Source of the DNA: Mytilus trossulus
Taxonomy: Eukaryota
DNA length: 64,000 nucleotides
Direction: 5' to 3'
NCBI RefSeq assembly: GCF_036588685.1
Contig: NC_086376.1
Span: forward strand, 58,218,001-58,282,000
Position 1 is the stretch's first letter. Each line of letters starts with the position of its first letter. A program made the position numbers and the translations under genes. Shown piece after piece: positions 1-64,000 of this stretch. Under the pieces are notes generated by a model that did not search any database, had not been told where the DNA came from, and saw nothing but the letters and a program-made list of their open reading frames with translations.

Positions 1-214
1 GTTTGAAGCCATCAAGTAAAAGATGAGAGGAACCTCATGCTCTATATATACTTCATATGCATGCGCAGGAATGTTGCAACATAGAAATAAAATTCTAAAT
101 TAGTGGCTAGTGGGAGATAAGATGGTGAATAAGTTGAAAAAATAGCCTTTTACATCTTTTGCAGTGAGGCAGTGAAAACACTGATATCTTACCGGACTAT
201 AGTTTGAACAGACA

Positions 215-14954
<14,740 letters not shown>

Positions 14955-17900
14955 ATAAAGAGTAATAAATTAAGGAGGAGACCGACATCATAATGATAGT
15001 TTCTGACTTAAATCTAGAAATCGACAATCAGGGTTGATTGTGAACTGCATTTGATATTTTTAACTATCATGTTTTGTTTGTTCACTCATTGTTGTAAATT
15101 TTATTGAATTTTATACGAATGTCATACTATTATTTTACTTTTAAACCCTAGTTGGAAGTCGTCCGTCTGTTTCATTTCTTCGAATAAGATCCAGATATGG
15201 TGCAGATCTTTTATCTTCATTTACTTTCTCACTTTCACTTTCATTGACAGTCACTTAATTGTGAAACATATGATGATAAAAGTTCTTAATATACATGAAT
15301 TAGAAATTAAAGAACTAAACAAGATGTTTATGTTTTGTTGAAAAGGGTTTGTATGAATATTGCTTTACATGAATACAAACAATAAATGGTCCAGTATGTA
15401 TTGATAAGAAGAAGTCATTAGAGGTTACGACTTTAAAGCAAGCAAAATTAAAAGTAACACCGTAACACAACGATCTTTGTTTGAAATGAAGTTTGTCTAG
15501 ACAAAAATATAATCTCAAGATAAAAAGAAAAAAATATTTGCACATTGAAATAGCCAGTAAAATAAGATATTACTTTATATTCATTGCCAATAATTTACAA
15601 TGCGACTTAAAGTACAGGAAATAATTAAATACGTATATACCATCGATTTCGTATGTATTACAATTAATTCTAATGTATACACCTACCGCGTACAACGCCA
15701 CATTAAGGGTGTTAGCTATGTTTGATACAGGATGCCGATTTTAAAGTAAATAAAAAGGTTCATTTTATTAAAAGTAGAATTTCTCCCTTATTAGAGGTTT
15801 CCCGATTTGCTACGGTAACAACCGCAGTACGAACTGTGAGCCGTCATTGAACTTTGAAAATAATTCATATATGTCCTTTTAAATGTCAATGTATGTTTCA
15901 TATTGTTATAAATGTGAAAAGAAATATAAATAATCTAGAACCCACGAAGGTCATCATTCCACAACAACAATATGCGCAATATGATTGGAAAAAATAAAAA
16001 CAAGACTAAAATATTTCTATCATGTTATGTAGTCTTATGTAGACGAAACGCGCGTATGGCGTACTAAATTATAATCCTTGTACCTTTGATAACTAATTAT
16101 GAACAGAGCCTTACACACCGTGTGATTAATAAAATTATGACAACATATCTCATAATAATCAAATATCATTTATATATTTTGTTTCCACCTTCATCTCATA
16201 TCTAAACACTGAATAAAATCGTTAGGCACATAAAAATGCTCATTTGTGAACAGTCAGACATATGTCACAGTTGATCATTGTGTAATTCTTTAAAATTAGT
16301 ACAAAAATAGTTTACTATAACCATTAATAATTTTCTTTGTTCGTTCTATAAAGGACAACTAACTGTAACATGGGACTCATCTTCAATAGATTTTGATATA
16401 TGCAATGTAAATATACAGGACGCCCGACGCGTACGATGCGTTCAAAATTTGTACACCGAATGTTCAAAATGTTAACGTCATGTATTCCTGCTTAGAGACG
16501 TGTTCAAAGTTTTAACGTTTGTGTTTCAAATATTAACATTTGTGTCCAGACCGTTGGACACCGGTGTTCAAATTCTGTTCTCGAAAAGAACATAGTCGTT
16601 TATCCAATTTTCTATCCTTTCAATTGGCAAATTCATCAAGGAATTCTTTTAAAGAATATAAACAGTGGGATTTCCAGTGACACCAGAACAATAGAAAAGT
16701 CACTCTTCTTATGAAAGAGATAGAAAAGGTCTAAAAACAGGAGAGACAATTTACGCATAAAACCCGATATGCATAGGGATGAATATCTCTTAAAACACAA
16801 AACCATTATATAACTTTTATACAACCACTATAAATAAAGTATATGTTAAAGCTAAATTTGTTACTATATGATTTTTTAATTGCCAAACATGCTGTAAATT
16901 GAACCACCTATTGTTCAACATTGGGGTATGTAAAAAACTGCCACATTTGACTGCATATTTTTCTTTTTTTTTGAAAAAAATATATATCAAACCTTAATAA
17001 TGTAGCTCTCTGTGTATCCAATTTTTAACGTGTTCCGAAATGTAGTTTCGTCACAAGAATTTTTCAAAGTTGTGTCATTTTGTCTATATGAATGTCGGTA
17101 AATTCGTATGATCGAGCACACCGACAAGTATATCGTTGGGACAACTCGATATAATGTAATCAATATACGATTACCTAATGTGAAGTTTATCAAAATCATC
17201 ATAACATAATTGATCAGCACATTATGTTTGAACAACATGAGTCCTACAATATAAGATTTTAAAGGTGCATATCATTTACATTCAACGTTTTTATTGGATT
17301 TTTTTTTACTACAATGTAACCTCGAGGTTCAATGTTGATTGTAAAAAAAAAATCCCAGAAAATGTTTGAATGATATTGTAAATGATATTAACCTTCAAAT
17401 TCTTATAATATCGGAATAGAAAATATGTGATCCGAATTAACCATGCACGTGTGTTACAGAAGATTATGAACTTTTATGATGAACAGGGGTTTTTCTTAAA
17501 CAATATTATTATCCCAAATTTAATGAATTTTGTTTGGCAATATTTTAATATAAACACTACATATAGCAAAGTATATATTAAATCTCAATGTATTATTATT
17601 AGGAAAAATGTTTGACTCGGTAAAAAAAAATCTCCCCCCTCCCCCCGTATTGCATGTAAAGGTTGAAACCTAAAGAATTCGCACTAACTGCCTAAAAGGG
17701 GTCCGCTCCAGTCTTGAATCATTAATTGTGTTTGTCATAAACAAAATATTGTCTCACACTGAAAGGGGCAGCCGGGCAACCTGTACAGCCCAGCTTGTCA
17801 AAACAACTAAGATTTACAAAACATTACAGACAAAAACCATCAGTTGGACAATCTTACTGGAATCTGATTATCTCTACTGATAAATAATGCAACACTTATG

Positions 17901-19931
17901 ACACATTTAAGTTTTGGAATGATTTTATTCACAAAGAATGTTTCTCATTGGTAAACATTTCTATGCTCTTGTCTTTTCGGAGTTTATATTGGAAATTAAA
18001 AATTGCTGCATGAAAGACACAAGCTCCACATTCCTATGCATATGATTGTCATATGTATGAGAATCATTCTATAAAATATCCGTTTGATATCCTTTCAATG
18101 CATGACACTGTCTAGTGATTTTTCTACCACAATTACAAGGAAAACCTGGCTAAACTTGTGCCAAATCAACCACTTGAAGGCATCGCTATTGATGTTAAGC
18201 AAATATTTAAAGGGCCTTCCGGAACTGTTGGGTTTTATGACAGTCTTCCTTCCATACAGACCATCGCTGCAAAATAATTTGAACATTCAATTATATGATT
18301 ATAATATTATTTGGCAATCCAAAGAGAACCTGAAAATATCAGACCACAATTAACAGACCCCCCCCCCCAAAAAAGCCAATTTTACTTTACAATGAAATTG
18401 AAAAAGTAGTTAGTTGCATGTCAAATCATCTTTTGGCTATCGACAACAAATAAATAAAATCTATTTTTCGTAGCATTTAACCCCCCCCCCTTTTTTTTAC
18501 TGAATTTGTTCAAGGTGTGATGGTTTTACCCATTTTCAAATTTCAGTATGTCATGTTGTATATCTTTTATAAATTAGATGGATTTCTAGCAAGTTTCTAC
18601 GATATTCTTTATCATTTGACAAAATACTATGCATCTGAATAAAATTGTTTACTATTTGAAAAAGCCCGCCTTCTTTCACTTTAATTTACTCCCCTTTATT
18701 TCACATAGCAACAAATATTAAAAACTGCCACATTTGACTGCATATCAATTTTTTTCCCCAAAAAAAATATATGTCAAGCGGCATAGTTAACTTTACAAAT
18801 TGGAAGAAAATCAAGATGTTCCGACTATAGGTTAGTATTAAAAAAAAATAATGAAAGGATGGCAAGATTACAGGTTTGAGCCCTGACGACACTTAAAATC
18901 GAAAATTCACTTATTTACCTATCATATGAAAATACGATGATATGGTAAACTTAACAATTAATAATTTACCTGGTGCATTATCATATTCACATTACGTTGA
19001 CACGTCTTAGTTCGTCTGTGTTAGCTCATTTCAAGCTCGTAAACAATGTACAACATTTTCCGCTGATCTTTACCGATTACCTCTAGTCATAAGAGCGCAC
19101 TGTTTACAGGGGAGGTAATATTTTGTCACCGGTTCACGCACTGTAAATTGATACGCAGGGTGTTGATCTTATAATATTTTAGTAATTGTCAAATGTTAAA
19201 CTTCCATGCTGGCATATATGTACAGTTTATGAATTTATTTCATTATTACTAGTTTTACTTATGAGTGAAATAATTATGCATATCAATGAGGACTGTTATG
19301 ATAATAATGTGAAAAAAATTTGTCGATGTCATACATGTGAGGGGTATAGCTATCAACCAGTTTTAACTCTCTATTTTCATCATTGGAAAATGCATGTACC
19401 AAGTCCGGAGTATGATAGTTGTTTGACAGTGGTTTGGTGTGTATGAGCTTTTGATCTTGCTTTTGTTTAAGAGCCTTTCGGTTTTTGTTTTATTTTTATT
19501 TTACTATTCACTAAAAAGACAGAAGATTTGAAAATGTGGGCAATAAGTACATGAAAAAGCCAAAAGAAACTTCGAAAGACCTACAATTTTCAAATTTCAA
19601 AAACATATGCTCGACGTCACACTGAATTGCCAGAATTTTATTGGAAGTACATTTATAAGATACTTAGTGTAAATTAAATAATTTAGTGTATACACTTTTT
19701 TATTATGAAATTGAATACATATTATACAATATAAATCCACATTTTTACTAATAGGAATCAAAAGCAACCATTACGTGTTTATATTAATCTGTCTCCGATT
19801 GAGACAAAAAAAATATATTAACATATACGTCTGGGATTTTTAATAGTTTAAACGTTTGAGAACAGTCTCATGAAGCACGATTTATATTTTTGTTTCAACT
19901 GAACAGCAACATACAAAATTTCTTATCACAG

Positions 19932-20955
19932 GTGATGCAATGACAGATATGTATAGGAAAAATGTCATGTTTTAGACTCGCTACCGAGATAATGATAACT
20001 CAAAAGACTTTTGTGCTAAGGAAAAGTTGAGTGGTTGGTGGCATGCTTCATGTACGATTTCTAATTTCAATGGCATGTATGGTGTCGTTTTAAAAGAGGG
20101 ACGAAAGATACCAAAGGGACAGTCAAACTCATAAATCTAAAACAAACTGACAACGCCATGGCTAAAACTGAAAAAGAGAAACAGACAAACAATAGTACAC
20201 ATGACACAACATAGAAAACCAAAGAATAAACAACACGAACCCCACCAAAAACTAGGGGTGATCTCAGGTGCTCTGGAAGGGTAAGCAGATCCTGCTCCAC
20301 ATGTTGCACCCGTCGTGTTGCTTATGTTATATCAAATCCGGTAAATAGTATAATTTGGTAGGTCACATTCATGAAAGGGAAGGGGGTAGTAGTTACGACG
20401 TAAGGAACACATCCGATATCATTTGTGGAACGGTTATTCCATAACGGTCAACTAACCGGTGATGGCGTCCGTAAAATTTACGAAGGGATGATTTCAACTG
20501 CACCATTTGAAACTCTTGGTTTAATAGCTTCCTTGTGAGCAGCAACCCTCTATCAAAAAAATCATGATTGGAAATGCAAGCACGGAAATATCTTATCAAT
20601 TGGGAGATATATACCCCGTATGCAGGTGCTGCTGGAATGTGGCTACTTAGATATGTAAAGTTCACAATTGGAAAGCTGAAATCATCTCTTTTGTCGTAAA
20701 GTTTTGTTTTCAACCGACCCTCATTGTCAATTTCTAGATGTAAGTCAAGATATGAAGCCAACTGAACTGTATCTGTAGTATCTTTTTTCTCTAGTTTAAT
20801 GGAATAGATGCGTTCCACATAGTTACCAAATTTTGAATTATTTAGTGAAAGAACATCATCTATATAGCGGAAAGTAGAGTTAAAGGGATACAGCAACCTT
20901 TGGAAAAGAATTATATGGACTGAGACGTAATAGAATAATGATCAAACCAAACTGA
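19932..20955 (+). pseudogene. Orphan duplicate of the terminal FReD exon with nonsense codon and retroelement insertion
   Basis: tcacag|GDAMTDMYRKNVMF*(TAG 19973-75)TRYRDNDNSKDFCAKEKLSGWWHASCTISNFNGMYGV; insertion ~20095-20887; resumes ..TACAGCAAC..ATGATCAAACCAAACTGAATAAA, matching gene A's exon end and 3' flank. Confidence 0.9.
20095..20887 (-). mobile_element. 5'-truncated Penelope-like retroelement (RT C-terminal half plus 3' region)
   Basis: ORF 20393-20896(-): FRYIDDVLSLNN..ASYLDLHLEID..TKLYDKRDDFSFPIVNF..PAYGVYISQLIRY, i.e. RT YIDD motif and PLE-type thumb; its 3' region recurs at ~7683-7915, ~33290-33480, ~49600-49775. Confidence 0.8.
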
Positions 20956-21073
20956 ATAAAGAGGAATACGTAACGAAGAAGACCGATATCATAATGATGG
21001 TCACATTATTGATGTATACCTCTTAGGAGTCAAACATTTCTTGAATTTAACTTTTTTCTTAACCTGATTTGAA

Positions 21074-21648
21074 GGTAGTGTGGGAGTCTAAAATAAAAAA
21101 GATAAAATGTGTTCATACTTTGCCAAACCGTAGTATCTATTAATAAAAAAATATGTTCAAAAATAGTTTAAAAACGATAGGTCACAGCGCATTTACTCAA
21201 GCTACAGGTTGTGACAAAATGACGCATTTTGTTTGGATTATACAGAAAAAACACCATTTCTTGATTAGAAACATAACAAAACGATAGTAAAATAAATTAG
21301 GAAAAAAATGCTTTTAGACAATGTTTTGAGCATATCAAAAGAGAAGATAGGGTCACCTTTCGGTTGTTTTTTTTTACTAAAATACAAAATAGGAAATTCT
21401 ATGAATAATCCTTTCAAAAAATGTACTGTTTTAGAATTACCTCCCCAGAAAATGCCAATTTAAAAACATTTAAAACAACCAAAAATAATCAATGCTTGTA
21501 AAAATAATAATATCTATAAGTTATATTTTTATAAATTTGTTCTTTTAAATTAAAATCCACATTGAATATCTGCATTCCTGCTAGACAATCTGGAACTTAG
21601 TTTCTGTGTTTTTTACAATCCAAGATGGCAGAAGACACCCAAACCACC
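21074..21648. mobile_element. Non-autonomous TIR element at a TTAA site (Kolobok-like)
   Basis: TIRs GGTAGTGTGGGAGTCT / AGACACCCAAACCACC, flanked by TGAA and TTAA. Confidence 0.6.
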
Positions 21649-24600
21649 TTAAAGTTGATGTTACTTACTGTGAGAAAGGTATTGATGAAGAAAGTTCATA
21701 TAAGGTTGCACTTATCATTTAACTATTTGAAAGTATCCTGTTTTAATGACTTTGCCAATTTTCATCAGATGTTTAATGATTATGTTTTTGTCTTTAGTTT
21801 TTCGTTGTTCTTTAATGTTTCTGTTGTTTCGTTGTTTTTCTTTTATAGTTGATGTGTTTATCAAAGTTTTAGTTTGTTTACCGAATTGTTTTTCTCTCAA
21901 TCGATTAATGAACTCCGAACAGCGATATTTGGCTATTCTCATGAAAAAGATTACAGTTTCACAATTTAACTTTTTTTCACTAAAGAATTTAGAGATCCAA
22001 TATCATTAAATTCAACTTAAAAAAGCTATTGGTAGGCGTCAATATTAGAAATTTTAAACAAATATTTCTGTCATTTTGTCAAAATTGTGGCAGCATATTG
22101 CACTCATAACAAATGAATAACAAACAGCATGTGTACCATTTAAAAGTCTAGAAGTGTTTTAGATAAATGAAATATATTAAATGCATGACAATATGATAAC
22201 ATTCATTATTCTGCAGTAGTCAATATACGCATGTGAAAACAAATTTTATTGGATTAAGAGCATGGGTCTATTATTCCCAAAGCCAAAACACGTCATATTA
22301 GAATTGGTCATAAAATTGTAATACTCAAAATGTGATAGTGTTTGTGTTTTTCAGTCTATATCTCATCCGATTTCTAAGTACAGAATATTGAGTCATTGTT
22401 TATATATAGTCTCGTATGTTTTTTTTCTTCCAATTGTGGTTCATTTATATTTTAGCTGTACATTGTGTCGTCAATATTTGCTGAACTATTGAACATTATT
22501 GTTTAGGGGTCATCTGAAGCCCGCGTCCGGTGCGGCTTTTTCTCAGTGTTGGAGACCAATGTGTTGCCATTAGCTGATGTCTGCTCTTTGTTCTGGTTGG
22601 TGTCTCTTTGACTCATTCCATGTTTCGATTCTCTTTTTATCTAGTTTTCTATGTAATATTTAATCTATGTCTTTAGTTTATTTAATACAAATGAAATATA
22701 TTTACAAGAATCAAAATTATTAATAGAAAATTTGATTTGTCCAAGGACAATAACTTAAACACTACTGGTATGTCCTTAACAATATTTTGTAAATATCATG
22801 AATAAATGATGGCTTGAGACCAAATGCTATCCAATTTGAGATATTATTTGTGTTTACAGTCACATATTTTTTTTAAACATATTTAATCGAACTTAATCGA
22901 CACTGAGTTTCAAAATTATCCAAATGTTGTTGATATGAATAAAGGAAAATGTAGTAGACCGTTGTTCAATTGTCATAAATCCATTAAGCAAAACCAAATC
23001 CGACTAACAAACTATAACAAAAGGAAACACATCAACCAAAAATATCTAAAAAAAATATACGCCATTGGTGAGTCCTATGCAGACAGAACGCGCGTCTGGC
23101 GTACAACATTTTAAGTTTTCGATCTATGATGAGTCTATACACAGACGTACAACACAACTGACAAATAGAACAATTGTACAAAAAAGTATAACAAAAATAC
23201 CGAAGTCCAGGGAAAATAAGCTGATGTTAATAAAAACTGACAAAATCAAACGATGTCCATATTCCTAACTCGGTACAGGAATTTTCAAAAAAATACTGGT
23301 GGAACAAATCTTGTTTGATAGCTAGCTTAACTTTCCACTGGTATTGTAGTAATGTACATTGCCAATATTTGGTGACCAACTACACATACTTAAAAGGTTT
23401 ATAACACAATAATTGGGAGCCGCCCCAAAACAGTGTAAACATATATTACAGACATACAACACAAACAGAAGGGTAAACAAAATAGAAGAAAAAAACCACT
23501 GTAAAAACATGTTTGTCCGAATTGCATCTCAGGACCAACCTGTAACAGGAAAGATAAAAGGTCAATATTCCACCAGTAGGAAGGGAAATGAAAAAAATCA
23601 CTTCAAATGTCATACAACCAATATAAACACAAAAACACTTAGACAAATAATGGGAAAACTATGACAAAACACTTGCTCATACAAATAAATCTAAAACAGA
23701 CGCCAACCTCTTTTTAAGTTGTTGATTGTGCATAAAGTATGAAGAATACACTCTCTTTATTTATCAAATATAAAATTAGAAATATATATAAAGTCAAGGG
23801 TAAAAATAATGAAAAAAACACTATAAATTGCATATGAAATGTGTTTACTATTACTGGACGAGCAGTTTATGCTTTTCTCAAATAAAAGGAACGGTGATTT
23901 TTAGTAAAGTTACAGGAATTCTAAGAAGAACACATTGATGATAATACGCTATGACAGTACGAACTTCTGTCTGAACACCGATATTCATTTTTGTATGTTG
24001 TCGACCAATAGTTTAAATCTCGCAATTGTTCTTTGAATTTTGGTACACATATTATCCTAAACTTATACAAAATTCGATCGGTTATGTCTTAAAAAAGTGA
24101 AAAGAATATATTTGTTAATTAGATAAAAAAAAATTAACGCACTATAAATCAAATTTCTATTGGTCTTAATTATCTTAACTCGTTATCCTAAAATGCAATG
24201 CATTATATATGTTATATAAGATGATTAATTCTTTACAATAACATTACATAACAGATTCATAAGATTCCATAATATCGATTGACTAGGGCATTATATATAT
24301 AATGTCGACATACAAGTGTGAGGTTTAGCACTATAAAACCAGGTTTAGTCAACATTTTTTTTTAAATGCCTGTACAAAGTCAGGGATATGACTGTTGTTG
24401 ACCATTCGTTTGATGTGTTTGCCATGTGAATATGCCATTGGATTTGGGACTTTCAATTTTGAATTTTCCTCGAAGTTCAGTATATTTGTGATTTTACTTT
24501 TTCTTTTACTGCACGTACTTCCGTGACTACATCAAAACATATATATAGATTAATAAAACTTTATTTCAAAAGCAATACAACTCATAAGCATTACAGAATA

Positions 24601-26100
24601 TTCATTAAGTGATAATACACATATACATAAACAGTATTAGATAACGAATAATGCCAACATACAATAGTTTAATAAATAAATAACAGTAGTATACCGATGT
24701 ATTAAATTCATACATCGATAGAGAAAAAATAAATCCGGGTTACAAACTAAAACTGAGGGAAACATATCAAATCTAAGAGAACTACGACACAACAGAAACA
24801 CATTATAATGTAAAACACACAGAAACGAAATATTTTATAACAATGGCCATTTTCCTGACTTGGTTCAGGGCATTTTAAGAAAAACAATGGTGGGTTGAAC
24901 CTGGTTAATAACAGTGGCGGATCATGGTTCAAACCATTAATATATTTCGATGTTTCGGCAACAAACCAAATTTACCTTAATTATTGGTTTCTTTTACATT
25001 TTGTACTGTAAATAACTGAAGTTTTCAGACTGAAGGGTTTCTCTAATGGTATTGTTTTATATATCTTTCACGTACATCTTCATATTTCCTACATTTGAAA
25101 TAAAACGATTCGCACCTTCAATTAATTTATCGTTGCGCTTTGAACGATAAAAAAACAAGCAAAAGGCTCGTTTTAAATTAAGACATATCATTCTATGTGT
25201 CTCTGATGTAACTCGGTTTTTCATGGTAGTAGCCTTTTTTGGGGGTAGTTTTGTAGGGTGCAAAAGTGTTGAGCATTCCCACATTATTAGTATGAAGCGA
25301 TTTCTAGTTTCAAATTAAATGTGTGTTCGTCCCGCCTTTACACACAAAAATACCGCAAGCATTCAATTCTTTACAACTTACTTTAGTCTCTACTGTCATT
25401 AACTTACAGGTTGATAAAAATAACTTTAAATTACAGAGATGGTAAAATTATTTTTTTATTGGAACGGACTGTTTCATTTACGTTGTAACTAATTTATCCT
25501 TGTAGTCTCAATATAGGTAGAACACCAGATGATGAATGTCTAAAATCATCTAATTTTCTTTACCTTATTAGTCAACATTTGACATGAATTTAGTGACAGG
25601 AATATCTCTGTTTAAGTGTTATATCCATCGCTTTACCTGTCAAACTTCATCTGGTTACCAAATATTGAATTAGCCATACCAACAAATCGATCGTGATCAA
25701 ATTTTTCACCCACTTATATGTTTGGGTAAATAATGTCTTGTTTGTATTATTATATAACCTATGTATGTTTCTTGAGTAATATATCACTGTTATTTTCGGA
25801 CATGACATGAAACAAATGAGTTAATGGCGTGTGTCTGGTTAGTCTAATCAATTAGAGATACGTCCTTGTCTTTATCTAGTGCAAAACGGAGATTGGTATT
25901 GCAGGTAGTAGATACCCTGAAATATAGTAACAGTACAGTACTATATACTTAGACAATATATAGATATGCTTCTAAAAACATATTTTCGAAGGTCATAGTT
26001 GATGAATAAAGATTAATTTGGCAAAACTTTTAGGAATTTTGGTACACAATGCTCTTCAACTTCGTACTTTATTTAGCATTTTTAAGGTTTTGGTATTCGA

Positions 26101-26144
26101 GCGTCACTGATGAGTCTTTTGTAGACGAAACGCGCGTCTGGCGT
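26101..26144 (+). ncRNA. Minimal type I hammerhead ribozyme (family L)
   Basis: GCGTCA-CTGATGA-GTCT tttgt AGAC-GAAA-C gcgc G-TC^-TGGCGT; within retrozyme fragment ~26015-26185. Confidence 0.88.
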
Positions 26145-28046
26145 ATATACTAAATTTAGTCCTGGTATCTATGATGAGTTTATTGTTATACCTTTTATGG
26201 GTCAGACAGCATCTTGGGTTTTTATACTTCCCTTGAATATCTTTATATTTGAAACGTTCCGTGAAATTTAGAGTCATAATCTTTAGATTTTTTTTAATCT
26301 TTTCCTTATATGATCTGCACATATACTCTGATGAGCTTTATTCAACCTTTACTGCCAGTATGATATGATATGACATTTGAAAGATCTACAGCAAATCAGT
26401 ATAATATTTTAGCGATATAAAACTTTATTTCTCTCCTATAAACTTCTATTTCTAAGACTCTTTTAAAAAATCAAAAACACTATCTCGTCAATCGAAGCTT
26501 ACAATAAGGGGTTTGTAAGGGCATATTTTTTATATTTAGCTTCTAAAATACTGATCAAAATCCAAAGATGAATACGCAAGGTTTGAATTCATCCAATTGT
26601 CGGATATTTTGACCAACAACATATCTGTTGAGTTTAGTTGAATTATTTGAGCTGACAGTCTGTATTTTTATTAGCATTAGTTGTTCATCCATAAAAGCTG
26701 TATAACTTAAACGCAACATAGAGCAACATTCAAACAAAATATATTCAAAGACAAGACATCTTGAAAAGGTTTGTTTTTACCTTCCGATATATTTTTGATA
26801 TTCTGTTACTCAATAACATCATGGTTTTTGGCGCTTACATTTCATATACTAGTTTTGCAGCGAACGCGAAAAGGAAGATACTTACAAAACGAAAATAGAA
26901 GGACTGCTTCATTACTTTATAACTCTAGATATTGAAGCAGATGGCCTATTTCAAAGAAAACAGTTTTTAATTACGGCAATAGCAGTTTAATAATAGTCAA
27001 ATCTCATTTATTGATTAATCAAGTTAATGAAATAATCATGAAGGTACAATAAAATGGCTGTGTCGACAGACTTATCCGTATTATTAGTTACATAGTGTGT
27101 TAGTGACCTAATATGATATAAACAGGGTCACCCCAGCTTTACGTACAATGGGCGTTTTTCTTCTTTGCGTGCAATTTATCAACGTTGACAAACGCTAGAC
27201 ATACGACAACATTTGTTATTTTAACGCCCAATAAACGCGTATATAAACTTCTCGTACGCCCTAAATACGCTGAAAGCTCGTTGTGAACACAATATAGAGA
27301 TGACTGACTTGTTAGTTGAAAGCGTCTAAAACTTCTGGCGTATTGGAAGTGTACATGTGTTTGACCACGCTCTGCGTACGTCGGTGCTATACGCTGATGT
27401 GTGACGCCGACGGGAAAAGACTCATCAGTGACGCTCAGATCAAAATAGAAAGAAGTAAAACAAATACAAAGTTGAATGAATACGCTTTAAATTTGTTTTT
27501 TTATAACGGGGTTTTCCGTTTTGAATTGTTCTCGGAGTTCAGTATTTTAAGAACAAAGAATGAACGTATTTTAGAGCATATTTTACAAGTTTTAGATGCT
27601 TTACTAGTAGACATATAATTCAAGTACATGCAACAATTAAACAATATTCACAATTACGAGTCCAGATATTTTTTGTTTGTCAAATTCTTTTCTATTTACT
27701 TTATCTTGGTATCAATAACATATATATAGAGACGGCCATCTTATAACAAGTGCATTGACACAATAAAACCTTTGTTTTCGGGAATTAATGCACCTTTTAG
27801 CTCTGTTAAATAAAGATTTTCAATTTTATCCTTTTTTGCAATCCTTAGTACATTATGTATACTAAAAGGAGTTTTCTTTGTCGTAAAACACTGAGGGGTT
27901 GTCAGAGTTGGTGAAATAAAAGACCGACCATAGGGAACTCTTATGGGCAACCCTGACCCTCAAAATTTTGTATGTAACAAGAAAACCTTTAAACATGCGT
28001 TATCTGACAGAAATATCGGCAACATATATAATGCTATGCAATATGA

Positions 28047-28302
28047 AAAAGAAGATATGGTATGATTGCCAATGAGACAACTATCCACAAAAGACCAAAA
28101 TGACACAAACATTAACAATTATAGGTCACCGTACGGCCTTCAACAATGAGCAAAGCCCATACCGCATATAGTCAGCTATAAAAGGCCCGATAAGACAATG
28201 TAAAACAATTCAAGCGAGAAAACTAACGGCCTTATTTATGTAAAAAAAGGAACGAAAAACAAATATGTAACACATAAACAAACGACAACCACTGAATTAC
28301 AG
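28047..28302 (+). repeat. Interspersed repeat (AAGAAGATATGGTATGATTGCCAATGAGACAAC family)
   Basis: Related copies near 3455-3560, 39247 and 57608-57900. Confidence 0.65.
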
Positions 28303-29283
28303 GTAAACATTTTCTATATCCTATTTTACCGCTCACATTAACATTCTTTTCTCAAGTAACGAGTACATGCCAATTATAATGTGAAATAATCTAGCTTATT
28401 ATAACGTTAGTCATTACTTTCCAATGACGTTCAAGTTATTACTTTAAATGTGTGAACCAAGAAACAAATGAAATTTGTACGTTGTTTAAAAAACAGAAGT
28501 CACTTGGGAAGTTCTTTAGCATAATTATTCACTTGATAAAAGAAAGTGCTAAGTAACAGATAACATTTTAAAAATTTTCAACAAATTATTACTATTAACT
28601 ATTTTGTTTTATCATTTCTTCGACTTTAAGAATATTATAAAGTTCACGTGTAACAAAAATAAATATTTGGTTATCATATAGTGTAGAAAAATGTTAAAAA
28701 TAAAAATTATATACAATCTTAATGTTAATGTAGCATGGGAAAGGAAATCCACATATATATCATAGTACGATTTCAAACATAGTGTAAATCTACAACACTG
28801 TACTACCATGCCGAACAAGTATGACTTTTGATATCAAGTTGTAAATACTAGTATTTCAGTCTAATTCGCAGAGAAAAGGGCTATTGCGAAACCTTTAATG
28901 ATGAAAATACAGTAAAAATCACAATTGTAAAAACACATGGTAATTATCAAATCAAGAAATTGTTAACAAACAGGTTTGTTTTGTAATTAGGGTTTAAAAT
29001 AAAATTACACAGGACATAGTTATGCCTTCAAGTAAATTTAAATGAAAGATCGTATAGTCCAAGTTGTTTCTTCTATAGAACGACTTATCACACTTATCTG
29101 AAAGGAAAACTCTTTTAACATAATAATTTTTTCAAATAGTTCATGATTCTGCACCTGATCTTAACAATTATTGGGAGTTCGTGCAAATATGTCACTATGT
29201 GAATAAAATGAAATTGCACAAATATCTATCGGAATCAACAAATGTCTATCCATCGTCAATATATCTTAATTCAGTTCAAACTA

Positions 29284-30505
29284 TGTATATGTTACAGGCG
29301 TTTTCTAAATTTAGGCATTTTGTAAAATGACTGAATTTTCAGGCAGTTTACAAAATGCCTAATCTTGACAGGCATTATACAAAATGACTAAAATTACCTA
29401 GTCATTTTGTAAAATGACTGAAATTTTTAAACAATATTCCACAAATTGCCTGTTCAGTTTTGTATAAAAAAGATATCATATCTGTATTAAGTTACTGAGC
29501 GTCACTGATGAGTCTTGTGTATACGAAACGCGCGTCTGGCGTACTAAATTATAATTCTGGTACTTTTGATAACCATTTACTAGTAGTAAACTTATCATTA
29601 TGTTGTCAAAACGACAGAAGGACAAATTGTTCTTTTAATAGAATAGCATTTACAATGAATTTTTAGAACATCTAGATTTAAAATAGTGATTTGAAACATA
29701 TGAAGCAGGGAAAACGTTTGTTTATATTTGACTGATTGATGTTTGTTTGTTTCAGTGGCGAATATTTCATGCATTTTTAAAGAAGAAAACCGTTTGGTTA
29801 TAATTCATATTGACTATTTCTGCAGTGGATTGACATGGGTAAAGAACATGAAATCTAACTGCCGCTTGCTTTTGAAATAACGGTGTTTTGGATAGGGACA
29901 AAAAATCCAATTGAAAATGGTCTTAGAGTTCTCAATGTGCAGAGCGTGCTGCAATTTACTGACATGCGGCAATATATTTAATGTTCCCATTCAGAAAGAA
30001 TGAGAATTTATACCTCCACAAACAAACTTATTCATCTCTTTAGCATGGGTTTTGCCATTCAAGGTCCTTTTTTTTGTTGTGATTCAAATATAAGTATCTG
30101 AGTTTCAATAAAAAGAACATATTATTTGTCAGACTTACTACCGGAAGGAAATTTGTGGGTCTTTGCAATCTGATAAATTAACAAAACAGTAGTTAACTGT
30201 CAAAAATCTTAAAATTCGCAAAAAAAACCCAGATTTTACGACAAAAAAAGTATTTGCCAAAAATCAGGACAAATATTGTGTAACAGTTCAGTTCTGTCAT
30301 CCATTTTTTCAACATTTTATTTTATTAAACAAATTTCAGGCATTTTGTGAAATGCCTTTCAATTTTTCTAGGCATTTTGTAAAATGCCTAGAAAAATTAG
30401 GCATTATGTAAAATGACTGAATCTTGCAGGCATTTTAGAAAATGCCTAAAATTCTCAGGCATTTTACAAAATGCCTAAATTTAGAAAATGCCTGTAACAT
30501 ATACA
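29284..30505. mobile_element. MITE with ~46-bp TIRs and subterminal palindromic arrays
   Basis: TGTATATGTTACAGGC.TTTTCTAAATTTAGGCATTTTGTAAAATG inverted at both ends; repeated AGGCATTTTGTAAAATGCCT palindromes. Confidence 0.85.
29499..29542 (+). ncRNA. Type I hammerhead ribozyme (family L), one stem II mismatch, nested in a MITE
   Basis: GCGTCA CTGATGA GTCT tgtgt ATAC GAAA CGCGCG TC TGGCGT. Confidence 0.75.
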
Positions 30506-32004
30506 GAAACTTTTCTTAATAGGAAAGGACATGAAGAAGAAAAATTAGCATTGCTTCTTTAATACTAGTATATAGACATACGCGAATGTTTTATAATTTG
30601 ACAATATTAAAAGAACATCAAACCCGTCGTTCTTTATCGGCATGTAAACCAAACAACTTCAGAAAAAACATATAAAAATGTTGAACAACCGATAAAACCA
30701 AAAAGAAAAATCCCTACCGGACAATAATTCAGACCTTTGTATGAAAGAGACACATCCCTTTTTAAAAATGATTTAAAAAAAAATATTATATAATATCAAT
30801 TTATATGTATTATAATGCCAGCAGCAAGTACATTGAACGGTGTTTTTACTGAATACAACCTAAGATTCGACTTAAATCACGGGACTGTTGATTTATCTAG
30901 TATGCATTCTTTTTAAAATTTCTCTTTTTGATGTATTCAGAATCATTTAAAATGTTCCATAGTTTATAAATTTATTTTTTGTGTCACAGTCAATAAAAGA
31001 GAAATTGACTAAAATTCGATTTGCAATTGATGAAAACAGTCTATTGTATGCAAGGAATATTGCAACTTGTATAAATAAAGGTAGCTTTTTATTCAATATT
31101 ACTGAATATTATATCTATTTTTAACAGTTTTTATTGTAATTCCTCATTTGATGTTTACAAATATATGATAAAACATCTGAAATTTGATTATTTGAGGATT
31201 GAAATCAATGTCAATACCTTTGAATCATTTTAACTTACGTCGGTAACGGCTGTTATTTGAGGCTAAATGTTGAAAGTGTTATTTATTTATTTTATTTACT
31301 ACAAATTCTTGTTCGGCATGGCAGCCCAGAATAACTTTATAATGTTTTAATTGGCAAACATACAAACACTTTTTCTTAAAGTATTATTTGACAACATTAT
31401 GATCAGGATTAATCTATGCAGTATCTATTGGGAATACATCTATGAAACTTAAAATTCACATAATTAATTTTTTTTCAATTTATTAGAGCCAGGTTTTCCA
31501 ACAGAAATGCTTGATGTTATTGAACATGTTTTGTTTTATTGTTTTTCTTCAAGAAAATTATTCAATGCTTCAATATTTATTTCAAAATTTATGTCTCTAG
31601 TTTTCTTTGTTATCTTTTGTGTACTGTTGCTTGTCTGTTTGTCTTTGTTTTTTTAAGTCATGTGTTTTTCTGTTTATTTTAGACTTAAGAGTTTGAATGT
31701 CCCTTTGATATATTTGGTCTCTCATTTATCTGCATAACATTTTTACCATAATAGTTTGAACTGTCTTATGAGGTTTTTTTTATAATTTTTATTTTTTTAT
31801 CTATTTGGCAGCATACAATTTTCAATTTATGCATTAAACATAAAATTATCGTCATTTGCTTAAGGTTTATAATTTTAATGCAATGATACTAGTAATTAAA
31901 TTTCTGCAGGTTTCTAAAACTATTGAATTATATACTATTGCAGGAATTAAGTATAAAAGTTTTAATAAGTCAATCACCTAGAAAGATCAGGGGAGATAAT
32001 ATCA

Positions 32005-32780
32005 GATTATTACATGGCATTTTTCATATCGCATGTATTATCAGCCCTAGGTTTAATATCAGCCCAAGAGCCGCATGGCTCGAGAGCTGATATCGACCGA
32101 GGGCTGATAATACATACGATATGAAAAATGACATGTTATGATCTTTTTATCATATGCTTCAACAGTAAAGAAAAATGACAGACAAAGGTATAAATCCTTT
32201 CACGTGTTTCCCGAAGTTTAACTGAGAGTAAAAACGTTCACGGACGTCGGACCCAAAATTTGATACATTCAATATGAAAATTTTCTATCATATGCCTCAA
32301 CAGAGAGAAAAACAAAACAACAGTTTAATATATACGAATCGACAAAAAGAATTAATTCAACAATATACATAATTATGAACATTAATTGGATAAGTATTTT
32401 TTTTAAAGAAACTTTCTAAATTATGTTTCAGAAAAAAATAAAAAATGCATTTATTTAAATTTTTTTTATTTTTTATTTTTTTTTTATTATTTTTATTATT
32501 TTACACGATATACTTTCCATTATAATTGTTTTATACACTGCTTTGTACTGTTTTCACTGAAAACGTAGCATTGAAGTGTATTTTCCGGAATTGGCCGAGT
32601 ATCACCGGAATGACATGTGATAACGTTACGGAAGGGCATGTGATAACAATCGAAGCATGTGATAAACTTTTCATATCAGCCCGCTAAGCACCAATTCGAA
32701 AAATATGAAATTTACGTCAATTTAATGCTTTTATCATACGGAAAAATTTATATGTTATTTAGTCTAAGTATATGATAAAT
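32005..32780. mobile_element. Non-autonomous element with a ~140-bp terminal hairpin and a second inverted repeat pair
   Basis: Hairpin 32005-32143 centred on GAGCC-gcat-GGCTC; TTTATCATATGCTT (~32146) vs AAGTATATGATAAA (~32766). Confidence 0.6.
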
Positions 32781-35124
32781 AACTATATCAAACTGTTTAA
32801 CGTGTGTATGCCAGCTAACCATTTTCTATTTAGCACTTCTTTTATCTAAACAACTTTGAATTATGCGGCAATAAAAAGTTTCGATAAATATTTTGTTTGT
32901 ATAAATAAACATTATTATTGTTTATTATGAATCCGTGTGATTTTTTCATTTCAATAAATATGACCAATAACCTTTGGTAACAGCAAGAAGGAATGATGTT
33001 TTCTTAGGGGATTGGAGTGATAATTTGCCGGTGAGGAAATCGAAAGTAAAACCACAAAAGTTGGTGTCATTCTGAAAAGTAATATAAAGAAAAAGGAATC
33101 AACATGTCGCTTCTTAGTGGTCATTCCCTACAACTACAGTTTCTATTATGAGCAACTATTGTAGTATTCACATAGCTTGGTATATCTTATTGTTATCCTG
33201 CTTCTTCTTTGTAGGTTTTAATTTTTTCGGTTAGGGTAAGTGATTTTGCAAGTTCTTATATCAATACTTAGTATTTGTCATTCGTTAAGAGAGGGACGAA
33301 AGATACCAACAAGACATCCAAACTCATCATTTGTAAACAAAATGAAAACGCCATGGCAAGAAACAAAACAAAAACGTTAAAAAAAACAGCATACGAAACA
33401 CAATATAGAAAACTAAATTTTGAGCATCTCGAACCCTACTAAAAACGGTGGTGGTTTCTGGTTTTCCAGAGGGGAAAGCAGTTTTAATCTACATACAACA
33501 CATATCGCTTTCCTCCTATAAAATACATTGATAAGTTCAATTGATAATGCATGACATTATAGTTGATTGATTTTTACGCTTATCTAAACCCTAGACATCA
33601 CAAAATTAATAAACTATCGGTAAAGTTAAAAGCCGTAAAAAGTCATACCTTGAAACTTGACAGACTATAAAAAAAATTAGGATAGAAACACAGTTTTTTG
33701 ATAAACAAATGTCGAATAAACAAAGATTTTAGAAAACGACATACAAAAATGAAACCGAACTTATAAGTCCACACATCATGGATTCAAATAATATCACTAG
33801 CAAATATATGCCAGGCATCCATTATGAGTTTTGACATATATGTTTGGTCTATGAATGTATGTTACATTTATGTTTATGTCAATAACGGAGGAAAATATAT
33901 CATCTTATTCCGTTTGTCGTTTAAAATGAACATCAAATTTTCGCTACGATCGCAGTGAATTTTATTTTTTAAGTCAAATAAGAGTTTTTGATAAAAAAAA
34001 AATTACAAAAACGTGTTAACGCATATCATACATAATTAATGAAATACACGTAGTTGACTTGCCAAACAAAGTAAAGTGTCTCTAAAGTTTAAGCAATGTA
34101 TGTAAATCGATACGTTTGAGTTGGGTATCTGAATAAGGTTAAGGTAAAGGAATTGAGATAAGAATATACTCAATAACTAAGGAAACATGCATTAATTAAC
34201 AGTAATGATGACAATATAAATAGTCCATATTTCAGATGTATGAAAAAAGGCGTTGGATTATTTACTAGGTACGCAAAAAATAAATACACTCGCATACTTT
34301 TTTATTGATCTTGATCAAAATACTTAATAAATGTTAAGATTGTCTATCAACACAAACAGAAAACGTAATTGTTAAAATAAAAAAACAACTTTCAAAAGGG
34401 TGATCAAATTCAAATTCAATCTTTTCCATCACTTGATTGGTATTAATATACTGATATACTACGGAAACTGTACGAAATGGGTTTCGAATACAAAAGAAAA
34501 GAAACATTTCCTTTTCTTGTGCGATTCCCTCAGTGTTGTGTGTGTTACTTTGAGTTGTCTCAGTTGTAAACAATCATAAACTACTACTGCCATACATTTC
34601 ATTAACAAAATGTGTAAATGCCTACACAAGCATCTCACTTCTTGTCATGTTTAGTTGCCAAATTTTTTTTTAAATGATGAAGTAAATGACTCGTACAATT
34701 TTAAAGTACACGTAATCTTTTTTGATACTACCTGCATATAATTGTTAACTTTATTTCTGCATTTGTCGTTTTGATACGTCTATAACTAAAACATAAAAGA
34801 CTTCAACTCAAGTAGTTAAAGAACTTGTTTTATACAATATCATACAACAACGAAAAGCAATATTAGAATCATAAAAATCATATTTTAAGTCATGTAATTT
34901 GAATGTTACCGAAATTATCAAAGCAATGCAGGCGTATATTCTTAACTAAGTCGTGTATTGATTTTGTTATATTTAGTTATCAGTTATCATTTTGAATTTT
35001 TGAAATTCTAAGACTTTTCTACCTCAGGCATAGATTACCGTAGCTTTATTTGGCAAATCTTTTTAGTTCTCAATGCTTTTCAACTTTGTACTATATTTGG
35101 CCTTTCTAACTTTTTTGGATTCGA

Positions 35125-35168
35125 GCGTCACTGATGAGTCTTTTGTAGACGAAACTCGCGACTGGCGT
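35125..35168 (+). ncRNA. Hammerhead ribozyme (family L), probably inactive
   Basis: Core and stem II intact, but GAAA CTCGCG AC: the conserved U of the cleavage triplet is changed to A; within fragment ~35000-35205. Confidence 0.65.
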
Positions 35169-35904
35169 ATATACAAAATTTAGTCCTGGTTTCTATTATG
35201 AGTTAATTTACTGCTATTTAATTTTCATTGCACGTTTGTTCATTTCCTTCCATTGCGGTTATATCTAGCAATTGTATTGTGCGGTGACCGACGTTTCAAG
35301 GATTTGTAGTTAACAATTGAACAGATACCTGCCAAGATTTCACTCTCATTAAAACACTGGCAATGTTTACACGGCAATAAGCATGCATGTGTTTTCTTTA
35401 TACATATTTGTGATTGATGAGGTGTGCCAACAACAAATGCCAAATTGCGAGGCAGCCTATTGAATATATGACAAAACAATGTTTATGTGTCTTATCATGT
35501 TTTATCCTTTTTTACACGGATCCTGTTGTATTGATAGAACACAAAGAGAGTATTTCATCATTAAATAATTAAACTAGGTGTCAATAGTTTCTAATTCAAT
35601 GGTTGTCTTTTGAGCAAGTCTTATTGTATTGTTTAAAGTTAGAGATGGTTAGTTTTTCATGTTTGTATTGTTTCACATTTTCTATATGTGAGCCTTTTAT
35701 TGCTAAGTTTAAGTTTGTAGTTTTCTCATTGTTGAAGACCAAAAAGTAACATCTAAATCCCTCTATTTTCGTAATTCATTTAAACTCTGGTATGTTCCTA
35801 TTGGCAATCAAACCGCTTCTTATAATTTACATAGATAAATTTCTGATGTTGTTTATGTGAGAGTGACCGTGATTTTGTACACGTATTTTGCTTATTTAGA
35901 CTAA

Positions 35905-36033
35905 GTTGACATCTAATTAAAATATCTCACTATTTCATATTTTAATCTAATTTATATATTTTAACAGTTCACATCTAATTAAAATATCTCACTATTTCAT
36001 ATTTTAATCTAATTTATATATTTTAACAGTTCA
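35905..36033. repeat. 62-bp tandem duplication
   Basis: ACATCTAATTAAAATATCTCACTATTTCATATTTTAATCTAATTTATATATTTTAACAGTT repeated twice. Confidence 0.85.
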
Positions 36034-39000
36034 TTTGCATTTTATAATACTTTTTATTATCTGATTAGATAGTTCCTACGTATATAGATATTTCCTACTG
36101 TGGTTTTCAAAATATAATCGTACGAAAACTTTAATAGTCAAAGTAGGTAAAGAAATCAACATTTGAATGCTGCACATGTTTTAACATAGATTTTGTTTTC
36201 ATAAAATAGAGGGCATTTCTATACTCCAATTTCATTACAGGACCAATTTCCTAAACGTAATTTTCAAAAGACGGTTTTGTTTCTTGTAATTTTTTTAATA
36301 TGATATAATTTAATCAACGAAAGAGCATTACAAAACTAAACACATAAGAATTATCTAGAAAGCGAACACAAAGAAGAGTAGGCAAATAGAAAAGACAAAC
36401 CAATCTGAATCACTATTGGTTTTCAGTTTTTTCGTGTTTCTTAGTCTTTAATTTGTACGCAAAGTTTGTACAAAACAAGTACAAAGTCGAAGAGGACTGA
36501 GGACCAAAAGTTTTAAAGAGTTGTGCCAATACAGCTAAAGTTATCTGTATTGTATAAGAAAATCCTTAGTATCAAGGATAATTCATACATTTTCAAACAG
36601 TAAATTTATAAAAATGACTATATACTAAATATAAATGTTAACACAGAAGTACATCGACAATTGTGTAAATTGCATTCAACGAAAACACTGTAATATTAGA
36701 TTGATTTTACAAGAGACAACAAAAAAGGTATACCCATGAATGTTCGGCTCTCATTTAGCAACCCACTCCCTTCCCACGATCCCCTACCCCCAAAACCACA
36801 CACACACACACCGTAAACAACAAAAAGATGCAAGTTTCAAAGTAAAACAAAATTGTATAACAGATCATTAGATGAAGTTATTGTATTACAGTCATTCTAG
36901 TCATACAATGTAGTAAAATTTCATCAATTATACCAAACGTACATTTGATACCTCAGATGATAGTTTCTCCTACATAAAACCCATTAGTTTTGCTAAAATC
37001 AGTACAATCTAATAGTTTACACGAGACAGCTTTTAAAAAAAAATAACAATGTGGCGTTACGGGCAACATCATGATATTTGCTATATATTCTACGAAGAAC
37101 AATCAGGCAAAAAACATTTTACACGGTACACATGTAAGAACTTTCAAATGGATAAACAGTATTCGCTGACTCGAAAAAAGGACTGCGGAGGAGCCGTTTT
37201 TTTGACTGCCGGAGAACTCGAGCAAGACTTTTTGTGATAAGATAAAGATGGTATGAATCCATTATTATATGACCAAACTAAGTAAGTTGAAAATGAGGCC
37301 CTTGTATACATTAAGTATCCCCAAAATTATTCCGAGACAGAGATAGTGCGTGAAATATAATGAAGTATAAACAGTATTGTTTTTTTTGTTGCTACGACTT
37401 GTACACCACAAAGTATCAGATGTTAACATCTGAATGTATTCTAAACACCAGTGACTAAACGGCAACCTCTAGATATTTTCGTGTGTGTAATGTGAGAACA
37501 GTGATATAATATTGTATATAACAGTATCTAAAAGAAGTCAAACCACCAAAATACTGAACTCTAAGCAAAATTCAAAACTGACTGTCTTTCAATGCCTTCA
37601 TTTGATGATTTGACTACGTATAGTACAAGTTGTATCATCGGAATACTAGAATCAGAGATACCTATGATTTTTAAATACGTAGATATAACTGTTTTAAATG
37701 ATAGGAGTACTGATTTAAACACATATATAAAAACTTGTCATTGAAGAGAAATACACAAGTAAAATGTATTATAACAATATAAACGAACTTTTTTAAAATG
37801 TCATCTCTTCTTGCTATTTATAATATCTATACCTCTAATAAGCATTAGTATGCCGATTATTGTTTCACTTCTGTATTCGTACTGTGAAACACAAATGTAT
37901 TAATGCTGTAATAAAAGATGAGTAAAATGCATTTGCATAGGTTTCGAAAAACAAAATAATGCAATGATTCGATGGATTTAACGAAATGTCAAATAGAAGG
38001 TTATTTTTCATTTTCCGAATCAGACAAAGTGTTCGTTTTTAAATGTAGATATGCATTAAAAGGTCATCTCGCCAATTTAAGTTTAAGGGTTATTTTTGTT
38101 TATTTATTATTTGTATTCCTTTTTCTTCTTTTTGATGTATCCAGATGTTTTTAAAGGTTTCTCTTGTGTTCTTAAACTGTATCAATGTTGGAAAATTTAA
38201 TAATCTAGAAGATGATTAAACTGTCTCTGTTTTGAAATGATTCTATTCTCCAGAAAATGAATGCAATAGTAAAATTTCATTCAAATTATGTAGACGTTTA
38301 GTTAATATTTTTTCATGATTTAATTATTTAAAAAGTCATCATTGTAAATCCTTATTTGATTTTTACAATTATTTAAAGTATACATTTAAAGTTTGGTAGT
38401 CATGCTGTTATCGTAAATGATCGTAAATCATATGAAAAGAAATTGATAAATGTGAAAAATTTGTTTCCATAAAATGATATTTTAATTAACCTCTAGCAGT
38501 AAAGAGTGCAACTTTCTAACTAAGTTTCCTTTAGTAACTGACTATTTTTTGAGTAATATGAAATCAAATTTAAAAAAACCTATACATATGTCTTTTATAG
38601 GCTAGTTTTTAATATAAAACTTATGTATATATATTATTTTCTCAAGAAAACTATGATTTGTCCAAATTAAGAAGAATTTACTTTTTTGTTTAATTTGTAT
38701 GCTTCCAGTAAACAATTCGCCGATATGTTTTACGTATGCAGTGAACTCAGTGTGACCTTTCACGTAAAATTCAGGTGAACGCTATACGCATGGATCTGTC
38801 ATTGCACACTTCTATTATCATATTGTACATGTTATACGCGTTCTCAATATACATGCTACATTGTTGATAGTTTACAATAAGATGACAATCGGTAAACAAC
38901 GGCTTTAAAACACGACAATTAATTAGCTACCATATTTTCACATCATAACAGACCGAGAGATTTATTTCTTTTACGCTCATACAATTTGAATGCGTAAAAA

Positions 39001-40928
39001 AATGAGCAAATCGTGTGTATAAGACTAAGTTAATGATATATTCATTCATCGATTCAAGAATTTGATAAACATTATTTTTCACTAGTCACTCGTTTCATAT
39101 GACTTACGTATTTTATTTTTTGTTTAATCCCCGCATTTTATGTAGTTGTGATTATAACAGCATCATGAATAAAGATGGCTCAACGTACGTTTATTTTATT
39201 AATTGCGCATTTGTTTTTCTATCAACAAATATGAAGTATTAAATAGTAAGATGATGTTGTATGATTGTATAAGAGACAATTGTGCAACATAGACTAAAAT
39301 TGGCATTCCTTCTAAAGCACAATGAAATGCTTTCAGAGTAAAAGTCATAGTTTAAGTCTGGAATTTCAAATTTGTTTGATACTACAGTTAATCTAGGTGT
39401 TACAAAGCGTGTGAAAATTTGTTATGTGTAGAATATCGTTTGGAAATACTTACTTTTATAACCCCTTCAGAATGGAAGTGGAGAATATGCCAAAGAGAAA
39501 ACAACCCTACCAGTGAGAAGATAACAGCCAAAGGCCGTCAATGGGTCTTAAAGCCTTGAGTAAATCCTGCACCAGAAGGTGGGCCTCATCAGGCCCTTCA
39601 GTGAAAATGTGTACTAGTTCAGTGAAAATGTGTACTAGTTCAGTGAAATGAACGTCATACTAAACTCTATAACATATAACTGAACTAAAATTATAAAACT
39701 TCCAAAACTAACGAAGGCCAGAGGATCCTGACAGATGATGTCGATACGGTTTAAATTGTTGATTTGTATTTACCTTAAACCGTTGTATAGATGTAGACTG
39801 TTTTGCACTTATTTGAGTGGGTTTATTTTAAGCATTTATAAAGTATATGACATGTTGATTTGAATATTGATTAATCACGTGTATGAAAAGTTAAATACCT
39901 GTCATCTATTTAAAGACTGTCGATTTACATATTTACTCTTCCGGAAAAAAGTGGGATGAGGTATAACTATATCAAACGGTTTAAAGTGTCATTGCCAATC
40001 AAATATGTATTTTAAAAATCACCTATATTTGTGAGGGTTGATGAAAAACGATATATTTTAGAAGCTTCTAATCATAAAACTTTGATTTTTATGTTATTTG
40101 GACATATATTGTAAGTATTTTTTCAAGTAGTTTTTTTAATGAAGATGAACAATATATATTTTTTTTAACAATGAAATATTTTTAACTAAGTTAAATATCA
40201 AAATTTTGTTAGTTGAAAGTGTCTTCTTGATATTTATATCTTGGTTAATTTCAAAAACATTAATCACCGGTAAATTTTTGTTTTTTGTTTTGTTTTATAA
40301 TCATTTGGATTCACAATCACTGAGTTCTTATTATTGAAATGCTATAATATTATCCTTGTTTTATCTTTAATATCAGGTTAGTTATAATTAGTAAAAGCAT
40401 TAATACATGATATTTGTTGATAACTGAATCATTAGTCCTTTCATTTGACGTTCTAGAGTAGTTTGAATGGTACTTCATTATGCTCTCTGAAACAACATTT
40501 TAACAATAACAAATTAAAATAGAATCTTTTAAAAAAAAATAAACGTTATATCAAACAACATAGTTTGTTAAGATGGCCGACCTGTTAAAAGCAAGAAAAT
40601 TAAAATGACACAAGCAAAAATACATTTTATAGGAAAGTAAATCAATCTAGAAGTCATTAAAATAAAGGAATATATCACAATAAAACTCCTAAACCCTTGT
40701 TTCGGCTTTATTTTATTTTTGCCTCATAAGCACTTAACCGTGTTTTGATTATTAAATATTTAGACCTCTAGCATCGGTCAAGAAACATATAATTTCTTGA
40801 AATTGGAATACACTGCAGTAAAAAATGAACGATTAGTTTGGGAAAAATAGGAATAGACATACGGTTAATTTTGCTATTGTTGTTTAAATATTCTAAATAT
40901 ATTGAAAACAACACGTTATTAATTTCTT

Positions 40929-40970
40929 GCGTCCGAAGCGCTTTTCTGGATTTACCTTCATCAGGAACGC
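40929..40970 (-). ncRNA. Minimal type I hammerhead ribozyme (third family)
   Basis: Minus strand: GCGTTC-CTGATGA-aGG taaat CCa-GAAA-A gcgc T-TC^-GGACGC; weak stem II. Confidence 0.7.
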
Positions 40971-43900
40971 TCAAAGCCAAACATAAGTGCCCACAATTTG
41001 TTTCTCATTTATTTTTCGACTTTTAAAAAAAAAATTAACAGAGTTTTTTTTTTTCTTATTCATAAACTTTTTGAAATTCACCAACGTCTTCAGTTCACAA
41101 AATGTGAACACTTTCCAAAATTATTTTGCTCTTTCGAAAATGTATGTTCAGTAAAGAGGGCAAATGCAGTGAGAGATATGTAACATTTTACTCAGACTAA
41201 TCAATTAGACATTTTACAGTTATCAATACGAATCTTAATTTGAAATATTATTTAACCTTCAATGGATCTTGATTACAAATGCCTATTGAATATTTTTTTA
41301 AATTAAAGTATTAAAATTTTAACCACTAAATACCAATCCCGTTGTGAATTTACATTCTTTATGGGTTTTTTTCATCATTTTCCCCATGTCATCATGGCAA
41401 ATTATGCTTTTTTAATTTAACCTTGGTATTTTTATTCTCTTTACAATAAACGTCTGAGATTTTGATAAATGAGCATAAGGTTAAAATCTACGTGTTTCAA
41501 TATCGGTGATTAATACTGAGAATTGACAATACAGGAGTGTAAATGATATTGTTGTTTTTAAAAAGCATTGTTCAAAATAGGATAAAGGCAATTAGTTGAT
41601 TGTACTTTCAATAATCTTTGTGTATACAAATATAAATAAACACACACGAAACCTTCTTTAATGAAGCATTGCATTAAGATTACAGTTTCTCAAAATATGT
41701 CATTGTGTGAACCAATAAGTTTGTTTTTTGTGTATTTAAAAAAGGATCAAACAAATGGACTGCGTTTAATGTTGAAATGATTACTGTTGGGATATTTGCA
41801 CGAATCAGGATTTAAGATAACATTATAAATATTCATATTTCGTAAGTATGCAAACGACGTGGGATTATTGATATGGTGTGGAAAATTAATATACCGGCTA
41901 TCAAATATGTTTACATAACAGAGAATATCAAACTTTATAGATGTGGTTTTAAAAAGTTAAATAGTTTGAAAAATAATCCATCATAAGAAGTAGACGGTTT
42001 TAATTGTAAAAATAAACATTGGTCCTGTGGGTGAAGAATTCTTCACTTACTACAACTTTAAAATAAGGATTAAGCGGCTGTCGTCTCGAAGTGAGTTTAT
42101 ACGGAAGGGATGTTTAGTTCAAAGGTCTAGGAATATAACCCCACATATCTTCCCTGTAATTAACGATGACTACGTTATGTACTTACTGGACTCCTGTCGC
42201 AATGACATTTTTCGTTACTTTTTTCAAAAAGAGTAACGACACTTCAAATGCAAAAAAATATCATTAACTAATGCTCGATGTTCCAGCCTTAATTTTCTGA
42301 TATCCTGACAGTAGATTTGATATTTATGACACATTTACGAAAAGCCAAATGCTAATGATACTCTTTAGATACTTTTAATTTGTGTACCTCAAAATCACAT
42401 TGTAAAATTTTGATAAAAAAGTGATTACAAAAATATCGAATCACTAGTTAAATTCAAAAAGGGTAGCAAATAAAAACTAACATAATCAGACAACTGTCAT
42501 ATTACCGAATTAGTATAGACATTTTTCATTGACGTTTAGTTAGTTAGCTAGATAAACTTCCTATTTGTATTTAAGTTATATATTACAAAACAAAAACATG
42601 ATAGCTAGATGCATAAATCCCGAACTATGGCAAAAGACATAGGACACAAAGGAATATTATAACACACAGAGAAAGCTGTTTAGTAGATACAATATGCACA
42701 TTTTTGAATAAAAGGCCTTCTAATAAGATGTTTTCTTAACCAAAATTATAGAATCATAAGTATCAATTTATCAATCAATATTTGATATTTCATTGCTTAT
42801 TTGAAAGTTAAAATTGGACGATAATTTTTTGATTGGATTGAAATCGCCAACATTTTTTTTTAAATTTTCCAATAACGTTCATATATAGATGTGTATACTT
42901 GGGGGGAATTATCAATTGTTATCTTGTTTTATTTCCTAGTTTTTTTTTGTTTGTTTTTTTATGTTAGAATGAATCTAAATTACGTTTGTTTTTTTATTTA
43001 TGATTTCCTATTATTGTTTCATTTTTACAATATTTTATGAAATAATGATAACACTTTACAAATTTGGTATGGCTAAGTTCTTTTCTTGATTACCTACATC
43101 AAAAAAGTGAAAACCAATGTTGTATGAAAACATAGATACTTGAGGACCTAAATGGCAAAAGGGGACGAACATACAAAGAATGGATAAAGCAATCGACGTT
43201 TGTCGTGGGAGCTGAAAACTCTGATAGTTTCCAAAATTATCGACATAGTTGTTTATGGATATATTATGAAATAGAGAATGGACGCGAGGAATGTTTCAAA
43301 GAGTCAACAATCCTACCAAGGAACAGAAAACATCCCAAGATCACCAGGTTCAACATAGCGAAAAATCCCCCGCATACTTTTTAAAATACTTTCACCTTGT
43401 TTGAACATTGTATTGGTACTTCGGTCCAACACATATATTATGCAATACCAAGACTTTTTATAGTAGTATGATTTATGTCGTGTTTTAATATAGATATAGC
43501 CATACAATCCAGTTGATAACGATAGTTCTGCACTCGAGACAGTTCAATTTTCAAACTCCATATTTGACTATCGGGAGTATATAAATATTGTAGTAAACGG
43601 GGTCAAGTGGTAGAAACGTTATCTCTTTTGATCTTATGGAAAATGCTGAGTGGATTGCTCCGAATTGATACGGCGGCAAAAAAAAATCGAGACAAAATTA
43701 ATTAACGTGTGGTTGATCAAAAATTATATAACACTTCAGCATCGGTTTTAGTTTCAGTCAAAATTACATAATTTCATGTCGATTTGAAATGATAGATATT
43801 ATTCAACATTTTTCGAAAATGAAACATAATTTTGGTATTTGTACGACATCTGTTTAGTTTAGGTACAAGACATAATGTTTGAAATCAAATATTAATTTAA

Positions 43901-45718
43901 ATAATCATTTAAAACCAGTTGCTCATACAATAATTAAAAGTGTATAATATCAAAATAACAAAAATTTAATACAAATATTACCGAGTAGCAAACATTTCGA
44001 AGTAAAACTTAATGTGATATCTTGTACTGTTTTATAAGAGAATTGATAACAAGAAAACAAGTATACAAAGATACAACTCCTATGTGATAAACGGTTTAGT
44101 TAAACACAGTACGGAATGGCATATGATGGTTTTGAAAAAGTTTCACCCAATCAGGAGATAAATTGCACCTAACTTATTTTTGAAAGTTACTTCTGTGTCA
44201 TGTTACAACTTATTTCATATCGATTAAAACCAATACACTTTTGTTTATATTAATAGGGAATAAAGTTTGCTATTTCAGGTGTAAAAACAATCAGAAGGTG
44301 TCATATGCTACTTAACTAAACAATGATTATAAAAATACATTGTGTTTATGCACTTGGAATGAACTAAGAATATAATTTGATACGTCTCGTTTAAAAAGTT
44401 ACTTTCGGTATCATGTACTAAGTTATACATTGCACAACATTTAACAAAAAATAAAAACAAAATATTTATTTTCTATGTTTTTCTGCTTGACGTTTTGCCA
44501 AAGATTGTATCTACTTGTTAGTTGTAAAAACAATCTACGACAATGGATATCAATAAAAAAAAATCCAAGTTATGAAAATGTATGCTTTTAAAAGAAGTTA
44601 TGGTTATATGATTTAGAGAAAACTCATACATAAAATCACCAGAACTCTTCGATTAAAATGTATTGGCATTGCGTTAAGTAAAAAAAAATGCCTGTACCAA
44701 GTCGGTAATTTGACAACGCGTCTGGCGTGCTAAGTTATTATCTTGGTACTTTTGATAACTATTATTCGTCGGAGTTCAATATTTTTGTGATATTGCTTTT
44801 TACAATAAGCCTAAAACATAACTGAAATTAAGAAACTATTGAGTGTTATTCTTGTTGCTTTTTTTGCCCAGTGAACAAAAAATGAGATTATTTGTTGTGC
44901 TTTCAGGAAAAGCTTTATACTTAATACGATATCAGAATATAAGTTCTTATTATTGCGATACCCAACGTTTTGCATTATTTGCACTTATAAAACCTCGCAA
45001 TAATTTGTGAATTTGCAGTATTGGATAACTTATTAATACGTATCATTACCTTGAAGATATTACAGGTTTACATAATCGAGACATATCTTGGTATAATGCA
45101 GACATATATTAAACACGATTAAAATTCATCTGATATTATCAACTAAACTTATCCTTATCGTAATATATGTATGTTTAGTAAATTATAAGGTTAGATTTTT
45201 TTTACCACAATTACTACAATTTTATTTCTTTTCTTTTAATTTTCTTTTAATTTTTTTAATTTTTTATATACTCCAGGGGCAAATGATTAATTCATCAAAT
45301 GCAACTAGCTATGAAATGTTTTCAATATCTATCTTTACGATATTGATATTAGTCTTTGACTGAGGTTACATGATTGTATATTATTGCTTATATCCAAGTC
45401 CTTTGGTCTCTGATTGATAGTTATGTCATTGACAATCATTAATTACATAACTTTATATTTCTATACCAGGATTATAACTTAATACGCCAGCCGCGCGTTT
45501 CGTCTACATAAGACGTGACGTTTAGATCAAAAAAGTTATAAAGCCGAACAAGCACAAAGTTGAAGAGCATTGAGGATAAAAATTAAATTCCAAAATTCAA
45601 AGTTGTGCCTATCTATATTAGATTTATGTTATCATTATAAAGTGGATTAGGTTGATTATATTTCAGAGATGCACTGTTAAAACGATGACGTAGAACACGG
45701 TCGTCATCTGAATATGAA

Positions 45719-45857
45719 ATGGAGAAGAAATTTATGGAAGTTGAAATTCGTAAAAGAAGAAAAATTAAATTCTGGAAGCTGTGTACACTATTCCTGATAA
45801 TTTCAACTGTGCTGTGTTTCGTTTTATGTATCTACTATTCCCTTAAAAAAGATAAAG
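45719..45857 (+). CDS. Gene B first coding exon (tail and TM anchor)
   Basis: MEKKFMEVEIRKRRKIKFWKLCTLFLIISTVLCFVLCIYYSLKKDK G|gtata; absent from the ORF track. Confidence 0.85.
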
Positions 45858-48800
45858 GTATAATACTTAGAATTTAAAAAAAAAAATCTTGTTGTACACT
45901 TGGCATTTTTAACATCCACTAACAAAAAATATTTTATTGTTACCTATATTACTTACACTTAAGATTTATTAAACTATGGATGTGTTTAGGTTTCCTTTGT
46001 GTGGAAATATATAAATTTGTCATTAATGTATCTAATTTGATAAAATCTGCGAGAGTATTTCCTCTTTATTGCAATTTCCAAACAGAAGTGTAATATTTAC
46101 TAAAAGGGGAAGACTAAATGGAATCATCTCATGGAGGTTTTGGTTGTAACTAGTTGCAGTTCCATCCTCTTTCCGCCATTGTGGCGTCCCTGAATGAGAA
46201 TTATCACAAAATTGTAACTTTCAATGAAAAAAACGTTAAACACATAATATGTTATCCCCTCATGAGTTTAATTAGATTTCCGTTGAAGTCTTCAACCTTT
46301 TTGGCTTTACACCACACGATTCCAAAAATCACGCTCTATTTGCTATTATTAATGCGATGTGAATTATTTTTACAACCATAAGTTCTGTTCGTACCTGTAT
46401 TTCTGACTTCTGGTAAATTCTTTTATTTCTAATAAGTAAATTTCAAGTGCTGTCAAAATACAATTAATAAACGTTATTCTTATTCACGATCTCGTAATAT
46501 TTTATTCTCTCAAAATACTAAATGAAAGAACACTGATAAACATGTTCAACAGATTCATCAAAGACGAGAAAGGTAAAGGTTACAGAAGTATACCGCTGTT
46601 CGAAATTCATAAATCGATTGAGAAAAAAAAACAAATCCGGGTTACAAACGAAAACTGCGGGATAAGAGGAGAACTACAACACAACAGAAACACAACATTT
46701 ATAATAACACACAGTGAAACGAACATTCTCGACATAATACTTAAAATTGCCAAATGCAGATGTGTATTTTTATACCGTTTCAATCACATCTATTCTATAT
46801 AGGCATAATCTGTATCGGATATGCTGTCTCGAATAGAAAAAGAAATTGTTAGGTCTGAAATTAAGACAATTATCCAAACGAAACGATGAATTATATCAGA
46901 GTTTCAACGTTAGATATTCAATTCAATGTGAATCGGGGTTTTACAAAATTTTGACTGTAAATCAGCCTCCAAAATATTTGATTGGATGTCGTGTTAATTA
47001 ATCGGGGTTTTACATAATTGAAGAGTAATAACTAAACTTTCCGCTACCCGGTTTATATGTTACTGAAGATAAAAAAAATAGCAATATGCATATCACAGGA
47101 TAATTTTAAATGTTTGTTTTTCCTTTAAACATGTATGTCGTTATATTACAAAATTCACAAGTAAAGTTCAAAGCAATTGTAACAAAATATTCAAATGCTC
47201 AAGGGTCATTGACCAAAATGAATGAAAAAGGAAATGCAGGAAGAAGTCAGTACAATAAGTACATTTGTATCTATGATATCTACGTTCTAGTATACAGTAA
47301 TGCACTATACTGAATACAATAACGTATTTATAAAAAAAATACATAGATCCAATACTTTATATTTCAGAAGATTGCAGTTTACAAAATAAAGGTAAGAAAA
47401 GCTGTTTAAAGGTTAAGTTTCAAGTGACACCAAAGTGCATATTCTATATAATTGGCACCTTAGATCACCCCAGATTTTGATAGTATGTGTGTTGCTCAGA
47501 CTTTAGTTTTCTATGTTGCATAATAAAATTGAGAATGGAAATGGGGAATGTGTCAAAGAGACAACAACCCGACCAAAAAAAAACAACAGCAGAAGGTCAC
47601 CAACAGGTCTTCAATGTAGCGAGAAATTCCCGCACCTGGAAGCTACTAATGCAATTTTATAGTATTCATTGTAAAACGTGTGCCTTTATCCTGAAATACT
47701 GCTATTATAATAGATGAAAAGAATGTAACAAACTGTATGATAAACTTATCGTTCTTATTAATATTAACAAAATCCCTCTGCAATGTTTGGTTGGTGGATA
47801 ATCAGATATAGAAAATGTTTTATTTATTCACAATTTGAACTACTATATTTGTTTGTGTGTGTCTGAGATATCATGTTGTGAGTCCTAGACCTTGCATACG
47901 GTGTTTTTTTCACAATGGGTCTGTTTGATAATTCAGATAAAAGTCAGTAAATATGCATTTTGATTAGGTATATAAATATTGCTTTTTATAATGATATCGA
48001 CAGAAAAGTTTAAATATTGATAATTCTATATTATTGAACAGTACTTTTGTGGGTCAAGAAATAATGAGTGTATTCGAATGTTACAGATTCACCATGTTCC
48101 AGCAATCCTTGTTATTACAACAGCACATGCGCTGTAGTGGACGATGCTCTCTTCTGTATATGCCCTGCTGGATATATGGGAACTCATTGTGAAGGTTTTT
48201 ATCTTAATGCTTGTTAAATAGTTTTGTTTCTTGTATATCTACTTATGTTATTAAATGGAAGTTGTTAATTGCATTATTAACTGACAATAAAAAATCTACG
48301 CTGAAATCAAATGTCTCAAATTTTATTTTTTGTTGTTCAATACTTTAGGTCTTGAAATGATGAAACAAGAATGTAGGATCAGAGCTATTTTTGCCCCTAA
48401 TATGTGTAGCAAGTACCAAGCAAAATGCAAAAGCTCACCACTTCATACGATATATACATTATTATCATATTAATGTTTAGCTTTTTTCAAATTTTAGAAT
48501 ATTTTAAACCTAACTTTGGTTTCAGTTGTTATTTCAAAGAATTTTTGGAGGCGAATAGTTTTTTGCTGATGGATACAGAAAACTATTCCCGCCTTTCCAA
48601 ATTATGTTAGCTTTCTTTCACAAATGAATATACTCTGGACACATCATTGCAGAAAGGTCACTTGTGATGTCATAAATGTTTCCATCCTACATAGTTCTAG
48701 GGCATGAAAGATATGAGCCAAGGTCTTGCCCATTAAGGCATTTCACAAGCAATAATATCTTTGTATATCTTTTGGGATATTTTTGTTGGGTTAAAACCCT

Positions 48801-51800
48801 GGCTCATATCTTATTACTAATATCAAGACCACAAAATGAGTCAATTTTGTCAGTGCTACAGTTTTGCACAAAAGAGAAAGGTTTAAGCATCAATGCAGAT
48901 GTGTAAGACAGAATTTAAAAATAAACAGACGAATTACTTATAAAAAATAGAATATTACGGTTACATTATGGAATCAAAAGGTATAGAATATGATAAAAAT
49001 ATCGTTGTGGATATCTGGAACACAATCCGAATTTTAAAAAAAATGTGAAACAATACGAATCAAGCCAGATCAACTTTTTCTCATCTTGTGGTTCACATAA
49101 TGTTGTGAAAACTACAAGATAAGAAAAGGAATGAGGGTCTTCTAATAAGACGTACATATTGCACTTTAAAGCGAGAAATAACATGATGATACCTATACAC
49201 TGTTTCATTTTAACATATATAAAATTTTAACAGCCACCCCATGTACAACCGAACCTTGTTTGAATAATGGTACCTGTACAGTTGTAGAGGAGTCCTATAT
49301 TTGTGTTTGCCCTGATATATATGGTGGAACGACATGTGCAGGTCAGAATTTTATGTTTTTTACATAATATATTTTGTTTAAGATTAAACATGCATAATAG
49401 AGTTTGGTTTTAAATCAAATCAACGTCTCTTTAACATATATGTTTACATTTAGTTCCTTGTTGGTATTTGAGGTTCTTGAACTTTGAAAGATTTTTTGTT
49501 TTCAAAATTAATTTTTTTCGTGAGCCTCATAACTTTTTTTCCCGAGTGTGATTACTACATTATTCTTTTTCCCTTGTTTCGTCAAATATTACCGAAACGG
49601 CGGGTGCCACGCGTGACTAAGTATCATCTTATTCTCCTGGAGAACTTGAAATTACCCCAAATTTTGCTTGGGTTTGTGTTGCTTGTTTTCTATGTTGTGT
49701 GCTGTGTGTTTCTGTTTGTCTGTTTTTCTTTTTCATCCATGGTGTTGTCAGTTTATAATCGACTTATGATTAAGGTATCGTGAATAAGTTGTCATGCGCT
49801 TTTCAAATCGTTATAAATGGGGAATATTTTTATCGTGTCATTCTAGTTATCGTTCTTTTAGTTGGGAAAGATAAAAAAAAATAACACGAATTTTGATGTT
49901 TCACAAAGCGAACATTTTCTTCTGGCTAGTATATTAACTATAGAAAAAAACAAGAAAAATCATTTTTTCATCATTCCATAAATAATATATAGACGACAAT
50001 AAAAAAAAATCATAGTATCATTGCCGCGATAACACTACTAGAAGACTTCAAAGGGTAACAATAAGCAAACTAGACATTACGTCAATGAATGCTTTAAATT
50101 ATCCATACAAATAGCCTATTTATTAGCACTAATGTGAAATATTCTTAATAAGACAATTTTTATAAAAAAAATATGACACGATTAATGGTTAAAAAAAAGG
50201 TTCTAAAATTAATTTGATTATTCATTTTAAAATCAGAAAACCCTTGATTTGTATCCCTTTCATAAATTTCTTAGATTTGAACATCGGTATACTACTTTTG
50301 GAACTTTATTCCACATGTACAAGTATGACCTTTTGTTTCAGATAGAAAAATAAAAGACTGCAATGACCTGCCCCTAAATAGTAGTAGTGGAGTGTATACA
50401 CTTTACCTAGATAATAATATGGAAATATCAGTATTCTGTGAAATGTCTGTAGACGATGGAGGATGGACAGTAAGCAAAATTCTTTATAATGAACATTGGT
50501 CGGGAAGCCATTTTGCCTTCACAATAAACATTGATTAAGACTACATTGTCTTATCAACTTATCACTGCTACACTCTTTACACAATTATTTTTTTTATGAA
50601 ATATCTGTTATAACATCAACGTTAACAATTTTCTCATCAGATGCGCATTTTAACAGTAAATATTTCAAAATTTAATACTTGAAAAGTTTATAAACCACAA
50701 AGGACACACAAGAAAAGCAAGGTTTTTGCTCAAATAATCAATGTGGTTCAAGAACCTGCAATAAATCAATTTTGAATAAATTATTTTGAATTGACTTTTT
50801 TTCAGGTTGTACAAAGAAGATTAGATGGAAAAACGAATTTCCTAAGGTTTTGGGACGACTACAAAATTGGTTTTGGTAACCTCACTGGTGAACATTGGTT
50901 AGGTAGTTTATATACTATCAAGATAATGGAATTCTTATACTGTTAGTCCCGGAGCTTGTAAACAGCTCATGAGTCATTATTCATAGCAACTACTGGGCTC
51001 ATGATACCCTCAGGACTAACAGTTAAAAGCCTTAAATTGATAAATTGTTTTAATTGTAACACTATTTTGTTCGTACCGCAAAAATGATGAAATGGTACGA
51101 GATGAATATATTGAGGGACAAAACATACCTTTGAGAAGAACTGCACGAATTGTAACAACAAATAACATGAAAACGATATCGCAAAAAGGCTACACTTTTT
51201 ATTATGTAACATTGGGTTGATTATGTTTTAGTTCATAAAAAATGAATAGCCAACGTAGATACAAGTAGGTTGTCTTAGGGGGGATAAATCCTACATTTTA
51301 AAAAAAATCACTCTGATTCAAACAAAACATTCTCTGAAACTGGCATTTTCATGATGCATCGATAATGTATTTTTTTACGGTTGAAGGACGTGTTTTCCAA
51401 CAAACAATCACTTTTCCCATCGGATTGAACTGTGGTCCTCCTCTTGTCGACTATTTCCTTTATTCATTGGGGTGGGTTCATAAAGGAACTTCTTAATGAG
51501 AAAGAAAAGAAGTTAGCAGTATCCTTTAACTTTACTTTCCCCTATATAGATAATGTTCTCTCAATTAATATTTCAAAATTTGTTGACAATTTTGAACGGT
51601 TCTACCCATCGAACTTGAGATAAAGGATTCAACAGTTACAGTTAAGTCTGCCTCATATCTTGATCTCTGGACAACAAATAAAAATTGAAAATGATGGTGG
51701 GTTGGAAAAAAATCATTACGATAAAAGAACTTGCCATTTCCATGCAGCAACCTTCCAATAGCGCCCGCATAAAATTTCGTCCCCTTTTGACGAATTTGGC

Positions 51801-54800
51801 CTACCGAATTAGATTTATTGCCGGGTTTGTAAAAACATGATCAACATGACACATATGTAGCAGGATCTGATGACCTTTCTCGAGCAGAAACATCACCCCA
51901 TTTTTTGGTGGGGTTCGTGTTGCTCAGTTTTATATGTTGTGTTTTAGTAACTATTATTTACCTACTGTTAAATTGTTCCTCGCCCTGCTCGTCCGAACTT
52001 ATAAGTATCTAATAGACTAATACTTAAATTCAATAGGCTATACACAAGACAAACAAAGATATAGTATTAGGTGCTCGCAGTAACATATTGTTTTCTCTTT
52101 CGATACAATATTTCATTTTACTTTATGTTACAGATTTCTTCAATTCAAACAACATATGAATACACGACATTTGTTCTCTTTCGCATCGTTTCTTTTTGCT
52201 CGGCTAATACATCCAACGCCTATATGTACAATAAACATTGAGGCAATTGTAAATATACCAATGTGACCAACTTCTTTTCGACGCAACTGCGAGCATCGTC
52301 GATACTATAGATTTAAATGCCAAACTTTATATAGTACCATTAAACCCCACACGTAGAAACCGACAAAACTTTCCTCGTGCCTTAGGCACTTAACATCAAA
52401 CTTTAAAGATAGTACATTTTATTTTCCACTTATGACTTTGAATATATCTCTGGTGTCGTTGCATCTCTTCAAGATTTGACGATTTTTTTTATAAACTCTC
52501 TATTCTTTCTGATAACCAACATGTCAACGAATGAAAAAATAATCAAATATGATATCAACAAGGATCTGAAATTAATGAGATACAGATTTTTTAAAAAAAC
52601 GGTCTACTACACATTTAAATATTAGACATACATTTTATGTTACAAGTACTTATTTTGTTTTAGGTAATGACCATCTTCATTACATCTTGCTACAAAATGC
52701 TTACAAAGTTCGATTTGATCTCGAAGACTTTAATGGAAATACAGCGTATGCTTTATATAATACTTTCAATGTCAGCAACGAGGAAAGTGGCTACACATTG
52801 AGTATATCTGGTTACAGTGGAACTGCTGGTAAGATAGTAGCATGCCGCTGTACACTAGTCATAAATCGATTATACTGATTCAAAGCCGGGTCACAAACCA
52901 AAAGTGAGGGAAACACAATCAATCATAAAAGGACATTACAGCTCTTCTATAACATGCAAAACAAAATTTTGATCAACTTGCGTTCTATATTTGCTTGGAT
53001 GTTTGAAAACAATAGATAGGCGGAGTTTCAATTTATACTGGAATTTAATTGGACTTGAAGTGAAATTAATGTTTATTCCAGTATATAGTACAAACTACCT
53101 ACCTGTTGTTTACAAACAACCAAAAAAATATAGCAAGCAAGTTGATCAATGGTTTGCTTTGCATGCTTTTATAGAAGAACTGTAAAAGGGTGTCCGAATT
53201 ACAAAAAGTCGAAAAGAAACAATCAACCATGCATGGTCTCGCTAATGTGTATCATCATTTCGTGTGCAATTTAGTATAGACGATATCTAATTAAACATTG
53301 AGATGGCCTCTGAAAACTGACGACGGTCAAATGACCCGATATAAACATAGATATCACTGTATTAGAATGCGATCACGTACAACTGGATTTTTCAAGGACG
53401 TTTTGATTTTATATTATAAGTTAAATGGATTATAGCTCTTTATCTTTTATTTAAGCTTTGGATTTCAAATATTTTGGCCACGAGCATCACTGAAGAGACA
53501 TGTATTGTCGAAATGCGCATCTGGTGCAAGAAAATTGGTACCGTTAATTTTATTAAACATATCGCCTCTCCCTTGTTGCACTTTAAGTATTAACACTCGT
53601 TTTTTTAAACACTCCTAGTGCAGGCGAAACCCATCTCTAGCTAGAGTTACATTGAAGGTCACATAAATAAAGGCAATAGTAGTATAATGCTGTTCGAAAG
53701 TAAAACATCAATTGAGAGAAATTTAATTCAGGTTACAATCTTAAACCGAGGGAAACACTTCAACTATAAGGGGGAAACAACGAAACAACAGAGACACTGA
53801 AGTGCAACAAAAAACAAAAGATAATGCAACACACACAGAAACTATAAGATAACGTACTAAATTATAATCCTGGTACCTATAACAACTGCCATTTTCCTAA
53901 CTGAATACCGATGCAATGAGGTTAAACTTAACTTTTAATTTGCAAGTAAATAATACATCAGCGATGATTTATTTTTTTTAGTTTATTTAACAAATTTGGG
54001 CCAAAGTAACTTCTTATAACGTAATATTTTTCAAGTTCTGCTTTTATAACTTCTTCAAACAAAAAACAATTGGTTTTTTTTCTGTTTTTGTTTTGTATAA
54101 ATAGTTATCAAAAGTACCATGAATATAATTTAGTATGCCAGACGCGCGATTCGTCTTCATAAGTGACACTCATATCAAAATAGTTATACCTTAAGCCAAA
54201 CAAGTACAAAGTTTAAGAGCATTCAAGATCCAAAATTCCAAGAAGTTGTGCCAAATATGGCTAAGGTAATCTATACCTGGGATAAGAAAATCCTTAGTTT
54301 TTCCGAAAAATTCAAAGTTTTGTTAACAAGAAATTTATAAAAATGACCACATAATTGATATTAATGTCAACACCGAAGTACTGACTACTGGTGATACCCT
54401 CGGGGACGAAACGTCCATCAGCAGTGGCATCGACCGTATAAATCGTAGCCAAATCCCCTTTAAGTATCTCATAGATTTTGTCAACTGATAGTCGATAACA
54501 ACACTTAACGGTACAAGTTGTAACAATTTTCTGACAGCTTATTTTATGTTGATTACTCGAAGGATACGTTTTGATATTGGTCGATGTTCTTGAATATATC
54601 ATACAATCTTAGTCATATCTTAAAACAAAATGCCTACTAACTTCAATTTGATCACTAAGACTTATATGAAATATTGGTGGAACATTAATATTAAACAACA
54701 ACAACAACAACAAACAAAATCATAATTCGATGAATTTAAAAAAAAAAAAAGATTAACGGTACCGGTGCGCATTTCGACAATTTATGTATATTCGGGGCAA

Positions 54801-55153
54801 TAATATTTGAAAATTTCAAACCTTATACAAATGTTTATGTTTATCGGGTGAAATTTCAATTTGAACTTATTATTCTCCTGCATAGTATTTATGTTTCAAC
54901 AGGTGATTCTATGAAAGATTCCCAAGGTAACACTCATGACAATTTCATGTTTACCACTATTGACAGAGATAACGATGTAACCAGTAGTAATTGTGCTATT
55001 AATAAATTGAGCCCCTGGTGGCATGCTAGATGTACGTGGTCAAATATCAACGGACTTTATCTCGAAGGTTCTAGTGAAACCAACATGCATTGGAATAGCT
55101 GGAAAGGAAAATCTGGGCTCAAAACGACCAGAATGATGTTCAAGCCGAGTTGA
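45719..55153 (+). CDS. Gene B: type II transmembrane 2xEGF / fibrinogen-related domain protein, paralogue of gene A, 339 aa, apparently intact
   Basis: Exons 45719-45857, 47368-47391, 48087-48194, 49234-49341, 50342-50469, 50806-50902, 52664-52828, 54903-55153; total 1020 nt, open frame, all GT-AG. Confidence 0.9.
47368..47391 (+). CDS. Gene B 24-nt stalk micro-exon
   Basis: tttcag|AAGATTGCAGTTTACAAAATAAAG|gtaag = EDCSLQNK, homologous to DNCACNSQNK of gene A. Confidence 0.75.
48087..48194 (+). CDS. Gene B EGF1 exon
   Basis: 108 nt; DSPCSSNPCYYNSTCAVVDDALFCICPAGYMGTHCE. Confidence 0.9.
49234..49341 (+). CDS. Gene B EGF2 exon
   Basis: 108 nt; ATPCTTEPCLNNGTCTVVEESYICVCPDIYGGTTCA. Confidence 0.9.
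50342..50469 (+). CDS. Gene B FReD exon 1
   Basis: DRKIKDCNDLPLNSSSGVYTLYLDNNMEISVFCEMSVDDGGWT|gtaag. Confidence 0.92.
50806..50902 (+). CDS. Gene B FReD exon 2
   Basis: VVQRRLDGKTNFLRFWDDYKIGFGNLTGEHWLG. Confidence 0.92.
51340..51960 (+). mobile_element. Degenerate Penelope-like RT fragment in a gene B intron
   Basis: GRVFQQTITFPIGLNCGP..DYFLYS (decayed QxxGIPMG motif) and FNFTFPYIDNVLS, with frameshifts; similar to the 20095-20887 element. Confidence 0.7.
52664..52828 (+). CDS. Gene B FReD exon 3
   Basis: GNDHLHYILLQNAYKVRFDLEDFNGNTAYALYNTFNVSNEESGYTLSISGYSGTAG. Confidence 0.92.
53484..53527 (+). ncRNA. Minimal type I hammerhead ribozyme (family S), solitary, in the last intron of gene B
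   Basis: GCATCA-CTGAAGA-GACA tgtat TGTC-GAAA-TGCGCA-TC^-TGGTGC within a ~110-bp retrozyme fragment (~53427-53555). Confidence 0.88.
54100..54436 (-). mobile_element. Near full-length degenerate family L retrozyme monomer (ribozyme core partly deleted)
   Basis: Reverse complement of the 26015-26185 and 35000-35205 sequence, extended; other decayed pieces near 10460, 16030, 23065, 27415, 36470, 44716, 45465. Confidence 0.7.
54903..55153 (+). CDS. Gene B terminal FReD exon
   Basis: GDSMKDSQGNTHDNFMFTTIDRDNDVTSSNCAINKLSPWWHARCTWSNINGLY..KTTRMMFKPS*. Confidence 0.92.
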
Positions 55154-57518
55154 TATAATTGTATAATTGTAATGTATGACTGGTGAAGTGCAAATTTGAA
55201 CCAAAAAGCTATGTTTCTTCAGATTGAACATGTTAATTTTTTCGAACATTTACACTAAAATCAATTTCCGAGATTAAAATCGAAATGAATTGGTGCAGTC
55301 AAAATATGACAATAATTTAAACTAGTTGCAAGGATTAGAAATAACAGAAAACAGTTTTTTCCTAAAATATAAAAACAATAGTTGTCGATGTAAAACTTAA
55401 TAAATATACATAGAAAGCAGATAAATACTGTTGAGTAATAAGATATTTAACCAAGTAAAGAGGAAACTGATTTGTCTTAGTGGCAGTATATATACAATAT
55501 ATTAATATAAACATCGTTACGAAAAATGTGTGCAACTGAATACCATAAGAGGTTAAATTTCTTCGTAATTATTTCTTATCCTCGGAGAAATGCAATGTTC
55601 ATATTATTTCCTTACTGCGTCCAGTTTATCTACGAATTTTGTGAAGTTGAGAGAGAAAAGGTTGTTTTTAAAGAGAATGGCAGGCTTAATAAAGTTATAC
55701 GGAAGCACTACCGAAACTGTACTAAATCAGTTTTACGGCGTCATCGCTTTTTTTTTATTAATAGATACGATTTGTAGGTGTCTCAACTGACAAGCAAAAT
55801 GTCTTTAAACTTTAATGTATATTGATTTGCATTTATAGCAGCCAGGAGATGCTTATCCTGTCTAAACAGGTTGGTTTGCTGATGTTTGAGTCATACAATT
55901 CCATCAGTTTTTTGGGTTTTTTTCTCCATTTGTCTCTTCTTAATCGGTTTGCGAGATTTAAACAACAGTAAACTACTCTTAAATTGATTCAATGAAAGTA
56001 TACTTTCTCATGAGTTGATAACCTGCTGCCAATACAATGACAAAAAAGACCAAAAGACAAGACACTATACAAAAAACATTGAATCTAAAGATTGAGCAAC
56101 TGAACACGATTCCACCAAAAACTGGGTTGATCGGATGTGCTACGGAATGGTAGGCAGATCAAACTCCATCATGTGACACCATCTGTGTTGTCCAAATAAG
56201 TTCAAACACGTTGATAAGTCTAATTCGGTTGGTAAATACATGAATCGAATAGATAACAACTGTCACATTCCTGACTTGATACACTTGTTTGACAGTCTGA
56301 TTTTTATTCTGCATTATGTGCATCTTTTTATTGCCATCATGAAAAAAACGGCCTATATCAATCTTTGTCGATTATTTGATGTCGGGTATGTTAGTTCTAC
56401 TAAACGTAACTTTCCTCAGTTTTCTAACGTTCACAATTTTAATGTGTCCGTGTGGTATATTTCACTTTGTTTCATGATAACCCTTGCCCTTGGGATACAT
56501 ATTGCTGATATTATTCTATACCACATCCTCATACCCTTCCATCGATAAAAACTGTCCAGTGTGTGAAATTGCAGATTCTACGGTGCTGGCAGAAGCTTTT
56601 GTCAGTTGATCAAGTCATTCACATAATTTTTCGTTGATAAAACGTTTTTGCATTACTGACAATGACCACCATGAAAAAAAACCAGATTAAATCCATCATT
56701 TTCTACATAAGAGGAACATGGCAGTTGTGTGTTATCCATTTTTTTGATGTATTTGAGCTTTTGATTTTGCCATTTAATTAGGCTTTCCATTTTGAATTTT
56801 CCTCGGAGTTCAGTATTTTGGCATTTCATTTCTTCTCCTCCTTTTAAACCAGAATGGTATTCAAGCATATCCAAGTGTTATTATATTCATATGTAAATGG
56901 TCAATATATATTTATAGACTAATGTCCAATATCACATTGCTACACAATTTTCTGTAGTTTGAAATGCATTTATGTCAAAATCACCAAAAACAATGATTTT
57001 GAAGTAACGATTAGTGAAAGCTTCGAAGCAAATTGTAATGTAGATTCAAAGTTTTAAATGCAAAATAACAATTAACAATACATTTTATGCAGATGTGACT
57101 GACTTAAATGTAGGTCCTAAGAGCTCATCACCCTCCCTTTAGACTAATTTGTCGATTCCCCGCAGTATGTTAGACTGACTCGGCTAATATAATGGGGACT
57201 AGTTCGTTTGAAGATCAGCAATATAGTTAAGTTGGTATTGTTTATCCATCAGGAAGACTGCTCAAAATAAGTATTCCTCTCATGATATATTCATAATTGT
57301 ATGCTTCAATATTTATTTTAAATCACTTATGACATTATAAACACTTGGTAAATATATGTAGGTAGAATTTGCAAATATTAAATTTGACACTGATACTCGA
57401 AATATCAAGAAAAACTACAGATCATTGTGTGTGCAGATTTTATTATGCCTAGATATTTGATTGATTTAATATTGAAATCTATTTTTAACAACTGTCGTAT
57501 TCAGATATGGGATATGGT

Positions 57519-57607
57519 ACTTCCGAGATTACTCTGACGTCCAACGGACAAGGCCCCAGCTTGTCTGGCGAAACAGCTGTTGGACGTCAGAGTAATATCG
57601 GACTAGT
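57519..57607. mobile_element. 89-bp fold-back mini-MITE with 8-bp TSD
   Basis: TCCGAGATTACTCTGACGTCCAAC / GTTGGACGTCAGAGTAATATCGGA arms; GATATGGT at 57511-57518 and 57608-57615. Confidence 0.7.
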
Positions 57608-58004
57608 GATATGGTTGCCAATGAGACAACACTCCATCAAATTTCAAATGTAGTGGATGTAAGTAATTATAGGCAACCGTACGACCTTCAGATGCGACAA
57701 ACCTAAACCGTTTAATAGGCTATTTAAAAGACCCCGACATGAAAAATAGGAAAAAAATACCTGAGAATATAAAAGGCCTAATCTGTAACAAAACGAATTA
57801 GCGAATCAGATTCTGTGATAATCACAAACATAAACGAACGACAACAATGGAAACTACAGGCTCCTGACCTGGGACGGGCACGTAAGGTGTTTGGCAGGGT
57901 TTATCATATTTGAATGCGCCGACCTTCCCCTATCCAGGGACAGTGCTTTTTGATTTTGTCTCCATTGAAAATTGTCTTCTGTGTGTTTAATGTGTTTTCC
58001 TAAA

Positions 58005-58217
58005 GTATTGGGTATTCACTTATTTTCGTGGGTAATAATTCTCGTGGATTGTTGAAAACTTGCATTTTCGTGGATATCTAAGTTTGTGGTTTTGCAAAAG
58101 TCTTCATAAACCCTTAACGAAAATATGTAATTCATTGAATTTTTAATTTCTTGGTTTACCTGTAACCACGAAATTCAAGGAAATTGATATCCAACGAATA
58201 ATAATGAATCCACAGTA
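58005..58217. mobile_element. Degenerate MITE (TA-flanked, Tc1/mariner-like)
   Basis: 3' end ..CGAATAATAATGAATCCACAGTA with a decayed inverted 5' end; internal TTTTCGTGG / CCACGAAA motifs. Confidence 0.5.
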
Positions 58218-58827
58218 TCTATGGAAATAATGTGCATAGTGTATAAATGCTTTGTGTAGAAAATAAGATCACAAAAATACTGAACTCCGAGGAAAATTTA
58301 AAACGAAAATACTCTAATCAAACACATTTTTGTCATTCAACTTGTTAAATGTTTTCCGGGATTTCAATCTGATTGAAATAAAAATCATGTGTCTTAGCTA
58401 GGAACACAGGTGCTTTTGGTCAGATTTCCAGATTTTTATATATATTACTTGTGAATACATTTTAAAAACAAACTTTATATATAATATATTTAGTTTATAA
58501 AATCAACCTGTACGTCATTTGAATCTGATTGATAGGTGTCTCATTTGTAAGCGAATCACATTTTTTATTTGTAAATTAAATGAATTAATTCAATCAGTCC
58601 GATAAATGGTATCATCACTTTGCTCTATGTTGACTAATGGAAGCGTTTGGAAACGGATCTTTATTTGAGGACGAATTTGTTTAATGATCCTTATGTTAAT
58701 ATGTAGGTGTTCACGTGAAAAACTTATAATAAAATCTATATAGAGGTGCTATTTTAAACATATTATTATAGGTCATTCAACTGGAAACACTCCATTAAAG
58801 TTTAAAATAACTGTCGGAAATTTGGAA

Positions 58828-59106
58828 GGGAAATTTCAAATATTTTATACTATTTATGGCCAGGATTGAACCTTCGTAATATGTCACTTGGAAAACAATA
58901 CAATACACTTATGAAATATACACACAAAGTCCGGGAAAGTTTTACTTCAGGGTAGACATATTAAATTCATAACCAATAATAATGAATAATATAGGAAGTA
59001 GATATAAAGGTGTATACTGTGTCGCGGTCAGGATTACCTACATATAAACATGTGTATTTGATGTACAACGATGTAGATGTGTTGTGACAACAAGGACCAA
59101 ACAAAG
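58828..59106 (+). promoter_or_regulatory. Candidate PGRP promoter and non-coding first exon
   Basis: kappaB-like GGGAAATTTC (58828) and GGGAAAGTTT (58933), TATAAA (59003), donor AAG|GTTAGT at 59106; acceptor ttatcag at 60495 precedes the ATG exon. Confidence 0.3.
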
Positions 59107-60525
59107 GTTAGTATCTAATTTTACTATTTTATCTTTAAAATCATGGTCAAAAAAGTGTGAAATATTCAGGGTTAAATAATTCATATTAAGTGTTTTACAA
59201 TGTACTTCATGCGACCTACATTTTATTGATAAGTTCATTTTCAAGTGGTATACTTGTATTTGTATTGTCATTTTCTTTTTCTCGTGCCCTTTCATATGAA
59301 GAGTTTTATAAAATTATGTTAATTTCACGAAAATATCTCTTCGTGACGGTTATGTACGTTGTAGATAAAGCTTAAATAATTATTGCTGATTTCAAGCTTC
59401 TTTTTATTTTTTGCATTTGACCAACACAAACGATAGACATTACAGTTGCTGTACAAAAAAAAAATACAATTTAGTGTGACTTTTTGGTACTTGGTACCTT
59501 TGATAACTATTTGACTCGGAAGAAACCAAATACTAACCTAGATGTTTCATTGTCTGATTTTTAAACTTCAAATGCATTTGAGATACTTGTATTTTTTAAA
59601 ACCTTGTTGCAATGTTACAACCTTTCTTTCATTTTGAGTATATCAAGAGGTCTAGCAAGTTTTCCAAAAAGCGGGTCCGGTCCATCCTATGAAATGCCTT
59701 AACATGGTGTATGTTTTCTCCAATCGAGATAACATAGATTATGAGTTAATCTAGTACCTACAAATGTTGGCTGTCATCATGACTATTGAGTTTTCTGTGC
59801 TCATAATGTTTTCAAAAAGCTCAAAAAGTTAAATACGTTTTAAAGCATAAACATATTTTTTGCAAGGTATAAAACCAAATTAATTGCAAGTTTGGATAAA
59901 GAGAAATGTAGACTATACCGGATCTGTTCCTTATTTCTTTTTAGTTCAATCATATAAGGATAAGGAAATACGGTATAAATGCAACCAAACTTTCGTTCAA
60001 TCATATAAGGATAAGTAAATATGGTATAATTGCCTCCGCATGCCCAAGGACAAGGACATGTGTTAAATCATGGTTTCTAAAGTATTCCCGCACTTTTACA
60101 GTTACGGAAGACAGAAACGTCAAGTCGATTTGGAGGACTGTTTCACATAAACTGTCAAAAATAAAAAATAAAGAATAATTTTATTTTGAAATATTGCTGG
60201 AGCTCATTCTTAAATTCCTGTCAAAACTTCGAACTATAATGTAAATTTTGTTGTAAATTGTAAATTTATGTGGCTTAGTTATGATTTTTCCTGTTTAGAA
60301 TTGTTTTTATCTTATTGATCAGTATATCGTAAAATGATATTCTTGGTTGTCACATGATTATTGGAATTTGACAAATATATAGTTATGGACAATAATGACA
60401 TCAAGGTCAAACTCTAGCATTTGGTATGCTAGTATATCCTAGTGGTGGCCTCAAATATCATGTCGTCACTGGAAAACCTAACTTTTCCTTATCAGAGCTG
60501 TTCGGTGCTAGTTCTGTGAATCAAT

Positions 60526-63500
60526 ATGGACACGTTTATAGTGCTTATATTATGTTTTGCTCGAGGTAAGACTTATTTTTAAAGGATATTGTATCTTAGA
60601 TATTAATTCCATGAGATAGCCTTCAGTTAACTCAATCATTTTCTGTTGGTGCAGAAAAGACAAACTTCAGAAAACAGTTGGGACATTGCTATATTTTATT
60701 TACGTCGTATTTATTGAGAATGTCCTTGTATGCAAACCTTTGCCACACTTCGGCAAATGGAACTTGTTTTAGCTGCTTTGATGTTCCTATATTCCGTATG
60801 TTAAACAAGGATGATATCCGGCTCTGTTTACAATGGCTTCGTCAATTTGATAAGTTAATAAACTGTTACGTCGTGGTCCCATTTGTTAAAACCCGGCAAC
60901 AAATCAGCGCCTCAAAAAATCACAGTATTTGATATATTTATTTCCAAATTTATACATTTTGTATATAAGAAATCTGTTTTGCCGCAGATCGCTGGCAATT
61001 AAACTGTCACTAATATAGCTGAAAATATGAGGTTAGCGGCAGATCGCCAATTATGGCAACTGTAGATTACAATGACTACCACAGCTTGTGGTAGTTGTGG
61101 TAGTTGGAGATAAGATAAGAACATTTAGATCACCGTTACCGTGGAAACACAGGTAAAGGGTCAAACCTTTACAGTGTTCATCTGTTGTGAAAGATACTTT
61201 TTATGAAACAGAATGTTTTGCGATGCAGCGAATTCTGCAACATCGAGGCATAGTTAATTCAGTCTTTGAGGAAAGTTATTTTACATCAATCAGAATTTTT
61301 CACGTGTTCATTTATTTAAATACACGTAGGTGTCCAGAAATGTCAACTCAAAAAGTCACCTAAAATTATAACATAAACCAAAGCAGTAGCTAACTCGTAA
61401 AATATTTATAAGACAGACAAGATATCAGTATAAAAGTTTTACTAATTTTCACAAGTTTTGACTCTTTTTTTATTTCTTGCATTTCATTCATATCTCAATG
61501 ATTCGATCATATTTCTTTTCTTATTTTTATTCAGATCCTTCAAATTCAGTTTGATAATGAGAGTCTAGGCACTACTTGATTAAATAGCAACATATTTGTA
61601 AAACAATACCAGTCATGGAAATTTCAAGCAATGGTGTTTCTTCTGTGACATGTCCTTAGTTTTAAGTGTTTTGTTACTTCCTTACGTTACTGATTTTAGT
61701 ATTCCAATGTTAACATTGTCCACATTCGTCGACCAAACAACACAACAGAATGTTAGACTTTAAATGGCATCTGCACCTGCAGGCACAAATCATTATAAAA
61801 ATAGGACAATCAAACAACACAATTATGTGTCCACACTTGCTATGCTTACGACTGGGAGGGACTGTGTGCTTTTGGTTTAATGCTAAGTTCAATTGTGTTC
61901 TGCTTTTTCTTAGATCCAAAATCAGAAGTAATTTTACGTCAGAATTTAAAGTTCAGTAACCACCAATGAGATAAGGGTCTCATTAAACTCAATAATAACC
62001 AACATAGCACTTATAGGTGAAAGGTGATTTTCGAATGTAATAGTTTTTACTTTTTTTCATTTTATCTAAGTCACATGGGGGACTATTTGTACACTGTAGG
62101 TATATACACGCAAAACATTGTACTTTTGAATAAAAACACAGTTTTTATTATATTGTGTAGTTGTCATGTCCTGTGATAATGTGGTAACCAGAGACCAATG
62201 GGGAGCCAGACCTTCGAAGAGCATTAACCTGATGTCAACGCCTGTTGGTTTTGTATTCATCCATCACACAGCCATGAGTTACTGCTTTGACCAGAACGCA
62301 TGCTCACAGCAACTTAAAGTCATTCAGAATTTTCATATGGACAATCGCAGTAAGTTTGTTTTAACCCCCTGTCCTTTAAAAGATAAGTTTTATGTCTTAT
62401 TTTTCAGTTTAAAAAACATGGTTATTTGGCTGTTGTTCGGTGGATTGGGATACAAAGTACACTACTAAAATTATGCAAAAAAGCTTCTTTTTTTTTTAAA
62501 TATACACAAATCCCCCTTGGTGTTTACGTGGTAATGTGCTCTCCTCGAATACAGGGGTAAGTAGGTTTAATACCTGGTCGGGTCTCACCAAAGATTTAAT
62601 TTATTTATATACTGCATTTCTGCAAAACAGCATTTAGGGTCAGCAAACGAACTATGTATGCAAGTTTGGCGACATGGATTAATGCACACTACATTACCAC
62701 CACGAAACCATTCCCAGTAAAACAAATATTGATATTACTTTATATATTCTCGTCCTGAATTGCAGACATTAGACTTAAAACACATGCGTATCGGCATCGC
62801 CATCGTAATACAATATTGGGGAATGGATATACTTTGACAAGCAGCAGATTTAAAAAAAACATGCAGTAGTCAGTACTTCGGTACTGCCGTACTGGTATGA
62901 AAATACGGATTTTTTTGTGTTATTAGAATTTGCTGTTACAAAGTATTAGAAATTATTAGAAATTAAGGAATGTATCTCCCTCATGCAAAGCTCTGATTCC
63001 TTTCACGAATTTGGCTATACTTTTTGGACCTTTTGGATTATAGCTCTTCATCTTTTATGTATGCTTTGGATTTCAAATATTTAGGCCACGAGCATCACTG
63101 AGGAGACATGTATTGTCGAAATGCGCATCTGGTGTAACAAAATTGGTACCGTTGATTTTATTACTTCCACTGGGTCGATGCCTCTGCTTGTGGACTATTA
63201 GTCCCCGAGGGTATCACCAGCCCAGTAGCCAGTACTTCGGTACTGGCATGAAAATACGGATTTTTTGTGTTATTAAAATTTGCTGTTACAAAATATTAGA
63301 AATTATTAGAAATTAAGGAATGTATCTCCCTCATGCAAAGCTCTGATTCCTTTCACAAATTTGGCTATACTTTTTGGACCTTTTGGATTATAGCTCTTCA
63401 TCTTTTATGTATGCAAATGGATTTCAAATATTTAGGCCACGAGCATCACTGAGGAGACATGTATTGTCGAAATGCGCATCTGGTGTAACAAAATTGGTAC

Positions 63501-64000
63501 CGTTGATTCTATTGGACAATGTTATAAAATACTGTCGTGGTGTATTTTTTTAAAAATTTTACTATTTAGATTTTATATTACATTTTTACTACAAATAAAG
63601 AAACTGTAACAGCTAATTTGAATTACAACATTATTTTTCAGCATGGGACGATATTGGATACAACTTTCTGATAGGAGAGGACGGTCAAGTATATGAAGCA
63701 CGAGGATGGGACAGAGTCGGGGCACATACGTACGGCTGGAATGACATTGCAGTTGCGTTTTCTATCATGGGAAATTTTAATGATCGTGTGCCCAACGACA
63801 AGGCTTTGACTGCACTTAAGAATGTTATTGAATGTGGTATCAGAATGGGAAAGATAACTCATAATTATAAGATGTACGGACATAGGGATGTAAGACAGAC
63901 TGAGTGTCCAGGGAACAGTTTATACGCTTTGATACAGACTTGGCCTCACTTTGGTCATACAAAACCAGTAAAACCAACCAGTTCATCACATCACCAGACT
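60526..64000 (+). CDS. PGRP: Peptidoglycan recognition protein, secreted, predicted Zn-dependent N-acetylmuramoyl-L-alanine amidase; 3' end lies beyond the window
   Basis: Exons 60526-60565 (MDTFIVLILCFAR, signal peptide completed by VVMS), 62161-62349 (VVTRDQWGARP..FIHHTA..IQNFHM), 63642->64000 (WDDIGYNFLIGEDGQVYEARGW..GAHT..GHRDVRQTECPG). Catalytic H/Y/H/C are all present. Confidence 0.93.
62518..62680 (+). mobile_element. Highly decayed tRNA-derived SINE (molluscan type)
   Basis: A-box-like GGTGTTTACGTGGT, B-box-like GGTTTAATACC, followed by GGTCGGGTCTCACCAAAGA; recognised from memory of mollusc SINE heads. Confidence 0.4.
63092..63135 (+). ncRNA. Minimal type I hammerhead ribozyme (family S)
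   Basis: GCATCA-CTGAGGA-GACA tgtat TGTC-GAAA-T gcgc A-TC^-TGGTGT; predicted cleavage after 63129. Confidence 0.9.
63443..63486 (+). ncRNA. Minimal type I hammerhead ribozyme (family S)
   Basis: Identical to 63092-63135; predicted cleavage after 63480. Confidence 0.9.

What the first reader, a model, noticed from the sequence alone, without database searches (positions are those of the whole stretch)
62864..63513. Tandem hammerhead retrozyme in sense orientation inside a PGRP intron: an immune transcript that could release a 351-nt circular RNA
Seen: two near-identical direct repeats, each with an intact type I hammerhead (CUGAGGA..GAAA..UC). Predicted cleavage sites at 63129 and 63480 are 351 nt apart and on the PGRP coding strand; stem III is a single pair around the palindrome ATGCGCAT. 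Established: minimal HHRs with palindromic stem III cleave efficiently mainly as dimers, and metazoan non-LTR retrozymes give abundant small circRNAs (mussel families of about this size have been reported, as I recall, so the element class is not new). Inference: here both ribozymes sit in one pre-mRNA, so the dimer fold can form. PGRP transcription could excise a monomer or circle, and cleavage could compete with splicing, linking immune induction to retrozyme output.
Basis: partly seen in the sequence, partly recalled or inferred. Interest (0 to 1): 0.8.

Follow-up and report, generated by a model that had tools for sequence, protein, structure and literature searches.

The report
Mussel retrozyme copy in PGRP intron
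This is a real but ordinary copy of an abundant, already published mussel mobile element that carries self-cutting hammerhead RNA motifs. It sits in an intron of an immune gene, and nothing here shows that it affects that gene.

Summary
Window 62864-63513 is 1.85 tandem units of a 351-nt repeat. Each unit carries an identical type I hammerhead motif, with predicted cuts after C63129 and C63480, 351 nt apart. Homology to other PGRPs confirms the host intron (62350-63641) and the sense orientation.

The element is one copy of a mussel retrozyme family. The genome holds 27,900 motifs of this architecture and 5,144 of this lineage. All 21 insertions examined with both ends in view stop at the same 3' base and are 5'-truncated to varying degrees, which is the Penelope-like pattern. 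The class was published in 2020 for Mytilus galloprovincialis. This scan has already noted it 289 times in this genome, including at least ten sense-in-intron cases.

The two units share five rare variants, so they come from one template, but they differ by about 3.5%, so the insertion is not young.

The proposed link to immune induction is untested. The link is also unlikely to matter. The related tested ribozyme is slow (about 0.1 per min), and the cut sites lie only 161 and 512 nt from the acceptor. No daughter copies of this locus were found.

Verdict: ordinary, low interest.

The parts
62161..62349 (+). PGRP coding exon A. The possible start codon is ATG 62166, and the exon ends before the GTAAGT donor at 62350.
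   Evidence: The translation of 62163-62348 aligns to residues 21-81 of a 201-aa clam PGRP (67% identity) and to residues 1-63 of P0001. The sequence was read.
62350..63641 (+). Phase-1 intron of 1292 nt, with donor GTAAGT and acceptor ttatttttcAG. The retrozyme fills half of it.
   Evidence: Exons A and B align to contiguous residues 21-81 and 83-201 of P0005. The split codon is A + CA.
62864..63513 (+). Whole retrozyme insertion of 650 bp: 1.85 units, 36.8% G+C, no target-site duplication found.
62864..63129 (+). 5'-truncated unit (unit positions 94-351). It carries private changes, including an 8-nt duplication at about 62881-62888.
63092..63135 (+). Hammerhead 1: helix I 63092-63097 paired with 63130-63135, core CUGAGGA 63098-63104, helix II 63105-63117, GAA 63118-63120, helix III 63121-63128, C17 at 63129.
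   Evidence: Motif search; pair counts.
63130..63480 (+). The 351-nt monomer from cleavage site to cleavage site, the RNA that would be released.
63443..63486 (+). Hammerhead 2, identical to hammerhead 1: core 63449-63455, C17 at 63480, helix I 3' strand 63481-63486.
63481..63513 (+). 33-nt tail after the second cleavage site. It ends at the family's fixed 3' terminus, ...GATT(C/T)TATT.
   Evidence: 21 of 21 independent insertions end at unit position about 33.
63642..64000 (+). PGRP exon B (Amidase_2 domain). It runs 13 nt past the window to the stop codon.
   Evidence: Pfam PF01510, E = 3.6e-17. The full reading frame is, and solved PGRP structures match with E down to 2e-36.

Best explanation
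An ordinary, moderately old insertion of the 351-nt lineage of the mussel non-LTR (Penelope-type) hammerhead retrozyme.

One retrotransposition event copied a single RNA template 1.85 times round. This gives a 5'-truncated unit followed by a full unit, ending at the family's fixed 3' base. The copy landed in a pre-existing intron of about 640 nt in a short, amidase-type PGRP gene, on the coding strand.

Both hammerheads are still intact. Whenever PGRP is transcribed they are part of the pre-mRNA or the excised intron, and they may slowly cut out a 351-nt RNA with 5'-OH and 2',3'-cyclic phosphate ends that a tRNA ligase could circularise.

This is a passive by-product. The ribozyme is slow relative to transcription of the remaining 161-512 nt of intron, so splicing is expected to be unaffected, and the locus adds a negligible share to retrozyme RNA made from thousands of other copies.

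Shown: identity, structure, family membership, intron position and orientation. Inferred: self-cleavage, release of the monomer and absence of any effect on PGRP.
For: - Family size: 27,900 motifs of the architecture and 5,144 of this lineage in the 1.30-Gb genome, with reversed-pattern controls of 0. The unit has at least 844 candidate places.
- Ends: the 3' end is fixed at unit position about 33 and the 5' start varies in 21 of 21 insertions. There is no poly-A and no target-site duplication. These match the published hallmarks of Penelope-like elements: 5' truncation, partial tandems and a 30-40-bp tail (PMC8557442).
- One template: the two units share 5 derived variants, three of them absent from 62 other units. 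Every site where the units differ has the consensus base in one of them.
- The G at core position 7 occurs in only 19 of about 5,100 lineage motifs, and both units here carry it.
- Ribozyme structure: 96.7% of cells are paired, 4 pairs show compensatory changes between the two lineages, and 0 of 500 shuffles reach this.
- The window copy at 26107 has a 32-nt motif identical to the published Mg353 construct, which self-cleaves in vitro (PMC7229834).
- Intron position confirmed.
- Kinetics and splicing: PMC7229834 gives kobs of about 0.1 per min. PMC10919898 summarises that slow intronic ribozymes did not affect splicing.
Against: - No RNA data could be examined, so neither PGRP splicing nor any RNA from this locus was seen.
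- Nearest-neighbour folding does not favour the active fold. The single hammerhead scores -3.3 kcal/mol against an optimum of -8.1 (P about 3e-5). The full double hammerhead has P about 4e-10 in the 650-nt transcript.
- Rfam hammerhead models do not match.
- This lineage's ribozyme, with G at position 7, has not itself been assayed.
- The rate used is from a sister lineage in vitro, not from a mussel cell.
Confidence: 0.85

Rival explanations
1. One reading: the locus is functionally coupled to PGRP. Immune induction of PGRP drives a meaningful output of a 351-nt circular RNA, and ribozyme cleavage competes with splicing so as to tune PGRP mRNA.
For: - Sense orientation inside the intron.
- Two intact ribozymes in one transcript.
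- Inter-unit helix III pairing has a predicted probability of 0.33-0.56 in the 650-nt transcript.
- There is precedent for an intronic ribozyme lowering expression of its host gene (Cpeb3, PMC10919898).
Against: - The sister ribozyme is slow (about 0.1 per min, PMC7229834), while the acceptor lies only 161 and 512 nt downstream.
- Inter-unit helix III probability falls to about 0.1 in the whole intron, helix I is about 0, and the full double hammerhead is about 4e-10.
- It is one of 5,144 lineage motifs.
- The two units have drifted by about 3.5% with no sign of constraint outside what chance allows.
- Ten of the 17 other position-7 G copies were examined and none carries this locus's other markers, so no progeny were found.
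- Many other sense-intron copies are noted in this genome, and two follow-ups judged them ordinary.
Confidence: 0.07
2. The 1.85-unit tandem arose by DNA-level duplication or slippage of a single inserted unit, or is a piece of satellite DNA. It was not copied from RNA in one event.
For: The shared rare variants in both units would also follow from a duplication after insertion.
Against: Across the family, insertions longer than one unit are the rule. All end at the same base and start at arbitrary positions. DNA slippage does not predict this, but retro-insertion of a multimeric or circular template does.
Confidence: 0.05
3. The copy is inert. The hammerheads do not cleave in the intron context, because the rod-like fold sequesters helix I, so no monomer is ever released from this locus.
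For: Predicted probability of helix I is about 0 in every context folded. PMC7229834 notes that some predicted mussel circRNA structures do not leave the ribozyme free.
Against: The sister ribozyme cleaves during transcription in vitro (PMC7229834). Folding during transcription is not captured by equilibrium prediction. The helices covary between lineages.
Confidence: 0.25

Closest known systems
Mytilus galloprovincialis non-LTR retrozyme (construct Mg353; Cervera and de la Pena 2020, PMC7229834)
   Same: - Tandem units of about 350 nt, low G+C, one type I hammerhead per unit.
- The same ribozyme architecture: 6-bp helix I, 4-bp helix II with a 5-nt loop, and a 2-bp helix III capped by GCGC.
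- A conserved block, CCACTGGGTCGATGCC...CCGAGGGTATCACCAGCCCAGTAG, read by eye against the supplement.
- A 3' terminus ending in TTTATT.
   Different: This is a sister lineage.
- Helix II is GACA/UGUC instead of GUCU/AGAC.
- Helix III has U-A instead of C-G.
- Helix I has A-U instead of G-C at one pair. All of these changes are compensatory.
- The AT-rich middle of the unit is not alignable by eye.
- The published divergent primer 110D would probably not prime on it, so circles of this lineage were probably not among the published clones.
Penelope-like elements and their non-autonomous derivatives (PMC8557442; bioRxiv 10.64898/2026.07.22.740005)
   Same: - Variable 5' truncation, a fixed 3' end, partial tandem insertion and a tail of about 33 nt.
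- A hammerhead near the 3' end.
- A core of at least 33 nt of the retrozyme's 5' block resembles a segment just upstream of, or at the start of, the long reading frame of a GIY-YIG element in this genome. Local score is 37 against 16 +/- 2.4 in shuffles.
   Different: It has no reading frame. The autonomous partner was not identified with certainty, and the elements that share the segment showed no hammerhead in the part examined.
Newt satellite 2 / axolotl retrozymes and avocado sunblotch viroid double hammerheads
   Same: A short helix III with a palindromic loop region allows two tandem ribozymes to pair into a double hammerhead. The cofold optimum here is that structure.
   Different: The mussel relative cleaves from a single-ribozyme construct (PMC7229834), so the dimer is not shown to be needed. 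It is also not favoured in the full-length context.
Intronic self-cleaving ribozymes of host genes (Cpeb3 HDV-like ribozyme, PMC10919898; amniote intronic hammerheads, cited there)
   Same: A self-cleaving motif in sense within an intron of a protein-coding gene.
   Different: Those are single-copy and conserved across species, and the Cpeb3 ribozyme lies about 10 kb from the next exon. This one is a copy of a repeat with thousands of members, 161-512 nt from the exon, with no evidence of conservation.

Membership tests
Type I hammerhead ribozyme | Conserved core CUGANGA ... GAAA ... UH at a three-way junction | tested here: met
   Both units read CUGAGGA / GAAA / UC exactly. Chance expectation is 0.00.
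Type I hammerhead ribozyme | Helices I, II and III supported by base pairing, with helix I open (type I) | tested here: met
   12 pairs, 96.7% of cells paired, 4 pairs with compensatory change between lineages, 0 of 500 shuffles as good; slid controls give 12-47% paired. Helices II and III are capped by loops and helix I is open.
Type I hammerhead ribozyme | Self-cleavage 3' of C17 | not testable with these tools
   Only a sister-lineage construct was assayed, in PMC7229834. Equilibrium folding does not favour the active fold.
Type I hammerhead ribozyme | Recognised by curated Rfam hammerhead models (a practical test, not a defining feature) | tested here: not met
   No hammerhead family matched at gathering score or at E up to 10. 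The short helices give low scores.
Metazoan non-LTR retrozyme | Tandem units of about 150-450 bp, each with a type I hammerhead, low G+C, many dispersed copies | tested here: met
   351-nt unit, 37-38% G+C, 5,144 lineage motifs on all large contigs, arrays from 1.1 to more than 20 units.
Metazoan non-LTR retrozyme | No LTRs, primer-binding site or polypurine tract | tested here: inconclusive
   No terminal repeats other than the tandem units, and no tRNA-like element. A primer-binding site or polypurine tract was not searched for explicitly.
Metazoan non-LTR retrozyme | Expressed as a unit-length circular RNA | not tested
Penelope-type non-autonomous retroelement | Fixed 3' end, variable 5' truncation, partial tandem with a short tail | tested here: met
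   21 of 21 insertions with both ends in view. This locus is a truncated unit plus a full unit.
Penelope-type non-autonomous retroelement | Sequence shared with an autonomous partner | tested here: inconclusive
   A core of at least 33 nt is shared with GIY-YIG elements L054, L055, L059 and L068 (z about 9). The element boundaries were not mapped.
PGRP (Amidase_2, PF01510) | Domain match and zinc/catalytic residues | tested here: met
   PF01510, E = 3.6e-17. PDB PGRPs match with E down to 2e-36. IHHT, GYNF, GHRD and TECPG are read in the translations; the Cys indicates the amidase-type.

The most novel reading that the evidence does not exclude
Sense-oriented intronic retrozyme dimers such as this one might be real transcription sources for retrozyme circular RNA. 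Circle output would then follow the host gene, here an immune amidase, and ribozyme cleavage would measurably lower the spliced mRNA. This would make PGRP expression depend on insertion genotype.
Probability: 0.05. Interest if true: 0.6.

Novelty: new member of a known kind. Interest (0 to 1): 0.17.

Why it matters
It matters little as it stands. The locus adds one annotated copy, and a probably undescribed sister lineage with compensatory helix changes, to a published class.

Its use is as a convenient test case. The copy carries a unique set of markers (unit positions 6, 37, 60, 180, 228, 280, 286-288, 305 and 324, which are window positions 63135, 63166, 63189, 63309, 63357, 63409, 63415-63417, 63434 and 63453). 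It sits in a gene that can be induced. So it could show whether host-gene transcription feeds the retrozyme circular RNA pool, which is an open point for animal retrozymes.

Tried and rejected
- Rfam at gathering score and at E up to 10: no hammerhead hit, only chance sRNA matches.
- ARAGORN: no tRNA-like part.
- The sigma-70 and terminator scan is irrelevant for a eukaryote and gave chance-level counts.
- Searching the assembly for an allele or paralogue with an empty site found only the locus itself and one 66%-identical paralogue exon.
- Equilibrium folding neither supports nor excludes activity.
- No target-site duplication was found.
- The word search for the PGRP exon found no exact protein. 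The best hit was 82% identical.
- The spliced PGRP model was searched exon by exon only. The joined protein was not built or searched.
It was compared by eye, and through the window's own copy of that lineage at 26107.
Full report
**What is there.**
Window 62864-63513 is a 650-bp block made of a 351-nt unit repeated 1.85 times. Tandem Repeats Finder reports period 350, 1.8 copies and 96% matches. Pairwise alignment and BLAST against the monomer set the ends at 62864 and 63513. Counting from the predicted cleavage site, the block has three parts:
- unit positions 94-351 (62864-63129);
- a full unit (63130-63480);
- positions 1-33 (63481-63513).

Each unit carries the identical 32-nt string CTGAGGAGACATGTATTGTCGAAATGCGCATC, at 63098-63129 and 63449-63480. 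This reads as a type I hammerhead:
- Helix I is GAGCAUCA paired with UGGUGU: 6 pairs, two of them G-U.
- The core is CUGAGGA.
- Helix II is GACA/UGUC with a 5-nt loop.
- GAAA follows.
- Helix III is A-U plus U-A, closed by GCGC.
- C17 is at 63129 and 63480.

Helix III is two pairs, not one.

**Is it more than chance, and is it a hammerhead?**
A degenerate pattern for this architecture is expected 0.00 times in shuffles of the window and occurs 6 times. In the whole 1.30-Gb assembly it occurs 27,900 times, and the same pattern read backwards occurs 0 times.

Rfam does not recognise it, either at gathering score or at E up to 10 on 951 nt. I therefore tested the fold directly. I aligned the six window motifs, which belong to two lineages. 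The three helices pair in 96.7% of cells, and four pairs change on both sides between the lineages: two in helix II, one in helix III and one in helix I. No shuffle out of 500 reaches the observed pairing or covariation score, and sliding the partners by 1-3 columns drops pairing to 12-47%.

The window copy at 26107 has a 32-nt motif identical to the published M. galloprovincialis construct Mg353. That construct self-cleaves during transcription at about 0.1 per min (PMC7229834). Activity of the present lineage, whose core position 7 is G at this locus, is inferred and not shown.

**What family it belongs to.**
- The monomer has at least 844 candidate places in the genome. The scored ones are 92-97% identical, and they range from 1.1-unit insertions to arrays of more than 20 units.
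- The lineage-specific hammerhead occurs 5,144 times.
- In all 21 independent insertions whose two ends lay inside the fetched loci, the 3' end is at the same base (...GTTGATTTTATT, unit position about 33). The 5' start is anywhere: positions 1, 6, 7, 18, 32, 64, 94, 174 ... 321. None has a poly-A tail or an evident target duplication.
- The Mg353-type copy at 26015-26186 also ends in ...TTTATT.

These are the published hallmarks of Penelope-like elements and their non-autonomous derivatives: strong 5' truncation, partial tandems and a tail of 30-40 bp (PMC8557442). A 2026 preprint argues that animal retrozymes are such derivatives (10.64898/2026.07.22.740005).

As a partial test I fetched 30 GIY-YIG loci from this genome. 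Four of them (L054, L055, L059, L068) have open frames of up to about 1,000 codons. Just upstream of, or at the start of, the frame they carry a segment that matches the retrozyme's conserved 5' block. Local score is 37, against 16 +/- 2.4 and a maximum of 26 in 500 shuffles, and there is further similarity across the tail-head junction. That fits a Penelope-like partner but does not identify it.

**History of this copy.**
Against a consensus of 62 other units, the two units here share five derived bases, at unit positions 6, 180, 280, 305 and 324. Three of these are absent from all 62. At every site where the two units differ, one of them has the consensus base. The G at core position 7 (unit 324) is found in only 19 of about 5,100 lineage motifs genome-wide, and both units here carry it.

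So both units descend from one template, as expected if one RNA (a circle or a uniform multimer) was copied more than once round. They then diverged by about 3.5%: 5 substitutions, an 8-nt duplication and one extra T in unit 1; one substitution and a 3-nt patch in unit 2. The insertion is therefore not young.

I examined ten of the 17 other loci with G at position 7. None carries the other markers, so no daughter copies of this locus were found.

**The host gene.**
- The translation of 62163-62348 aligns to residues 21-81 of a 201-aa clam PGRP. The translation of the downstream exon aligns to residues 83-201. Residue 82 is the split codon.
- This fixes a phase-1 intron at 62350-63641, with a GTAAGT donor and a pyrimidine-rich acceptor.
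- The downstream exon matches Pfam Amidase_2 (E = 3.6e-17) and solved PGRP structures. It ends in a stop codon 13 nt beyond the window.
- The motifs IHHT, GYNF, GHRD and TECPG are present, so the protein is of the amidase type.
- The closest protein in the collection (P0001, 186 aa, 82% identical in exon B) starts MSCDNV, like the ATG at 62166. The coding region may therefore have only these two exons.

The retrozyme is on the coding strand and fills half of the intron. Its 3' end is 128 nt from the acceptor, so the branch-point region is untouched. I searched the exons separately and did not build or search the joined protein.

No RNA evidence could be obtained. The look-up of sequencing runs listed 24 runs in 14 studies holding parts of the stretch.

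What can be said is indirect.

- *Folding.* The two 57-nt ribozyme segments cofold into a double hammerhead with an 8-bp helix III (optimum -26.5 kcal/mol; the helix III duplex alone is -11.9). The single hammerhead fold scores -3.3, against an optimum of -8.1. In the 650-nt transcript the inter-unit helix III has probability 0.33-0.56, but this falls to about 0.1 in the whole intron. Helix I is about 0 in every context, and the complete double hammerhead has P about 4e-10. The published sister ribozyme cleaves from a one-ribozyme construct.
- *Kinetics.* At about 0.1 per min the half-time is about 7 min, whereas only 512 and 161 nt separate the cut sites from the acceptor. Work summarised in PMC10919898 found that fast intronic ribozymes abort splicing and slow ones do not. 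The Cpeb3 ribozyme, which does affect its host gene, has a half-time of 2-3 min and lies about 10 kb from the next exon. I therefore expect no appreciable loss of PGRP mRNA. The monomer could still be cut from the pre-mRNA or the excised intron.
- *Numbers.* This is one of 5,144 lineage motifs and 27,900 of the architecture, so its share of a pool that reaches up to 1% of total RNA in mussel tissues (PMC7229834) would be minute.
- *Position.* An intronic location is not special. In Xenopus 42-44% of retrozymes are intronic. A second, truncated copy of the same lineage sits in sense in a fibrinogen-related gene intron 10 kb upstream in this window. This scan's notebook holds 289 notes on hammerhead retrozymes in this genome, at least ten of them "sense in an intron", and two follow-ups judged them ordinary.

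**Comparison with what is known, and verdict.**
The element is a member of the metazoan non-LTR retrozyme class and a sister lineage of the published Mytilus family. The published text describes its two ribozyme consensus types as differing only in loops 1 and 2 and in the upper part of helix I. This lineage also differs in the stems of helices II and III, so it is probably not one of those two. The published figure is not available to me, so this point stays uncertain.

The locus is a new member of a known kind. The functional link to PGRP is an untested idea with low prior probability. Interest is low.

Noticed in passing
window 53426-53555 (+): A 130-nt 5'-truncated copy of the same 351 lineage (unit positions 255-351 plus 1-34, one hammerhead, CTGAAGAG core). 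It has the same fixed 3' end. It lies between two Fibrinogen_C exons (52579-52875 and 54740-55150, + strand), so it is in sense in an intron of a fibrinogen-related gene.
   Followed up: partly
window 26107, 29505, 35131, 53490, 63098, 63449: All six hammerhead motifs in the 64-kb window are on the + strand, the same strand as the two fibrinogen-related genes and the PGRP gene. Three are of the published Mg353 type; the one at 35131 has lost two pairs. Five independent insertions are too few for a test of orientation bias.
   Followed up: no
L054, L055, L059, L068 (about 1000-1105 in each); also L051 and L058 on the other strand: Elements with a GIY-YIG domain and open frames of up to about 1,000 codons share a core of at least 33 nt (CTGCTGGTGG..ATTATTCCCCGAGGGCATCA), plus flanking similarity, with the retrozyme's conserved 5' block and tail-head junction. 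This is a possible autonomous Penelope-like partner. No hammerhead was seen in the part examined.
   Followed up: partly
window 62873-62897 and 63231-63247: The unit contains a perfect hairpin with a UUCG tetraloop (CCAGUAC UUCG GUACUGG). In unit 1 an 8-nt duplication (about 62881-62888) disrupts it.
   Followed up: no
window 62910-62926: A private A-to-G change in unit 1 creates TTTTTTTGTGTTATTAG, a pyrimidine tract followed by AG on the coding strand. This could act as a cryptic acceptor inside the PGRP intron. Untested for lack of RNA data.
   Followed up: no
window 12593-14951 and 50392-55150 (+): Two fibrinogen-related (Fibrinogen_C) genes lie upstream of the PGRP gene on the same strand, so the window is a small cluster of innate-immune recognition genes. 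There is also an EGF-like exon at 1521-1805.
   Followed up: partly
   Followed up: no
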